A stretch of DNA of 64,000 bases from Actinomycetota bacterium (GCA_016717115.1 JADKGE010000003.1:85037-149036), one strand, 5' to 3'; shown: positions 1 to 64,000, counted from the stretch's first letter. Numbers and translations are program-made. Notes: generated by a model from the letters alone, not told the origin.

Positions 1-7
1 GGAGCCC

Positions 8-559
8 ATGAGCGAGGTCGAGCCCGCACCACGATCACGCGGACGAGCGCAGCCCGCATCCGACCTTGCGGATCGCCTTCCGGTGAGGCAGGCCCTGCCA
101 CTGGTGCTGGTGGAGACGCTGGGACTGGGGATCATCTTCGCGATCTACGCCGTCCTCGACGCGCGCGACAGCGTCCTCGCCCCACTCCTCGTGCCGTTCG
201 CGGTGAGCTTCATCCTCATCGTTGCGAACTCGGCTGCCCCCGGGGCCCGACCCCTGCGCGTCATCGGCTCATACGCCATCGCCGGCACCGTCGGCCTAGG
301 AGTGTCGGCGCTACCCGGGCCGACCTTCCCCGAAGCAGTCCTCGCGGGTGCCCTGACCATGCTCGCGATGCACCTGACCGGCGCGCTGCACTCGCCGGCG
401 ATCGCCGTCGCGATGATCGCCGTCCTCGCCAACTTCACCCCAGCCTCCGCGTTCCAAGCACTGCCGTTGGTGGTGCTACTCGCAATGGGGGTGGTCACGC
501 TGGCGTGGGCCGCCCACAAGGTGCTCGGAGACGCCGACTATCCAGCGCGATGGTGGTAG
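8..559 (+). CDS. HPP family integral membrane protein
   Basis: 183-aa multi-TM ORF with GGAG just upstream of the ATG. Blocks APGARPLRVIGSYAIAGTVG and LTGALHSPAIAVAMIAV resemble the two conserved HPP-family segments. Confidence 0.55.
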   Translation: MSEVEPAPRSRGRAQPASDLADRLPVRQALPLVLVETLGLGIIFAIYAVLDARDSVLAPLLVPFAVSFILIVANSAAPGARPLRVIGSYAIAGTVGLGVSALPGPTFPEAVLAGALTMLAMHLTGALHSPAIAVAMIAVLANFTPASAFQALPLVVLLAMGVVTLAWAAHKVLGDADYPARWW

Positions 560-774
560 GCGAGCGGCTCCATGGATCGAACGCGCGATGCTCGAGGTAA
601 GGACGCTCCCCCCGAAGAAGCCCAAGCCGGCGAAGAAGAAATCCACTCGCTAGGTGCCCCGCTCTTGGCTCCCGCGGCCTCCTGTCATTCGCCTGGGTCT
701 TGCCGGGGCTCTGGGCGCGGTGCATGCTTGAGGCCTCCGGCGGCCCGCTGGTGCGCGTTGAGAGGACTGCCCAC

Positions 775-1092
775 ATGGAGAAGTACCTCGTGCTCTACCG
801 CTCGAAGATGACGATGGGGGAGCAGATGGCCGGGTCGACGCCCGAGGAGATGAAGGCCGGCATGGACGCGTGGATGGCGTGGGGTGCGGCCGCGGGCGAC
901 GCCCTCGTCGACTGGGGTGTCCCCACGATGCCGACGTCGCAGGACGACCCGGGACCGGCCGGATGGATCGGCGGGTACTCGATCGTGCAGGGCGAGGACC
1001 TGGCATCAGTTCAGGCGCTCGTGGCCGGGCACCCGCACAACCAGATGGGCACCATCGAGATCCTGCAGATGCTGCCTATGCCCGGCGCCTGA
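775..1092 (+). CDS. YCII-related / dimeric alpha-beta-barrel superfamily small protein
   Basis: ATG at 775 preceded by GAGAGGA. MEKYLVLYRS... with ...GYSIVQGEDLASVQALVAGHP... is typical of YCII-like proteins. The upstream part of track ORF 700..1092 is probably not translated. Confidence 0.5.
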   Translation: MEKYLVLYRSKMTMGEQMAGSTPEEMKAGMDAWMAWGAAAGDALVDWGVPTMPTSQDDPGPAGWIGGYSIVQGEDLASVQALVAGHPHNQMGTIEILQMLPMPGA

Positions 1093-1109
1093 CGGGGCCT
1101 GAAGCATCG

Positions 1110-1515
1110 GGGGTGCTGAGGTCCAAGTCGGAAACCGGACAGTTCTACGCATGAACTCTCACCCTTTCCGTCGCCCTTTCTCCCTGTCGCTCGGTGTGCC
1201 TGAGTGTCACTCGGTGTCACGAAACCTGTTGATAGGCAACAAGTCCTCGAGGCGAATCCATGCGTTCGGGCAGTCTCGTAATGCGTAGGTCCGGGGTGGG
1301 AGGAGCGATAGCGACGGTTCCCCGAGGCGGCCCTGACTGAAAGTTGTTGGGCTGCAACGACTTTCTGCACTTCGCGGAACTCGCGCCTGCGTCGGAATTG
1401 ACCGATTTGATTCGCCCTTCCGCCCGGACCTCGAGTCGCGCCCGAATTCGGTTCGCCCTTTCCCCCCTTTGGCCGGAGTGATACGCGAGTCGATGACGTG
1501 AGGGGTTGTCACAGA
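1110..1515 (+). repeat. Structured intergenic element, copy A (left module like copy B, core and loop like copies D and E)
   Basis: Positions 1168-1290 align at about 80% with 4962-5095. Core GTCTCGTAATGCGTAGGTCCGGGG-[23 nt]-CCCCGAGGCGGCCC lies at 1273-1333, and its loop TGGGAGGAGCGATAGCGACGGTT recurs at 18958 and 24347. An 8-bp hairpin lies at 1342-1362. No consistent reading frame. Confidence 0.75.
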
Positions 1516-1639
1516 CTCGCCCGCGCCTTCCGCCAGCCACCGGGCGATCCACCGTCCGCCTGTGCCATCCAAGGATCGGTGCGATGCGGGGAGACAGTTC
1601 GCGCGGCGTTGTCACGGCGCTGTCGGGAAGGATGGGGGC

Positions 1640-2269
1640 ATGAGTGCCGCTGGCAAGCCCGTTCGGCGTGGACCGCGACGCCGAGAAGGTGCTCCGTCAG
1701 GCCCTGACGAGGTGCGCAACGCCGTTCTGGATGCGGCCGCGACCCTCTTCGCCTTGCGAGGCATCGACGGGGTCTCGCTTCGCGACGTCGCTGCCGAGGC
1801 GGATGTGAACTTGTCGCTGATTCGTCGATACATCGGAAGCCGGGACGATCTGATCGACGCCGTGTTCGCGCATGTGTCCGAGCAGCTGGCTGAGGCCGTG
1901 GCCGAGCATCCGCTGGCCGGGCAGGGGCACTCTCCGGACACGGTGATGGGCAAGTGGGTGCGCATCGGGGCGGCGCTGGCGATATCCGGCCGGCCCATGT
2001 CGTCGGATGCCATCCGCAACCCGGTGCAGGCGATCGCCGATAGCGTGGTCGCCGGCTACGGCCTGTCGACGGAGGCGGCACGGGTCCGCGCCACGCAGAT
2101 CGTGGCGACGGCGCTCGGGTGGCGCATCTTCGAGGCGTACCTGGTGGACGCTGCCGGTCTGGGCGACATACCGGTGGAGGTGCTGCGCGAGGAGCTCGTG
2201 CGCTCCGCCCGGCGACTGGGCGCGACACCGTGGCCGTCCCCTCCGGACCCGCCCGTCCTCGGCACCTGA
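1640..2269 (+). CDS. TetR/AcrR family transcriptional regulator
   Basis: ATG at 1640. The N-terminal HTH VRNAVLDAAATLFALRGIDGVSLRDVAAEADVNLSLIRRYIGSRDDL is a classic TetR_N. Confidence 0.85.
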   Translation: MSAAGKPVRRGPRRREGAPSGPDEVRNAVLDAAATLFALRGIDGVSLRDVAAEADVNLSLIRRYIGSRDDLIDAVFAHVSEQLAEAVAEHPLAGQGHSPDTVMGKWVRIGAALAISGRPMSSDAIRNPVQAIADSVVAGYGLSTEAARVRATQIVATALGWRIFEAYLVDAAGLGDIPVEVLREELVRSARRLGATPWPSPPDPPVLGT

Positions 2270-2325
2270 CACTGGACCAAAGCCCTCCTCCTTCGCCGCG
2301 CAACGGCATCGGCTCGCCCATATCG

Positions 2326-2337
2326 TTGTGTACACAA
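2326..2337. promoter_or_regulatory. Perfect 12-bp palindrome TTGTGTACACAA, candidate TetR operator in front of the DszB-like gene
   Basis: Lies in a locally AT-richer stretch between the TetR stop (2269) and the next start (2376). An overlapping CACA-N4-TGTG lies at 2333-2344. Confidence 0.4.
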
Positions 2338-2375
2338 ACGTGTGCATTAGTCGGGACGAGTGGAGGGGCACGGTC

Positions 2376-3542
2376 ATGGCGGACAAGGTCGTTGATCTGA
2401 GCACGATCGCGTTGGACTGGAACGAGGTCTACTACACCAACTGCCCGCTGGTGTCCGCGAGCAACGTGGACCAGGAACTGGGGTGGACGCGTGAGGAGTA
2501 CAAGAAGATCGGGGTGAAGTACGCGTTCCTGCGCTCGGTCCGGGAGAACAACTGGTACCCGCACTACATCCACAACCTGGACAACCTGATCCGCTTCGGC
2601 GGCCTGTTCCCGCCGGTGGCGGTGCACGCAGACATCCGCCGAACCCGACTCCTCGGGGTCACCCATGCTCCGCACGAGGGCGGCGTGATGCTGGTGCGCG
2701 CCCGCGACGACATCTACCGGATGGCCGAACTGAAGGGCAAGAAGATCGGCCTGACGAAGAGTCTCAACACGATCAAGAACGACTGGTGGCGGATCCAGGA
2801 GGAGCAGGGCATCGAGCTCATGCTCCGCGTCAACGGGATGACCCGCGACGACGTCGAGATCGTGGAGTTCCCCTACCCGGACGACTGGTACGACAACCCC
2901 GCGATGCTCGACCCGATGGAGAACCCATCCGAGCTGTGGCTCAAGCGCGACCACAAGCACGACCTCGCGTTCCGGCCGTTGGAGACCGCGCTGGAGACAG
3001 GCGTCGTCGACGCGATCTACAGCCAGAGCAAGCCCTTCCAGCACCTGCAGGAGGCCACGGGCAGGTTCAAGGCCATCGAGGACCTGTCCCGCTACCCAGA
3101 CTGGACGCTGCAGGTCGCGAACATCCCCGCCGTCATCACCTGCACCGACGTGATGGCCGAGGAGCATCCCGAGCTCGTCGTGACGTTCATGAAGGGCATG
3201 ATCAAGGTCGGCCGCTGGGCGAACGAGCACAAGCACGCCGCCGCTGCCATCCTCGACAAGCAGACCTTCTACCTCGACGTCGAGGACACCTACCGCGGCA
3301 TCAAGGACATCGACATGGTGCCGAACCTCTCCCCGCAGAACCTCGTGTCAGTCGAGATCGGCAAGGACTTCATGCTCGGCCACGGCTACATCGCCAACGA
3401 CTTCGACGTCCACGAGTGGGCGGCGCCCGAGTTCCTGGAGCAGGCGGCCCGGGACCTGCTGGAGGAGGAATGGGCGAAGCGGTCCATGTCGCGCCTGCCC
3501 GAGGGCACTGAACTGCACGCCGGCACCACCCGGCTCGGCTGA
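2376..3542 (+). CDS. DszB-like (2'-hydroxybiphenyl-2-sulfinate desulfinase family) / SsuA-NMT1-fold protein
   Basis: ATG at 2376 with GGAGGGG upstream. YYTNCPLVSAS, IRFGGLFPP, RTRLLGVT and EWAAPEFLEQ parallel DszB YSNCPVPNA, TRFGGEIPP, RTRLLGIT and QWAAPEFLNN, and the catalytic-type Cys is retained. Confidence 0.6.
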   Translation: MADKVVDLSTIALDWNEVYYTNCPLVSASNVDQELGWTREEYKKIGVKYAFLRSVRENNWYPHYIHNLDNLIRFGGLFPPVAVHADIRRTRLLGVTHAPHEGGVMLVRARDDIYRMAELKGKKIGLTKSLNTIKNDWWRIQEEQGIELMLRVNGMTRDDVEIVEFPYPDDWYDNPAMLDPMENPSELWLKRDHKHDLAFRPLETALETGVVDAIYSQSKPFQHLQEATGRFKAIEDLSRYPDWTLQVANIPAVITCTDVMAEEHPELVVTFMKGMIKVGRWANEHKHAAAAILDKQTFYLDVEDTYRGIKDIDMVPNLSPQNLVSVEIGKDFMLGHGYIANDFDVHEWAAPEFLEQAARDLLEEEWAKRSMSRLPEGTELHAGTTRLG

Positions 3543-3551
3543 GCAGAGGGA

Positions 3552-3947
3552 ATGACGATGACCACCACCGCTGCCCAGATGATCGTCGACGCCAATGCCC
3601 GCATCCCGGGGGTGACGCCGGTCGAGGCGCATGACCGCCTCGCGGCGGGTACGTGCGTCCTGCTGGACGTTCGTGAGCCCACCGAGTGGGAGACCCACAT
3701 CGTGGGGGCCGTGCAGGTGCCTCGCGGCATCCTGGAGTTCCAGGCCGACCCGACGAGTCCCCGGCACAACGCCGCACTCACCCCGGACCGTCAGGTGATC
3801 GTCTTCTGCCGGTCTGGTGCGCGGGCGGCCCTCGCGGCCGCCACGCTCACCGACCTCGGGTTCACCGACGTCTTGAACATGACCGGGGGACTCACCGCGT
3901 GGAAGGAAGCCGGCCTGCCCACGGCCGACGTCCACGCCGACATCTGA
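3552..3947 (+). CDS. Rhodanese-domain sulfurtransferase
   Basis: VLLDVREPTEWE ... VIVFCRSGARAALAAATL ... GGLTAWKEAGLP. The active-site loop is CRSGAR. Starts 10 nt after the preceding stop. Confidence 0.85.
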   Translation: MTMTTTAAQMIVDANARIPGVTPVEAHDRLAAGTCVLLDVREPTEWETHIVGAVQVPRGILEFQADPTSPRHNAALTPDRQVIVFCRSGARAALAAATLTDLGFTDVLNMTGGLTAWKEAGLPTADVHADI

Positions 3948-3972
3948 CCATCCACACAACTAGGAGAGCTCC

Positions 3973-4356
3973 ATGTTCAACGACAACGGATCGTTCCTGC
4001 TCGCCCTTTTCGAGTTCTTCCTGTTCTTCGCCTGGTTCATGTGCCTGTTCTGGGTGCTGGGCGACATCTTCCGCAGCAGCGACATGGGCGGCGGGGCCAA
4101 GACGTTCTGGATCATCTTCGTGATCATCATCCCGTGGTTGGGCATCCTCGTGTACGTCATCGCCCGCGGCAAGGGCATGCAGGAACGCCAACTCGAGCAG
4201 GCCAAGGCCATGCAGGCTGCTCAGTCCGAGTACATCAAGTCCGTCGCCGGCAGTACCACGGCGACCGACCAGATCTCCTCGGCCAAGGCTCTCCTCGACC
4301 AGGGCGTCATCACGCAGGACGAGTTCAACGCCCTGAAGTCCAAGGCCCTCGCCTGA
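3973..4356 (+). CDS. PLDc_N membrane domain plus SHOCT domain protein
   Basis: The N-terminal hydrophobic segment FFLFFAWFMCLFWVLGDIF...WIIFVIIIPWLGILVYVIARG is PLD-nuclease-N type. The C-terminal LLDQGVITQDEFNALKSKAL is SHOCT type. Confidence 0.7.
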   Translation: MFNDNGSFLLALFEFFLFFAWFMCLFWVLGDIFRSSDMGGGAKTFWIIFVIIIPWLGILVYVIARGKGMQERQLEQAKAMQAAQSEYIKSVAGSTTATDQISSAKALLDQGVITQDEFNALKSKALA

Positions 4357-4419
4357 ATGGCCGTCGGGCCAGAGCCAGAGGGCCGGTGAAGGGAGGCGTC
4401 GTGCGGGTACCCTGCGGGC

Positions 4420-4752
4420 ATGGCTCCTCTTGACCGGATCACCCGCTCCATCGACGTGATGGGCGGGAAGCCGTGCGTGGGCCGCACCCGGGTAACGATT
4501 GGCACTGTGGTCGGCCTCGTCGCGGCGGGTACGTCGATCGCGGAGATCCTGGACGCCTACCCGTACCTGGACGAGCAGGACGCGATGCAGGCCCTCGCGT
4601 GCGCCGCTTGGCGAGTCGAGGAGATCGAGAGCCCGATGCCCCCGACCGCGAGATCCTCGAGCAGGCGCACCGCAACGGGCAGGTCATCCTCACCCAGGAC
4701 CTGGGCTTCGGCACCCCACTCGCTGTCGGGAGCCTGGCGACACCGAGCGTGA
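4420..4752 (+). CDS. DUF433 (antitoxin-like) protein; the frame runs on into the remnant of the partner gene
   Basis: GGKPCVGRTRVTIGTVVGLVAAGTSIAEILDAYPYLDEQDAMQALACAA is canonical DUF433. A native stop is expected near 4630 but is absent, so the C-terminal 40 aa are probably not native. Confidence 0.55.
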   Translation: MAPLDRITRSIDVMGGKPCVGRTRVTIGTVVGLVAAGTSIAEILDAYPYLDEQDAMQALACAAWRVEEIESPMPPTARSSSRRTATGRSSSPRTWASAPHSLSGAWRHRA

Positions 4753-4896
4753 TCCACTTCGGCGCCCAAGCGGTCCTGCCGAGGGATGTGGGCGAGCAAC
4801 TGCTCGCCGCCCTGGATGTGGCGCGCACTCACCTCGAGACCGGGTGCGCTGGTCACCGTGGATCCCATGAGGCCTCGGGCCACGGTCCTGCCCATC
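4644..4896 (+). pseudogene. DUF5615 / Mut7-C-like (PIN-type toxin partner of DUF433) remnant: N-terminally deleted and frameshifted
   Basis: Frame 1 reads REILEQAHRNGQVILTQDLGFG...SVIHF. After a +1 shift in the GGG run near 4841-4843 the next frame reads GALVTVDPMRPRATVLPI, the usual family C-terminus. There is no N-terminal 35 aa and no stop after LPI. Confidence 0.45.
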
Positions 4897-4904
4897 ACCA
4901 TGGA

Positions 4905-5200
4905 CGGTGCTCAGGCTCGGGCGGACCAGCCACGGAACGTACACATAGGTGCTCGCACTGCCCGTCGCCCTGTCTCCATGGCCCTCAGTGTCTCTGCGTG
5001 TCACTCAGTGTCACGAAACCTGTTGATAGGCAACGAATCCTGGAGGCGACCCCATGTGTGGGCGCAGTCTCCTAATGCTTATGTGCGGGGCCAAATCCCC
5101 GAGGCGGCTCCAGGCAAGACGGACATTCTGAAGGGCAACTGCCCAGGTCGTGGTGCGGGGAGGGTCGCCGTACCTGCCTGGTAGCGGCGAATTGACACTG
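4905..5200 (+). repeat. Structured intergenic element, copy B (left module like A, core and 3' modules like C)
   Basis: The core hairpin is CGGGG 5096-5100, loop CCAAAT, CCCCG 5107-5111, followed by AGGCGGCTCCAGGCAAGACGGACATTCTGAAGGGCAACTGCC. CCTGGAG 5039-5045 is complementary to CTCCAGG 5118-5124. A 3' hairpin lies at 5165-5190, then TTGACA at 5192-5197. Confidence 0.75.
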
Positions 5201-5511
5201 GGCGGGGTCAATGGGGTAGGCCAAGGTACGCGTCAGCCTTCAGGGTCCAATCCACGCGAGGCGGAACTCCGACAGCGCGACCGTCGTCAACTCGGCTCCG
5301 GTCGAGAGGAGAGGATGGACCGAACACCAACGGCAACTCTTGACTTGGCGGCAGGGGTCGGCCCACTCGCTCCTCTCCTGCAGGTTTGCCGCCATGCGGC
5401 GAGCCTTGGCCCCGCCGCGCGTACGGGGCGCACCCTGCGGGACCAGAGAAAGTCGGGCATACTGCCCGCGAAGCTGGAGACCCAGTCCGCCGAACTCGGC
5501 CGGAGGTACTC

Positions 5512-5814
5512 ATGCGTGCTCCGCGCATCCTGCTGGCCCTTGTCCCCATCGTCCTGGTCGCCGCGGCCTGCTCGTCGAGCACTGCTGTTCGCCAGGCCGA
5601 CGTCGAGGGCCAGGTCGCGGCGGCCATCGAGGAGGCGGGAGTCCCGGCGGACTCCTTCACCGTGGCGTGCCCTGGCGACCTGACCGGGACGGTCGGAACC
5701 ACCATGACGTGCACGGTCACCACGGACGCCAACACCTCCGAGGTCCTGCTCACGGTGACCACGGTCGATGGCGACACCGTGAACTTCGACATCGAGGACG
5801 TGCCGGCCTCCTAG
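5512..5814 (+). CDS. DUF4333-type secreted lipoprotein
   Basis: ATG at 5512 with GGAGG 5 nt upstream. Lipobox LVAAAC-SSS. The motif ...FTVACPGDLTGTVGTTMTCTVTT...VNFDIE is typical of DUF4333. Confidence 0.7.
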   Translation: MRAPRILLALVPIVLVAAACSSSTAVRQADVEGQVAAAIEEAGVPADSFTVACPGDLTGTVGTTMTCTVTTDANTSEVLLTVTTVDGDTVNFDIEDVPAS

Positions 5815-5827
5815 GCCGCGTGGTGTC

Positions 5828-5851
5828 CGAGGTCGGAATCCGACGGCCTCG
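5828..5851 (+). terminator. Candidate I-shaped intrinsic terminator
   Basis: Hairpin GTCGG-AAT-CCGAC extended by CGAG/CTCG, starting 14 nt after the stop at 5814. It has no U-tract, which is common in high-GC actinobacteria. Confidence 0.3.
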
Positions 5852-6073
5852 CCTCTGAGCAGGTCGCCTGGATCGCGGGGCCGAGGGCCTCGTTCCCATC
5901 TCCCGTGTCAAGAAGGTGGCATCCTCGACGTGCGATCGAACCCGAGTCCAAAAACCTAGGCACCCTCGACGTCTTCACCAGCAGTGGAGGCGGCCGGTCG
6001 CAGCGGGGTGCCGAGGGGCATACTCTGCGGCCCTGAGTGAGTTCTCGTGGCCGGAAGAGGAGGGTCGAGCCCC

Positions 6074-8359
6074 ATGAGGTTCCAGGCTTTCGTTGCCGTG
6101 ATCCGCCGGTACTGGGCGACGACACTCCTCGTGGCCATCGTGCTGGTCGCTGGAGTGGTGACCGGGGCGCTGTGGCAGGGCGTCGCAACAGGCACATCAC
6201 TCTTCGAGAACGTCGCCTACGGTCTGCCGGCGCTGCAGGCCGGTCGCTGGTGGACGTTCCTGACCGGGATGGCCTTCGCGCCGCAGCCGGTGCTGTACAT
6301 CCCGGTCCTCGTGCTCGTGGCCTGGGCGGCGAGCGTGTACGAGCGCCGCGTCGGTCACGTTCGAACCCTGGTGGTTGCCATCGGCGGCCAGGCCCTGGGC
6401 GCCCTGCTGACCGCACTGTTCTTGATGCCGTTCGACGAGAGTGGCTGGACCTGGGCACGCGACCTCGGCAACGAGTACGACCTCGGCATCTCCGCCGGTG
6501 GACTTGCCCTGGTCGGAGCGCTTACGGCTGTCATGCAGCCCATCTGGCGTACCCGCGTCCGCGTGGGAGTGTTCGCGTATCTCATCGCCATGGTGCTCAA
6601 CTCCGGGTTGCTGTGGGACGTCGAGCACGTCGTGGCGTTCACGATCGCCGTGATGGCGGGTCCCTACCTGGCGGGTCGCCGTCCGAGCAGGCCGGTGTTC
6701 AGCTTCCAGCGCCGCACCCAGCGGTCGCTCGTGGCGCTGATCATCGCGGTCACGGCAGTCACGTCAGTGATCGAAGGCATGTTCCCGGGGACGGGCGGGC
6801 CGTTCCAGTCCGAGGGCTCGGCGCAGCACTCGACAGGTTTCGGCCTGGGCTTCATCGTCGGGGCGCTCCTCCTGCTCGTACTCGCTGATGGCCTCAGGCG
6901 TGGGCGACGCGTGGCGTGGATTCTCTCGACGGCGTTGCTCCTGCTGACCCTCGCTGGGGCGATCGCCGCTGAGCCGAGTTCAGAGCGCACCGCCGACATC
7001 TTCCTGGCATCCGCTCAGCTCCTTCTTCTCCTCGTCACTGTCCGCGCGTTCAGTTCGCGCCCACAGCAGCGGGCCGTTCGCCGCCTGGGCAAGCGCGTGC
7101 TCGTCGGCGGGGGAATCCTCATCGCCTACACGGTGATCGGGGCGCTCGTCCTGCAGGACGACTTCGCCGATCAGACTCTCCTGGCCGGACTGTTCGTCGC
7201 CTCGCTCACGGTGCTGTGGGTGGGGGCACTGTTCATGCTCGTGGTGGGGCTGGTGTACTCCAGCCGCCGCCCGGAGTCCGGAGCGGATGACGACGTGCGG
7301 CTCCGCGAGTTGCTGCGCAGCAGCCCCTCCTCGAATATCGAGTGGATGCTGACCTGGAAGGGCATCTCGGTCTGGTTCTCGCGGGACGGCCAGACCGCCA
7401 TCGGGTACGAGGTCGTGGGCTCGGTGGCCCTGTGCCTCGCAGACCCCGTCGGGCACTTGGACAGACGACTGGCCGCCCTGCACGAGTTCGACGAGTACTG
7501 CTTCGCGAACGGCTGGATCCCCTGCCTCTTCGCCGCGAGCCAGGCGACCGCGGACATGGCGCCGGACCTGCGGTGGAAGGCGATCGAGGTGGCCGAGGAC
7601 AGCGTGATGTCGCTCGACAATGTCGAGTTCGCCGGGAAGTCATGGCAGGACGTGCGTACCGCGCTCAACAAGGCCGGCAAGCAAGACATCGAGCTGCTGC
7701 CCACCCAGTGGGCGGACTGCGGGCCGGTGTTCACCGACCAGTTGCGGGCCATCAGCGGCGAGTGGGTCGGTGAGAAGGCGCTGCCCGAGATGGGCTTCAC
7801 CCTCGGCACCCTGCGGGAGGCGGACGACCCGGAGGTACGCCTCAACCTGGCGGTAGGGCCGGACAAGACGGTCGAGGGGTTCACGTCATGGATGCCAGTG
7901 GCCGAGAACGGGGAGGTCGTGGGCTGGACTCTCGACCTGATGCGTCGGCGTGACACGGGGTTCAGGCCGGTGATGGAGTTCCTTATCGGCGCATCGGCAC
8001 GCCAATTCCACGAGGAGGGCTACCGTTTCATCAGCTTGTCGGCGGCTCCGCTCGCGAAGGCCCCGACGGAGCTGCAAGGCAGCAGCGACGAGCAGGTGCT
8101 GCAGAAGCTGCTGAACCTCCTGGGCACCGTCCTCGAGCCCTACTACGGATTCCAGTCGCTGTTCCGGTTCAAGGAGAAGTTCAACCCCGAGCACCGGCCG
8201 CTGTACCTCGTGTTCCCTGACGAGACCGCCCTGGCCGAGATCGGCCTGGCGGTGGCACGGGCCTACATGCCTGACGCCGGGCTCGTCGACTGGGTGCGGA
8301 TGGGCTGGGAGATGGTCGTACCGAAACACCCGGTACCCCAGTCAGGAGGCACCGCATGA
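6074..8359 (+). CDS. Aminoacyl-phosphatidylglycerol synthase (MprF C-terminal DUF2156 domain) fused to a polytopic N-terminus with a rhomboid-like segment
   Basis: The C-terminal 350 aa (IEWMLTWKGISVWFS...GWTLDLMRRRDTGFRPVMEFLI...YRFISLSAAPLA...YYGFQSLFRFKEKFNPEHRPLYLVF) match the LPG-synthase C domain. ATG at 6074 follows GGAGGG; GTG at 6047 is an alternative start. Confidence 0.75.
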   Translation: MRFQAFVAVIRRYWATTLLVAIVLVAGVVTGALWQGVATGTSLFENVAYGLPALQAGRWWTFLTGMAFAPQPVLYIPVLVLVAWAASVYERRVGHVRTLVVAIGGQALGALLTALFLMPFDESGWTWARDLGNEYDLGISAGGLALVGALTAVMQPIWRTRVRVGVFAYLIAMVLNSGLLWDVEHVVAFTIAVMAGPYLAGRRPSRPVFSFQRRTQRSLVALIIAVTAVTSVIEGMFPGTGGPFQSEGSAQHSTGFGLGFIVGALLLLVLADGLRRGRRVAWILSTALLLLTLAGAIAAEPSSERTADIFLASAQLLLLLVTVRAFSSRPQQRAVRRLGKRVLVGGGILIAYTVIGALVLQDDFADQTLLAGLFVASLTVLWVGALFMLVVGLVYSSRRPESGADDDVRLRELLRSSPSSNIEWMLTWKGISVWFSRDGQTAIGYEVVGSVALCLADPVGHLDRRLAALHEFDEYCFANGWIPCLFAASQATADMAPDLRWKAIEVAEDSVMSLDNVEFAGKSWQDVRTALNKAGKQDIELLPTQWADCGPVFTDQLRAISGEWVGEKALPEMGFTLGTLREADDPEVRLNLAVGPDKTVEGFTSWMPVAENGEVVGWTLDLMRRRDTGFRPVMEFLIGASARQFHEEGYRFISLSAAPLAKAPTELQGSSDEQVLQKLLNLLGTVLEPYYGFQSLFRFKEKFNPEHRPLYLVFPDETALAEIGLAVARAYMPDAGLVDWVRMGWEMVVPKHPVPQSGGTA

Positions 8360-9912
8360 CCGCCGAACTCGACGGCTTCGAGTTGCAGGCGGCGATCGGC
8401 TCCGCCGCGACCGCGTCCGGGCATCCGGTCCTGAACGCCGGTCGAGGACAGCCGAACTGGCTGGCCACACAGCCACGCGACGCTGCCTTCGTGCTCGGGC
8501 GCTTTGCCCTTCGCGAAGCACGTGCCTCGAGCACGCATCCCGAATGGGGAATGACCCCCAACAGCGAGGGAATCGCTGACCGCCTCGCTCGGTCACTCAG
8601 CTCGGACGAGTCGGAGGGCGCGGACTTCCTGCGCAGTGCCGTCGAGTACGGGGTCACCACGTTCGGCTTCGAGCCTGACGCGTGGGTGCACGAGCTCGCG
8701 CGGGCCGTGCTGGGCGACGGGTACCCGTCGCCCAACCGCATGTTGGCCCACATCGAGAAGGTGATGGAGCGCTACCTGGTGGAGGCCAGCGGGGCGGAGC
8801 AGGCGCCTGTCGGCACGTATCAGGTGTTCGGCACAGAGGGCGGCGCGGCCGCGATGGCCTATGTGTTCCGGTCGTTGCAGGAGAACGGAGTGATCCGGCC
8901 TGGCGACAAGGTCGCGATCGCCACGCCCGTCTTCACCCCCTACCTGCAGATTCCGGTGCTCGAGGACTTCGGGCTCGAGGTGGTGCCGATCCACGCTGCG
9001 CACAACAGCCCGTCACGGTTCACCGACGACGTACTCGACCAGCTCCTCGATCCCGAGATCAAGGTGTTCTTCCTCGTCAACCCGGGAAACCCAGACAGTC
9101 GCGCGGTCAGACCGGAACGGCTGCGCGCCCTGCGTGACCTGGTCACCGAGAACCGACCTGATCTCGTCATCGTTGCCGACACCGTCTACGCCACGTTCGT
9201 CGAGGACTTCCGGGGGATGCTGGCCGACCTGCCTCATCACGTCGTCAGCGTGCACTCATTCTCCAAGAACTTCGGTGCGACTGGTTCGCGACTTGGCTTC
9301 GTCGCACTCCACCGCGACCATGTCCTCGACCGGATCCTTGCCGGCCAGGACGAGGAAATCCGCCAGGTGCAGGCGGACCGCTACTCGTCTCTGACGTCGG
9401 ACGTCACGGCGCTGTCCTTCATGGCTCGGATGGTTGCCGACAGCCGCGAGGTGGCGCTGCACAACATCACCGGCCTGGCCACGCCCGATCAGCTTCAGAT
9501 GGCGTTCTTCGCGCTCGCGTACCTGATGCCCTCCGGGCGGTCCTACATCGCGGCGACGCGCGCCGAGCTGGCCGCGCGCGATGCCGCGCTCCGGGCTCCG
9601 CTGCAGATCCCGCCGCCTGGCGGTCAGGACAGCATGTACTACGCACTCGTCGACCTGCTGCAGGTCACCGAGGCGCTCTGCGGTCCAGGCGGAGTCGAGC
9701 GCCTGATGGCCAGTCAGACGCCGACGGCGATCCCGCTCAAGCTCGCGCAGGAGTACGGCGTGATCGTCCTGCCGGGTCAGCTCTACGGCGCGCACTCGTG
9801 GGACGTCCGCGTCTCGCTCGCCTCTCTGACCGTGGACGAACTTGGCCGCGTGGGAGCCGCGCTCGCCGCAGTGCTGACGGACATGGCAGGCCTACCGGTC
9901 CGAGGAAGGTAG
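8356..9912 (+). CDS. Aspartate 4-decarboxylase-like class I/II PLP aminotransferase
   Basis: The ATGA overlap with the preceding stop suggests translational coupling. LNAGRGQPNWLATQPRDAAF and the PLP-lysine block SFSKNFGATGSRLGF resemble the AsdA family. Confidence 0.65.
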   Translation: MTAELDGFELQAAIGSAATASGHPVLNAGRGQPNWLATQPRDAAFVLGRFALREARASSTHPEWGMTPNSEGIADRLARSLSSDESEGADFLRSAVEYGVTTFGFEPDAWVHELARAVLGDGYPSPNRMLAHIEKVMERYLVEASGAEQAPVGTYQVFGTEGGAAAMAYVFRSLQENGVIRPGDKVAIATPVFTPYLQIPVLEDFGLEVVPIHAAHNSPSRFTDDVLDQLLDPEIKVFFLVNPGNPDSRAVRPERLRALRDLVTENRPDLVIVADTVYATFVEDFRGMLADLPHHVVSVHSFSKNFGATGSRLGFVALHRDHVLDRILAGQDEEIRQVQADRYSSLTSDVTALSFMARMVADSREVALHNITGLATPDQLQMAFFALAYLMPSGRSYIAATRAELAARDAALRAPLQIPPPGGQDSMYYALVDLLQVTEALCGPGGVERLMASQTPTAIPLKLAQEYGVIVLPGQLYGAHSWDVRVSLASLTVDELGRVGAALAAVLTDMAGLPVRGR

Positions 9913-9922
9913 CCCCGGATGT

Positions 9923-11302
9923 TCAGGCGCGCGAGCGGGCGCGCTGTGCCTCCATGTGCACGTCGAACTCCTCGCGCCACGTCTCGCTAACCGCGATGCC
10001 ATTGCGCCGAGCCTCCTCGGTGCTGAGCTCGACCGGGAAGCCGTAGGTGTCGTAGAGGACGAACAGCTCGGCACCGGTGACGCCGGTGGCCCGGTGCCCC
10101 TTCAACTGCTTGATGCCCTTGCGAAGGGTCCTACGGAAGGCCTGCTCCTCCTTCGACAGCACGTCGATGACTGAGTCGGCGTGCTCGGAGACCTCGGGGA
10201 AGTGATGCGTGTAGATGCCGGAGATCGTCGGGACGATCTGGGGAAAGAAGTTCTCCTCCAGCCCGAGGTCGAACGCATACCGGGTGGCCCTGCGGATGAG
10301 CCGTCGCATGACGTAGCCCTGTGCCTTGTTGCTGGGGCGTACGCCGTCGACAGCGAGGAACGTGGCGCCGCGCAGGTGATCGGCGATGACTCGCATCGCT
10401 CGTGTCTCGTCCTCGTAGCGCTTGCCAGACAGCTCCTCGAGCTTCTCCACGATCGGCCACAGCAGCCCGATCCGGAAGACGTCGCCGGTGTTGATGGCTG
10501 CGGCGGCGATGCGGGCGAGGCCGCCGCCGTAGTCCACGTTGCGACGAGGCAGGGGCTCGAAACCGGTCTCGGTGCGTCGGTACTCCATGAAGACGGAGTT
10601 CCCCAGCTCGATGAAGCGCCCGCAGTCGCAGTTCTGGTGACAGTGTGGCCCGTAGGCTGGGTCGTGCTCGATGTCCGGGAAAAGGTAGAACACCTCGGTG
10701 TCTGGTCCGCCGGGCTCACCCACGGGCATGTCCTCTGCGGTGCCGCCGCGGCACCACCAATTCTTCTTGCCGTAGAAGGCGATGCGAGCGCCACCGGTGC
10801 CCTGCAGAGCAGCGTTCTCCTCGCTACCGAGTTCCACTTGGTCTGAGGAGATGCCAGCTGCCGTGAACAGTTCGGTCCAGATGCCTGCTGACTCGGTGTC
10901 CTTGGGAATGCCGTGGGCGGGGTCACCGATGAAGCAGGAGACGTAGATGCGCTCCGGGCTCAGTCCCACTCGCTCGGTGAGGAACGTCCAGAACTGCCTG
11001 ATCTGGACATCCTTGAAGTAGTCGCCCAGGCTCCAGCAGCCGAGCATCTCGAAGAAGGTGGTGTGACGGCTGTCGCCGACCTCCTCGATGTCCTGCACGC
11101 GCAGGCATGTCTGACTGTCGGTGAGACGCCGGCCATCGGGATGGTCCTGTCCGAGCAGGTACGGGAGGAGGGGCTGCATGCCGCTGCCCGTGAACAGGGT
11201 CGTGGGGTCATCCTTCGGAATCAGCGGAGCACGCGGGATAACCGTGTGGCCTTGCTCGGCCATGTACTCGAGAAAGGCACTGCGAATCTGATCGGCGTCC
11301 AT
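9923..11302 (-). CDS. Alanine--tRNA ligase catalytic-fragment paralog (aminoacylation plus tRNA-recognition domains only; no editing or C-Ala domain)
   Basis: From the ATG at 11302, MDADQIRSAFLEYMAEQGH...DDPTTLFTGSGMQ...HTTFFEMLGCWSLGDYFK...VIADHLRGATFL...PSNKAQGYVMRRLIRRA...LYDTYGFPVEL...MEAQRARSRA is collinear with E. coli AlaRS residues 1 to about 461 and stops there. Confidence 0.8.
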   Translation of the reverse strand: MDADQIRSAFLEYMAEQGHTVIPRAPLIPKDDPTTLFTGSGMQPLLPYLLGQDHPDGRRLTDSQTCLRVQDIEEVGDSRHTTFFEMLGCWSLGDYFKDVQIRQFWTFLTERVGLSPERIYVSCFIGDPAHGIPKDTESAGIWTELFTAAGISSDQVELGSEENAALQGTGGARIAFYGKKNWWCRGGTAEDMPVGEPGGPDTEVFYLFPDIEHDPAYGPHCHQNCDCGRFIELGNSVFMEYRRTETGFEPLPRRNVDYGGGLARIAAAAINTGDVFRIGLLWPIVEKLEELSGKRYEDETRAMRVIADHLRGATFLAVDGVRPSNKAQGYVMRRLIRRATRYAFDLGLEENFFPQIVPTISGIYTHHFPEVSEHADSVIDVLSKEEQAFRRTLRKGIKQLKGHRATGVTGAELFVLYDTYGFPVELSTEEARRNGIAVSETWREEFDVHMEAQRARSRA

Positions 11303-11660
11303 GAACCTATTCGACACTAGGCGTGGCCACCCTGTCAGACGATCCCACCACCGGCCGCCGCCGTCGTGACAATGCGTGCCCAGTTTGCGGGCTACTCGAA
11401 ACTCGACTAATCTCACGACCGATCAAGGGGGATGCGCACTTGGGGCGCCCCGCCAGGTTCAACTCCTGGGTCCTCCACAATGCGCCGCTGGCCGCCTGTG
11501 AGGCGGCCAGCGGCGTTGTTCGTAAGCATCCATGCTGGATGCCTTCTAAGTCGCATCCACTATGCGGCTCGCCGTGGGACCGCTGCACCTCGTCGACAGC
11601 CGACACCTCCCGAACGCGCACATCGAGAATGCGGTCGCAGCGCGAAGTCCTTGATATGAA
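11303..11660 (-). promoter_or_regulatory. Long structured 5' leader of the AlaRS-like gene (candidate attenuator or riboswitch-like element)
   Basis: A 13-bp perfect hairpin spans 11484-11514. GCATCC (11526), GGATGC (11537) and GCATCC (11553) allow mutually exclusive pairings. A CCAGG-N7-CCTGG hairpin lies at 11453-11469. GGGUGGCCACGCC on the minus strand lies 20-35 nt before the start. There is no convincing SD. Confidence 0.35.
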
Positions 11661-11705
11661 ACGGTTTCATGTCTGCTGGAATTGCGCGCACGCCAAGGAC
11701 CGGGC

Positions 11706-13235
11706 ATGGTTCCGCTGTTGGCTCACCCCGTCGAAGGGCTCCTCGTGCGTGGATTCCGTACCTCCCGTGTGTTCGCTTGGATCGGCGTCGGTGCTGTTGC
11801 CGCCGGCGTCCTCGTATCTGTCCCGGCTCCGGCGGCCGCCGCGTCCACCCTGCCGTGGGCGTCATGTGGCGAGGCGGGCCTGGATGCGGGGGGCTTCCAG
11901 TGCGCCACGCTTACTGTCCCGAAGGATCGCAAGAATCCCAAGGACGGCACGATCAAGCTCGCGGTCATCCGGCATCCCAGCACGGGCACACCGGAGCAGC
12001 GCATCGGCTCACTGGTGCTCAACCCGGGCGGTCCAGGCGGCGCAGGAACCGAGGTCGTCGAGCCCATCTGGGCAGCCCTGCCTGACGAGATCAAGGCCCG
12101 CTTCGACCTGGTGTCGTGGGATCCTCGCGGAGTCGGCCAGTCCACGCCGGCGCTGAAGGGCTGCGACGCGCCGTGGCCAGACCGGCCCGACACCGGCCCC
12201 GTCAACTGGGCGAAGGTCGCCACGGCGTTCCAGAAGACCCTGGCGAAGGCCAACGCCGACTGCCAGGCGAAGAACGCCGACCTCGTCCCCTTCATGGGGA
12301 CCAACGAGAACGTCGAGGACCTGGACCGGCTCCGGGCCGCGCTCGGCGACGAGAAGCTGACGTTCTGGGGTATCAGCTACGGCACGCGCATCGGATACCT
12401 GTACGCACTCAAGCATCCCGAGCGCACCCGAGCCATCATCCTCGACGGCTCCATCGATCCGGCCGGCACGACTCTGGGCTTCGCCGACGGCGGCTCGGCC
12501 TCTGATCAGGCCTTCGGAGTGTTCGCCCAGCTGTACCCCAAGGCCGCGGCCGCGATCCAGCTCTCGCTGGCGAAGCTGAACACGAAGACCGTTCCCCTGC
12601 CCAACGGCACTGAGCTCACCCGCTGGGATGTCATCGACTTCGTCTACAACGCGATCGCCCAGGAGCGGGTCTACGCGCCCATCGCCGACCAGGTCGCGGG
12701 TCTGCTCTACGCGGCGGTCTTCGGCAAGGGCGCGCAGCAGGCTGCGGCCGCCGAGGCGGCGGTCGGCGTGTTCGCCCGCCAGCCCAACGCGAACGCGGGT
12801 GGCGTCTTCTCGGTGGTCAACTGCCTGGACTACCCGGGGCGGCCGGGCCTCCAGCAGGCGATCTCTGCCATCAACACGCAGCGTCGGTACGGCCCGGTCA
12901 ACGGCGCCACCACCACGACCTCGTTCGTGCTGGGCTGCTCCGGGCTGTCGATGAAGCCGGACCCCGTCCCGCTCATCGGCGGGCAGGGTCCGGACGTCCC
13001 GCTCCTGATCCTCGGGGCGACGCGCGACGGATCGACCCCCCAGATGTGGACTGCGCGCATGTCGCGGGCGTTCCCCCAGTCCCGCACAGTGACCTACGCC
13101 GGCGGTCTGCACGGCACGTGGGTCGCGAGCAACGGGGACTGCGTGAACTCCGTCGCCAACACCTATGTCACGACGCTGGCACTGCCCGCGACGGACCTCG
13201 CCTGCCCGAACTCCTACCAGCCACCAAGCAACTAG
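11706..13235 (+). CDS. Secreted alpha/beta-hydrolase, tripeptidyl-aminopeptidase-like (S33) serine peptidase
   Basis: ATG at 11706 follows AAGGA. Signal-like N-terminus. LVLNPGGPGGAG, WDPRGVGQS and the nucleophile elbow FWGISYGT are present. Confidence 0.75.
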   Translation: MVPLLAHPVEGLLVRGFRTSRVFAWIGVGAVAAGVLVSVPAPAAAASTLPWASCGEAGLDAGGFQCATLTVPKDRKNPKDGTIKLAVIRHPSTGTPEQRIGSLVLNPGGPGGAGTEVVEPIWAALPDEIKARFDLVSWDPRGVGQSTPALKGCDAPWPDRPDTGPVNWAKVATAFQKTLAKANADCQAKNADLVPFMGTNENVEDLDRLRAALGDEKLTFWGISYGTRIGYLYALKHPERTRAIILDGSIDPAGTTLGFADGGSASDQAFGVFAQLYPKAAAAIQLSLAKLNTKTVPLPNGTELTRWDVIDFVYNAIAQERVYAPIADQVAGLLYAAVFGKGAQQAAAAEAAVGVFARQPNANAGGVFSVVNCLDYPGRPGLQQAISAINTQRRYGPVNGATTTTSFVLGCSGLSMKPDPVPLIGGQGPDVPLLILGATRDGSTPQMWTARMSRAFPQSRTVTYAGGLHGTWVASNGDCVNSVANTYVTTLALPATDLACPNSYQPPSN

Positions 13236-13258
13236 CAGCCCGGGCAACGGCCCTTCGT

Positions 13259-13315
13259 CGAGACCTGCTGAGTCGTCGCCAGCGAGCAGTCTGGTAGCGG
13301 ATTCGGCAGGTCTCG
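13259..13315 (+). terminator. Long hairpin downstream of the peptidase gene
   Basis: CGAGACCTGC (13259-13268) pairs perfectly with GCAGGTCTCG (13306-13315). A second hairpin CGTCAG-N5-CTGACG lies at 13324-13340. No U-tract. Confidence 0.3.
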
Positions 13316-13504
13316 TCGTCAACCGTCAGCCCCACTGACGGTGACCGCCCCCTCCGTGCGCTGCAGGAGGGGAGACTGGGACGTGTCGGGTGGATAGCGA
13401 AACCGACTTCCGAACGACGGGGAAGCCCCCGCTCGACGGGCCGAACGCGAGCGCGAAGGGGACGTCTAGGCTCCGATCGGGATCTGGCGGGCGAGGGAGG
13501 GCCG

Positions 13505-15046
13505 ATGGAGCGCTCGACAGCCGACGTGGATGGCCGCGCGCCCGAACCGTCGGCGGTGGTCGAGGCGCTCGGGTGGGTGCTGGACAGCCGGCAGTTCAGG
13601 CGTTCGGTTCGATCGCGTGGATTCCTGGCGTACGTGGTCACGGAGACCCTGGCAGGGCGCGGCGAGCGACTGTCGGAACGCACCGTCGCACGAGGTGGCA
13701 TGCAGCGCTCCAGCGACTTCGACGGCAGGGGTGACGCGACCGTGCGGGTCCAGGCGACTCGAGTCCGCAAGGGCCTTGAGGACTATTACTCGGCCGACGG
13801 AGGCAACGATCCCCTTCGCATCGTTCTTCCGCGCGGCTCATACATCCCTGTCTTCGAGCACTCCGGGTTACACGCACCAGACGTCTCAAGAGTGCCAGGA
13901 GTCGTCGTCGTCGTGCTGACGCCGTTGGGCGAGGAGCCCGCTGAATCCGTCGCCCGATCGCTGTCGGAATCCCTGGTCCACCATCTCGCGGCACACACTC
14001 ACATCAGGGTTGTTGGACCCATCGATGCGTCTGCGGATGCTCGACGATCGGCCTCGGCCGCAGGAGTCTCCTCGGTCCTCACGGGACAGGTCACTGTCCG
14101 CGACGAACGACTCACGCTGGCGGTCCGGCTAGTCGACGCGGAATCCGCTGAGGTCCTGTGGTCGACGGAGGAGGTCGTCACACTCGCTGATCTCGCGCGA
14201 TTCGAGACCGAGGAGGAGTGGTCGCGCGCCATCGCCTCGACGGTGGGAGACCCCTCGGGTCTGGTGATCCGTCAGGCATTGGGGCGCGGGCGAAGCGGCG
14301 GCACCGAGCCGGAACTCGCGGCCCGGCTCGCCTTCTACGCCCACCTCTACCGGGAGACGGAGACCTCGCTCACGGAGGCGATCACCCTCGTCGACGCGGC
14401 GCTCGACGCCGGATTGCGAACGGCCCCACTCCTCGCCATGCGAGGCGCACTTGCCAACTCCTCCAGCATCTACGACTTCGCCGACACGGAGGCCGAACTC
14501 GACCGGGCCGCGTCACTCGCTCGCGAGGCCCTGGCACTGGACGGCGACAATGCGCATGCTCACCTCGTCCTCAGCTGGCCGACGCTCGTGCGGGGGCACC
14601 CGCAACTGGCCATCGAGCATGTCGAGACAGCGGTGCGACTGGCGCCCTATCAGCCGTTCTACCTGATCGCAGCCGGGATCGCTCTCAGTGCATGCGGAGA
14701 GTGGCAGCGTGGCTCGGAACTGATCCGGGAGGCGCACAGCCTGAATCCGGGAATGTCGGCACTCACCCGTGGGTGGCTTGCCATGGGCCACCTTGTCAAC
14801 GAGGACTATGGGCGGGCCCTCGCGGAGGCGAGCCTTCTGCCTTCGGGGGACGGCTACGTGTGGGGCTCGCTCCTGAGAGCGATGGCACTCTCCGGCCTGG
14901 GCTACGTCGAACAGTCGCAGGTCGAGGCGGCAAGGGCACGAGAGATGCGGCCCGACGTCATGAACGACCTTGCTGGCCATCTCGGCGGCATGATGAGGCT
15001 CACCCCTGAGCAGTTGACGCGGCTCGTCTCCCTGGTATCCGAATAG
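13505..15046 (+). CDS. TPR-repeat regulatory protein with N-terminal wHTH-like and TolB_N-like modules
   Basis: GAGGGAGG lies upstream of the ATG. FRRSVRSRGFLAYVVTETLAGRGERLSERTVA...VRVQATRVRKGLEDYY...LPRGSYIPVF is the module seen in TPR and cyclase regulators. The C-terminal half is TPR-like. Confidence 0.55.
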   Translation: MERSTADVDGRAPEPSAVVEALGWVLDSRQFRRSVRSRGFLAYVVTETLAGRGERLSERTVARGGMQRSSDFDGRGDATVRVQATRVRKGLEDYYSADGGNDPLRIVLPRGSYIPVFEHSGLHAPDVSRVPGVVVVVLTPLGEEPAESVARSLSESLVHHLAAHTHIRVVGPIDASADARRSASAAGVSSVLTGQVTVRDERLTLAVRLVDAESAEVLWSTEEVVTLADLARFETEEEWSRAIASTVGDPSGLVIRQALGRGRSGGTEPELAARLAFYAHLYRETETSLTEAITLVDAALDAGLRTAPLLAMRGALANSSSIYDFADTEAELDRAASLAREALALDGDNAHAHLVLSWPTLVRGHPQLAIEHVETAVRLAPYQPFYLIAAGIALSACGEWQRGSELIREAHSLNPGMSALTRGWLAMGHLVNEDYGRALAEASLLPSGDGYVWGSLLRAMALSGLGYVEQSQVEAARAREMRPDVMNDLAGHLGGMMRLTPEQLTRLVSLVSE

Positions 15047-15383
15047 GAACCGAGTAACCGTTTCTCTTGGCGAAACGCCTCCGTCGGCTACCCCACGGGT
15101 GTGCGCTGTCGGCGGGCCTGCCATGAGGGGGCCGTTCTGCGATGCCGCACCGCGGCTGGAACCTACCTAAGTGAGTGAGCATGTCAGTTGAGGCGCCGGG
15201 GGTTGTCACCCTCGCCGGAATCTATCTGTGGATCATGGTGCGGTGTCGGCCGTTACCGGGGCCGCGCTGCTGGTGGTGCGCAACGACGCCGCCACACAGG
15301 CCGCGGACGGGGTGAGCGGCACAGCACTCGTGTGGAGCCACCGTGCGAAAAGCCACCCCCGGTGCTCGCCGACATGGCGAGGC

Positions 15384-15626
15384 GCCTGTCCGGACTAGAT
15401 TCAATGGCTCTGGAGGGTTCGTCGTCCGCGCTGTCGCGTAATGCGTACGTGCGGGGTCCACATCCCCGAGGCGGCTCCAGGCAAGACGGACATACTGAAG
15501 GGCAAGTGCCCTGGTCGGGGCCGGACCAGCCGTCCGGTACGTCTCAGAGCGGGGAGCGGTGACCTTCTCCCCCGATCCAATGCGGACCGAGTCGCCGTAC
15601 ATCCGAGGTAGCGGCGAGTTGACATG
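15384..15626 (+). repeat. Structured intergenic element, copy C (B/C subtype)
   Basis: CTGGAG 15410-15415 is complementary to CTCCAG 15475-15480. The core hairpin is CGGGG 15452-15456, loop TCCACAT, CCCCG 15464-15468. A 45-nt block at 15469-15513 is about 93% identical to 5112-5156. A 3' hairpin lies at 15591-15617, then TTGACA at 15619-15624. Confidence 0.7.
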
Positions 15627-15758
15627 GGGGAATCCCCTGAGGAGGTCGCTGCGATCGAGCACGCGATCATTTCCAAGTTGATCGTGGCAGGCTTCGCCGC
15701 GGTGACCGTCACCTCGGTGATCGTCACCAGCATCATCGCGGGTGGCATCGGAGGCTGA
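15624..15758 (+). CDS. Possible 44-aa single-pass membrane peptide
   Basis: The ORF reads MGESPEEVAAIEHAIISKLIVAGFAAVTVTSVIVTSIIAGGIGG: an acidic N-terminus, one TM helix and a Gly-rich tail. Its ATG overlaps the TTGACA at the 3' edge of repeat copy C. No clear SD, so it could be leaderless. Confidence 0.3.
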   Translation: MGESPEEVAAIEHAIISKLIVAGFAAVTVTSVIVTSIIAGGIGG

Positions 15759-15864
15759 CCGGTGTGGCAATGTTGGAGCCGCAATCGCGCGGAATCCGCC
15801 CCTAGCTTTTCGCGTGGGAGAGGTGAAGCCGGACATCGGGCCGGCAACGGCAGCAGGAGGCATC

Positions 15865-16221
15865 GTGACCGAGTACCTCATCTACTTCAACCAGCAGTGG
15901 GTGGGCGACCACACCGAGGAGTGGTTCCGTCAACGTGGACCGCTCGCGATGGCGGTCATCGACGAGATGAGGGCTGCCGGCGTCTACGTGTTCGCCGGGG
16001 GCCTCGAGGAGGACGCCGGCAGGGCCTTCAGCGCAGACGCGACAAGTGGCGCTTTGTCGTTCACCGACGGGCCATTTGTTGAGACCAAGGAGTTCCTGGG
16101 CGGGTTCACAGTGGTGGACGTCGCCGACGACGAGGCAGCCAAGGTGTGGGCGGGCAGGATTGCCGAAGCTTGCGGCTGGCCCCAAGAGGTTCGCCGGTTC
16201 AAGTCGCGGCCGCAGGCCTAG
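15865..16221 (+). CDS. YCII-related domain protein
   Basis: GTG at 15865 lies 5 nt after AGGAGG. TEYLIYFNQQW...GVYVFAGGLEE...DGPFVETKEFLGGFTVVDVADDEAAKVWAGRI is typical YciI-like. Confidence 0.75.
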   Translation: MTEYLIYFNQQWVGDHTEEWFRQRGPLAMAVIDEMRAAGVYVFAGGLEEDAGRAFSADATSGALSFTDGPFVETKEFLGGFTVVDVADDEAAKVWAGRIAEACGWPQEVRRFKSRPQA

Positions 16222-16334
16222 GACCGCACAGTGACCCTTCCTGGAGGTTCGGCGGGGGCGGTGAGCCAAGGCGCGACAGGGACACAGCGACCAGCAGCCG
16301 CCCACGGGATGTTCGAAACTGAAGAGTTCACCCG

Positions 16335-16706
16335 GTGAGCGACGAGGGGCTTGCGCGCCCACCCGGAGCGTTCGTCATGGGCCTGATCGTCGTGCGGTTC
16401 CTGCTGGAACTCGCGCTCTGGTCGTCCTTCACGATCTCGTGCGTTCGGCTGATCGATGGGCCGCTCGGCTGGGTTGTTGGGGCGCTACTCACGTCGATGT
16501 CCATTGCGGTCTGGGCTGTGCTTCTATCCCCTCGTCGTCCCGTTCGGTTGCCGGTAGGGGCACGCGTCGCTGTTGAGCTGGCGTTGTTCATTGTCGCGGC
16601 CTCGCTCCTGGCTGCGGCGGGCCTCGCCATGGCCGGCGCCGTCTTGCTCGTGCTCGAACTGCTCGACCTCGGTCTCCTCCAGGGCCCCGACAAGCATGCA
16701 CTGTGA
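16335..16706 (+). CDS. DUF2568 (YrdB-like) small membrane protein
   Basis: VRFLLELALWSSF...AVWAVLLSPRRPVRLP...ELALFIVAASLL fits the pattern. GTG start at 16335, with an alternative ATG at 16377. Confidence 0.55.
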   Translation: MSDEGLARPPGAFVMGLIVVRFLLELALWSSFTISCVRLIDGPLGWVVGALLTSMSIAVWAVLLSPRRPVRLPVGARVAVELALFIVAASLLAAAGLAMAGAVLLVLELLDLGLLQGPDKHAL

Positions 16707-16893
16707 ACGTCTGTCGTCACCGAGCCCATTCACGTTGGCACGGTCTGATGCCCGTTGGGCTCATGCGATGCGCAAGTGCCTGGCGTCGAAGGATTCGGTG
16801 TCGTGACGGACCCCCCCGCCGCACTGCCGGCCCACGTCGGCCGCTGGCTCTGTCGACAAGGCTCCTCACCGCGGGCGTCAGCTACGCGTCCGA

Positions 16894-17199
16894 TCAACCA
16901 GCGCCACGAGGAGGCGTTCTATGAGGCCGTAGGGAAACACGCAGGTGCACGAGATGCAGCTCGTCGATCGAGAAGCACGGCATCTTGTAGCGCACCGATT
17001 GGCTGATCCCCGGTGCCGCACGATGAATGGCCTGCCGCACTTGCTGAGCGATCGTGTCCGCGTCGCCTTCGAGGACTGCCATGAAAGCATCAACGGCGTC
17101 GAAGGCTGTATCGATGCACGGACCTGGCCTCCGGGATCGCAGAGCGTAGCCGAATTCGCCAACTTGCAGGGATCGGTTGGCCGATCCGGCCAGCCGCAC
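16894..17199 (-). CDS. DUF1801 (YdhG-like) domain protein, possibly degraded
   Basis: VDAFMAVLEGDADTIAQQVRQAIHRAAPGISQSVRYKMPCF matches the DUF1801 N-terminal half. The expected C-terminal half is missing or sits in another frame (VFPYGLIERLLVALVD). Confidence 0.3.
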   Translation of the reverse strand: MRLAGSANRSLQVGEFGYALRSRRPGPCIDTAFDAVDAFMAVLEGDADTIAQQVRQAIHRAAPGISQSVRYKMPCFSIDELHLVHLRVSLRPHRTPPRGAG

Positions 17200-17278
17200 A
17201 ACGAGCGCTGAGCCGTGGCAGCACAGGCAGCCGCAGGGCGTCCGACCGCAGGACGCCTCCCCGGCGACCGCCTTCGGG

Positions 17279-17989
17279 TCAGGCGGGTTGGTCTGCGCCT
17301 GGGCGGGCCTTGGCGCCTTTGATGAGCAGCCAGAGAGCCAGGCCGACTTCCGCGATGAAGCTGATGGCCCACCCTGGATAGTTGAGGGCGGGATAGTCCG
17401 GCAGCAGCAACGCGCGCAAGAACCAGAACAGGTTGGCGATGCCGTCGAGGATCAGGAGCACGCCGAGGAACCTCGGGAGGAATCCTGACTTGTAGACCAG
17501 GTATCCCAGGGGGAACAGCCAGGCGCTGTAGAACAGTTGGGCCGTGACGAAGACCGTCTTGTAGACGCCGATGGACAGGTACGCCAGTCCGGTGAGTTGT
17601 TCGGCTGAATACGCCTGCAAGTGGCTGGCCTGGTCGCCTTGCAGCATGACGGAGATCAACGGCAGCATGCTCGCGCACTGGATGGCGACGCCCACGGCGT
17701 TGAGCAGAAGGAAGAGCAATGCGAGATGTCTGTTGACCGGACGCAGGAGGACGTAGAGGCCCCAGGCGGCGAGGAGGAAGAGGAATGCCGACAGGAGTGA
17801 GCTCACCAGTCCGAGGCGGAACATCGCGGTATTCGTGGTGATGCTCTCGTACAGACTGTCGGCGCTACTGAGCTCGATGTCTCCGAGCGTGCTCGCGAGC
17901 ACGGAAGTCAGGATGAAAGCGAGGAAGGCGCCGCCTGCGAACCGGGCGACCCTGTCCCGCGACCAGCCGTCATCGAGACTGGCGGACAT
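17279..17989 (-). CDS. DUF4386 family membrane protein
   Basis: 236 aa with 6 predicted TM helices. FRLGLVSSLLSAFLFLLAAWGLYVLLRPVNRHLALLFLLLN...LFPLGYLVYKSGFLPRFLGVLLIL is characteristic. Confidence 0.6.
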   Translation of the reverse strand: MSASLDDGWSRDRVARFAGGAFLAFILTSVLASTLGDIELSSADSLYESITTNTAMFRLGLVSSLLSAFLFLLAAWGLYVLLRPVNRHLALLFLLLNAVGVAIQCASMLPLISVMLQGDQASHLQAYSAEQLTGLAYLSIGVYKTVFVTAQLFYSAWLFPLGYLVYKSGFLPRFLGVLLILDGIANLFWFLRALLLPDYPALNYPGWAISFIAEVGLALWLLIKGAKARPGADQPA

Positions 17990-18198
17990 TCAGCCCCCTC
18001 CTCCCAGTCGGAGTGACGCCGAGCCCGCACGCGGACCCCGTCACCGTCAGGTTCCATGACCTGCCGCCAGGTCCCGCAGGCAGGAATCCCGCCCGGGCGA
18101 CGCTCAGCGAGGCATCCACTCCGAGGGTACGGTGCGCCCGGGTCCCATGCGAGGCAGAAGTTGGCACCTTCAGATGGCCCCGGAGCGGGCTCCCAACT

Positions 18199-18681
18199 TC
18201 ATGTGCTGTGATGCCGGTCGAGCCGGCCGAAAAGATAGCCGACAGATACTCCCAGTGCGAGGATCCGCAGCACGTTGAACAGTGCGGCGATGAGGAAGTA
18301 GCGCGGCGCATCGCTCATTGCGGTCCCGAACTTGGCGGGGCCTTCGACAACCAGTGTGACCACGACGAAGACGGCGGAACACAGCAGCAGAGATTTCACC
18401 ATGGGACTGGTCGACGGAATCCAGTCGAAGAAGCGGACCAAGCAGTAGCTGACGCATAAGCCGATCAGCAGGCCGCCCAACAGCGCCTCCAGGAGCATCG
18501 AAGGGTATTGGATGGCAAGGGCTTCGCGATACTCCGCGGCGAGGGGCGTCAGGGAGATGGCGAAATTGGCGACCCAGAATCCCAGCCCTCCTACCAAGGC
18601 CAGGAGTGCGATCCTTCTCCGCGCCAACTGGGACTGGGACACGCTGCTCCTTCCTTCCGTGCGGGTGTCGGCCGCAACCAC
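18199..18681 (-). CDS. Hypothetical 4-TM membrane protein
   Basis: 160-aa ORF with hydrophobic helices and sensible codon usage. No family recognised. Confidence 0.45.
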   Translation of the reverse strand: MVAADTRTEGRSSVSQSQLARRRIALLALVGGLGFWVANFAISLTPLAAEYREALAIQYPSMLLEALLGGLLIGLCVSYCLVRFFDWIPSTSPMVKSLLLCSAVFVVVTLVVEGPAKFGTAMSDAPRYFLIAALFNVLRILALGVSVGYLFGRLDRHHST

Positions 18682-18854
18682 AAGGTGCCGCCGGCGTTGA
18701 CGGTCCCTCGCGACGCCCGCCCGCCCAGTCTCCTCGCGGGCAAACGTTGATGCTTCGACGGAAGACGAACCTCGGTGGAAACCGAGCCGTGAGACCGGGC
18801 GTGACGCTAGGGGGACGGTCGCGTCCGCGCCTGGGAACCCAGCGTGACGAGCGG

Positions 18855-19110
18855 GGGCACCTGGGTGTCACTCAATGGCACGAGAGTCATTGATACGCAG
18901 AAGAACCCCAAGGGTGAATCCCTGCCTGGGTAGGTCTCGCAGTGCGTGGGTCCGGGGTGGGGAGGAGCGATAGCGACGGTTCCCCCCGGGCGGCCCCACA
19001 GGAAGGGGATTGCGCTGCAACGACTCTTGGCATTGCACGTTGGCAAGGTGAGCTTCGGACATAGCCGCTTGGTTTCGCCCTCGCGCCTTCCTTCGCTCTT
19101 TCCCGAGATC
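18855..19110 (+). repeat. Structured intergenic element, copy D (A/D subtype)
   Basis: GGTGTCACTC at 18864. The core GGTCTCGCAGTGCGTGGGTCCGGGG-[TGGGGAGGAGCGATAGCGACGGTT]-CCCCCCGGGCGGCCCC spans 18933-18996. CTGCAACGACT at 19015 and the TTTCGCCCT motif match copy A. Confidence 0.7.
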
Positions 19111-19163
19111 CGCGCGCTCACGTAGCGTTTCCGTTGGCCCTGCGCCGTCACTACCCTCGAGGG

Positions 19164-20633
19164 ATGTCGACCCTGCCTCGCATCGTGCGCACGGCGTCAC
19201 TGGCGGCGGGCCTCGCAGCGCTTGTCACCGTCGCCATGCCGGCCACTCAGGCAACGAGCACCGCCGCCGGCTTCAATCCCGGCGTGATCGCGGCGTATTC
19301 CATCGCGGCACCCGCATCTGAGGCCGCCTCACGGCTGATCGCCCGCGCGGTAATCCCCCGCGGAGCGGCGTGCCCGAACATCGTGGTCCGCGTGTCGGGA
19401 CGATCGACACCCGACGAGGTCGTCATGTACGGCCGCAATCTGCCCGACTCGACGGCCCCGGCATTCGAATCCATCACGGTGTGCTCAGCGCGTATACCCG
19501 ACAAGGCCATTTCGGCCAGCATCATGGGCCATCCGATCCCAGCCCACCTGCCCACGCGCGTAGGTAGCCTGGCACTGTTCAGCGACACCGGGTGCCGCAT
19601 CAAGCCGCCCCATCTGCAGGACTGCGCCGACCTCAACAGTTGGCCCTTGGCGAGCATCGCTGAGTCCATCGTCGAGGAGCAGCCCGACGCCGTGGTCTTC
19701 GCCGGTGACTTCTTCTACCGCGAGGCACCATGTCCGGCAGAGGTCCAGAACTGGTGCGGATCCAGCCCGCCTCCGGTGGCCGGACTGCCGTTCAAGGACA
19801 GCGCCTACGGCTGGATCGCCGAGGTGCTCCTGCCCATGGCACCACTCCTGTCGACCGCCCCGCTGATCATCGCCCGGGGCAACCACGAGGCGTGCAATCG
19901 CGGAGGCAACGGGTACTTCTTGCTTTTCGACCCACGCCGCGACACGACGGCAGCGTGCGCACCGATCGCCGGCCCGGCGGGTCTCACCGCTCCCGAGACG
20001 ACTCCTACCGCGACGTACACGGTCGATCTGCCCATTACCGCGGATCGCACGCTGCGGCTGGCGATCGTCGATACGGCGGGGGGCGCCGACACCTTCTCCG
20101 ACGCCTTCGCCCCGATCCAGCGTCCGTCGTTCGAGGCCGCCGCGAACCTGACCACGCCTCGCGACGGCGTGGAGAACTGGCTGATCACCCACCGGCCCGT
20201 CTTCGGATACGCCAGCCCGCTGATGGATGGCCCGCCGGTGCCCTTCGACCCGTGGGTGGGGGCCGACTCCCAGACGGCAGCGTCCTTCGGCCTCCTGGAT
20301 CACTTCGACCTAGTGTTCTCCTCGCACATCCACATCGGTCAGGCAGTTCAGATCCCTGGCCAACCCGGACAGTTGATCCTCGGGAACGGCGGGACGCTCC
20401 TCGATCCGCTGACCGGCTACCCGCTGCCCACGACCGGACCGACCGACACGGCAGGTCAGGCCTACCCGCCGCCGGTTTCCGCCTGGATCGCACCGCGCTT
20501 CGGCTACGCGATTGCTCGGCCGAACGCACAGGCCGGCTCGTGGCGGATTGACATGAAGGATCCGTCAGGTCATCAGTTCGCCCGCTGCGGTGTCGCCAAC
20601 CGGCAGATCTTCTGCCGCGACCTGCCTCGCTGA
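19164..20633 (+). CDS. Secreted calcineurin-like metallophosphoesterase
   Basis: ATG at 19164 with a signal-like N-terminus. VVFAGDFFY, ARGNHEAC and SSHIHIGQ are metallophosphoesterase motifs. Confidence 0.65.
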   Translation: MSTLPRIVRTASLAAGLAALVTVAMPATQATSTAAGFNPGVIAAYSIAAPASEAASRLIARAVIPRGAACPNIVVRVSGRSTPDEVVMYGRNLPDSTAPAFESITVCSARIPDKAISASIMGHPIPAHLPTRVGSLALFSDTGCRIKPPHLQDCADLNSWPLASIAESIVEEQPDAVVFAGDFFYREAPCPAEVQNWCGSSPPPVAGLPFKDSAYGWIAEVLLPMAPLLSTAPLIIARGNHEACNRGGNGYFLLFDPRRDTTAACAPIAGPAGLTAPETTPTATYTVDLPITADRTLRLAIVDTAGGADTFSDAFAPIQRPSFEAAANLTTPRDGVENWLITHRPVFGYASPLMDGPPVPFDPWVGADSQTAASFGLLDHFDLVFSSHIHIGQAVQIPGQPGQLILGNGGTLLDPLTGYPLPTTGPTDTAGQAYPPPVSAWIAPRFGYAIARPNAQAGSWRIDMKDPSGHQFARCGVANRQIFCRDLPR

Positions 20634-20783
20634 ATCGAGGCGTCTAGCGCAGGACTCCGTCAGTGAGGCCGAGGGTGTGAGCGGGCACCACCGGCAGCCC
20701 GAGCTCGGCGGACATGGCCAGCAGTCCTTCCATGATGTAATCGTCGCCTCCTTCGTCCTCGTCCTGCTCGAACTCAGCTTCGG

Positions 20784-21254
20784 CTAGAGCGCCAGTTTCA
20801 TCCTCGGGGCCCGGGCGAGGCTGAATCCGACCCGTTCGTAGATGCGCTGCCCGTCCGCCGTGGCACTGAGATCGACGCGGTCAGCGTTAATCGAACGGGC
20901 CCACTCGATCACGTCGCGAACAAGGAGCGTTCCGTAACCGCTACGGCGGTGCTCCGGCAGGGTGACGAGGTTGGCGAGCCGGACCGTTCGTCCCTGAGGG
21001 CAGTGTGGGTTGGGAACGCCGAGTTCCAAGGTGCCGATGGCCGTAGCCACGACGGTGCCTTCGATCTCGATCAAGGGGAATCGAGCCAGGTGTCGGTCCT
21101 CGACAGCGCGGGCGAACCACTCAAGTGCGTGGGGGGTCCACGTGAGCGCATGAGCCCCTTCATCCTGGTCGAACACCAACGCCCACAAGCGGACCAGTTG
21201 CGCGGAATCAGCCGGTGTGGCTGGGCGGATGCGAACCTCGTCTGGGGCGCTCAT
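20784..21254 (-). CDS. GNAT family N-acetyltransferase
   Basis: From the ATG at 21254, IRPATPADSAQLVRLW...LVTLPEHRRSGYGTLLVRDVIEWARS...YERVGF shows the acetyl-CoA motif A R-R-S-G-Y-G. Confidence 0.8.
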   Translation of the reverse strand: MSAPDEVRIRPATPADSAQLVRLWALVFDQDEGAHALTWTPHALEWFARAVEDRHLARFPLIEIEGTVVATAIGTLELGVPNPHCPQGRTVRLANLVTLPEHRRSGYGTLLVRDVIEWARSINADRVDLSATADGQRIYERVGFSLARAPRMKLAL

Positions 21255-21408
21255 GGCGTCATGGTGCCCTAGCCGAATCGACACAGTGCGAAGTTGAGAC
21301 TGACGCGCTGGCACAGTGCCGCGAAACTGGGTGAGGTCGAGGTCCGATTGGATGTGCCGGTGAACCCGTGACGATGCATCGTTCGGTGGCTGTGGCACGG
21401 GGCATGGA

Positions 21409-22050
21409 TCAAGCGGCCAGGTGGAAGGTGTTCGCAAACCGGTCGAGGAGGTCACCACGACCTCGCAGAACCTCGATCACCCCCGTCGCGATCGCACGAT
21501 CAGGTGAAAGCTCGCCGGAGATGAGTCGGCGGATGCCCGGGCCGGCGGCGAACGCCAGGTCGGCTGGTCCGTCGCCGCGCGCCACGCTAAGGGTGGGACC
21601 GTCCACCCGGATGAGCAGTTCCGCGGCACCGAGGCGCGCCGCGTAGGCGGTGGCCGGCAGGGTCGCAGCGACCCGCGGCCTGAAGGCGGTGCGCAGGCCC
21701 ATCGTCATCGAGTCGGGGGTGATGATCTGCTCCTCACGCGGATCACCCATCGCCTTGAAGCCCCAAGCGCCGAGCGCCAGGACGACCGGTTCGAGCTCGC
21801 GGCCATACGCCGTCAGCTCGTAGATGATGACGCGCGAGCGCGGCACCCGGCGGATGACGCCGGCTGCCTGAAGCTCCTTCAGCCGCGCAGCCAGGATGTT
21901 GCTCGGGATCCGCGGCAGCCCCGATGCGAGTTCGCCATATCGGCGCGGCCCGACGAGCAGGTCACGAATGATGAGCACGGCCCAGCGTTCGCCCACCAGT
22001 TCCAGGGCACGCGTCACCCCGCAGTACTGCCCGTATTCGCGTGCGGCCAC
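21409..22050 (-). CDS. HxlR-family winged-helix regulator with C-terminal SCP2-like extension
   Basis: CGVTRALELVGERWAVLIIRDLLVGPRRYGELASGLPRIPSNILAARLKELQAAGVI. Lies 5 nt downstream of the VOC gene on the same strand. Confidence 0.8.
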   Translation of the reverse strand: MAAREYGQYCGVTRALELVGERWAVLIIRDLLVGPRRYGELASGLPRIPSNILAARLKELQAAGVIRRVPRSRVIIYELTAYGRELEPVVLALGAWGFKAMGDPREEQIITPDSMTMGLRTAFRPRVAATLPATAYAARLGAAELLIRVDGPTLSVARGDGPADLAFAAGPGIRRLISGELSPDRAIATGVIEVLRGRGDLLDRFANTFHLAA

Positions 22051-22055
22051 TGACC

Positions 22056-22490
22056 TCAGGCCTGCTTGCTCGCCACGGCTTCGGGACCCTGCTGGGCAGC
22101 GGTTGGGTCCATCCAGCCGAACTCGAGGCCGTTGCCGTCGGGATCGGTGATCCCGCGCTGGTACATGAAGCCGTAGTCCGAGGCGGGCCGCGGCTCGGAG
22201 CCGCCCGCGGCGAGACCGGCTGCGGCGGCCGCGTCGACGGCCTCGCGGCTGTCGACGAAGATGGCGACCGCCGAGGCGGGGCTCACCTTCGGGTCGCCGA
22301 GCGGAAGGTCGGTGAAGGTCTGGAAGAACTCGCGGGTCAGGATCATGATGGCGCTGTGGTCCTCTTCGACGACGACGCAGGCCGCGTTGTGGTCGGTGAA
22401 CAGAGGGTTGATGGTGAACCCGAGCGCCGTGTAGAAGGCCTTCGCCCGTTCAAGGTCCGTCACGGGCAGGCTGACGAACATCGCGGTCAT
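22056..22490 (-). CDS. VOC / glyoxalase-bleomycin resistance family protein
   Basis: ATG at 22490 follows GGAG. MFVSLPVTDLERAKAFYTALGF...GFMYQRGITDPDGNGLEF. Confidence 0.75.
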   Translation of the reverse strand: MTAMFVSLPVTDLERAKAFYTALGFTINPLFTDHNAACVVVEEDHSAIMILTREFFQTFTDLPLGDPKVSPASAVAIFVDSREAVDAAAAAGLAAGGSEPRPASDYGFMYQRGITDPDGNGLEFGWMDPTAAQQGPEAVASKQA

Positions 22491-22529
22491 GGTGGACTCC
22501 CTCTGGTGGTTCCGGCGTGGACGGGAGAA

Positions 22530-22548
22530 CACTTGCAAAAAACAAGTG
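22530..22548. promoter_or_regulatory. Inverted repeat CACTTG-N7-CAAGTG, candidate HxlR operator
   Basis: Lies 40 nt upstream of the VOC-HxlR operon start, in the only A-rich stretch (CAAAAAA) of that intergenic region. Confidence 0.35.
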
Positions 22549-22689
22549 GTGCGTCAAGACCCGAGGCTCGCCCGGCTCAGATAGCCGACGTACGGCTCAT
22601 GAGGCGGCTGCGGGTCTAGACACCTACGCCACGGCTGACGAGCTCTGGCGGATCAAGCCGTGGACAGGCACGGCAGCCTGATCGGGAAA

Positions 22690-22790
22690 CGCCTCGGGTG
22701 TGCCCCGGAACATGGCGTAGGCATGGCCGACCATGCCGGGGCAAACGGAATATGCACGGGTGAGGGCGTGTTCCCGAGTGGCTTGCGAAT
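22690..22790 (+). repeat. Candidate degenerate copy of the structured element (K)
   Basis: CCTCGGGTG...ATGGCGTAGG-[CATGGCCGACCATG insertion]-CCGGGG-[31 nt]-TTCCCGAGTGGCT has the same block order as copy A (CCTCGAGGCG...AATGCGTAGG-TCCGGGG-loop-TTCCCCGAGGCGGCC). Confidence 0.35.
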
Positions 22791-22803
22791 GGCTCCCATG
22801 CGC

Positions 22804-24267
22804 TCAATACACGGGCTTGATCCCAAAGGCGGTTGTCTTGGCACGGCTGACGTGCTTGAGCAGCTTCATGCCGTACTTGTAGAGCTGGGAATCCACCGCG
22901 CCGATAGCGTCCCTGGGGACGCCATCGATCGACTCGATGAAGTCGGCGAACGTGCCGGCCACTTTGGATAGTCGATCCTTGGCCACGAATTCGAAGGCGT
23001 CGTCGTCCGTGAGGAGATACACCGGATTGGTGATGTAGTTGACGACAGGCACGCCCGCGGCGTACCAATCGCCACCATCGGTGGGGGGATAATCGCCCAA
23101 CGGTCCCTCGGCGGGGAGGAGGACCATGCGGCTGAGTTCGTTGGTCTTGGCCGCGTCAAGGAGCAGTCCCGTCACGGTGCGGTTCATGGGCACGAACACC
23201 CCGGCCGCCTCAGCGAGTCCTGTGGGCACCAGCCGTTGCTGGTCGTCCTCGACAGCCTCGAGCGCGATGTGCTCGATGGTGATCTCAAGTGCCGTGTGCT
23301 TCACGACGTCATCTCTGTGCGACTCGATGAAGGTCCTCGTGCCCAGTGATCCGTAGAAGTGCCCCGCGGTGAGCACGACGACCAGCCTGCGCTTGAGGCC
23401 CCTCTGCTGGGCGAAGTGCCGGGCAAGTGCGAGCACCACCGCCACGCCACTGGCGTCCTCGACGGGCGAGGCGAATGGCGAGTCGTGGTGGCAGGTCAGG
23501 ACTATGGTCTCGTCGCTCGATCCCGGAATCTCGCCCACGATGTTGTGCATGGTTCCCGGCTCTCGGATGCCGGCGAGCCTCAGGCGGGCCTTGCCGTCGC
23601 CGCTCTCGGCCGCCTTGCGAAGCCACGATGCCTCGTCCCGGCCGACCCAGAACCCAGGGATGGGCTTGTCGAGGATGTCCTTCTCCCGGAAGCCATAGGG
23701 GGCGTACATGTGGCAACTTCCCCCAGGCTGGTCCTTCACGATTCCTATGAAACCCACTGCCCCCCGTTTGGCCGCCAGGTGGTAGAGGTGCCACCCGAGT
23801 CGGACCCACGTGGCGGGGTGCTTGACGAGGTCGAGGCTGCCGTCGGGATCGTACTGGCCGAGGCTGAACTTCCTGAGCAGCTTCACATCCAGGTCCGGGA
23901 AGCTGATTTCGGTGACCACGATGGCTCCGTTCCAGTCGGCCCGATGCCAGAGTGTGGCCGGGTCGGCGAAGACCAGTCGAGCTTCTCGGCCTTCTGGCGG
24001 CGTAAACGCCGAGTAGGGGATGGGGAACGAGTCCACCTGCTCGAAGCCCGAGCCCGCGTCGATTTCGACCGAGTGCGTCTCCGCGGCCCAGTGGGTGATG
24101 GGGATGGCCTCCCGACGAACCTTCTCGAGCCCGAAATCGCGCAGGTGCGCCTCGATGTAGTCCTCGTTCTGCCGATCCGCCGCACTTCCCGCGCGGCGAG
24201 CACCCATGTTCGCCTGATCCCTGATCCACTGGAACATTTCTTCGTTGTCGAACCGGTCGCTGGGCAT
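22804..24267 (-). CDS. M28-family metallopeptidase with PA domain
   Basis: ATG at 24267 lies 5 nt after GAGGAG. ...HHDSPFASPVEDASGVAVVLALARHF...LTAGHFYGSLGTRTFI is a typical M28 arrangement. Confidence 0.65.
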   Translation of the reverse strand: MPSDRFDNEEMFQWIRDQANMGARRAGSAADRQNEDYIEAHLRDFGLEKVRREAIPITHWAAETHSVEIDAGSGFEQVDSFPIPYSAFTPPEGREARLVFADPATLWHRADWNGAIVVTEISFPDLDVKLLRKFSLGQYDPDGSLDLVKHPATWVRLGWHLYHLAAKRGAVGFIGIVKDQPGGSCHMYAPYGFREKDILDKPIPGFWVGRDEASWLRKAAESGDGKARLRLAGIREPGTMHNIVGEIPGSSDETIVLTCHHDSPFASPVEDASGVAVVLALARHFAQQRGLKRRLVVVLTAGHFYGSLGTRTFIESHRDDVVKHTALEITIEHIALEAVEDDQQRLVPTGLAEAAGVFVPMNRTVTGLLLDAAKTNELSRMVLLPAEGPLGDYPPTDGGDWYAAGVPVVNYITNPVYLLTDDDAFEFVAKDRLSKVAGTFADFIESIDGVPRDAIGAVDSQLYKYGMKLLKHVSRAKTTAFGIKPVY

Positions 24268-24324
24268 GGCCGCTCCTCGCATGGTTGCCGTGACTCTCGT
24301 CGGGCCCCAGCCCAGACCATAGCC

Positions 24325-24390
24325 GCCGAGTGACGCGCCCGCGGGGTGAGGAGGAGCGCAGCGACGGTTTCCCGAGACGGCTCCACACTA
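24325..24390 (+). repeat. Structured intergenic element, copy E (core only, A/D-type loop)
   Basis: CGGGGTGAGGAGGAGCGCAGCGACGGTTTCCCGAGACGGCT (24342-24382) aligns with copy A 1292-1332 at about 36 of 41 positions. The stem-closing CCCCG is TCCCG here (G-U wobble). It lies between two minus-strand genes. Confidence 0.6.
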
Positions 24391-24430
24391 CGAACGTCGG
24401 GTCATCGCGAGGGGCGCCATCACCGACCTG

Positions 24431-25513
24431 CTAGTCAGGCAAACGCTGGTGCTCCGGCTCCTCTCGCCGGCGGTACATCTCGCTGTCGGCCCGCGCGATC
24501 AGCGCAGCGACGTCCGAGTCACCCGGACCGCTGGCGAACCCCACCGTCACGGTTCTCGGCCACTCGCCGGACAGATCGTCCGCCAGTGCCAGGACGGCGT
24601 TCACCCGCTCGTTGAGCTCGTGGGCCGACCCCGACGTGCCCTCGCCTATGACGACGAACTCGTCACCGCCCCACCGGGCGATCAGGTCGTTCGCGCGCAC
24701 GCACTCGCGCAGGGCATTGGCGGTCGCGTTGATGACGGCATCCCCGAAGGCATGGCCGTGCCTGTCGTTCGCCTGCTTGAGACCGCGCACGTCGACGAAC
24801 CAGACCAGGACCTGGTCGCTCGACCGGAGCGCCGTGGCAGACATCGAGGGGATCGCCCGTTCGATGCCGTTGCGGTTGAGCACGCCGGTCAGTGGGTCAA
24901 TGGTTGCCTGACGGTCCAGCATCGCCTGCGACTCGGCAAGGTCGTCGAGTGCCTTCATGCGCAGGCGCAGCAGGACGGAGCTGATGAGTAGGCCGGCGAC
25001 GCAGACGAGCGCGCTGTCGATGACGACGACCCCCGGCGTTGAGGCGAAGACCACGATCACGATGGCGAGCATGGCGGCCCCGGCCACCCAGAAGACCGGC
25101 CAGGCGTGAGTGAGGGGGCCGAACGCCGTCATCACGGCCACGATGTAGGCCAAGTTTGGCGGAGTGGGCTGGTGGAAGAAGACCAACGCCAGCATCGCGA
25201 CGAGGATGAGGCTGCAGGAGGCCCACACCCAGGGGACGAGGGCCTCCCGGACGACGTTGCGCCGGACGGCCCACGCCAGGCCGAGGAACAAGGGGCCGAA
25301 CACGAGGTTGGTCGCCCACGCCCACGGCGTCTCGCCCGGCAGCGTGAGGTAGTTGACCACCCCGAACACCAGGGTGAGCGCGCCAGCCCAGGTGAGGATC
25401 TCGGGGATCTGGTGCCGCGCAATGCTCAGGCGAAGGTCGCGGCGCTGCTCGTTGCTCGCGTGCCCGTCCATGTGCCACCCCGCTTCCGAGACTAGAGGAA
25501 ACGGGAGCCTCAT
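24431..25513 (-). CDS. Membrane-anchored diguanylate cyclase (GGDEF)
   Basis: About 6 TM helices, then DPLTGVLNRNG...VDVRGLKQANDRHGHAFGD...ARWGGDEFVVIG. The start is either 25513 or the ATG at 25471. Confidence 0.8.
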   Translation of the reverse strand: MRLPFPLVSEAGWHMDGHASNEQRRDLRLSIARHQIPEILTWAGALTLVFGVVNYLTLPGETPWAWATNLVFGPLFLGLAWAVRRNVVREALVPWVWASCSLILVAMLALVFFHQPTPPNLAYIVAVMTAFGPLTHAWPVFWVAGAAMLAIVIVVFASTPGVVVIDSALVCVAGLLISSVLLRLRMKALDDLAESQAMLDRQATIDPLTGVLNRNGIERAIPSMSATALRSSDQVLVWFVDVRGLKQANDRHGHAFGDAVINATANALRECVRANDLIARWGGDEFVVIGEGTSGSAHELNERVNAVLALADDLSGEWPRTVTVGFASGPGDSDVAALIARADSEMYRRREEPEHQRLPD

Positions 25514-25647
25514 CGGGTGGTCAGGCGTTCCGCTGGTACCTGCGGTACGCCCGTGTCGTGACAGAACCAGTGACGAGCGAAGCGATGCAGATCAGTTCCT
25601 TGGAGCAGCTGCTCCACCGCGCAGATCTGCGGTCGCGGACGCCGCCG

Positions 25648-26454
25648 TCAGGCAGTGGCGGTGACGGCGGGACCCGGCGTTGCGGCCGCGCGGGCCCGGA
25701 CCGCGAGGATCGCGACCGCGCCGTAGTGCGTCGCGAACCCGACGAGCGTCATCGTGTGGAACGCCTCGTGGTAGCCAAAGGTGGCCGGGGCCAAGGCCGG
25801 ACGGTGCGTGCCGTACATGACGGCCCCCAAGGTGTACGCCGCGCCGCCCGCGGCCAGAAGCACGCAGGCCGTCGGCGAGACCGCCCATGCATGACGGACC
25901 CCGATCGCCCCGACCCACCCCAAGGCCACATAGCCGGCGGACGCCGTCCGGTTGGCCCGCCCCGTCGCTCGCAGGCCCGCTCCGACCGCTGCTGCCGCCC
26001 ACGCGGCCGGCAGCGCCCACCGAGTCGCGCGAGTGCTTGTCGTGTACGCCAGCACCGGGGTCGCGGTCCCGGCGATCAGTGCGTAGATGGTCGCGCGGTC
26101 CGCGCGGGACATGGCCTCCTGCGACGCGCGGGTCGCGGCGAACGTGTGGTACGCCGCGGACACGCCCAGCGTCGCCACGAGCGTCCCGCCATACAGCGCG
26201 ACCGGCCAGCGACGCCGGGGCGGCGCCAGGGCGACGAGGACGGCGGTGGCCGGGACCGCGGCGAGCAGGGCGTATGTGTGCTGGCGCCCGCGCCACGTCG
26301 GCTTCGCCACCCCGTCACCGCGGTGATCCGGGTGCGGGGCGGCGGACGGCCGCAGGGCCGCGCGGGCATGCGTGCTCAGGCCCGCCACCGTGCGCCGCCA
26401 CGCGGCCCGAGCCGCAGGCTCCGGCGACGAGGGCAGCCGCTCGAGGGAATCCAT
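25648..26454 (-). CDS. Hemolysin III / PAQR family membrane protein
   Basis: From the ATG at 26454: 7 TM helices with AAYHTF...MSRADRATIYALIAGTATP...GYHEAFHTMTLVGFATHY. Confidence 0.75.
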   Translation of the reverse strand: MDSLERLPSSPEPAARAAWRRTVAGLSTHARAALRPSAAPHPDHRGDGVAKPTWRGRQHTYALLAAVPATAVLVALAPPRRRWPVALYGGTLVATLGVSAAYHTFAATRASQEAMSRADRATIYALIAGTATPVLAYTTSTRATRWALPAAWAAAAVGAGLRATGRANRTASAGYVALGWVGAIGVRHAWAVSPTACVLLAAGGAAYTLGAVMYGTHRPALAPATFGYHEAFHTMTLVGFATHYGAVAILAVRARAAATPGPAVTATA

Positions 26455-26494
26455 GGACTCATCGTGCCGCGTCGGGGGTGCGGGTCGCAGCGGG

Positions 26495-26625
26495 GGATTC
26501 CACTTTGATCGGTATTGGCAACGTCCTCGTGGCGTCCGATCCGGCGGCATCGCACCGACCGGCAACAGGCCGGTGTCTCTGTCCGCGAGATCACGGAAGC
26601 GAACCGCGCGGAGGGTGAGGGTCTG
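26495..26625 (+). repeat. Candidate degenerate copy of the structured element (G)
   Basis: CCACTTTGATCGGTATTGGCAACGTCCTCGTGGCG resembles the A/B left module CCTGTTGATAGGCAACAAGTCCTCGAGGCG. It is followed by GTGTCTCTGTCCGCGAG and CGG-AAGCGAA-CCG-CGCGGAGGG in the expected order. Confidence 0.35.
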
Positions 26626-26685
26626 CGCGTCCGTCACGTCCGGGAGCACTACGTCGATTCGTTGCTCGGCCGCGCCCGGGGCGTA

Positions 26686-26832
26686 CTAGAGGTGGAAGTC
26701 CTGTCCGGGGGTGCAGGTGCATTCGGCGCGTGCACACAGCGGGCAGAGGGTGCGCCCGTGCCCACCGTCCGGGGACCGGTCAGCAGCGTCGAGTATCGCG
26801 TGGACTAGCGCTGTCAGCGGATTCTTCCTCAT
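26686..26832 (-). CDS. Possible 48-aa Cys-rich small protein
   Basis: ATG at 26832 lies 5 nt after GAGGAG. The ORF reads MRKNPLTALVHAILDAADRSPDGGHGRTLCPLCARAECTCTPGQDFHL, with CPLC-N5-CTC. Confidence 0.3.
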   Translation of the reverse strand: MRKNPLTALVHAILDAADRSPDGGHGRTLCPLCARAECTCTPGQDFHL

Positions 26833-27079
26833 GGCGTCTCCTCTGTGCTTCCATGATGCGCTCCCGCGGCCGCGCGTCAACATCCACGGCCCCGAAACGG
26901 GTGTGAGGTTGCTCGCGCACTGGAGCGCTATCGACGACGCACCGACCACGAGCGGACTCGATCCAGCGCGTGTGCCGGGAGATCACCGAGACCACACTCC
27001 CGCGCGAGACGACCCTCGCACGTGACACCCCATGTGCTGGGTAGTCAGTAGCTGCCTGCGCCGTGGCCCGGCACCCTGC

Positions 27080-27406
27080 CTAGACCGTGTGGGCGCGGCC
27101 CCAGCGGGAAAGTGCCACGAGCACGGGTTCGAGGGTCCGGCCGGCGTCCGTCAGCGAGTACTCCACCCTGGGCGGGACCTCGGCGTAGATGCGACGCTCA
27201 ACAAGCCCGTGGGCCTCGAGTCCGCGGAGCCGGTCAGTGAGCGTCTTGGGGCTGATGCCGTCCAACGAACGACGAAGCTCCCCGAATCGCTTGGTGCCGC
27301 CAAGGAGATCGCGGACGACGAGGATGGTCCACTTCCCGTCAAGGGCCACGAGCGCACGCGTGACGGGGCAACTGCCGTCTTCGCAGGGCTCAAAGTCGCT
27401 GGTCAT
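27080..27406 (-). CDS. HxlR-family transcriptional regulator
   Basis: CPVTRALVALDGKWTILVVRDLLGGTKRFGELRRSLDGISPKTLTDRLRGLEAHGLVERRIY. Confidence 0.85.
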   Translation of the reverse strand: MTSDFEPCEDGSCPVTRALVALDGKWTILVVRDLLGGTKRFGELRRSLDGISPKTLTDRLRGLEAHGLVERRIYAEVPPRVEYSLTDAGRTLEPVLVALSRWGRAHTV

Positions 27407-27505
27407 AGCAATAGTTCCCTTCAGGAAACTGGATTACAGATTGACAACTGATTCCCGATGGTACCTAGTGTGACGGGCCTATGCATTCGACAGAGGGGAT
27501 TCATC

Positions 27506-27910
27506 ATGCGAGGCCTACGATTCACGTTGCGATTCATCGCTGTGGTCCAGTTCTTCTTCGGCGTCCTGTTCACGTTCGCCCCCGGAGCCGCCGACGGTCT
27601 TCTTGGGCTCGAGCCGACGGCGCCGGGATGGGTCGAGTGGCTCTTCGTGATGATGGGCGCCCGATTCCTCGGCTACGGAGTGGGGATGCTCGTCGCGTCC
27701 CGCGATCCGCTAGCCCATCAGTCGTGGATCAACACGATGATCGGTATCCAGGTCATCGACTGGGTTGCGACAGTCGGATTCCTGCTGGCTGGTGACCTGC
27801 CGCTCAGCCACGTGCTCAGCGCCCTCGTCCTTCCGGTCATCTTCGTGGCCGCGCTGACGTGGTGGCATCCCCGACGCGCCGCTGGTGCTGCGGCGACGGT
27901 GCTGGCGTGA
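27506..27910 (+). CDS. Hypothetical 4-TM membrane protein, divergent from the HxlR gene
   Basis: ATG at 27506 follows GAGGGGA. The hydrophobic profile is clear, but no family was recognised. Confidence 0.5.
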   Translation: MRGLRFTLRFIAVVQFFFGVLFTFAPGAADGLLGLEPTAPGWVEWLFVMMGARFLGYGVGMLVASRDPLAHQSWINTMIGIQVIDWVATVGFLLAGDLPLSHVLSALVLPVIFVAALTWWHPRRAAGAAATVLA

Positions 27911-27915
27911 TCGCG

Positions 27916-28500
27916 ATGGAGTCCCAGTACCGCCTCATGTACCGGCTGGGCCTAACCCCCTGGGACCAGGACACGATTCCCACCGAGCTGACGCAGATGA
28001 TCGAAGGTGCCGGAGCGCAACCGCCCGGATTGGCCCTGGACATCGGCTGCGGCACCGGACGTCACGCCGACTACATGGCGAGCCGCGGCTGGCACGTTAC
28101 GGCCTTCGACGTCTCATCCCGAGCAATTGAGGAGGCCCGGCGACGGCGAGCCGACATCGATTGGCACGCCGTCGGGCTTGGCGCACCGTCGTTGGATCCG
28201 GTCCTTGGTCGCCTGGCCGGTCGCGTCACTCTGGTGCTCGACATCGGATGCCTGCACGGACTCGACACCCGGGGCCGCGCCGCGTGGGCATCCACCGTCA
28301 ACAGGGTGGCCGCGCCCGGGGCCCGCCTTCTGCTTCGCGCGGCACCGTCACGAGGGACCGGTTTCATCACCCCACGGGGGATCGATCCCGCAGAGGTCTC
28401 AGCCCTGTTGGGTCCCGAGTGGAGTCGGGCCGGCCACCCATCGCATCAGTGGGACGTCCATGTGAGATCCATTTTGGGGGCGCCTCCGTTCAGATGTTAA
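27916..28500 (+). CDS. Class I SAM-dependent methyltransferase
   Basis: ATG at 27916. Motif I LALDIGCGTGRHADYMASRGWHVTAFDVS, post-I and motif II LVLDIGCLHGL. Confidence 0.7.
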   Translation: MESQYRLMYRLGLTPWDQDTIPTELTQMIEGAGAQPPGLALDIGCGTGRHADYMASRGWHVTAFDVSSRAIEEARRRRADIDWHAVGLGAPSLDPVLGRLAGRVTLVLDIGCLHGLDTRGRAAWASTVNRVAAPGARLLLRAAPSRGTGFITPRGIDPAEVSALLGPEWSRAGHPSHQWDVHVRSILGAPPFRC

Positions 28501-28506
28501 AACTTG

Positions 28507-28535
28507 TTGACATGGAGTCAGGCACGCTTTACATT
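28507..28535 (+). promoter_or_regulatory. Near-consensus sigma-70 type promoter TTGACA-17 nt-TACATT
   Basis: TTGACA at 28507-28512 and TACATT at 28530-28535, inside a 65-nt AT-rich island. Flanking direct repeats TGTTAAAACTTGTTGACA and TGTTAAGAATGTTTGACA are candidate XRE operators. Confidence 0.55.
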
Positions 28536-28582
28536 AGGTGTGTTAAGAATGTTTGACAACACGTCGACCGCAGGAGGTCAAG

Positions 28583-29035
28583 ATGCCATTCGAGGAGAAG
28601 GCAACGTGGGTCAGTGTGGTGGTCGGACTGCTGGTGCCCGTCGTGTACTTCGCAACGGTGCTGCCCCAACTCGCCGACACCGCGGCGGCGGACATCGCGT
28701 ATCAGAGGTCCCTGATCATCGCCGTCATCGCGTCGATCATCCTCATCATCCTCGGCACCATCGCGATGGCGATCGCCACCGCCGTGGGCGCCGAGATCAC
28801 TGGGACCGGCTCTGTCGACGACATCGACCGCAAGGACGAGCGCGACGTCAGCATCAGCCGGCGCGGTGACGTGGTCGGGTACTACGTGGCCTCGATTGGG
28901 GCCGTGGGCGCGCTGATCCTCACCATGCTCGAGTACGACTACTTCTGGATCGCGAACACGCTCTACCTGTCGTTCGTGCTCGCCGGGTTCGTGGCGGGGA
29001 CCGTCAAGTTGCGCGCGTATCGCCGGGGCTTCTGA
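28583..29035 (+). CDS. Small membrane protein of the kind paired with short XRE regulators (DUF2178/DUF2975-type arrangement)
   Basis: ATG at 28583 lies 5 nt after AGGAGG. 4 TM helices. Its stop overlaps the XRE start (TGATG). Confidence 0.55.
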   Translation: MPFEEKATWVSVVVGLLVPVVYFATVLPQLADTAAADIAYQRSLIIAVIASIILIILGTIAMAIATAVGAEITGTGSVDDIDRKDERDVSISRRGDVVGYYVASIGAVGALILTMLEYDYFWIANTLYLSFVLAGFVAGTVKLRAYRRGF

Positions 29036-29259
29036 TGGTCCGGCCCACGCGCGTCACCAACCGGATCCGGGCCTTGCGGTTCGCCGCAGACGAGATGACC
29101 CAGGCTGACCTGGCCGACCTCGTCGGAGTGACCCGCCAGACCATCATCGCGATCGAGCAGGGCAGGTACTCACCCTCGCTGGAGGTGGCGTTTCGGATCG
29201 CCCACGCCCTTCGGGTGCCCCTCGCCGAGGTCTTCACCTATCCGCAGGAGGAGTCATGA
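29035..29259 (+). CDS. XRE-family HTH transcriptional regulator (74 aa)
   Basis: NRIRALRFAADEMTQADLADLVGVTRQTIIAIEQGRYSPSLEVAFRIAHALRVPLAEVF. Confidence 0.85.
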   Translation: MVRPTRVTNRIRALRFAADEMTQADLADLVGVTRQTIIAIEQGRYSPSLEVAFRIAHALRVPLAEVFTYPQEES

Positions 29260-29356
29260 ACGAGTTCCGCAATCAGACGTCGACGGCCATCACCGTCGGT
29301 GTGCTTCCCATCCTCGCAACCGCCGCAGCAGCTCCGAGACTCGAGGGGAGCCCATC

Positions 29357-30121
29357 ATGGGCATCGACCACCGCGTCCTGATCCTTGGCGCGACCGGCCG
29401 CACCGGCGGCTGCGCGCTCACGCAACTGCTCGAGCGCGGCGTGCCGGTGCGGGCGATCGTCCGCTCGGCCGCGCGCCTGCCCGAGGGATCTGTGGGCAAT
29501 CCGCTGCTCGAGGTGGTCGAGGCCGACGTGCTGGCGCTGCCGACTGAGGTGCTGGCCGAGCACCTGGCCGGCTGCGACACCGTCATCTCGTGCCTTGGCC
29601 ACACGATCAGCGTGCGCGGCGTCCTCGGGCCGCCCCACGACCTGGTCGGGCAAGCCGTGCGGCTCGTGCGCGACGCGGTTGACACCAGCCAGCGCAAGCA
29701 GTCCGCGGCGGGGCAACCCGCCGCACCGGTGCGCCTGATCCTCATGAGCAGCGTGTCGGTTAACCAGCCTGAGCGTGCTGACGCGCGGCGGGGTCGCGGC
29801 GAGCGCGCGTACATGTGGGGAATGCGAGCGCTGGTGCCGCCGGCGCGCGACAACCAGCGCGCCGCCGACTTCCTGGTGCATGAGGTGGGGCCCGCCGACG
29901 CCAACCTGCAGTGGGTGATCGTACGGCCCGACACCCTGACCGAGGGTGCGGTCGCCGAGTACCGCGTGCACGAGGCCCTGGTGTCCAGCCTCTTCAAGCC
30001 AGACAGCACCCGCATGTCCGAGGTGGCCCACTTCATGTGCGAACTGGCCACGGACGACGCGACATGGAAGCGGTGGCGCAGCCGGATGCCGGTGATCGTC
30101 GACGCCCAGCCGCCCGCCTGA
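29357..30121 (+). CDS. NAD(P)H-binding, atypical SDR / NmrA-like protein
   Basis: VLILGATGRTGGCALTQLLERGVPVRAIVRS is a Rossmann GxxGxxG. GAGGGGA lies upstream of the ATG. Confidence 0.7.
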   Translation: MGIDHRVLILGATGRTGGCALTQLLERGVPVRAIVRSAARLPEGSVGNPLLEVVEADVLALPTEVLAEHLAGCDTVISCLGHTISVRGVLGPPHDLVGQAVRLVRDAVDTSQRKQSAAGQPAAPVRLILMSSVSVNQPERADARRGRGERAYMWGMRALVPPARDNQRAADFLVHEVGPADANLQWVIVRPDTLTEGAVAEYRVHEALVSSLFKPDSTRMSEVAHFMCELATDDATWKRWRSRMPVIVDAQPPA

Positions 30122-30225
30122 CCCGGGCCGGCACCGCGGGGCCGATCGATCGGCGAGGGCGGCGTTCGGTCCGTGCGGGGCTGGAGCGAAGGGACACCCG
30201 GTGGCCCGGGAGGAAGAGTGGGGGC

Positions 30226-31479
30226 ATGAGATCACACCGCCTCTCTCGTCTTGGGATTGTCGTCGCAACCCTTGCGGCGTGGACGCTCAGCACGACAGCC
30301 ATAGCGCAGTTGACGCCCGCGGGTGCCGAGACAGTTGCGGCCAACGTCCAGGTGGACGTCGCTCCCGATAGCCAAGCGGTCGGCGCCGAGACGTCCGGGC
30401 GCGCGGTGGTCGTCATCGAGGGCGGCGGCAGTCCGCACCCGTTCACGAGTCCGTGGGCCGCGTGCGACGGCGGCCGGCCCCAGTACGTCCAGGCGCTGCT
30501 CGACGCCGGGTTGCCGGTGTTCACGGCGCCGGGGTTCGGCAACACGTACACCAGCACGGCTGGGCAATCGGGCTGCCCCCCGCAACCGCCGATCGAGGTT
30601 CAGTGGAACACGTCGGAGTACCCGACGCAGGCCGGCCAGGCGGTGCTCGGCCTGCTGGGGTATCTGCACGCGACCTACGGCTACCGCACGTTCGACCTCG
30701 TGGGATACAGCTACGGCGGCGTGGTCGCCCGGGCGACCGTGGCAACTCTCAAGCAGCGGCCGCCGGCGGGCACTATGGCGCCTGCGTTCTCATACGCCCA
30801 GGCCGCCGTCGACGCCGGCATCGTGATCCCCTCTCTCGTCACGCTCAACTCGCCGCATCTGGGTGGGCCGGCGTACGACATCGCGGCGGATCCGGCCGTG
30901 TACCTGCGGCCTGTCACCGAGGCATGGGGCCGCCAGTTCGCCAACTCGTCCAAGAGTCTCATCGAATTTCAGCGCACGGCGGGGGCTGGCTCCATCCACG
31001 TGCTCGTGACGAGTGCGCATGCGAAGCGCAACCCGGACAGCTGGGACGCCCAGCAGGTGGGCGTGCTCGATGGTGTCGCGCTCACGCTGATCGCGGGCGA
31101 CTATTGCGGCAAGACGTGCGGCGACGACCGCCCTTCCGCTGGTGGCGGCCCCAGGAAGAACCTGCGCACCGATGGGACGGTGCCCGTCTACAGCCAGCTC
31201 ATGCTGCCGTGCCCGACGGCGTGCCCCGCGCCGCCCGGGTCGGTCTACATCCCCAAGGGCCTGGTCCCTGAGGAGACCGTTGTGCGCAAGACGTTCCCCA
31301 CCGTGCACTCGACGTTCGTCACCAAGGGGCTCGGGCTGCCGGAGGCCCGGGCTGTCTCGCGGAACCCGGCCGCGATCTCCTACCTGGTGGCCACCATGGT
31401 CGCGCAGTGGCAGTCAGCGGGGCGAGGCTGCTGCCGCGGACCCGATGACACGACACGGATCTCGGCGGCTTGTGGCTAG
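30226..31479 (+). CDS. Secreted alpha/beta-hydrolase, lipase-like
   Basis: ATG at 30226 with a signal peptide. Nucleophile elbow DLVGYSYGGVVAR. The upstream part of track ORF 29911.. overlaps the previous gene and is probably not translated. Confidence 0.6.
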   Translation: MRSHRLSRLGIVVATLAAWTLSTTAIAQLTPAGAETVAANVQVDVAPDSQAVGAETSGRAVVVIEGGGSPHPFTSPWAACDGGRPQYVQALLDAGLPVFTAPGFGNTYTSTAGQSGCPPQPPIEVQWNTSEYPTQAGQAVLGLLGYLHATYGYRTFDLVGYSYGGVVARATVATLKQRPPAGTMAPAFSYAQAAVDAGIVIPSLVTLNSPHLGGPAYDIAADPAVYLRPVTEAWGRQFANSSKSLIEFQRTAGAGSIHVLVTSAHAKRNPDSWDAQQVGVLDGVALTLIAGDYCGKTCGDDRPSAGGGPRKNLRTDGTVPVYSQLMLPCPTACPAPPGSVYIPKGLVPEETVVRKTFPTVHSTFVTKGLGLPEARAVSRNPAAISYLVATMVAQWQSAGRGCCRGPDDTTRISAACG

Positions 31480-32311
31480 GCGTCGCGTCGCTTGAGAAGG
31501 TATCCCGCGACGAGGATCAGTGCGATGGTCCAGGCGGCGAAGACCCCGAAGCCCTGCCAGGCGGTCAGCAGGTCGGTGGGGGCCTGAATGGTGGTGGTGA
31601 TGCGTTGCCCTGCGTTGGTGGGCAGGTAGGCGTAGACGTAGCGTCCCCAGTCGCCGGGCAGCAGCAGGGCAAGGGGTGACAGGACAAGGACGAAGCCGAT
31701 GATGGCCGTGATCGCCCCGGCGGTGTGGCGCGGGAGCGCACCGATGGCGATGGCGAACACGCCGAGGAGGGCCGCATAGAGGCCGACGCCCAGAATGGCC
31801 TGCAGAACTCCCGAGTCGCCGAGGGAGACCTCAACGCGTGAGCTCAGGATGGCCGCACCGATCATGAAGGAGGTGAAGGCAGCGACTTCCGCGACGACGA
31901 AGACGAGCGCGGCGAAGACGAGCGCTTTGGCCACGAGCACGGGGGTACGCCGGGGCACGGCGAGCAGCGTGGCACGGATCGTGCCACTGGAGTACTCGCC
32001 GGTGACGATCAGGACGCCCAGGACGCAGATGGCGAGTTGGCTGAACTGGAATCCCGAGCCGAGGATCTGCCCGGTCGGGTCGAGCATGACGGCCTGACGC
32101 TGGCCGTCGGTCACGGCGGCCCACTGTGACACGGTCAGCCAGTTGAACAGTGCCGTGAAACTGATGGTGACAACGACCAGGGCGACCAGTGCCCAGATGG
32201 TGGAGCGGACCGAGCGGATCTTGGTCCATTCGGACTGGAGCTCGCCGGCGAAGTCGGCTGCTGCGGACGGAGGAACCGCGGTGGGTTGCGAGGCGGGCAT
32301 CAGGGTGGTGC

Positions 32312-32315
<4 letters not shown>
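31476..32315 (-). CDS. ABC-2 type transporter permease
   Basis: 279 aa with 6 TM helices. ELQSEWTKIRSVRSTIWAL is a typical N-terminus. Overlaps the ATPase stop by 4 nt. Confidence 0.75.
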
Positions 32316-33274
<959 letters not shown>

Positions 33275-33342
33275 GTGGTTCCTCACTGCTTGGCGTGCAT
33301 CGATGGACCGTCGATCGACGGTTCGTGGACGACGGGGCTGCG

Positions 33343-33546
33343 TCAGGGCGTTGGGGGGTGCTTCATGTCCCAGGCGGCGCCGAGGGCCATGCCCGAGCCA
33401 GTTCCGATGGCGAGGCCGAGTGCAAGCGCTGTGCCCCCGCCCATCAGCACACCGAACGTGACGCCTAGCCCAGTCCCGATGGCGATGCCGGTGCTCAGCC
33501 CAAGGGAACTCGGGGCCTTGTCGGGTTGGGCGGCTGGTGTGGTCAT
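33343..33546 (-). CDS. Glycine-zipper small membrane protein
   Basis: GLSTGIAIGTGLGVTFGVLMGGGTALALGLAIGTGSGMALGAAW. Overlaps the upstream gene by 4 nt. Confidence 0.45.
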   Translation of the reverse strand: MTTPAAQPDKAPSSLGLSTGIAIGTGLGVTFGVLMGGGTALALGLAIGTGSGMALGAAWDMKHPPTP

Positions 33547-33896
33547 GACTGGACCTGCCTGGTCTCGCGCCGGGCAGTCTCTGCGTTCCAGGCGTTGCCG
33601 TCCCAGTACCGCAACAGCGTGGCGTCATTGTGGTCGGGGAACCACCCGGGAAGGCGTGGGCCGGACGGCGGCGTTGGGTTCTCGGCACGTCGTGCCGCGT
33701 GCCACAGGCCGACGACGATCACGACGACGCCGCCGATCAGCATCACGACGCTGAGCATGCTGACCATGTCGCGCAGGAAGCCGACGGACATGGACAGCGA
33801 TACCGAGCGCGCTATCAACGCGATGAGGAAGAACAGCGCGCCGTAGAGGAGTTCCGATGTCGTGGTCATGCGCATCGTTCCGAATGGCTTGGGCAC
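33543..33896 (-). CDS. DUF2510-domain membrane protein
   Basis: C-terminal GWFPDHNDATLLRYWDGNAWN is the DUF2510 motif. Two N-terminal TM helices. Confidence 0.6.
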   Translation of the reverse strand: MPKPFGTMRMTTTSELLYGALFFLIALIARSVSLSMSVGFLRDMVSMLSVVMLIGGVVVIVVGLWHAARRAENPTPPSGPRLPGWFPDHNDATLLRYWDGNAWNAETARRETRQVQS

Positions 33897-34108
33897 GGAG
33901 CCCTCATTCCATAGGCGACGCTCCTGAGTGCGTGGTCACCATACGGGACCGCCAACAAGGCATCTGTCTTCGACGATAGCCCTATTCGCGCGGCCGAGCT
34001 CCCACTCGAGTGTCCGTTGGCGTCCGCCGTGTTGCTCGAATGCCGGCGAAACCGTTGCCCCGCAACGGATTTGACGGTGGCCGGGGAACTGCTTCATCGC
34101 TGTGAGAT

Positions 34109-34864
34109 GTGACGAAGCCCTCGCGCGATGAGACAGGTCCATACGATGAAGGTTTGAACTGGTCCAGGTTGATGCCGCTCCACTACAGCGACAACGACCT
34201 GCGGCAGATGTATGCCGGCCAGCGCGGCAACGTCACGGCGCGCCGATTCGCCCGCTTCTGGGCGACGCTGTTCGCCTGGGGTGTAGCGCCCCGACGGTGG
34301 GTGACTCTCGAGGTGGTCGGGCGCACTTCGGGCAAGGCGCTCCGCTTCCCCCTCGGTGAGGCCGACCTGGACGGAAGGCGATACCTCGTGTCGATGCTCG
34401 GGAACGACAGCAACTGGGTGCGCAACGTACGGGCTGCCAACGGGCTGGTGTTCCTGGTCCGTCGCACGAGGGTCCCCTGCCTTCTGGTGGAGATTCCGGT
34501 GGATGAGCGGGCGCCGATCATCAGGAGGTATCTCCATCAGGTTCCGGGCGCACGCCCTCACATCCCCGTCGACCGGCACGCCGACGTCTACGGCTCTGCC
34601 GGCACAACGAGCAGGCGCGGTATGCGCGTTCATCGTCGCTGGGGCCGTGATCACGATCGCGATACTGAGCGTGAGTTTCGACCCCGTCCCTCAGTCGCCG
34701 CGCTACTCGTGCCGGTGGTCCTCGCCCTGGCTGCCGCCACAGCCTGCCTTTGCATCACTCTCGTTCGAACCCCCAGGCTCCGAGCCCTCGGCCTAGCCGT
34801 GTTCTTCTCGGGAGTCGGCGTCGGCCTCCTTCGGGCACACCCAGCGACCTCCGCAGCGGCGTGA
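34109..34864 (+). CDS. Deazaflavin-dependent nitroreductase-like (DDN / PF04075-type) protein with an atypical hydrophobic C-terminal extension
   Basis: VTLEVVGRTSGKALRFPLGEADLDGRRYLVSMLGNDSNWVRNVRAANG...PIIRRYLHQVPGARPHIPV. The start is uncertain (34109 or 34172). The last 90 aa are unlike the family. Confidence 0.5.
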   Translation: MTKPSRDETGPYDEGLNWSRLMPLHYSDNDLRQMYAGQRGNVTARRFARFWATLFAWGVAPRRWVTLEVVGRTSGKALRFPLGEADLDGRRYLVSMLGNDSNWVRNVRAANGLVFLVRRTRVPCLLVEIPVDERAPIIRRYLHQVPGARPHIPVDRHADVYGSAGTTSRRGMRVHRRWGRDHDRDTEREFRPRPSVAALLVPVVLALAAATACLCITLVRTPRLRALGLAVFFSGVGVGLLRAHPATSAAA

Positions 34865-34952
34865 CGTGCCGAGGGCGTGAGTGACACGAGCAGTGGCGCG
34901 AGAGGGCACCCCCTTTGTGCCCCGGGGCTGGTTGAGGAATGGATCGCCCCAG

Positions 34953-37391
34953 TCAGTAGCAGGGATATGCGTGGTCCAGGAGTGGGGTGAGCTGGTCGGC
35001 CGGTACGGCAGGGGAGTAGAGGAAGCCCTGTGCCGAGGGGCAGCCCATCCGACGGAGACGCGTGGCCTGGTCAGGCTGTTCGACACCCTCGGCGGTGACG
35101 GTGATATCGAGAATGCGGGCGAGGGCGATGATGCCGGCGACAAGTCGATGATCGTGGTCGAGCAGGACGGAATCGGTGATGAAGCTGCGGTCGATCTTGA
35201 TGACGTCGATCGGGTAGTGATTCAGGTAGGTCAGGGACCCGTAGCCGGTGCCGAAATCGTCGATCGCGATGCCGATGCCGCGTTCATGGATGCCGGCGAG
35301 GTTGTCAAGTGCTGTGGCGGTGCGCCGCAGCAGCGCAGTCTCTGTGATCTCGATGCAGAGCCGACCGGGGTCCAAACCGCTCGCTGCCAGTGCGTCGTCG
35401 ATGGTTGGGAGGAGCCCGGTCTCGCCGATCTGAAGCGCGGACTCGTTGATCCGCACCGTCAGGTGCCGGTCTGGCCGGCCGGCGGCCCATGCAGCTCCTT
35501 CACGGCAGGCCTCGTGCAGGGCCCAGTTGCCGATGTCCAGGATCAATCCGGTGTCCTCGGCGACGTCGATGAACTGGTCGGCGGACCATATCGATCCGTC
35601 GGGATGGTGCCAGCGCATCAGCGCCTCGACAGCGATCACGGCACCAGACGTCAGGTCGACCTCGGGCTGGTACCACACGGCGAGCTGGTGGCGTTCGAGC
35701 GCATGCCGCAGATCACCCTCGACCGCCAGATGCTTGGTGATGGCGGTTCGCAGGTCCTCGTTGAACACCGCCACTCGGTCGCGGCCCGACTCCTTCGCGG
35801 CGTACATCGCAGTGTCGGCTTCTCGAAGCAGGTCTCCGGCGTTCCCGACGTCAGTGGCAAACGCCACTCCGACGCTCGCAGTGGTGTACAGCTCAGCCCC
35901 GGCCACGGTGAACGGGGTCTGGAACGCCTCCACCAGACGCGATGCCACTTGGCCGGCGACTGCCGGGTCGTCCAAGTCCCGCATGGCGACGACGAACTCA
36001 TCTCCGCCGAGTCGGGCCACGAGGTCGCCGGCGCGTACGACGTGCTCGACGCGGGCCGCAGCGGCGATGAGCAGCTCATCACCGGCGGCATGCCCCATGG
36101 TGTCGTTGACATCCTTGAACCGGTCCAGATCCATCATCAGAACTGCCGTCGTCCGGCCCGATCGGCGCGCTCCGCTCATTGCGCGGGTGATCTCGTCAAT
36201 CACCGCCGATCGGTTCGCCAGCCCGGTCAACGGGTCGTGGGTCGCCATTACCTGCAAGGCGTCGGACGCGTTCTTGCGCTCGGTGAAGTCGCGACTGGTC
36301 TCGATCACATGGGCGACGGCCCCGTCGCTGTCGAATCCGGGGGCGACAGTCGTCTCGTACCAGCGATGACCCTCGGCGTTGACCATCTCGAACTCGTACG
36401 TGACCGGCTCCCCGGTGGTGAACACCTTGCGCCGATGCGCTTCCCAGGACTCCGCAAGGTCACTTGCATAGCCCATCTCTTGAAAGGTCTTGCCGATCCA
36501 CTGGTCGAGCGGGGTGCCGGATACCTCGACGGCCCTCCGGTTCACATACTCAATCCGTCCGTCACGCCCGATTTGGATCGTGACATCCCGTGAAGTGTCG
36601 AGCACCACACGCAGCAGTTCTTCGCTGGTGGCCAAGGCTCGCTCGGCGCGTGCCCGGTCAGTGATATCCCGGGCAGCGGCCAAGACCCCGGCAACCTCGC
36701 CGCGTTGATCTCGATAGACGGTCGCGTTGTACAGAACCTCGCTGACAGTGCCATCGGCGTGACGGATGGCCAGCGGGTAGTCGGTGACCGAGCCTGCGGC
36801 GAATGCCTGGAGGTAGCCGTCACGGGCCAGTTCTGGATCGGTGAAGTAGCCGGCGAAATCGCTGCCGATCAGGCCTTCTCGTGGGACGCCGGTGACGATC
36901 TCGGTGGCCGCGTTGACGTCGGTGATGACGCCGGCCGCGCTGATCGTGACCAACGGATCGAGGCTCACTTCGATCAGGCTCCGCGAGTACCCGGCTGACT
37001 GCGCGAGCTCCGCAACCGCGCGCTCGCGATCGCTGACATCGATGAATGTCACGATGACCTGCTCCAGCTGGCCGGAATCGTCGATGATGGGAAGCGCGTT
37101 GACCTCCATCCAGACGTCGGGACTCATTGGCGGACGGATGATCATGATGAGCCCGCGCACCGCTTGCTGGGTGGCGAGGACCTGCATGACCGGGAAGCGC
37201 TCCAGCGCCATCGGCGAGTGATCGGACTCGAGGAACACCCACTCGGGGTCGGTCGCGAGTCGGCCTTCTAGGTCCTGGAGTCCCAGAAGGGCGCGGGCAC
37301 GGTCATTGGCCTCGACTATGGCGGTGTCGGCAGCGTGGATCACCACTCCGGCGTCCAGCGCCGCGAGAAGGGCTTCGTACCTGCTCAGCAC
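34953..37391 (-). CDS. PAS-PAS-PAS-GGDEF-EAL c-di-GMP signalling protein
   Basis: 812 aa with three PAS-like repeats. DPLTGLANR...ARLGGDEFVVAM is the GGDEF motif. VEALMRWHHPDG...DDFGTGYGSL...IKIDRSF is the EAL domain. Confidence 0.9.
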   Translation of the reverse strand: MLSRYEALLAALDAGVVIHAADTAIVEANDRARALLGLQDLEGRLATDPEWVFLESDHSPMALERFPVMQVLATQQAVRGLIMIIRPPMSPDVWMEVNALPIIDDSGQLEQVIVTFIDVSDRERAVAELAQSAGYSRSLIEVSLDPLVTISAAGVITDVNAATEIVTGVPREGLIGSDFAGYFTDPELARDGYLQAFAAGSVTDYPLAIRHADGTVSEVLYNATVYRDQRGEVAGVLAAARDITDRARAERALATSEELLRVVLDTSRDVTIQIGRDGRIEYVNRRAVEVSGTPLDQWIGKTFQEMGYASDLAESWEAHRRKVFTTGEPVTYEFEMVNAEGHRWYETTVAPGFDSDGAVAHVIETSRDFTERKNASDALQVMATHDPLTGLANRSAVIDEITRAMSGARRSGRTTAVLMMDLDRFKDVNDTMGHAAGDELLIAAAARVEHVVRAGDLVARLGGDEFVVAMRDLDDPAVAGQVASRLVEAFQTPFTVAGAELYTTASVGVAFATDVGNAGDLLREADTAMYAAKESGRDRVAVFNEDLRTAITKHLAVEGDLRHALERHQLAVWYQPEVDLTSGAVIAVEALMRWHHPDGSIWSADQFIDVAEDTGLILDIGNWALHEACREGAAWAAGRPDRHLTVRINESALQIGETGLLPTIDDALAASGLDPGRLCIEITETALLRRTATALDNLAGIHERGIGIAIDDFGTGYGSLTYLNHYPIDVIKIDRSFITDSVLLDHDHRLVAGIIALARILDITVTAEGVEQPDQATRLRRMGCPSAQGFLYSPAVPADQLTPLLDHAYPCY

Positions 37392-37890
37392 GGGATCCCC
37401 CCCCGCCCAGTCATGACCTTCGTCAGTCCTTGCGTGCGCCTCTTCCGCCTTTGATGCTACTCATCGATGCTGTCTGGCGCGTCGTGGAACCGAGGTGGTG
37501 GCCACGGATGCCTTTCAGGGAGAACGGAGCGGCGAACGCATTGCGGCTGGCGCCTTCGGCAGCCCGCACTAGGCTTCTCGCCTGCGGTCGTACGACCATC
37601 TGCGATCTCCATTGGGCGCTCGGCACCGTCGGGGAGGACATCGTGCGCCGCTTCGGTCTGCAGCCCGTGAGGCGGCGGCCGGCTTCAACGCCGTCGTCGC
37701 GATGGAGCTGCTCGCCGAAGGCGCCTGGCACGGGACGGGTGTCCACACCGCGGAGTCGTTCGATCCCGATCCCTACCTCGCCATCCTCGACCGAGACGGC
37801 ATCTACTACTCAACGGTGGAGATCGAGCCAGGCCACGCCTTCGCCTGACGGGCCTGCCGTCGCCACGCCCTCGAGTGAGGGAGGTGTGTC

Positions 37891-38727
37891 TCAGCCGGGC
37901 ACGAGGGCCGGGCTGCGCCACGAACGACGAATGAGCAGGACGATGCTCACGAGCGCTATCCAGGCCGGGAACACGTACACAGTCGTCGGCGCCACGGTGA
38001 CGTTCACGAACTCGAAGACGCCGACGGCGTAGCTCAGCCACACGAGCCACCGAGGGAGCGCGCCGGTGGCGCGTCCGAGGGCCGCAGTGGAGAACACGAC
38101 GAGCGTGGCGACCCTGGGCGCGAAGACCGACAGCAGCGTCACAGCAAGCGCCCGGGTCAGCGACGCCGCTCCGGGATCCGGGAGCCGGCCGCCCGCCTCC
38201 ACCAGAACCGCGGGCGCGGCAAGCGCCGCCGTTCCCACCAGCACGACCCCGGCCATCAGGATCGCGCCGCCCTGGAAGACCGTTCCGAACAGCTTGGGTT
38301 CACCTTCGCCGAGACGGGCCCGCACGACGCCGATGAACCACAGGAAGGCGATCGTCCCGATCACGATGAACTGCAGCAGCACCAGCGTGTAGAAGCCGGG
38401 TCGTGGGTCGGCGTAGTAGCGGAGGATCTCCTCGTCCGAGGCATCCACCGAGGGGGCAGCCCAGAGGCCGCTCAGCCCGATCGACCATGCGACGGCGCAG
38501 ACGACCCCCGCGATGGCGGCAGCTTCGATCGAGCGCAGCCAGGTCCGCCAGCGTCTCGCCGCGATGGGCGGCTGTGCCGCGGCAGACGGAGTTGGTGTAC
38601 GCGGTGGCACTCCCTTCTCGGCGTGGCTCGGGGTGTGGCGAAGTCTGGACCGGCGGGTTGGTGGTTCGCAAGGCTGCCCTGAGGTCCAAGGCTCGAATGG
38701 GCCATGGATTGACGACCGGGTCCGCAT
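37891..38727 (-). CDS. Hypothetical polytopic membrane protein
   Basis: Six hydrophobic helices follow residue 70. The N-terminal 60 aa of the track ORF are Arg/Pro-rich and probably not translated, so the true start is uncertain. Confidence 0.45.
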
Positions 38728-38817
38728 GAACGGCGGACGAAGTCTCGGCGATGCAGATGCCGGGTCTGGGCTTCGCGGATAGGCTGCGCGAATCTCGGAT
38801 GCTTAAGGGGGAGAACG

Positions 38818-40315
38818 ATGCCGCAGGACAAGCCCAACATCCTGGTGATCTGGGGCGACGACATCGGCATCTCGAACCTGAGCTGCTACAGCGACGGGCT
38901 GATGGGGTACCGCACCCCGAACATCGACCGGATCGCGGACGAGGGCGTGCGCTTCACCGACTACTACGGCGAGCAGAGCTGCACCGCCGGCCGGGCGGCG
39001 TTCATCACCGGGCAGAACCCGTACCGCACCGGCCTGACCAAGGTGGGCATGCCGGGCGCCGAGCGCGGGCTCGAGGCCGAGGACCCCACCATCGCCACGG
39101 CGCTCAAGGCGCAGGGCTACGCCACCGGGCAGTTCGGCAAGAACCACCTGGGCGACCGCGACGAGTTCCTGCCCACGATGCACGGCTTCGACGAGTTCTT
39201 CGGCAACCTGTACCACCTCAACGCCGAGGAGGAGCCGGAGCTGGACGACTACCCGACCGAGGAGGACTTCCCGAACTTCCGGTCGGGCTTCGGCCCGCGG
39301 GGGTCCGCTGCTGGGCCGACGGTGACGGACGCACGGATCGAAGACACCGGGCCGCTCACCCAGGAAGCGGATGGAGACCATCGACGAGGAGTTCCTCGAC
39401 GCCGCAACCGGTTCATCGGCCGACAAGGCGGCTTCGGACACGCCGTTCTTCGTGTGGTTCAACTCCACCCACATGCACTTCCGGACCCATGTCAAGCCGG
39501 AGAGCAAGGGCCAGGCCGGACGGTGGCAGTCGGACTACCACGACGTGATGATCGACCACGACAAGCAGGTCGGAACGCTGCTCGAGCTGCTCGACGAGCT
39601 CGGCCTGGCCGAGGACACGATCGTCGTCTACTCCACCGACAACGGCCCCCACATGAACTCCTGGCCCGATGCCGGGACGACGCCGTTCCGGGGGGAGAAG
39701 AACACGAACTGGGAGGGCGCCTACCGCGTGCCCGCCGTGGTGCGCTGGCCCGGGCACTTCCCCGAGGACACCGTCCTGAACGGGGTCATGAGCCACAACG
39801 ACTGGTTCACGACTCTGCTGGCTGCGGCCGGGGTGCCGGATATCGCCGAGCAGCTGCGCGCGGGCGCCGACCTGGGCGGCACGACCTACCGGGTCCACCT
39901 CGACGGGCACAACCAGCTGCCCTACCTGACCGGGGAGACAGACACCAGCCCTCGCAACTTCTTCTTCTACGTGAACGACGACGCTGATCTCGTCGCGGTG
40001 CGGTTCGACAACTGGAAGATGGTGTTCCTCGAGCAGCGCGTCACCGGCACGCTGCAGGTGTGGGCCGAGCCTTTCGTGGAGTTGCGCGTGCCGAAGATCT
40101 TCAACCTGCGTACCGACCCCTATGAGCGGGCCGACTTCACGTCGAACACCTACTACGACTGGATGATCGACCACGCCTTCCTGCTGGTTCCGGCTCAGGC
40201 GTTCGTCGCGCAGATGGCCGCTTCATTCCTGGAGTTCCCCCCGCGACAGGAGTCGGCCACCTTCGGAGTCACCGACGCCCTGGACAAGCTGCGAGCCGGC
40301 CTACGCAGCGCGTGA
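38818..40315 (+). pseudogene. Cys-type arylsulfatase interrupted by a +1 frameshift near 39363-39364
   Basis: Frame 1: [24 protein letters not shown]...[16 protein letters not shown]...[10 protein letters not shown]...[10 protein letters not shown]. Frame 2 continues [10 protein letters not shown]...[11 protein letters not shown]...[10 protein letters not shown]...[16 protein letters not shown] to 40315. The junction CAG-G-AAG-CGG-ATG needs removal of one G. Confidence 0.7.
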
Positions 40316-41421
40316 ACCCAGAGGAAGCACCCTCACGGGCAGCTCGCTATTGGCGCATTGCGCGTCCCGTCGTCCTGCTCGCCGTCGCTCTCCTCGCTGC
40401 CCGGATCATCATCGGCCTCGTCGGCGCTATCGACTGGGCCTCGGTGTGGACCGCCGTGCGGCAGTTGACGCTGCCCGGCGCGATCCTCCTGTTGCTCATT
40501 CTCCTGGCCCGTCAGGTGTTCAACGGTGTTCCCCTCGCCAAGTTCGTCGCGGGACTGTCCCCGCCGCGATCGATGCAGAACGACATGGGTGCCATCCTCA
40601 TCGGGACGGTGGCACCACCGCCATCGGATGTCGTGCTGCGGGTCTCCATGTTCCGCTCGTGGGGCATCGACCCGCTCGAGGGCATGGCCGGCGTGACCCT
40701 GAACACGCTCACGTTCTACGTCGTCCGGTTCGCTGCTCCCGCCCTCGGACTCGCACTATTCGCCTTCATCGAGGCTGACGCGGGCCACGTCTGGGCGGCC
40801 GTCGGCTCGGCCTTGGTTGGCATCGTCATCCTCGTGGCGCTCGTGTCCTTGAGTCGCGGCGATCGACTGGCCAGGATCATCGGGCTGACGGCGGGTCGTG
40901 TGGCCTCGCGCTTTCGGCACGAGGTGGAGCCTGAGGCGTGGTCCCGCTCCGTAGTCGAGTTCCGTGGTCGGGTGGGGGACCGCGTGCGCACCGGGATCAG
41001 ACCGTCCTTGCTCGCCCTGACGGTGATGGTGCTGGCCGAATCGCTGCTGCTGATCACGGCACTTCGGCTCGTCGGCGTTGACTCCGATGCCGTCGCCACG
41101 CTGCTCATCCTCAGCTCATTCCTCGTCGCCTATCCGCTCACGCTCTTCCCCTTGATGGGCCTGGGCATCCTCGACGCGTTCCTGGTGGCGGCGTGGACGC
41201 AGGTTGCCGGAACTGAGTACGAGGCGCGGATCGTGGCGGGGCTGATCGTGTGGCGCGTCTTCTCCCTGCTCGTCCCCATCCTCCTGGGGGTCGTCGCGAT
41301 CACCTGGTGGAGAAGAACGACTCACGGTGCCGAAGAACCGTCCGCTTGGTCCGTGGCGAATGACCAGCACGCTGGCGAGACCCCGCGGCCGTTGCCACCG
41401 ACGACCAGTCCCCCCGACTAG
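40312..41421 (+). CDS. UPF0104 / LPG_synthase_TM (flippase-like) membrane protein
   Basis: ATGA-type overlap with the sulfatase stop. 8 TM helices. IDWASVWTAVRQLTLPGAILLLLILLARQVFNGVPLAKF is typical of the family. Confidence 0.6.
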   Translation: MNPEEAPSRAARYWRIARPVVLLAVALLAARIIIGLVGAIDWASVWTAVRQLTLPGAILLLLILLARQVFNGVPLAKFVAGLSPPRSMQNDMGAILIGTVAPPPSDVVLRVSMFRSWGIDPLEGMAGVTLNTLTFYVVRFAAPALGLALFAFIEADAGHVWAAVGSALVGIVILVALVSLSRGDRLARIIGLTAGRVASRFRHEVEPEAWSRSVVEFRGRVGDRVRTGIRPSLLALTVMVLAESLLLITALRLVGVDSDAVATLLILSSFLVAYPLTLFPLMGLGILDAFLVAAWTQVAGTEYEARIVAGLIVWRVFSLLVPILLGVVAITWWRRTTHGAEEPSAWSVANDQHAGETPRPLPPTTSPPD

Positions 41422-41447
41422 GCCCATCGGGCTCGGGGTAGGTCGAA

Positions 41448-43127
41448 ATGAGGCGTTGGGTTCCGTTTCGCAGAGCCACGATCCGCCAGGACGCTGTTGC
41501 GGGTCTCGTCCTTGGCGTTCAGAGCGTGCCCGACGGACTGGCGACGGGCTTGCTGGCCGGCGTCAACCCCCTTGCGGGCCTATACGCCTACATGGTGGGG
41601 ACGATCACCGGCGCCGTCGTGACCAGTTCGGCGTTCATGGCGATCCAGGGCACCGGTGCGATGGCGATGATCGTTGCGGACGTGCCCGCCGTTCACGCTG
41701 CCATCGACCCGGCGGGGGCCTTGTTCACTCTGTCGATGCTGACTGGCGTTGTGATGCTTGCCGCGGGGTTGTTCCGGCTCGGGTCGGTCCTGCGGTTCGT
41801 GTCGAACGCGGTGATGGTCGGGTTCATCAATGCCGTCGGAGTCAACATCATCCTCGGTCAATTGGCGAACTTCACCGGCTATGCCGCCGAAGGGCCCAAC
41901 AGGGTGGTTCGCGCCGTCAACACCATCCTTCACCCCGGACAGCTCCAGGCGACGGTAGCGGTGGGGGCCGCAACGATCGCGCTGATCATTCTTCTGGAGC
42001 GCACGCGCGTCGGCCCGATGGGTCTGGTCGTTGCCGTCATCCTCACGTCTGCGGCGGTTGCGGTGTTTGGGTGGGACGGGGTGGCGACCCTGAATGATCT
42101 GGGAGTTGTCCTGTCGTCGCTGCCTCGACCCGAGGCGCCGATGCTTCTGCTGATTCCGTCACTGCTGATCCCGGCAGTGTCGCTGGCGTTCGTCGGACTG
42201 GTGCAGGGGGCGAGCATTTCGGCGACCTATCCCAACCCCGACGGCACTTCCCCCGACGCGTCGCGCGACTTCGTCGGCCAGGGCGTCGCGAACGTCGCGG
42301 CGGGCGTTTTCCAGGGGATGCCGGTGGGCGGATCTGTCTCAGCCTCCGCTGTGAACAAGGAGGCTGGCGCCCGCTCGCGTCAGTCGCTGGTGTACGCGGG
42401 AGTGGTGATGGCGATTGTCATCGTCGCCTTCGGAGGAGTCGTCGGCTACGTCGCCATGCCGGCGCTGGCGGGCCTGCTGATGCTGATCGGCTACCGCACC
42501 ATCAAGCCGGCCGACCTCGTTTCCGTGTGGCGGACGGGCTCAGTGCAGAAGGCCGTGCTGGTCGTCACGTTCGTCCTGACCATGGTCATCCCCTTGCAGT
42601 ACGCCGTTCTGGTCGGAGTGGGTCTCTCGGTGATCCTGTACGTCGTCCAGCAGTCGAACCAGGTCACCGTCAGGCGCCAGCAGTACGACACCGACGGGCA
42701 CCTCGTCGAGACCGACCCCCCGACGCTGCTTCCTGCAAACGAGGTTGTGGTGCTGCAGCCGTACGGGAGTCTCTTCTTCGCCGCCGCACCGGTGTTCCAG
42801 GCGCTCCTCCCCGCGCCGGCCGAGACGTCGCGCCACAGCGTGGTCATCCTGCGGCTGCGCGGACGAAGCGAGCTCGGTTCCACCGTCATGGACATTCTTC
42901 ACCGATATGCGTCGTCCCTCGCCGAGGTGGACTGCAGGCTCGTCATCGTGTCCACGAACGAACGCATCGCCCGGCAGCTCACCATCAGCGGCATCTCCGA
43001 CGTCATCGGGCCCGATGGGATCTACCGAGGTGACGAGCGGGTCGGCGCCACCCTGCAGCGCGCCGAGGCCGACGCCGCCGCCTGGATCGCTGCTCAGCAG
43101 GGGAAGCGCGACGGCACGATCGACTAG
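41448..43127 (+). CDS. SulP family sulfate/anion permease with C-terminal STAS domain
   Basis: DAVAGLVLGVQSVPDGLATGLLAGVNPLAGLYAY...GFINAVGVNIILGQL... The C-terminal VVVLQPYGSLFFAAAP...ILRLRG is STAS. Confidence 0.85.
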   Translation: MRRWVPFRRATIRQDAVAGLVLGVQSVPDGLATGLLAGVNPLAGLYAYMVGTITGAVVTSSAFMAIQGTGAMAMIVADVPAVHAAIDPAGALFTLSMLTGVVMLAAGLFRLGSVLRFVSNAVMVGFINAVGVNIILGQLANFTGYAAEGPNRVVRAVNTILHPGQLQATVAVGAATIALIILLERTRVGPMGLVVAVILTSAAVAVFGWDGVATLNDLGVVLSSLPRPEAPMLLLIPSLLIPAVSLAFVGLVQGASISATYPNPDGTSPDASRDFVGQGVANVAAGVFQGMPVGGSVSASAVNKEAGARSRQSLVYAGVVMAIVIVAFGGVVGYVAMPALAGLLMLIGYRTIKPADLVSVWRTGSVQKAVLVVTFVLTMVIPLQYAVLVGVGLSVILYVVQQSNQVTVRRQQYDTDGHLVETDPPTLLPANEVVVLQPYGSLFFAAAPVFQALLPAPAETSRHSVVILRLRGRSELGSTVMDILHRYASSLAEVDCRLVIVSTNERIARQLTISGISDVIGPDGIYRGDERVGATLQRAEADAAAWIAAQQGKRDGTID

Positions 43128-43510
43128 GGCCGCCGATACGGTCGCCTGTCGCACCTTCCCACCTTCCGTTGGCCGCACCGCTACCGCGTCATCGCCCGAG
43201 TGGCGTGCCGCCAACGACCGCTCCCCGACAGCTCCAGCGATCCGACGGCCACGATGTGGATACATCTTCGGCTCCCAGATGCATCCGGCACCGTCGCGAC
43301 TCAGACTTCGGTCAGGGTTGCGAAGTCGATCGGGACGCAGGGGGAGACCATGCATCAGCATGTCGGTGCGTATCCGCGGCCCGCGCTTCGCCTGGAGTGC
43401 AACAAGATTCACGTCACGGTGGATCCCTACCGCCCGTCCACCTGGGCACGGGTGGCAGTGGCCAGTTTCCTTGACGGATTGCGTCGGCCGGTCAATCCGA
43501 ACGCTGCGGA

Positions 43511-44464
43511 ATGGAAGTGGTGCCGGCCATGACTTTCCGGTCATCCGTTGCGGTAGGGGTTGGGGTCGTCGCGGGAGCGATTGCCCTGGTCACGGTGACG
43601 CCCACGGCCGGCGCCTCACCTGTTGCACTTCAACCGATGTCGATGGCTCGGGTGGCGACCCCCGTGATCGCAACTCCGCGAACGGAACCGACCGCTCGCG
43701 AAGCGAGTTGGAGGGCCGTCTTGTGCGACAGCGGCCTGGCGCAACTGCCGACGCTGCGGGCGTCCTCGACTCGGACCAGCAGCGCGGCTGCGCGAGTGGT
43801 CCAGGCGGCTCTCATCGATCTTGATTTCCCGCCGCCGGTGCCCATCAAGGTCGACGGCTGGTACGGCCCGGCGACGGCCTCGGCAGTGACCGCATACCAG
43901 CGCTCGAGGGGGCTGGTCGTGGACGGAGTCGTCGGCCAGCAGACGTGGCGGCAGTTGCGCCGGGATGTATGCGGCGAGCCGGCCTCCGCCACAAGGGGGA
44001 GCACCACCATCGTGCTGAAGGTCTCTGGATGCGACGGCTGCGTGCTCACCCCCCGGTCCGTCCGTCAGACGACGTCAGGGATGACGCCCTACCTCGATTG
44101 GAAAGGCCCGGCGCTGACGGTCACCGATGGCGGTGCCAGCTTCGTCATTCCCACCGCCAACACACGGGGGATGTCCATCGAGATCGCAGCGCCATGGGCG
44201 AGCGGCGACCTGGGCGCGGTCCCGCTCATCGCGCTGTCCAAGGGGCGACCGAGCGAGTACGACCCCTCGGCGAGGGAGGGCGTGCACTGCTGGAAGGGCA
44301 CGACCGCGTCTCAGGCGGTCCTCCCCATCAATGTCAGGCGCGAGACTGTCGGCGCGATGGGCGGCGGCAAGGCCGTGGCGCCGAATGCCTACCTGGCCAA
44401 TCTGGGCCCGTCGGACGACATCCCGGGGCATCAGGATCTTCCCTACTGCACCGTCCCCCGCTGA
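43511..44464 (+). CDS. Secreted protein with peptidoglycan-binding (PG_binding_1) domain
   Basis: VVQAALIDLDFPPPVPIKVDGWYGPATASAVTAYQRSRGLVVDGVVGQQTWRQL. Signal-like N-terminus, with an alternative start at 43529. Confidence 0.65.
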   Translation: MEVVPAMTFRSSVAVGVGVVAGAIALVTVTPTAGASPVALQPMSMARVATPVIATPRTEPTAREASWRAVLCDSGLAQLPTLRASSTRTSSAAARVVQAALIDLDFPPPVPIKVDGWYGPATASAVTAYQRSRGLVVDGVVGQQTWRQLRRDVCGEPASATRGSTTIVLKVSGCDGCVLTPRSVRQTTSGMTPYLDWKGPALTVTDGGASFVIPTANTRGMSIEIAAPWASGDLGAVPLIALSKGRPSEYDPSAREGVHCWKGTTASQAVLPINVRRETVGAMGGGKAVAPNAYLANLGPSDDIPGHQDLPYCTVPR

Positions 44465-44711
44465 TCACGGGCACGGGCCCACGCCAAGGTGTCAGCCTGC
44501 TGAGGCGAGCTTGCCCTCGCGGGCTGACCCTTGGTCACGGCGAGCCTGCGCTAGGCAGCGCCGCAGGGTTGGGAATCCCGAGGTGCCCGATCCGACGCTG
44601 AGGTACGGTGAAACGGACATATGGGCCGCCACGCGCGCCTCGGCGACGGCATCCCTCCGGGTTCTCGCTGAGCAAGCACCTTTCGTAGGGAGCACGACCT
44701 TGACTCGTCGC

Positions 44712-46781
44712 ATGGTTGCGTCCGTCTGGCTCGCTGTCTGCCTGGCCGCATCAACGGTTTCCGCCGGTTCCGCGCTAGCCGACACCGGTCCGAGGACCGC
44801 GTTTCCGGACACGCTCGCCGTGGCCCGCGCTGCCGCGGTAGACGTGATGCGGGAGACCGGGGCGACATCGATCTCTCTGGCCCTGGTCGAAGGGAAGCGG
44901 ACGGTGTGGTCGACGACGGTGGGGGCCATCGACGAGAACGGCACCACGCCGACCGCATCGACGCTGTACGGCATCGGCTCGGTGAGCAAGATGTTCGCGA
45001 CCGTCTCCGTGATGCAGCTGGTGGATGCGGGCAAGGTGTCGCTCGATGCGCCGGTGACCGACTACGTCACGGACTTCACGATGGCCTCACCGGAGTACCG
45101 ACAGGTCACGGTCAGGATGCTTCTGAACCACAGTGCCGGCTTCCCGGGCACGGACTACCCGAACGGATTCACCAGCACGCCCTTCCCCGGGTACGCGCAG
45201 CAGGTGCTCGACACCCTGGCGACCTCGAGGCTGAAGACGACGCCCGGCGCGATGAGCGTGTACTGCAACGACTGCTTCACCCTCGCCGGCATCCTCGTCG
45301 AGCGGATGAGCGGGCTGCCTTTCACCGACTACGTGCAGCAGCGCATCCTCACGCCACTGGGCATGGACCTGTCGCGCTACCCGTTGACCCCGCTGACGCC
45401 GGGCTCGTACGCACCGGTCCTGACCGACACCGGCGCTCTGCCGGCGGAGATCACCAACATCCACGCCTCCGGCGGACTGCTGTCCACCCCGGACGACCTC
45501 GGGCGCCTGGCCGCGGTGCTCCTGAACGGCGGCGCCCTTAACGGAGTGCGGATCCTTTCCGCCGGCGCCGTGAAGGAGATGGGCCGCAGTCAACTGCCGA
45601 CCACGCTGACTGCCGGTCCCCCGTTCCTGGACTACGGCCTCGGCTGGGACTCGGCCAGAGAGCCCGGACTCGCCGCCGCGGGTGTGGACGGCTGGATGAA
45701 GGGCGGTGACACCGTCCAGTACCACGCGTCGTTCACCCTCGCCCCCACGGAGAAGGTGGCCGCGGTCGTCCTGGGGGCAGGAACGACACTCTCCTCGACC
45801 GCCCTAGAAGCCCTGGCACAGCGCATGGTTCTGTCCGCGCTGGCCGAGAAGGGTGCCATCGCGGGTCTCCCGAAGCCGTTGACGGGCCCAGCCCCGCGTC
45901 ATGTCGCCCCGACCGGTGCGGAGACGGCGAACATCGCCGGGACCTACCTCGCCCAGGGTGCGGTCCTGCGCGTGACGGCTCGCAAGGACGGCGCTCTGAG
46001 GGTCTCCGTGTACCGAGGTGAGGAGTGGGTCACGCTTCCGAGCACCTTCACCCTGCGCAGCGACGGGCAGTACTGGCCCAACGGGACGGCTGCGTCCGCG
46101 GCGTCCACTCTCAGCCTCGCTCGCGGCTGGGGCCGCACCTTCCTCGTCCAGAACCAAGTGGGCGGAATCGGCCACTATCGCGAGCATGTGCTGCTGGGGC
46201 AGAAGGCCACTTCCGTCGATCCTCTGCCGCCGGCGTGGCAGCAGCGGGTCGGCCAGATCTGGCTGAACGTCAACGAGACGCCCGACTCGATCTACTGGGA
46301 GGCGCTGCCAACGCTCGCCCTCTCAGCGGTCCCGGGGCTGCCCGGCTTCCTCTGGGTCGCTGATCCCATAGCCCCGTCGCCCGTCGACCCGCAGACGAGC
46401 GATGACGTCGCCACCATGTTCCTGACGGTCCCCATCGCGCAGGGGCGTGACTTGAACGACCTCCAGGTCGAGCATCGGACGAATGGAGAGTGGCTGCGCT
46501 TCGGCAGTTCGCTGTACCGGCCGCTGTCGAGTGTTCCGGCCATCACCGCCGGCTCCAACGAGGTCATGATCGGATCCGACGGCTACGCCGAGTGGCGGAC
46601 GGCCCCCCTAGGCGGCCCGGTGACGATCGCGGGGAACGGGTCCTGGAAGGTGTTCGCGGGCGATGGAGAGCTCGTAGGTCAGGGCGTCGCGGACGGAGCC
46701 GCGGTGTCGCTGCCTGCGGGGGCGCGGATCGCGGTGTTCGGTCCGGCAGGCGCGGTGCTCGAGGTACGCCACACGGCCTGA
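44712..46781 (+). CDS. Secreted serine hydrolase (beta-lactamase / PBP4*-like, class C fold) with a large C-terminal extension
   Basis: ATG at 44712 with a signal peptide. SxxK motif GIGSVSKMFATV and LLNHSAGFPG. The upstream 195 codons of the track ORF are probably untranslated. Confidence 0.7.
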   Translation: MVASVWLAVCLAASTVSAGSALADTGPRTAFPDTLAVARAAAVDVMRETGATSISLALVEGKRTVWSTTVGAIDENGTTPTASTLYGIGSVSKMFATVSVMQLVDAGKVSLDAPVTDYVTDFTMASPEYRQVTVRMLLNHSAGFPGTDYPNGFTSTPFPGYAQQVLDTLATSRLKTTPGAMSVYCNDCFTLAGILVERMSGLPFTDYVQQRILTPLGMDLSRYPLTPLTPGSYAPVLTDTGALPAEITNIHASGGLLSTPDDLGRLAAVLLNGGALNGVRILSAGAVKEMGRSQLPTTLTAGPPFLDYGLGWDSAREPGLAAAGVDGWMKGGDTVQYHASFTLAPTEKVAAVVLGAGTTLSSTALEALAQRMVLSALAEKGAIAGLPKPLTGPAPRHVAPTGAETANIAGTYLAQGAVLRVTARKDGALRVSVYRGEEWVTLPSTFTLRSDGQYWPNGTAASAASTLSLARGWGRTFLVQNQVGGIGHYREHVLLGQKATSVDPLPPAWQQRVGQIWLNVNETPDSIYWEALPTLALSAVPGLPGFLWVADPIAPSPVDPQTSDDVATMFLTVPIAQGRDLNDLQVEHRTNGEWLRFGSSLYRPLSSVPAITAGSNEVMIGSDGYAEWRTAPLGGPVTIAGNGSWKVFAGDGELVGQGVADGAAVSLPAGARIAVFGPAGAVLEVRHTA

Positions 46782-46925
46782 ACCAGTGGCCGTGCCCAGT
46801 GGCGGACCCACCGGCGACGTCGCTCGGCACTCTCGGGTCGCAGGCGTCGTCGGCGTAGCATCGAATCGAGACGACGCCGAACGTGCACTCGACCTCGCGG
46901 CCGCAGGACAGAGGAGGACCGGACC

Positions 46926-47918
46926 ATGACGCACACCGAGTCGGTGATGACGCACCGCCCATTGGGCAGGGCGACGGGCATCGAGGTGACGGATGTCGGG
47001 CTGGGGTTGTGGGCGGTGGCGGGCAGCGAGTGGGGGCCGGGTGAGGACCGCGCGTCGCTGGAGGCGATCGAGGTCGCCCTCGACGCGGGTGTCACGTTCT
47101 TCGACACGGCCGATGTGTACGGCGCGGGACACTCAGAGGAGTTGCTGGGCCAGGCGATGAGGGGGCGCCGGGAGCGGTTCGTCGTGGCGAGCAAGATCGG
47201 CTGGACTGGATTCGACCGCGAGGCGAATCACTCGGCCTACGACACCGTCGACGCGTTGATCGCCGGGGTTGAGGGGTCACTGCGCCGCCTGGAGACCGAT
47301 TTCCTCGACGTCATCCAGTGCCACATCAACTATCTCGAGCCCAACACCGACGTGTTCATCGAGGGCTTCCGGGCTCTTCGGGCGGCGGGCAAGGTACGTG
47401 CCTGGGGGGTCAGCACGAGCGACGTCGACCTGCTGCGGCACTTCAACGCCGATGGCGACTGCGACGTGCTGCAGATCGACTACTCGATCCTGAACCGCAC
47501 CCCCGAGGAGGAGATTCTCCCGTATTGCGAGCTGAACGGAATCGGCGTCATCGTCCGCGGTCCGCTGGCCATGGGGCTGCTCGCTGGGAAGTTCGGCGTC
47601 GGGGATACCTTCCCGGAGGGCGACTTCCGTGCCAACTGGATCAGCGATCCAGTACAGAACGCGCAGTACCGGCAGGACCTTGCGGTCGTTGAGGTCCTTC
47701 GTGCGACCGTTCCTGACGGGCAGTCGATGGCGGAGTTCGCACTGCGCTTCGTGCGGAGCAACCCGGCCGTCAGCACGGTGATCCCTGGTGCTCGCGATGG
47801 GCGGCAGTCAGTCGCCAACGCCGCTGCCGGACTCGCGCCGCTCCTCTCCTCCGACGAGCGCGCCGCCGTCGATCGACTCGTGCCTCCCGGTGGGGGTCGC
47901 AAGATCTGGCCAGCCTGA
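46926..47918 (+). CDS. Aldo/keto reductase
   Basis: GLGLWAV...FFDTADVYGAGHSEELLG...ASKIGW...IQCH...RAWGVST...VIPGAR. Confidence 0.85.
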   Translation: MTHTESVMTHRPLGRATGIEVTDVGLGLWAVAGSEWGPGEDRASLEAIEVALDAGVTFFDTADVYGAGHSEELLGQAMRGRRERFVVASKIGWTGFDREANHSAYDTVDALIAGVEGSLRRLETDFLDVIQCHINYLEPNTDVFIEGFRALRAAGKVRAWGVSTSDVDLLRHFNADGDCDVLQIDYSILNRTPEEEILPYCELNGIGVIVRGPLAMGLLAGKFGVGDTFPEGDFRANWISDPVQNAQYRQDLAVVEVLRATVPDGQSMAEFALRFVRSNPAVSTVIPGARDGRQSVANAAAGLAPLLSSDERAAVDRLVPPGGGRKIWPA

Positions 47919-48135
47919 GGGTGGCCCGGACCTGGTGGCCGTCGAACGCGCGAAACCAGGGATACCCGGTTGACTCCGCTGCCAGGGACGCGCCGACCCC
48001 CATCGGGCTGTCCACGAGCCCTGTCGGGAGTGACGTCCGGCTGGACCATCGTGGGTCGGTGCTGGCTATCGGCGCACGGAGGTGGTTCCGGGTCGCTAGT
48101 GTCGACGTCGGGGGACGCAATGACTGGGGGTCGCC

Positions 48136-49593
48136 ATGCGCCAGGCTCGTGGTCTGCATCGTTGTCTGGGGCTGGCCGTCTTCACGTCTGCCGTGACTCT
48201 CGCGCTGCTGTCAGCCGTCCCGGCTCTGGCGGCGAAGCCACCGGTTCCTGGTGCCGGTCCCGTCCTTTCTCCAGGCCAAGTACCGCACGAATGCACGGCG
48301 GCTGATGCCGGCGCTTCGGGCTACTCACCCCTGATGGGGTACTACTTCTCCCGGGCCGCCAACTCCTGGGTGACGGCTCCCTCCTGCTACCCGCGGTGGG
48401 GCAACCTGTCCGCCTCGCCACCGCAGGTCGTCCCGGCCGGTCAGCCGGTGACCGTCGCCGCGATCCCCGACACCAACGCCGCGCAGTACGCCCCCGAGAC
48501 CGCGTCCATCGCCTGGACATATGGCGGCAAGCGGGTGGCGGGCTGCGGGCCATCCGATCTGACGTGCACCGTCATCCCGGCAGCACGGGCCTCCACCGAG
48601 TGGCAGTGGGTGCAGTTCCAGGTGACGATGCCGCGGATCTTCTTCGTGGACAGCCCGGGAAGCCTGTGCGCGGGCCAGCACCTGTGCGCCGGGAACTCGA
48701 CGAATGCCTGGTCCTTCGCGGGAGTGCCGCCCGTTGACCGGATCTGCTTGGGTACCTGCAAGCAGTTGGCGGTGGAGCTCCCGCCGGAAGTCAGCGGCGA
48801 AGGATCGCTGACGCCCGTCGATCTCACCTGCGGAGCCGGGGCGACCTGCGACGTGAAGACACAGACCCTGTTGGATCCGAAGACGATCACCGTGCAGCAG
48901 CAGATCATCGACGACTCGCTGAAGAAGCAGGCCGAAAGGTGGCAGATCCTGAAGGACACGCAGACGAAGATCTTCGACATCACGAAGGACGCCACGCTGA
49001 ACAAGAAGAACTCCGCCGATGCCCTGAAGGGCCAGACCCGCTTCAACGGCTACATCTACGGCTCGACGGACAGCACCGACACGGTCGCACTCCAGGCCAC
49101 CGACGCTGAACTGACCTCGGTGTTCCCCGGAAGCGGGCCGTCGCTGAACAGCGTGAGCACCAAGCGGGCCACCGCTGCCGCCATGCCGCCGGCCGACCTG
49201 GTGCTGCGCGCCCTGTCCGAGCCGGCTCCGTCGCGAACTCAGCTTCGAGCGCTGGAGCAGGCGCTTGCCCTGGCGAACGGTCCCGAATACTCGACCGACC
49301 GCGCTGTCGCTCGCATCACTCTGACGAACGGCCTGGTGCTTGGCCAACGCCTGCTGGCGGCGCAAGGCGCCTCGTTCGCGCGAGGAGGGCCCATCGTGAT
49401 CGGCACGTCGACCGCAACGGTCCCGGGCGGGCGCAGCAAGCGCGTCGCTGTTGACGCGTCGGCCCTCGGCGAGCGAGCCCTGCGCTTGGTGGACGTTGCG
49501 CGCGGCGGTGCGCCCGTCACCATGACCGTGACGATCGACCTCAGCCGATCGGGATCACGCAAGCACGCCTCGCGCACGATTCCGCTGGGCTAG
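48136..49593 (+). CDS. Secreted Cys-rich hypothetical protein with a central Lys/Gln/Thr-rich segment
   Basis: Signal peptide ...AVPALAAKPP. About 12 Cys in the N-terminal half. No family recognised. Confidence 0.55.
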   Translation: MRQARGLHRCLGLAVFTSAVTLALLSAVPALAAKPPVPGAGPVLSPGQVPHECTAADAGASGYSPLMGYYFSRAANSWVTAPSCYPRWGNLSASPPQVVPAGQPVTVAAIPDTNAAQYAPETASIAWTYGGKRVAGCGPSDLTCTVIPAARASTEWQWVQFQVTMPRIFFVDSPGSLCAGQHLCAGNSTNAWSFAGVPPVDRICLGTCKQLAVELPPEVSGEGSLTPVDLTCGAGATCDVKTQTLLDPKTITVQQQIIDDSLKKQAERWQILKDTQTKIFDITKDATLNKKNSADALKGQTRFNGYIYGSTDSTDTVALQATDAELTSVFPGSGPSLNSVSTKRATAAAMPPADLVLRALSEPAPSRTQLRALEQALALANGPEYSTDRAVARITLTNGLVLGQRLLAAQGASFARGGPIVIGTSTATVPGGRSKRVAVDASALGERALRLVDVARGGAPVTMTVTIDLSRSGSRKHASRTIPLG

Positions 49594-49647
49594 CGATCGC
49601 GATCGGGTGCTGGCGGGTCTTGACGCGCCGCCCACGTGCGGGCATCA

Positions 49648-49682
49648 TCTAGACCACTCGGTCTAGACCAAATGGTCTAGAC
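49648..49682. promoter_or_regulatory. Three closely spaced copies of the palindrome (GG)TCTAGAC(C), candidate TetR operator array
   Basis: TCTAGACC at 49648-49655, GGTCTAGACC at 49660-49669 and GGTCTAGAC at 49674-49682, directly upstream of the cupin-TetR pair. Confidence 0.6.
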
Positions 49683-49703
49683 GCCTCGACCCTAGGAGTG
49701 GCG

Positions 49704-50090
49704 ATGCGCATCAACAGGCAGGACGTGGACGTTCGGATGGCCATCCCCGGCGCCACCGTGCGTCAACATCGTGACTTCGGTTCGGCAGGGGACCTGGGCG
49801 GCATCAGCTGCGAGTACTTCACCCTGGCGACGGGCGTGGACACGACGCCGCTCTTCCTCGGCCTGGACGGTGACGCATGCCAGTGCCCGCACTGGGGTTA
49901 CGTCCTCGTCGGTGCGCTGACGACCACGGACGCGCTCGGGGCCGAGGAGACGGTTCGCGAGGGCGACCTGTTCTACTGGCCGGCAGGGCACAACGTACGC
50001 GTCGACCAGGACGCGGAGATCGTCATGTTCTCCCCGCAGGACGAGCACAGCGCGGTGATCCAGCACATGCTAGACAAGGTGAGTGGATAA
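49704..50090 (+). CDS. Cupin-domain protein
   Basis: ATG at 49704 lies 5 nt after AGGAG. ...CQCPHWGYVLVGALT...GDLFYWPAGHNVRVDQDAEIVMFSP is a cupin beta-barrel pattern. Confidence 0.65.
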   Translation: MRINRQDVDVRMAIPGATVRQHRDFGSAGDLGGISCEYFTLATGVDTTPLFLGLDGDACQCPHWGYVLVGALTTTDALGAEETVREGDLFYWPAGHNVRVDQDAEIVMFSPQDEHSAVIQHMLDKVSG

Positions 50091-50673
50091 CCAACCCCTG
50101 CCGGCCGCCCGCCAGCGACTGCTCGACGCCGGACTGGAGCTGCTGCTGGAGCGGGGGTACCACGGGGTCGGCATTCAGGCTGTGCTTGACGCGAGCCTGA
50201 CCCCGAAAGGCTCGTTCTATCACCACTTCCGGGACAAGGAAGACTTCGCTCTCCAGGTCATCGACGCCTACATGGCTGGTGTCCATGGCGCTCTGGACGT
50301 GAGCCTGGCCGACGTCTCGGTGCCTCCGCTGGAGCGGGTGCGCGGGTTCTTCGGACTGGTGGCCGGCGGGTATGCGAAGGACGGATACCTGGGCTGTCTG
50401 CTCGGCGGGCTGGGACAGGAGCTGTCAGGAGTGAGCCCCGTGTTCGCGCAACGGATCGACGGGTGCCTGTCCTACATCGCCGATCGGCTCGCGGAACCGC
50501 TTGACGAGGCTCGGTCGGTGGGGGACCTGCCGCCCAGCACTGACCCGAAGGCACTGGCCACTCGCCTGGTCGACTGCTGGGAGGGTGCCGCGCTGCGCAG
50601 CCGGCTGTCACGTGATCCGGCGCCGCTGCGCGAGATGCTCGACTTCTTCTTCCATGCGGCCACCCGAGAGTGA
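50083..50673 (+). CDS. TetR/AcrR family transcriptional regulator
   Basis: The GTG start overlaps the cupin stop. ARQRLLDAGLELLLERGYHGVGIQAVLDASLTPKGSFYHHFRDKEDF. Confidence 0.85.
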   Translation: MDNQPLPAARQRLLDAGLELLLERGYHGVGIQAVLDASLTPKGSFYHHFRDKEDFALQVIDAYMAGVHGALDVSLADVSVPPLERVRGFFGLVAGGYAKDGYLGCLLGGLGQELSGVSPVFAQRIDGCLSYIADRLAEPLDEARSVGDLPPSTDPKALATRLVDCWEGAALRSRLSRDPAPLREMLDFFFHAATRE

Positions 50674-50686
50674 CGTCGCATCGGTC

Positions 50687-51835
50687 CTAAGCGGCCGGCC
50701 GGGCGCAGGGCGGACGGGACGCGTACATGTCGGCATCGGCGCCGTCGATGACAGACAGCACGTCCGCGTCCTCGCACGACGCGGTGCCGACCGACACGCA
50801 ACCAGACCAGCGATCCTCCAGGCCCCGGATGTCCATGACGGCGGTGATACGGCGCGCGTACTCGACTCGTTCGGGCTCGGGTCCCATGCCGATGACGACG
50901 AACTCGTCCCCGCCCCAGCGAGCGACGAGGTCGCAGTCGCGGCTGACGCTGCGAACGGCGAGGGCGCAACGGGATATCACGAGGTCGCCCGCACCATGAC
51001 CGTGCTGGTCGTTGACGGCCTTCAGCCCGACGACGTCGACGAACACCGCAAAGATCGGCTGCCCGTTGCGCAGGGCCGTGCTGACCAGGTGGCCGGTTGC
51101 CGTCAACAGGCCGTGCCGGTTCAACAGAGCGGTCGCCTGGTCGTGGGTGGCCATTCCCTCGATGGCCCGCTGCGCGATGACGAGCTCTGTCGCCGAACGC
51201 CGGCGTGCGACGAGCAATGCAGCACTGGCGCCGATGCCGGCGAGAACGGCGATCATCCAGGGCATCGCGCCATTGGGGTCTCGACTGAACAACGCCATCG
51301 AGACCAGGACGATGATGACGGCTGAGGCGAGGAAAGGTCGCCACATAGCGAGGAGGCCGCCGAACAGGACTGTCGTCATGAGGAGCACGCCTATGGAGTT
51401 ACCCACCGGGTCGACGGCGTGCTGGTAGCTCAGAGCGGCGACGTTCACCACGAGCGCGAGGGCGAAGAGCCACGGTGTCCAGGCGACGGGGACGATCCGA
51501 CCTCGGCATAGGACCACAACCACCAGGAAGAACACCCCCTGGATCATGTCGGAGACGTAGGAGCCGAGCGGCGCGATCAGCCCTCCGGCCGCGGATGCCG
51601 CGTCGAACGAGACCATGAGAAGTGCAAGTGCCAGCATCACCCACGGGGCCTCGCGAGTCACTTGCTCGGTCACGATCGCATCGCGCCGAGACAGTGTGGC
51701 CGCGTCCAGGGTCCGACCGCACTCCGCTCCGCTGCCCGTGGACCTCGACGTGTCACGTGCTGGGAGCGAGATCGCATGCTTGGTCCCGAGCGCAGACCCA
51801 ACCGCCCAGGAGGTGGCCGCATCGGTCATGGTCAT
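50687..51835 (-). CDS. Membrane-anchored diguanylate cyclase (GGDEF)
   Basis: About 6 TM helices, then ALLNRHGL...VDVVGLKAVNDQHGHGAGD...ARWGGDEFVVIG. Confidence 0.8.
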   Translation of the reverse strand: MTMTDAATSWAVGSALGTKHAISLPARDTSRSTGSGAECGRTLDAATLSRRDAIVTEQVTREAPWVMLALALLMVSFDAASAAGGLIAPLGSYVSDMIQGVFFLVVVVLCRGRIVPVAWTPWLFALALVVNVAALSYQHAVDPVGNSIGVLLMTTVLFGGLLAMWRPFLASAVIIVLVSMALFSRDPNGAMPWMIAVLAGIGASAALLVARRRSATELVIAQRAIEGMATHDQATALLNRHGLLTATGHLVSTALRNGQPIFAVFVDVVGLKAVNDQHGHGAGDLVISRCALAVRSVSRDCDLVARWGGDEFVVIGMGPEPERVEYARRITAVMDIRGLEDRWSGCVSVGTASCEDADVLSVIDGADADMYASRPPCARPAA

Positions 51836-51958
51836 GGCTTCACGGTAGGACCCCGATTCGGCCCCACGGACGGGACCTTCGGCTATCCGAAGACCGTCGA
51901 CGTGGGAAGGATTGAGCAGGCGTCGCCGCTGCGCGGAGGAGCGTGCGGAACGACGGTG

Positions 51959-53740
51959 TCAGGCGTCGTCGGGCTCGCGATCGATCCCACGAGTCGGGCC
52001 GACTGCCGTCGGCAGGATGGCGGACATGCGGGTGATTCCGGACGTGGTCTCGAGGTGCCATTCGAGTGCGACGTCGTTGATCAGGGACATGCCGAGTCCG
52101 GTGTGCGAGGCGGGATCCAACGGCGTTCCGTCGTTGTCGATCACCAGCGTGACGAGTCGCTGACTCTCCGGCTGGGTGATCGACACCGCGATGCGAGTGG
52201 CGTGCCCGTGCCGAATGGCGTTCGCGCACGATTCCGTGACGATGTCGGTGACGGCACTCGAGCAGGCGGGGTCGGCCGCGATATTGGCCAGGACCGCGTC
52301 CGGCATCGTGATGCTGATGTCGCACAGGCCGTCCCACGTCCCTTGAATGCGGCGGAAGTCGAGTTCGAGATCGGGGATGCGATCTGTGGCAGCGGTAGGC
52401 AGGTAACCGAGCGCGTCGATGATGCTCGCGCGCTCAGAATCGACCAGTTCAGTCGTCACGCTGCCCGTGCGCACAGCGGCATCAATGCGCAGGGCGGCAG
52501 CGTTGACGGCACTCTGCAGGGGGCCGTGCAAGGCGCGGGCAAGAGCGCGCTGCTGCTGCCATTGCGTCTGGTTGGCCCGGGCGATCGCCCAGTCCAGCTC
52601 ACGTCGAAGCTTCCGCAGCTCCACCTCCGTGACGTCGAGCTGGTACTGGGTCGCCCGCAGGAGTGCGAGGGCCCAGCCGATGAAGATCGTGATCACGACG
52701 TTCAGGAGGAGAGTTCCCACGGTGCCCTGCACCAGTCCCAGCATCCGCTGCGTGAGGACGCCGATGACGCCGATGACGCCGAGCGCCAGGGTGAGGGCAA
52801 CGGCTCGGGCAAGTGGCGACAGCCGGGCGTCAACGGCCGAGAGGATCCGATTCGCCACGACGGCCCCCAGCCAGATCGCCACGGCATCCGCCGCACTGGC
52901 GAGCAGTCCCACCGTCACGTCGTACTTCACGATGCGGTAGACGACGGTGAGCGCGGCCGAGATGAGCGGCAGGGCTATGACGGGGATGGGTCGACCTGTG
53001 GTTGCATCCCTCAGCACGCTGGGCCAGTTGAGGCCGGTCGGTGTGGTGGACGGGAAGGTGGGGCTGAACGGCACGCTGTTGGTGGCCAGGTCGTGGCTCA
53101 GCGGGCGCACGAGGTCCTGGGCGGCCCAGCGGAGTGTCTCGACGGCTTCGTGCGGGCTGTCCACCGTGAGTTCGCTGACGGCCTCGGTCAACTGCCCACT
53201 GATCCGCGTGACAGTGACCTGCTGGCGTTCGGCGATCGCCTGGCTCACGGTTGCGCTCACATGCTCTAGGCGCATGCGGTCTTCGCTGAGCACCTCCTGC
53301 TGATGCCGATGCTGAGCGAACGCATCCGCGGCGACCGCGGCGATGACGAGCACGACGAAGGTCGCGGCGGTGTTGCTCGCGTACCCGAACGAGTCCGCGG
53401 CGGGGGGTTCGACCACTCGGCCCTTGATCAGGTATCCCAATACCGCCGTTATGACGGTGGACGCCAGCGCGAATACCGCCATCGTCAGCCAGGGGCGCGA
53501 TTTCGCGGCCGTGTTCCGCAGAACGGTTGCACGGGCTCCGCGCAGCACGCCGATCATCACGACCTGGGCGATCGTCAGATAGACGACGCGGATCGCCTGC
53601 TCGGGCATCCCCGGGGAGGGCAGATCGAGAATGAACGCCAACCAGGTGAAGACGTAGGCCGTGATGACCACCGGCCAGCTCAGCGACCTTGGTCCGCCGA
53701 TGCGGTCGAGGAGGGTGCGCGGGCGAACGGGGGCGGTCAT
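51959..53740 (-). CDS. Sensor histidine kinase (HisKA_3 / NarL-partner type) with polytopic N-terminus
   Basis: Candidate H-box ALARALHGPLQSAV. ATPase region ESCANAIRHGHATRIAVSI...LVIDNDGTPLD...GLGMSLI. Confidence 0.7.
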   Translation of the reverse strand: MTAPVRPRTLLDRIGGPRSLSWPVVITAYVFTWLAFILDLPSPGMPEQAIRVVYLTIAQVVMIGVLRGARATVLRNTAAKSRPWLTMAVFALASTVITAVLGYLIKGRVVEPPAADSFGYASNTAATFVVLVIAAVAADAFAQHRHQQEVLSEDRMRLEHVSATVSQAIAERQQVTVTRISGQLTEAVSELTVDSPHEAVETLRWAAQDLVRPLSHDLATNSVPFSPTFPSTTPTGLNWPSVLRDATTGRPIPVIALPLISAALTVVYRIVKYDVTVGLLASAADAVAIWLGAVVANRILSAVDARLSPLARAVALTLALGVIGVIGVLTQRMLGLVQGTVGTLLLNVVITIFIGWALALLRATQYQLDVTEVELRKLRRELDWAIARANQTQWQQQRALARALHGPLQSAVNAAALRIDAAVRTGSVTTELVDSERASIIDALGYLPTAATDRIPDLELDFRRIQGTWDGLCDISITMPDAVLANIAADPACSSAVTDIVTESCANAIRHGHATRIAVSITQPESQRLVTLVIDNDGTPLDPASHTGLGMSLINDVALEWHLETTSGITRMSAILPTAVGPTRGIDREPDDA

Positions 53741-54387
53741 GGTCTCGCAGGCATCCCGGCGGCGTTGATGTAGTGGCGGATCGCCTCGACGCGAGGATTG
53801 ACATCGCCATGGGTGGGGACGCCGAGAGCCTGGAACACCGAGTGGAGGATCATCTCGACGGATCGCTCGCTGACGTGACGCTCGCGAGCGATCGCGGCGT
53901 TCGTCAGGCCCTGGGCGGCCATGTGGAGGACGTCGACCTGCGTTGCGGTCAGTCTCGCGAGCGGCCGATCAGGGGCCAGGTCGTGGCGAACCCTGTCCGA
54001 TCGTTCGGCCAGGACGCTCTCGATCGCCTCGAACAGGTACGCGGTGTCGGTGACCATGTCCTTGCGCAGGAAGCCGGCGCCTGGGGGAACGTCGGCCCCG
54101 TCGAGACCGGCGGTCCGCCGATCGGGGTGCTTGGTCAGGAAGATGAGCGCGATGTCCGGGCGCGATGCATGCAGGACCATCGCGAGATCCAGGCCCGATG
54201 GCCCTCCGCCCAGCGAGATGTCGAGGAGCGCGACGTCCGGGTCGAAGGCGCGTACCGCCTCGCGGGCATCCAAGACGTTGTTGGCAACCTCGACCTCGAA
54301 GCCGGAAGCCGTCAGGACATCCGAAAGGAGGGACGACATCAGGGACTCGTCCTCCACCACGAGTACGCGACGCCCCATTCCCGGCAT
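53737..54387 (-). CDS. NarL/LuxR-family response regulator
   Basis: RVLVVEDESLM...DVALLDISL is the receiver. LTATQVDVLHMAAQGLTNAAIARERHVSERSVEMIL is the LuxR HTH. 4-nt overlap with the kinase gene. Confidence 0.85.
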   Translation of the reverse strand: MPGMGRRVLVVEDESLMSSLLSDVLTASGFEVEVANNVLDAREAVRAFDPDVALLDISLGGGPSGLDLAMVLHASRPDIALIFLTKHPDRRTAGLDGADVPPGAGFLRKDMVTDTAYLFEAIESVLAERSDRVRHDLAPDRPLARLTATQVDVLHMAAQGLTNAAIARERHVSERSVEMILHSVFQALGVPTHGDVNPRVEAIRHYINAAGMPARP

Positions 54388-54459
54388 GCATACAACCTAC
54401 GACGGTTGACGCGATCGTGGCGGATCAGACCTTCGGGTTTCCGAAGGTCGCGTGAGCAC

Positions 54460-56460
54460 TCAGCCCCCGCTGCTGTCCCCGAGATCGCGGTAGACGAAGG
54501 CGTCGGCGGGCACCGCCGCGGTGCCAGGCGTCGTTCCGGGCATGATCGCGAAGGTCGGCTCGAACTGGGTGAGCACCTCGGCGAGCGTCAGCAGGGGAGT
54601 CGGGTCGCCCTCGAGCGTCGCGGTACCGTCCACGACCTGCTGCTGAAGGGGGACAACGCCGATCATCGCTTTCTCGAGGTCGGACCGGTTGATCGTCAGC
54701 GTGAGGTCGGCAGCCTCGGCAACGAAGCCTTGGAGGCTGGTCAGTGTCCCGTTGCTCAGCTCGACGACGAAGGACTCGTCGTTGTCCGGCGTGATGAGGT
54801 TCATCACGAACGAGGCATCGCCGACCTTGGAGCTGTCGAGGCGGATGCCCAGGTAGTCCAGGAACTGCTGTGTGCTCAACGCGCGGACGAGATCCGGGCC
54901 GGTGCTCTTGGGCGCGACGCCGGATGGGATACCCGACCGCAGCTCGAGGGCCGCGGCCAGGAAGCTGTTGCGAACGCTCGGGCTCTCCTGCTGGTAGCCC
55001 ACCTGCTCGAAGGCATCGGCGAGCAGGTGGCGGCCCGCTTCGTTGTCCGGCTCCGCGTAGACGAGCTTGTTGAGGATCTCGATCGCAAGCAGGTACTCGC
55101 CGGCGTCCATCAGCTGCCCCGCCCTGGTGAGGATGGCAGCGGGCCCGCCCATCATCTCGACGAACAGGGGTGCTGACTCCCGCGGCGCGAGCGGGATGAG
55201 GGTGGCGGGGTTGCCGTCCCAGTAGCCGAGGTACCGGTTGATCACCGCTCGGGAGTTGTGCTCTACCGAGCCGTGGTAGCTCCGCGCGGCCCAGTCCCGT
55301 TGCAGCGACTCGGGCACCTGGTAGATCCGGTGGATCTCATTGATCGTCACGCCCATGTTCGCCAGATGCATGACTCCGTTGTTGAGATGCGCATAGGCGT
55401 CTCGCTGCGTGCGCATGACCTCCTGGATCCGCTCGTTTCCCCACCGTGGCCACGAGTGCGAGGCGAACATGACCTCGGCGTCTCGGCCGAACAGGTAGAG
55501 CGCCTTGTTGATCTGGCGTGACCACTCGAGGGCGTCGCGCACGAGTGCGCCACGCAGCGTGTAGATGTTGTGGATTGTCGCGACGATGTTCTCGGCCGCC
55601 CAGAACGCCTTGAGGTCGGGGAACCAGGTGTTCATCTCGGCCGGGGCTTCGGTGCCCGGCGTGTTCTGGAACACCATCCGCACACCGTCGACCGTGAGCT
55701 CCTCGATGTCCTCGACGATGTCGACTGTCGGGGGAATCAGGCCGACAGACCCCGCAGCGACGCCCTTGCCGATGGCCTGGTCGACGTGGCCGAAGGGACT
55801 GCGATCGAGGAGCGACCCGTACTGGTAGAACATCCGCCGGTTCATCGCGTTGCCGGCGTACACGTTCTCCGCGACGGCGTGCTCGAGGAAGCCGATAGGG
55901 GCGATCACCGGCACCTTGCCGGACCGCACGTCCGCCTCGTCGACCACCCCGTGCGCGCCACCGAAGTGGTCGCCGTGCGAGTGCGAGTAGACGACGGCGA
56001 CGACCGGTCGCGGTCCCAGCTGCTCGTTCACCAGGGCGAGGGCAGCGGCCGCCGTCTCGGTCGCAGTGAGGGGGTCGAACACGATCCATCCCGTTTCGGA
56101 CCGGATGAAGGAGATGTTGGCAAGGTCGAAGCCGCGCACCTGGTAGATGTGGCCGGGCACGACCTCGTACAGGCCGTACTCCATGTTGAGGATCGCTTGA
56201 CGCTGCAGCGACGGGTGGATCGAGTCGAAGTCCTCCCCCGTGAGCAGGAAGTCGTAGGCACCCATGTCCCACGCGACGTGTCCCGCCGCAGCCATGATCT
56301 GGCGGTAGGGCGGGGCCGCGATGAAGCCTCGCCGGGCCTCCTGGAAGTCCCGCTCGTCGTCGAAGGGCAACTGGGTGCGGACGGCGGCCCGCACCGCAGA
56401 CGTCGCTGGGGAGGGCAGTTTTCCAAGCTCGTGAAAATGCTCGTAGGCCATCGAAGTCAC
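54460..56460 (-). CDS. Alkyl/aryl-sulfatase of the metallo-beta-lactamase fold (SdsA1 / YjcS-like)
   Basis: VVYSHSHGDHFGGAHGV is the MBL zinc motif. Central dimerisation region and C-terminal SCP2-like region, 666 aa. Confidence 0.8.
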   Translation of the reverse strand: MTSMAYEHFHELGKLPSPATSAVRAAVRTQLPFDDERDFQEARRGFIAAPPYRQIMAAAGHVAWDMGAYDFLLTGEDFDSIHPSLQRQAILNMEYGLYEVVPGHIYQVRGFDLANISFIRSETGWIVFDPLTATETAAAALALVNEQLGPRPVVAVVYSHSHGDHFGGAHGVVDEADVRSGKVPVIAPIGFLEHAVAENVYAGNAMNRRMFYQYGSLLDRSPFGHVDQAIGKGVAAGSVGLIPPTVDIVEDIEELTVDGVRMVFQNTPGTEAPAEMNTWFPDLKAFWAAENIVATIHNIYTLRGALVRDALEWSRQINKALYLFGRDAEVMFASHSWPRWGNERIQEVMRTQRDAYAHLNNGVMHLANMGVTINEIHRIYQVPESLQRDWAARSYHGSVEHNSRAVINRYLGYWDGNPATLIPLAPRESAPLFVEMMGGPAAILTRAGQLMDAGEYLLAIEILNKLVYAEPDNEAGRHLLADAFEQVGYQQESPSVRNSFLAAALELRSGIPSGVAPKSTGPDLVRALSTQQFLDYLGIRLDSSKVGDASFVMNLITPDNDESFVVELSNGTLTSLQGFVAEAADLTLTINRSDLEKAMIGVVPLQQQVVDGTATLEGDPTPLLTLAEVLTQFEPTFAIMPGTTPGTAAVPADAFVYRDLGDSSGG

Positions 56461-56521
56461 GCTCCAGTCCGCTCACGCCGGTGCCCGAAGGGGGGCCACC
56501 GAGGGCACCCTAGCCGTGTTC

Positions 56522-57283
56522 TCAGGCGTTCCGGCGATGGTAGGTGGAGGTGGCGACGGCTATCCCGACAACGAGGATGCCGAGGCACCAGGCGAGGGCG
56601 ATCCAGATGTCCGCGCTGACCGCCTGCTGGGTGAGCAGGTCGCGGAGGGAGTTGACGATGGGAGTCACCGGCTGGTTCTCAGCGAAGGCTCGCACCGGGC
56701 CGGGCATGGTCTCGGTGAGCACGAATGCCGAGCTGACGAACGGCAGCAGGATCAGCGGATAGGAGAAGGCACTCGCGCCGTCGACCGTCTTCGCGGCCAG
56801 GCCTGCGACGACAGCGAGCCAGGTCAGCGCAAGGGTGAACAACATCAGGATGCCGGCGATCTCAAGCCAGGCCAGCACCCCCGCCGCGGACCGAAATCCC
56901 ATGAGCAGAGCCACGAGCACCACGACAACGATCGAGATGAGCGTGGCGACCACCGAGGTCAGCACGTGCGCCCACAGCACGGACGACCGGGAGATCGGCA
57001 TGGACTGGAAGCGCTCGAAGATGCCGCTCTTCTTGTCCATGAACAGGCGGAAGGCGGTGTAGGAGATGCTCGACGCGATCGTGATGACCAGTATGCCGGG
57101 CAGCAGGTAGTTCACGTATGCGTCGGACCCGGCATCGATGGAGCCGCCGAAGACGTAGACGAACAGCAGCATGAAGGCGATGGGCATGAGCGTCGTGGTG
57201 ATGATCGTGTCCGGGCTGCGTGCGATGTGTCGCAGGGAGCGTCCCGTCAGCAGGGCTGTGTCGCCCACGAAGTGACTGGCCAT
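56522..57283 (-). CDS. ABC-2 type exporter permease (DrrB-like)
   Basis: 253 aa with 6 TM helices. LRHIARSPDTIITTTLMPIAFMLLFVYVFGG. Confidence 0.8.
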   Translation of the reverse strand: MASHFVGDTALLTGRSLRHIARSPDTIITTTLMPIAFMLLFVYVFGGSIDAGSDAYVNYLLPGILVITIASSISYTAFRLFMDKKSGIFERFQSMPISRSSVLWAHVLTSVVATLISIVVVVLVALLMGFRSAAGVLAWLEIAGILMLFTLALTWLAVVAGLAAKTVDGASAFSYPLILLPFVSSAFVLTETMPGPVRAFAENQPVTPIVNSLRDLLTQQAVSADIWIALAWCLGILVVGIAVATSTYHRRNA

Positions 57284-57292
57284 GTCCTCTCC

Positions 57293-58072
57293 TCAGGTGC
57301 TCGAATTGCCGGCGCCGACAACGGCGAGGAAGACGTCCTCCAGGCTCGGCTGCTTCTCGACGTATTGGATCTCCACGGGTGGGAGGAGCCGCTTGAGCTC
57401 GGCGAGCGTCCCGTTCGCGATGATCGTGCCCTCGTGGAGGATCGCGATGCGGTCGGCCAGCTGCTCGGCCTCGTCGAGGTACTGCGTGGTCAGCAGCACG
57501 GTGGTGCCTTGTCCGGCGAGTTCCCTGATGCAGCTCCACACCTCCAGCCGGGACTGTGGGTCGAGTCCGGTCGTCGGCTCGTCGAGGAAGATCACCGGGG
57601 GATTCCCGATGAGGCTCATGGCGATGTCGAGCCGGCGACGCATGCCGCCCGAGTACGTCGCGACCCGGCGCCCACCTGCGTCGGAGAGCTGGAAGCGGGC
57701 CAGCAGGTCATCCGCGATACGGCCGGCGACCTTCTGATGCCGCAGCCGGGCCATCAGCGCGAGGTTCTCGCGCCCGGTGAGGATCTCGTCGACGGCGGCG
57801 AACTGCCCGGTGAGGCTGATGGACTCCCGCACGCTGGCCGACTGGGTGAGGACGTCGAAGCCAGCGACGGTGGCCATGCCCGCATCGGCCTTGAGCAACG
57901 TGGACAGGATCCGCACGACCGTGGTCTTGCCGGCACCGTTGGAGCCGAGTAGGGCGAAGATGCTGCCTCGCGCCACGTCGAAGTCCACGCCGCGCAGCAC
58001 GTGCACCTCCTGGAAGGACTTCTCCAGCGCCTGAACCTGCAGCGCGGGCGCAGCGATCGACTGGCTCGTCAT
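57293..58072 (-). CDS. ABC exporter ATP-binding protein (DrrA-like)
   Basis: ATG at 58072. Walker A GSNGAGKTT, signature YSGGMRRR, Walker B VIFLDEPTTGLD. Confidence 0.85.
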   Translation of the reverse strand: MTSQSIAAPALQVQALEKSFQEVHVLRGVDFDVARGSIFALLGSNGAGKTTVVRILSTLLKADAGMATVAGFDVLTQSASVRESISLTGQFAAVDEILTGRENLALMARLRHQKVAGRIADDLLARFQLSDAGGRRVATYSGGMRRRLDIAMSLIGNPPVIFLDEPTTGLDPQSRLEVWSCIRELAGQGTTVLLTTQYLDEAEQLADRIAILHEGTIIANGTLAELKRLLPPVEIQYVEKQPSLEDVFLAVVGAGNSST

Positions 58073-58446
58073 GAGTCGGCCTGCTGTCCTCGCTCCGCAT
58101 CCTGGATCGCCTTGGTCAGGCGGGCGCGTTCCTTGTCGATCCACCGCTTGCCGGTGTACGCCTGAACGAACGCATCAGCGAACTCGACCGGATCCTCTCC
58201 GACGATCGCGCGCACAGGTGTTCCGTCCTCAGCCGCCCGCTCCCATAGATCGACGAAGTCGCCCATCATCGTGAGGGACCCCTCCGCATCCATGACCGCG
58301 CCCCCGTTGTACATGAAGTACCTGTACAGCGCCCGTGCCGCAGCGGCGTACGGCTCGGGCAAGGCCTCCATGCGGCCCCGGTATTGCCTGTACCGCTTCT
58401 TCTGATCGAGCGACCCGGTAACAAGTTCGATCCACCTTGCGGCCAT
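58069..58446 (-). CDS. DUF1048 family protein
   Basis: ATG at 58446. LDQKKRYRQYRGRMEALPEPY...FADAFVQAY is typical of the PadR-DUF1048-ABC arrangement. Confidence 0.65.
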   Translation of the reverse strand: MAARWIELVTGSLDQKKRYRQYRGRMEALPEPYAAAARALYRYFMYNGGAVMDAEGSLTMMGDFVDLWERAAEDGTPVRAIVGEDPVEFADAFVQAYTGKRWIDKERARLTKAIQDAERGQQADS

Positions 58447-58447
58447 G

Positions 58448-58777
58448 TCAATTGTCTCCTTGGCGGAGCTGTTCGAGCTGCTCTGTGAGGAAGCTCCAGG
58501 TCCTCCAGAACTCTTCGAGGTATTCGCTTCCCTCAGCGTTGAGGGAGTAGACCTTGCGAGGCGGCCCCTTCTCGGACGGGACCTTCTCCACGTCGACGAG
58601 ACCGCGCTGCTCGATCCTGATGAGCAGGGCGTAGACGGTCCCTTCGGCAATGTCGGAGAAGCCCTTCTCCCGCAGCCATGCCGTGATCTCGTAGCCGTAC
58701 GCGGACCGGCCGGACAGGATCGCGAGAACGATGCCCTCCAGCGTCCCCTTGAGCATCTCCGTCACCTGCTTGCCCAT
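58448..58777 (-). CDS. PadR family transcriptional regulator
   Basis: LKGTLEGIVLAILSGRSAYGYEITAWLREKGFSDIAEGTVYALLIRIEQRGLV...RKVYSLNAEG. Confidence 0.9.
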   Translation of the reverse strand: MGKQVTEMLKGTLEGIVLAILSGRSAYGYEITAWLREKGFSDIAEGTVYALLIRIEQRGLVDVEKVPSEKGPPRKVYSLNAEGSEYLEEFWRTWSFLTEQLEQLRQGDN

Positions 58778-58796
58778 AGAAAGCGCCCGCCTCTGC

Positions 58797-58838
58797 TACT
58801 CAGTGTTAGTGACTACCGGTAGATAGTAACACTGAATA
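58797..58838. promoter_or_regulatory. 42-bp imperfect palindrome, candidate PadR operator
   Basis: TACTCAGTGTTAGTGACTACC | GGTAGATAGTAACACTGAATA matches 17 of 21 positions per arm. It starts 20 nt upstream of the PadR start, in a low-GC patch. Confidence 0.55.
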
Positions 58839-58999
58839 GCGGGCTGAGCGCAACCCCGACTCGACGCACGCCGAGTGCGGAGGCGCGAGAGGACGTCCCT
58901 GGTTGATCGAGTCCACACCAGTTCCTCGGCGATGCCGTGCTGGGTGGGTGATGGGTGGATAGGCTGCGCGGATCTCGAGCAGACAAGGGGAGGGACGAC

Positions 59000-59905
59000 A
59001 TGCTCTGGATCCCGGGCGGGTCCTTCCGCATGGGGTCGGATGCGCATTACCCGGAGGAGCCTCCGGCTCGCGTGGTCGAGGTCAGCGGCTTCTGGATGAG
59101 CCCGACCACCGTCACCAACATGGACTTCGCCCGGTTCGTCGAGCAGACCGGCTACGTCACCGTGGCGGAGCGACCCCTGGACCCGAGGGATTTCCCGGGT
59201 GCTCCGCAGGAGAATCTGGCGCCGGGCTCGATGGTCTTCACGGGGACGCCGGGGCCAGTCGATCTGCGGCATCTGAGCCAGTGGTGGACGTGGACGCCCG
59301 GGGCCTGTTGGCGAAGCCCGCAGGGGCCCAAGAGCGATGTCGCGCACCTTGGCAACCACCCCGTCGTCCATGTCGCGCACGAGGATGCGGCCGCCTACGC
59401 GGCGTGGGCCGGGCAGGGTCTGCCGACCGAGGCCCAGTGGGAGCGTGCTGCACGAGGTGGCCTCGATGGCGCCACCTACGTGTGGGGTGATGAGCCCGAG
59501 GCCCCCGGCGAGCGTCTCGCGCACCACTGGCACGGCGACTTCCCGTGGCGAGCTGACGCGGGCTACGGCACGACCGCACCCGTCGATTCCTACCCCGCCA
59601 ACGGCTATGGGCTGTTCCACATGGCCGGCAACGTCTGGGAGTGGACCGACGACTGGTACGTCGAGGCGAGATTCTCGGATTCGTCACCCTGCTGCGCTCC
59701 ACGGGACCCCCGCGGGGGATCGGCCGAGGAGAGTCTCGACCCACGGCAGCCGCAGTTCCGCGTCCCCCGCAAGGTCATCAAGGGGGGCTCGTTCCTGTGC
59801 GCCGACTCCTACTGCATGCGGTACCGGCCCGCCGCCCGCCGTCCCCAGATGATCGACACCGGGATGAGCCACATCGGCTTCCGCTGCGTAGGGACTGACG
59901 CATGA
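59000..59905 (+). CDS. Formylglycine-generating enzyme (FGE / SUMF1 domain)
   Basis: ATG at 59000 follows AGGGGAGGG. MLWIPGGSFRMGSD...YPEEPPARVVEVSGFWMSPTTVTN..F..FV..TGYVT.AE...GNVWEWTDDWY...KGGSFLC...YCMRYRPAAR. Confidence 0.85.
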   Translation: MLWIPGGSFRMGSDAHYPEEPPARVVEVSGFWMSPTTVTNMDFARFVEQTGYVTVAERPLDPRDFPGAPQENLAPGSMVFTGTPGPVDLRHLSQWWTWTPGACWRSPQGPKSDVAHLGNHPVVHVAHEDAAAYAAWAGQGLPTEAQWERAARGGLDGATYVWGDEPEAPGERLAHHWHGDFPWRADAGYGTTAPVDSYPANGYGLFHMAGNVWEWTDDWYVEARFSDSSPCCAPRDPRGGSAEESLDPRQPQFRVPRKVIKGGSFLCADSYCMRYRPAARRPQMIDTGMSHIGFRCVGTDA

Positions 59906-60112
59906 GTACCGGCGCACCCCCGCGTCCGGCCACTCGCGTTAGGGCGCATCGTCGGTGCCATCGACTGGACCTCGGCGTGGACCGTGGTCCGGTAGCTGAC
60001 ACTGCCTGACGCGATCCTCCTGCCGCCGTGGACTCGGTTGGCACTCAGGTGCGGGGTAGCCTCGAATGAACGAACGTTCCCGGTTCGGCCGACAGCATGG
60101 GACGGAACGGTC

Positions 60113-61342
60113 ATGGCGGCGTCACGGATGACTCGGATCCTCGTAGCCGGAGCGGCAACGGCTGTCCTTCTGGCGGGAATGGGCGTGCCGGCCGCGCAAG
60201 CAGACACGTTTGTCGACGGGCAGGCGTTCGGACTGCACGTGCCCAAGATCGCCAATGGAGTTGTGCCGACGGTGTCCTACGGTGCCGTCCGGCTGTGGGA
60301 TGCGGGCGTCTCGTGGGGTCAGATCGAGCAACATCGGGCGCAGTACTGGTGGGTGGGCATGGATCGTGCCGTGCAGGCCGCGAACGCCCAGAACGCGCAG
60401 ATCCTGTACGTGCTGGGATCCACACCGACGTGGGCTGCCTCGAAGAGGTCGCAGGGAACGTACCCGAACAAGGGAGCGGCATCGAATCCGCGGTACCTCT
60501 CCGACTGGCGGCGGTGGGTGACCGCCGTCGCCACCCGCTACGGACCGTCGATAGACGCGTACCAGATCTGGAACGAGGCCAACCTCACGACCTTCTGGCA
60601 GGGCACTCCGCGCCAGATGGCGCGCCTCACTCTCGAGGCGCAGCGGATCATCCACCGCCTCGACCCGACGGCCAAGGTCGTGGCGGCCAGCAGCACGGTT
60701 CGGCTGCGGAGTGCCTTCACTCGGCTCTTCCCTGCGTACTTGCACGAACTGCGACGTGTCGGGTGGCCGGTCGACGTCTTCTCCGTCCACACGTACGGGC
60801 CCAGCACCTCGACCCCTGCGCTGCGCGCCACCTACGTGGCCCTGGCCCGGGCGGAGCTTCGCGCTGCTCACGCACCCGTCCGGCCGCTGTGGGACACCGA
60901 GGTGAACTACGGAATCAAGGGGCCGGGCTCCAAGTACCCAGACAAGGACATCGGGGGAACAAAGGCCGCCACGTACGTGGCGCAAACCTACCTGGACAGC
61001 GTGCGGCTGGGCGTCGCACGCACCTTCTGGTACTCGTGGTCGGCAAGGAACGATCTCCTTGGCATCACGATGAACACGGGGTATCCGGGGTCGACGGCCT
61101 TCCAGACCACGCACGACTGGTTGGCCGACTCTCGCGTGAACTGCCGCGACCGCCACGTGCGGATCTGCCGGATCAACCGTATGGGGATCCTGTCAATGGT
61201 GGCGTGGACGAGTTCGGGCCACACCGGCGCCGTCACGGTTCCCTACTACGCCACCCGTACCTGCGACGCACGAAACAGGTGCCAGGCGATCGCGCCGGGC
61301 ACGCGCCTGCGCATCGGTCGGATGCCCCGCTGGTTCGGCTAG
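60113..61342 (+). CDS. Secreted glycoside hydrolase-like TIM-barrel protein (clan GH-A type)
   Basis: ATG at 60113 with a signal peptide ending AAQA. YQIWNEANL is an acid/base-type NE motif. The family assignment is not secure. Confidence 0.5.
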   Translation: MAASRMTRILVAGAATAVLLAGMGVPAAQADTFVDGQAFGLHVPKIANGVVPTVSYGAVRLWDAGVSWGQIEQHRAQYWWVGMDRAVQAANAQNAQILYVLGSTPTWAASKRSQGTYPNKGAASNPRYLSDWRRWVTAVATRYGPSIDAYQIWNEANLTTFWQGTPRQMARLTLEAQRIIHRLDPTAKVVAASSTVRLRSAFTRLFPAYLHELRRVGWPVDVFSVHTYGPSTSTPALRATYVALARAELRAAHAPVRPLWDTEVNYGIKGPGSKYPDKDIGGTKAATYVAQTYLDSVRLGVARTFWYSWSARNDLLGITMNTGYPGSTAFQTTHDWLADSRVNCRDRHVRICRINRMGILSMVAWTSSGHTGAVTVPYYATRTCDARNRCQAIAPGTRLRIGRMPRWFG

Positions 61343-61665
61343 TCCTGACCGACATCCCGGTCAGGCGGGCTCGCAGATCCCCGCCGTGAAGACGAGGGCG
61401 TTGTCTCCGTACGCGGCGATGGATTCCACCCTGGCGCTGTCGCCCTCGGCGGCCGACGAAGCCTCAGCCCACACCACGATGTAGGCGTTGTGCCCCTGTT
61501 CAGGCTCGCGCTGCCCACTTCCTTGCGTGACGGCTGAAGCCGGGCGTCCGGTCGTGAATGACGCATCGGCGACCCCTCCCAGCACCGCGCGGTGCGCCTC
61601 TCTCACACCCCTTGCGCAGTTGTCCGCGAAATAGAGTCGACAGCGTCAGAACGTGGAGCGATGTC

Positions 61666-62034
61666 ATGAGCATGCGTGCTGGGCCAGACCAGGAAGGCGC
61701 TCCCGTCAGCCACGTGGCTGCACCCGCCCCGGCCGATGTGTCCGCGAGCCGAGGATGGCGATTGGCAGTGACGACGTCGGCGGTCCTCGTGCTGGTCCTG
61801 GCGTCAGTGGCGCTCGTCGCCGGGTGGCGAGGCGCCGATTCCGTCCTCCGTGTCATCCCTGACTACTCCCCGCAGGCGCCCATCACGGCCGTCTGCCTGG
61901 CGTTGCTGGCGGGATGCGTCCTGCTCTCCCTCTGGCAGACCAGAACATGTACGAGGACAAGGCACGACGGAAGGCGGCGCAGGCACGTCCCTGACCATGC
62001 TCGTACGGAGGACCCCGTTCGCCGGATTGCATGA
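61666..62034 (+). CDS. Possible N-terminal fragment of a membrane sensor protein
   Basis: WRLAVTTSAVLVLVLASVALVAGW...APITAVCLALLAGCVLLSLW is followed by an Arg-rich tail with no output domain. Weak SD. Confidence 0.2.
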   Translation: MSMRAGPDQEGAPVSHVAAPAPADVSASRGWRLAVTTSAVLVLVLASVALVAGWRGADSVLRVIPDYSPQAPITAVCLALLAGCVLLSLWQTRTCTRTRHDGRRRRHVPDHARTEDPVRRIA

Positions 62035-62237
62035 TTCGCTCGAAAGAGAGTCGGGACGCGCGAAGCGTGCTCAGTCACTGGGCCAGTCGACAGCTGGGAT
62101 CCAGCCATCGTCGACGGTCGGTATCGGCATCTGTGGACTCGAGACGGTCGGCTGCTCACGGCACCCCTGACACAGGCCCGACGGTAATGTTGCCGCGTCT
62201 CGCGAAGCAGGGCAGGACACTGACGAGAGGGCCACAG

Positions 62238-64000
62238 ATGAGTACCTCACGGCCGACGATCCCATCCGTGCCGGGCGAGTTCTCGAACCTGGTGGAGACC
62301 CTCGACCTCGCGACGAAGGTCCGACTGCTCACCGGCGCGACCATGTTCACCCTCGAGCCCGAGCCCTCGATCGGCCTTGGCGAGCTGCGCTTCTCCGATG
62401 GGCCCACGGGCGTCCGCGGACTGAAGTTCAGCGGCGGTCGTATCGTGGCGCTGCTTCCGAACGCCACGCTGCTGGCGGCATCGTGGAGTCCCGAGCTGGC
62501 ATACGAGGTAGGCGAGCTCCTGGCGGAGGAGGCCCTGGCACAGCGGATCCACGTCGTGCTCGGCCCGACCATCAATCTGCATCGTTCGCTGCTCGGCGGC
62601 CGGCTGTTCGAGGCCTACTCCGAGGATCCTCTGCTGACAGGAGTGCTGGCGGCGGCGTACGTCAACGGCATGCAGAAGCACCGCGTGGGGGCGTGCCTGA
62701 AGCACCTCGTCGCCAACGAGTCGGAGACACTGCGCAACTCGATGAACAGCATCGTCGACGAGGCCACCTTGCGCGAGCTCTACCTGCTGCCGTTCGAGAT
62801 CGCCGCAAGTGACAGCGACCCGTGGACGATGATGGCCGCCTACAACGACGTCAACGGGGTCCCCGCGACCGAGCAGGACCACGTGATCAACGAGGTCGTC
62901 AAAGGCGAATGGGACTACACCGGTCTGGTGATGTCGGACTGGTTCGCCACGAAGTCCGCCGCGCCCGCCGCCAACGGCGGGCTCGACCTGGTGATGCCGG
63001 GGCCGGCGGGCCCGTGGGGTGACGCCCTCGTCGCCGCGGTGGAGGCCGGCGAGGTCGACGAGGAGGTCATTGACGACCACCTTTACCGGCTTCTGGTGCT
63101 TGCCGATCGTGTCGGCGCGCTGGGTGCCGAGCGCGACTACCCCAGCGGCATCCCGGCCCCGGACAGTGTCCTTCGACGTGACCAGCTGACGCGACTAGCC
63201 GCGGCGGGCATGACCGTGCTGACCAACCACGACGCGGTGCTCCCTCTGGACACGTCGCTGTCCATCGCCCTGATCGGGCGTCACGCGACCGAGACATCGA
63301 CCATGGGCGGGGGGTCTGCTTCGGTGAACGCTCCGTACCACGTGAGCGTGGCGGACGGCCTGGGCGCGCTCGTGGGCGACCGGATGACCGTGACCGACGG
63401 CGTGGAGGTGCGCACGAAGCCCATCCCGGCGCTATCGAGGTTCGTCAGCGATCCGCTGACCGGCGAGCCCGGAGTCGGCTTCACCTTGTTCGATGCCCAT
63501 GGCGAGGTGATCGAGGAGCGCCACAGCCGCACCGGGAGCACGCTCGTCGGATTCGACGACGACATCGGGGGGACCGTGGCGTCGGTGCGCGTGCGTGCCC
63601 GTGTCGTCGAGGGCGGCCGCCTCACCCTCGGGGTCATCGGAGTCGGTCACTGGATGCTGTCTGCGGCTGACCGCAGCGTCAGCCTGACCCTGCGACTGGC
63701 CGGCACGGGAGTCGGCGAGGAGATCATCGACCCTCCCCGCGCGACAGAGGAGTTTGACGTCGACGCCGATGACATCGTCGAGGCGGTCATGACCGTCGAC
63801 CCCACTGCCGTGAGCACGGGAGCGGTCGGACTGCTCGGCACGCTCGGGCTCGTGGTGACCCACGCACCACGCGATCCGGATCTCGTCATTCGGGAGGCCT
63901 GCGACGCGGCGGCCCGCGCCGACGTAGCCGTCGTCGTCGTCGGCCTCACCGACGAGCAGGAGACCGAGGCCGCCGACAAGACCACGCTGGGCCTGCCTGG
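62238..64000 (+). CDS. GH3 beta-glucosidase (partial; continues beyond the window)
   Basis: Not in the supplied track because there is no stop in the window. Own translation from the ATG at 62238: LLTGATMFTL...LRFSDGPTGVRG...LGPTINLHRSLLGGRLFEAYSEDP...CLKHLVANESE...LVMSDWFA...GGGSASVNAP. Confidence 0.85.
   Translation, partial: MSTSRPTIPSVPGEFSNLVETLDLATKVRLLTGATMFTLEPEPSIGLGELRFSDGPTGVRGLKFSGGRIVALLPNATLLAASWSPELAYEVGELLAEEALAQRIHVVLGPTINLHRSLLGGRLFEAYSEDPLLTGVLAAAYVNGMQKHRVGACLKHLVANESETLRNSMNSIVDEATLRELYLLPFEIAASDSDPWTMMAAYNDVNGVPATEQDHVINEVVKGEWDYTGLVMSDWFATKSAAPAANGGLDLVMPGPAGPWGDALVAAVEAGEVDEEVIDDHLYRLLVLADRVGALGAERDYPSGIPAPDSVLRRDQLTRLAAAGMTVLTNHDAVLPLDTSLSIALIGRHATETSTMGGGSASVNAPYHVSVADGLGALVGDRMTVTDGVEVRTKPIPALSRFVSDPLTGEPGVGFTLFDAHGEVIEERHSRTGSTLVGFDDDIGGTVASVRVRARVVEGGRLTLGVIGVGHWMLSAADRSVSLTLRLAGTGVGEEIIDPPRATEEFDVDADDIVEAVMTVDPTAVSTGAVGLLGTLGLVVTHAPRDPDLVIREACDAAARADVAVVVVGLTDEQETEAADKTTLGLP

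Follow-up and report, generated by a model that had tools for sequence, protein, structure and literature searches.

AlaRS is described as retaining a four-domain prototype throughout biology, to which the mini-AlaRS of Tupanvirus is a reported exception (PMC10036535). This protein, TuAlaRS, is a natural AlaRS of 461 aa that comprises no domains other than those for aminoacylation and tRNA recognition; it is active, can replace yeast AlaRS, and was gained by horizontal transfer between the partners of a host association (PMC10036535). A truncated protein with two such domains is also known from an actinobacterium, where AcmF, involved in the biosynthesis of ascamycin, is an AlaRS-like, Ala-tRNA-dependent transferase with a degenerate active site (PMC12945691). 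In addition, the Patescibacteria employ a short AlaRS (about 600-640 aa; NF002436 PRK01584 type) as their sole housekeeping enzyme.

The local provision of an aminoacyl-tRNA for lipid modification has been described for two fused proteins: LysX, an MprF-LysRS fusion of Mycobacterium and Corynebacterium, and ErdS, an AspRS-DUF2156 fusion of fungi (PMC10580965, PMC9437257). The tRNA-dependent alanylation of membrane lipids also occurs in Actinobacteria, and involves AlaDAGS/PesT of Corynebacterium glutamicum, with esterase-type partners, and Ala-PG synthases (PMC6103681). These systems draw on the housekeeping AlaRS, and neither a private AlaRS nor an aspartate 4-decarboxylase partner was found for them in the literature searched.

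The locus analyzed here lies in a 64,000-nucleotide stretch of DNA (the window) from an Actinomycetota bacterium (GCA_016717115.1 JADKGE010000003.1:85037-149036), and carries a gene for a mini-AlaRS that is similar to TuAlaRS in domain content but, unlike it, is bacterial and derived from an epibiont lineage. The features of the locus are as follows.

5087..5153, plus strand: 67-nt direct repeat, left copy (91% identity with the right copy)
6047..8359, plus strand: MprF-like aminoacyl-tRNA:lipid transferase, 770 aa; PF09924 (LPG_synthase_C, DUF2156), 227 bits, residues 422-722
8356..9912, plus strand: aspartate 4-decarboxylase (L-Asp to L-Ala + CO2), 518 aa; NF006755, TIGR03801
9923..11302, minus strand: mini-AlaRS, 459 aa; aminoacylation and tRNA-recognition domains only; Saccharibacteria-type xenolog
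11303..11681, no strand: divergent intergenic region between the mini-AlaRS and hydrolase genes, 379 nt; promoters presumed
11682..13235, plus strand: alpha/beta hydrolase (TAP-like), 517 aa; PF00561, PF08386; hydrophobic N-terminus
15454..15520, plus strand: 67-nt direct repeat, right copy (91% identity with the left copy)

Extent, integrity and origin of the mini-AlaRS gene

The open reading frame translates into 459 aa followed by a stop codon, with MDADQIR at the N-terminus and MEAQRARSRA at the C-terminus; an earlier reading, made from the sequence only, had given the same C-terminal residues and a length of 460 aa. The Pfam domain tRNA-synt_2c covers residues 5-458, corresponding to profile positions 1-429 of 552, while the alaS equivalog model TIGR00344 is matched with 346 bits, below its cut-off of 457 bits, and the best NCBIfam model is that of short AlaRS enzymes, NF002436, whose positions 1-436 of 595 are matched with 375 bits, also below the cut-off (529 bits). 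The protein thus departs from the four-domain alaS architecture (catalytic, tRNA-recognition, editing, C-Ala): neither a tRNA_SAD nor a DHHA1 domain was detected by Pfam/NCBIfam profile search, and the match to TIGR00344, which begins at model position 2, stops at position 427 of 847, in agreement with the sequence-only reading that both the editing domain and C-Ala are missing. The same reading had placed the end of the protein at about residue 461 of the Escherichia coli enzyme. Alignment of residues 5-458 to chain 6-436 of 3hxu, the E. coli AlaRS(1-441) crystal fragment, moves this endpoint to about residue 437-438, which is the boundary of the crystallized catalytic fragments, the length of 459 aa being due to net insertions relative to E. 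coli. Since 10 nt separate the stop codon from that of the convergent aspartate 4-decarboxylase gene, no editing domain is concealed by a frameshift. An AlphaFold2 model (pLDDT 82, pTM 0.81) can be superposed on two catalytic fragments of AlaRS, 9jdn and 3hxu, at TM values of 0.79-0.86.

A sole alaS ending at this point would have implied an artefact or a split gene. A search of the genome (3.88 Mb, 20 contigs), however, located a full-length alaS on contig 6 (G000:C6:245481-248072; 803 bits, TIGR00344 model 1-847), as well as an AlaX-like ORF on contig 1, so that the short gene is indeed a second, editing-less AlaRS fragment alongside a housekeeping alaS; the two proteins are 39% identical. 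Furthermore, the best 120 matches in a large protein collection include many proteins of ~465 aa that are 74-88% identical to the mini-AlaRS, which NCBI labels ‘alanine--tRNA ligase-related protein’, and whose sources, among the matches listed, are Microbacterium, Agromyces, Terrabacter, Humibacillus, and Nakamurella. Complete copies at 54 other actinobacterial loci measure 464-489 aa and end a few residues from QRARS, with one frameshifted exception. The presence of a full alaS elsewhere and the endpoint shared by hundreds of actinobacterial homologues of ~465 aa indicate that the mini-AlaRS is not an artefact of assembly or annotation.

The nearest relatives of this protein, both by sequence and in the tree, are the short AlaRS enzymes of the Patescibacteria, and over its full length it is 62-67% identical to those of Candidatus Saccharibacteria. 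The Saccharibacteria enzyme has ~627 aa, with an editing domain that follows ...MAEQRARSQTATKGTFKGGLGG and ends in ...CGGPHV...SSSAGVRRIKAV; two completely sequenced chromosomes of Saccharibacteria (764 and 903 kb) have no alaS other than that of an enzyme of ~630 aa, and short AlaRS of the Saccharibacteria type was present in 120 of the 121 Patescibacteria genomes sampled. Common to the Patescibacteria short enzymes and the mini-AlaRS are the motif 1 LFTGSGMQPL.PYLLG, a CHxNCDC cluster, GNSVF, NVDYGGGL, and the absence of the C-Ala domain. However, the former keep the editing domain, whereas the mini-AlaRS stops ~6 aa past QRARS and coexists with a full alaS.

In a tree of 102 sequences calculated with IQ-TREE, the actinobacterial mini-AlaRS proteins fall into a single clade (SH-aLRT 100). 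This clade lies within a larger one of 53 rows (SH-aLRT 100), which also contains the Saccharibacteria and the Patescibacteria nearest to them, and to which the other Patescibacteria are successive outgroups; the genome’s own AlaRS groups with the full-length bacterial enzymes. A Patescibacteria clade that excludes the actinobacterial proteins is rejected by the AU test (delta lnL 166, p = 2.7e-9). The term ‘paralog’, under which the gene had been introduced, is therefore misleading, and phylogenetic placement against the housekeeping AlaRS, as had been recommended, shows it to be a xenolog from a Saccharibacteria-type AlaRS and not a duplicate of the host gene.

The distribution of the gene is patchy. 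It occurs in only three of 301 genomes of the same GTDB order, namely this genome, G054, and G253, whose frameshifted copy is broken into three frames, and it is absent from all 16 congeners. Proteins from different actinobacterial orders share 72-89% identity. A search for plasmid or phage carriers revealed no relative of more than 60% identity. A 647-aa frame at one locus (L053) was considered as an actinobacterial intermediate that retains the editing domain, and was rejected, its tail being frameshift read-through. We conclude that a short Saccharibacteria-type AlaRS gene entered the Actinobacteria, was truncated at the linker that precedes the editing domain, with loss of all that follows the linker after ...QRARS, and was then inherited and exchanged within the Actinobacteria, spreading patchily among their lineages. 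The third-position GC of the gene (0.83) is that of host genes, and the transfer is thus not recent. Saccharibacteria are known epibionts of Actinobacteria, a habit that makes such a transfer route plausible.

Neighbourhoods and co-occurrence with lipid genes

In the window, the MprF-like protein combines its C-terminal domain with an N-terminal multi-pass membrane region of the rhomboid-like type, and its gene is the only PF09924 gene of the genome; the orthologues at two other loci (L055 and L068) match PF20401 Rhomboid_2. The start of the aspartate 4-decarboxylase gene (NF006755, 526 bits against a cut-off of 321; TIGR03801, 500 bits against a cut-off of 435) overlaps the MprF-like stop codon (ATGA), and the mini-AlaRS gene converges on this pair from outside the operon. 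The MprF-like domain is equally far from the solved Lys- and Ala-specific synthases (77 vs 75 bits), so that a specificity for alanine can be read from the neighbouring genes only. The region 9500-12000 contains no Rfam match at E<=1, either to a T-box or to another known leader, and the whole window contains no tRNA gene, hence no dedicated tRNA(Ala). The alpha/beta hydrolase may act on aminoacyl-lipids, although it is uncertain whether it belongs to the module; it is not conserved beside the mini-AlaRS at any other locus, and forms a cluster unique to the window. The two 67-nt repeats bracket a 10.3-kb block with the mini-AlaRS, MprF-like, and decarboxylase genes. A search for the empty site in congeners, using the flanks 1-1150 and 15760-19000, returned only scattered pieces of 67-86% identity on different contigs.

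A survey of 57 actinobacterial mini-AlaRS loci, window included, identified an MprF-like gene within 8 kb at ten, of the same subtype, with a rhomboid-like N-terminus and LPG_synthase_C. Some of these genes are convergent with the mini-AlaRS gene, some are divergent from it, and others lie directly upstream of it on its own strand, the last arrangement being that of L055 (15-nt gap), L068, and L027. The other 47 loci have no MprF-like gene within 8 kb, and their neighbours are unrelated, including an MMPL transporter, a flavin monooxygenase, GlpX, and a GmrSD-like nuclease. No fusion between a mini-AlaRS and a DUF2156/MprF transferase was seen, the two genes being unlinked in most genomes. Chance adjacency was estimated at roughly 1%, from ~2 such genes per 4.5-Mb genome. 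Adjacency to MprF requires at least seven changes on the mini-AlaRS tree, corresponding to at least seven independent lineages, and is therefore not one inherited arrangement; the base of the clade, on which its ancestral state depends, is an unresolved polytomy.

Co-occurrence extends beyond adjacency. PF09924 was found in all 41 of the other carrier genomes searched, as opposed to 95 of 301 genomes of the order (32%) and one of 16 congeners, in a comparison that is confounded by relatedness and genome size, since related genomes are non-independent samples and PF09924 is already common in one carrier-rich family (37 of 63 genomes). When the N-terminal 420 aa of the MprF-like protein served as the query, the rhomboid-type domain was recovered from 40 of the 41 carriers. 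In addition, PF09924 open frames of ~1130 aa, as long as fusions of the LysX type, occur in many carrier genomes.

The aspartate 4-decarboxylase is rarer, being present in only eight of the 41 carriers, and adjoins the mini-AlaRS in five of these. The genes found beside the mini-AlaRS (window, L005, L006, L007, L034, and L038) belong to two subfamilies. Microbacterium proteolyticum and Plantibacter flavus carry the three genes within ~11 kb of one another, with a decarboxylase of a subfamily unlike that of the window (about 750 against about 500 bits). The independent recruitment of two alanine-making enzymes to the side of an AlaRS and a lipid transferase is the strongest argument for a pathway that leads from Asp through Ala and Ala-tRNA to alanyl-lipid. 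A membrane-anchored PF00756 esterase also recurs near the mini-AlaRS, at four loci.

The suggestion, already made in the sequence-only reading, that the product of the mini-AlaRS could be channelled to lipid aminoacylation is thus favoured by the complete co-occurrence with PF09924 and by the repeated adjacency of MprF-like and decarboxylase genes, and is weakened by the 47 unlinked loci. Such channelling of Ala-tRNA would be best supported in the window and a minority of genomes; because of these unlinked loci, the link is not general.

The same 47 loci, and the wide variation of their contexts, could also be explained if the mini-AlaRS were a general auxiliary AlaRS for translation, that is, a back-up, stress-induced, or inhibitor-insensitive enzyme, whose adjacency to MprF-like and decarboxylase genes would be an accident of island assembly. 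Actinobacteria often retain second copies of aminoacyl-tRNA synthetases as resistance genes, the active site of the mini-AlaRS is intact (see below), and its foreign origin would provide differences from the host enzyme at sites of inhibitor contact. We nevertheless consider this role to be rather unlikely. An MprF-like neighbour at ten of 57 loci, with at least seven changes on the tree, is far above the chance expectation, the decarboxylase has been recruited repeatedly, PF09924 accompanies the gene in every carrier searched, an enzyme devoid of editing is a poor choice for feeding translation, and no cluster that would make an AlaRS inhibitor was observed beside the gene.

Active site and predicted activity

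Within the actinobacterial clade, at least 90% of the proteins keep 73 of the 76 universal AlaRS columns, defined as those conserved across Saccharibacteria, other Patescibacteria, and full-length AlaRS. Comparison with 3hxu indicates that E. coli residues R69, W170, N212, V214, D235, G237, and R242 are all retained in the mini-AlaRS, as are both readers of G3:U70, namely N303 in PSN (RPSNK) and D400 in YDTYGFP (LYDTYGFP); in this respect the protein differs from TuAlaRS. Loss of the catalytic motifs, which would have undermined the initial proposal, is hence not observed on careful alignment. The unusual motif 1 noted earlier, LFTGSGMQPLLPYLLG, is present, but it is a lineage trait: since Saccharibacteria have the same motif in their sole AlaRS, it represents a signature of the lineage and no departure in function. 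A clade-typical change affects only one universal position, in motif 3, from GLER to GLAR (E. coli E241 to Ala), and is seen in ~75% of the clade, including the protein of the window, which also carries a Cys where others have Asn (E. coli N95). The missing E. coli G71-H74 loop, with K73, was discarded as a special feature, as it is likewise absent in Saccharibacteria, other Patescibacteria, and the sampled full-length AlaRS.

With its catalytic and G3:U70-reading residues kept, the mini-AlaRS should be an active, editing-less AlaRS. An engineered Methylomonas AlaRS(1-429), truncated at the same boundary, is still active toward Ala and Ser (PMC12143591). When C-Ala is absent, tRNA binding by the E. 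coli N461 fragment is poor (PMC10036535); enzymes of the Patescibacteria naturally work without this domain, and the core inherited by the mini-AlaRS may thus be suited to stand alone.

The motif-3 change, present in most of the clade, could instead point to a protein that is no longer a synthetase, but an Ala-tRNA-dependent transferase or an amino acid:acceptor ligase with the AlaRS fold. AcmF provides a precedent, as its truncated architecture has the same two domains, and the Ala-tRNA(Ala) that it uses comes from another AlaRS (PMC12945691). Such a role is improbable, however, in view of the differences between the two proteins: AcmF lacks most ATP- and alanine-binding residues and has N to Q and D to E replacements at two key positions (PMC12945691), while the mini-AlaRS has a synthetase active site in which this N and D (N212 and D235) are retained, together with R69, R242, and the universal columns of its clade. 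In addition, its nearest relatives are bona fide sole AlaRS enzymes, and no nucleoside or natural-product genes lie nearby.

The lack of an editing domain raises the question of fidelity. Misactivation of Ser by the Methylomonas enzyme depends on Val204 and Leu219 (PMC12143591), both of which are the same residues in the mini-AlaRS, so that misactivation of Ser is the behaviour expected of a non-editing enzyme that retains them. These wild-type residues and the absent domain would also be compatible with a deliberately error-prone enzyme, producing Ser- or Gly-tRNA(Ala) for regulated mistranslation or for the synthesis of seryl- or glycyl-lipids. This is highly improbable, given that the neighbouring enzyme yields alanine, and neither serine nor glycine, that wild-type AlaRS still strongly prefers Ala, and that mischarged tRNA could be cleared in trans by the editing domain of the full AlaRS and possibly by the AlaX-like ORF. 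Finally, the broken copies of G253 (three frames) and L053 (frameshifted near its end) might suggest that a transferred gene is in decay and no longer serves any function, which is scarcely credible in view of the hundreds of intact copies of ~465 aa, conserved across orders at 72-89% identity with one common endpoint, of a third-position GC that matches host genes, and of the retained universal columns. The evidence of purifying selection is already strong.

A proposed alanyl-lipid pathway and its significance

The observations on domain content, retained residues, and gene neighbourhoods can be brought together in a three-step scheme, the most likely pathway for this genome. In the first step, the decarboxylase would turn Asp into Ala; in the second, the mini-AlaRS would activate alanine and charge host tRNA(Ala), recognized via G3:U70, to form Ala-tRNA(Ala) without proofreading; and in the third, the MprF-like enzyme would move Ala from Ala-tRNA(Ala) to a membrane lipid (PG, DAG, or similar), generating an alanyl-lipid. 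The activity of the mini-AlaRS, the specificity of the transferase for amino acid and lipid, and the channelling between them are predictions of this scheme. Taken as a whole, the pathway would achieve in trans, with separate proteins, what LysX and ErdS do as fusions, and it resembles them in logic, while the architecture of its synthetase resembles that of the Tupanvirus mini-AlaRS. However, LysX and ErdS are single polypeptides with a full synthetase, whereas the mini-AlaRS is separate, truncated, foreign-derived, and located beside a transferase in a minority of cases.

On balance, the best explanation is that the mini-AlaRS is a free-standing, competent enzyme of Saccharibacteria-type origin that supplies alanyl-lipid synthesis in this genome, and we lean, by a modest measure, toward its being correct. 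The broader proposal, according to which Actinobacteria captured the AlaRS core of their Saccharibacteria epibionts, removed its editing domain, and use it as a private supplier of Ala-tRNA in a three-enzyme, trans-acting alanyl-lipid pathway, is more tentative, and is put forward here as a possibility that falls somewhat short of even likelihood.

Text searches of the literature found no description of the mini-AlaRS family or of its association with lipid genes, and neither is mentioned in the review by Fields and Roy. The finding suggests that natural mini-AlaRS proteins form a large and conserved family which, if the proposal is correct, would be the first of its kind in bacteria as well as a split counterpart of the fused systems. 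Its origin, traceable to Saccharibacteria, makes it a case in which a core translation enzyme has moved from an epibiont lineage to a host lineage. These proteins also provide natural material for the study of tRNA binding by an AlaRS core without C-Ala, and of the cellular tolerance of an editing-less AlaRS, and their cultivable carriers include Microbacterium, Plantibacter, Terrabacter, and Pengzhenrongella. The recurrence of the mini-AlaRS with MprF-like and decarboxylase genes suggests that lipid aminoacylation can recruit its own synthetase in trans, besides doing so by fusion.

Repeats and gene borders around the mini-AlaRS

Over its first 19 kb, the window is cut into blocks by a repeat family, of which several copies are present:

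1158-1296, repeat-family copy
4952-5090, repeat-family copy
5087-5153, repeat-family copy
15454-15520, repeat-family copy
about 18861-18997, repeat-family copy

Conserved synteny of the flanks was found in none of 20 congeners, and the whole repeat-divided region therefore looks like a mosaic of islets. The stop codons of the convergent aspartate 4-decarboxylase and mini-AlaRS genes are separated by only 10 nt (9913-9922), which leaves no space for terminators, and thus the two transcripts probably overlap.

Neighbours and further copies of the gene

In four loci, the mini-AlaRS is directly adjoined by a putative membrane-anchored esterase (PF00756), which is reminiscent of PesT of Corynebacterium, the esterase that partners AlaDAGS:

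L007:11002-12282, PF00756 putative esterase
L017:9445-10743, PF00756 putative esterase
L034:9013-10716, PF00756 putative esterase
L038:6645-7949, PF00756 putative esterase

Humibacillus xanthopallidus KV-663 harbors two diverged mini-AlaRS copies (loci L006 and L049) approximately 50 kb apart on the same contig, one being followed by an aspartate 4-decarboxylase and the other adjoining a pair of very long ORFs, of 887 and 1143 aa. Decaying copies exist as well: in a genome of the same order the gene is split over three frames (G253:C2:149350-150726), and in locus L053 (8001-9940) a frameshift close to the C-terminus is followed by read-through into nonsense.

The source genome also carries a free-standing AlaX-like ORF:

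G000:C1:485220-485957 (L003:1411-2148), 245 aa

Its motifs read HSGLH ... ADGGTH, with Asp replacing the zinc-binding Cys of AlaRS editing domains (CGGTH/CGGPH).

Inserted domains and a Cys/His cluster

Some short, Patescibacteria-like AlaRS have foreign domains inserted within the synthetase, as illustrated by three representative proteins:

P0122, alpha/beta hydrolase
P0149, histidine phosphatase
P0172, Ham1 NTP pyrophosphatase

In the mini-AlaRS itself, residues 221-227 (window 10622-10642) form a CHxNCDC cluster, whereas E. coli AlaRS has GSPEEDGD at this position. C221, H222, N224, C225, D226 and C227 are invariant in 37 actinobacterial and Saccharibacteria sequences, and the cluster, which lies in the catalytic domain, may bind metal in this lineage of AlaRS.
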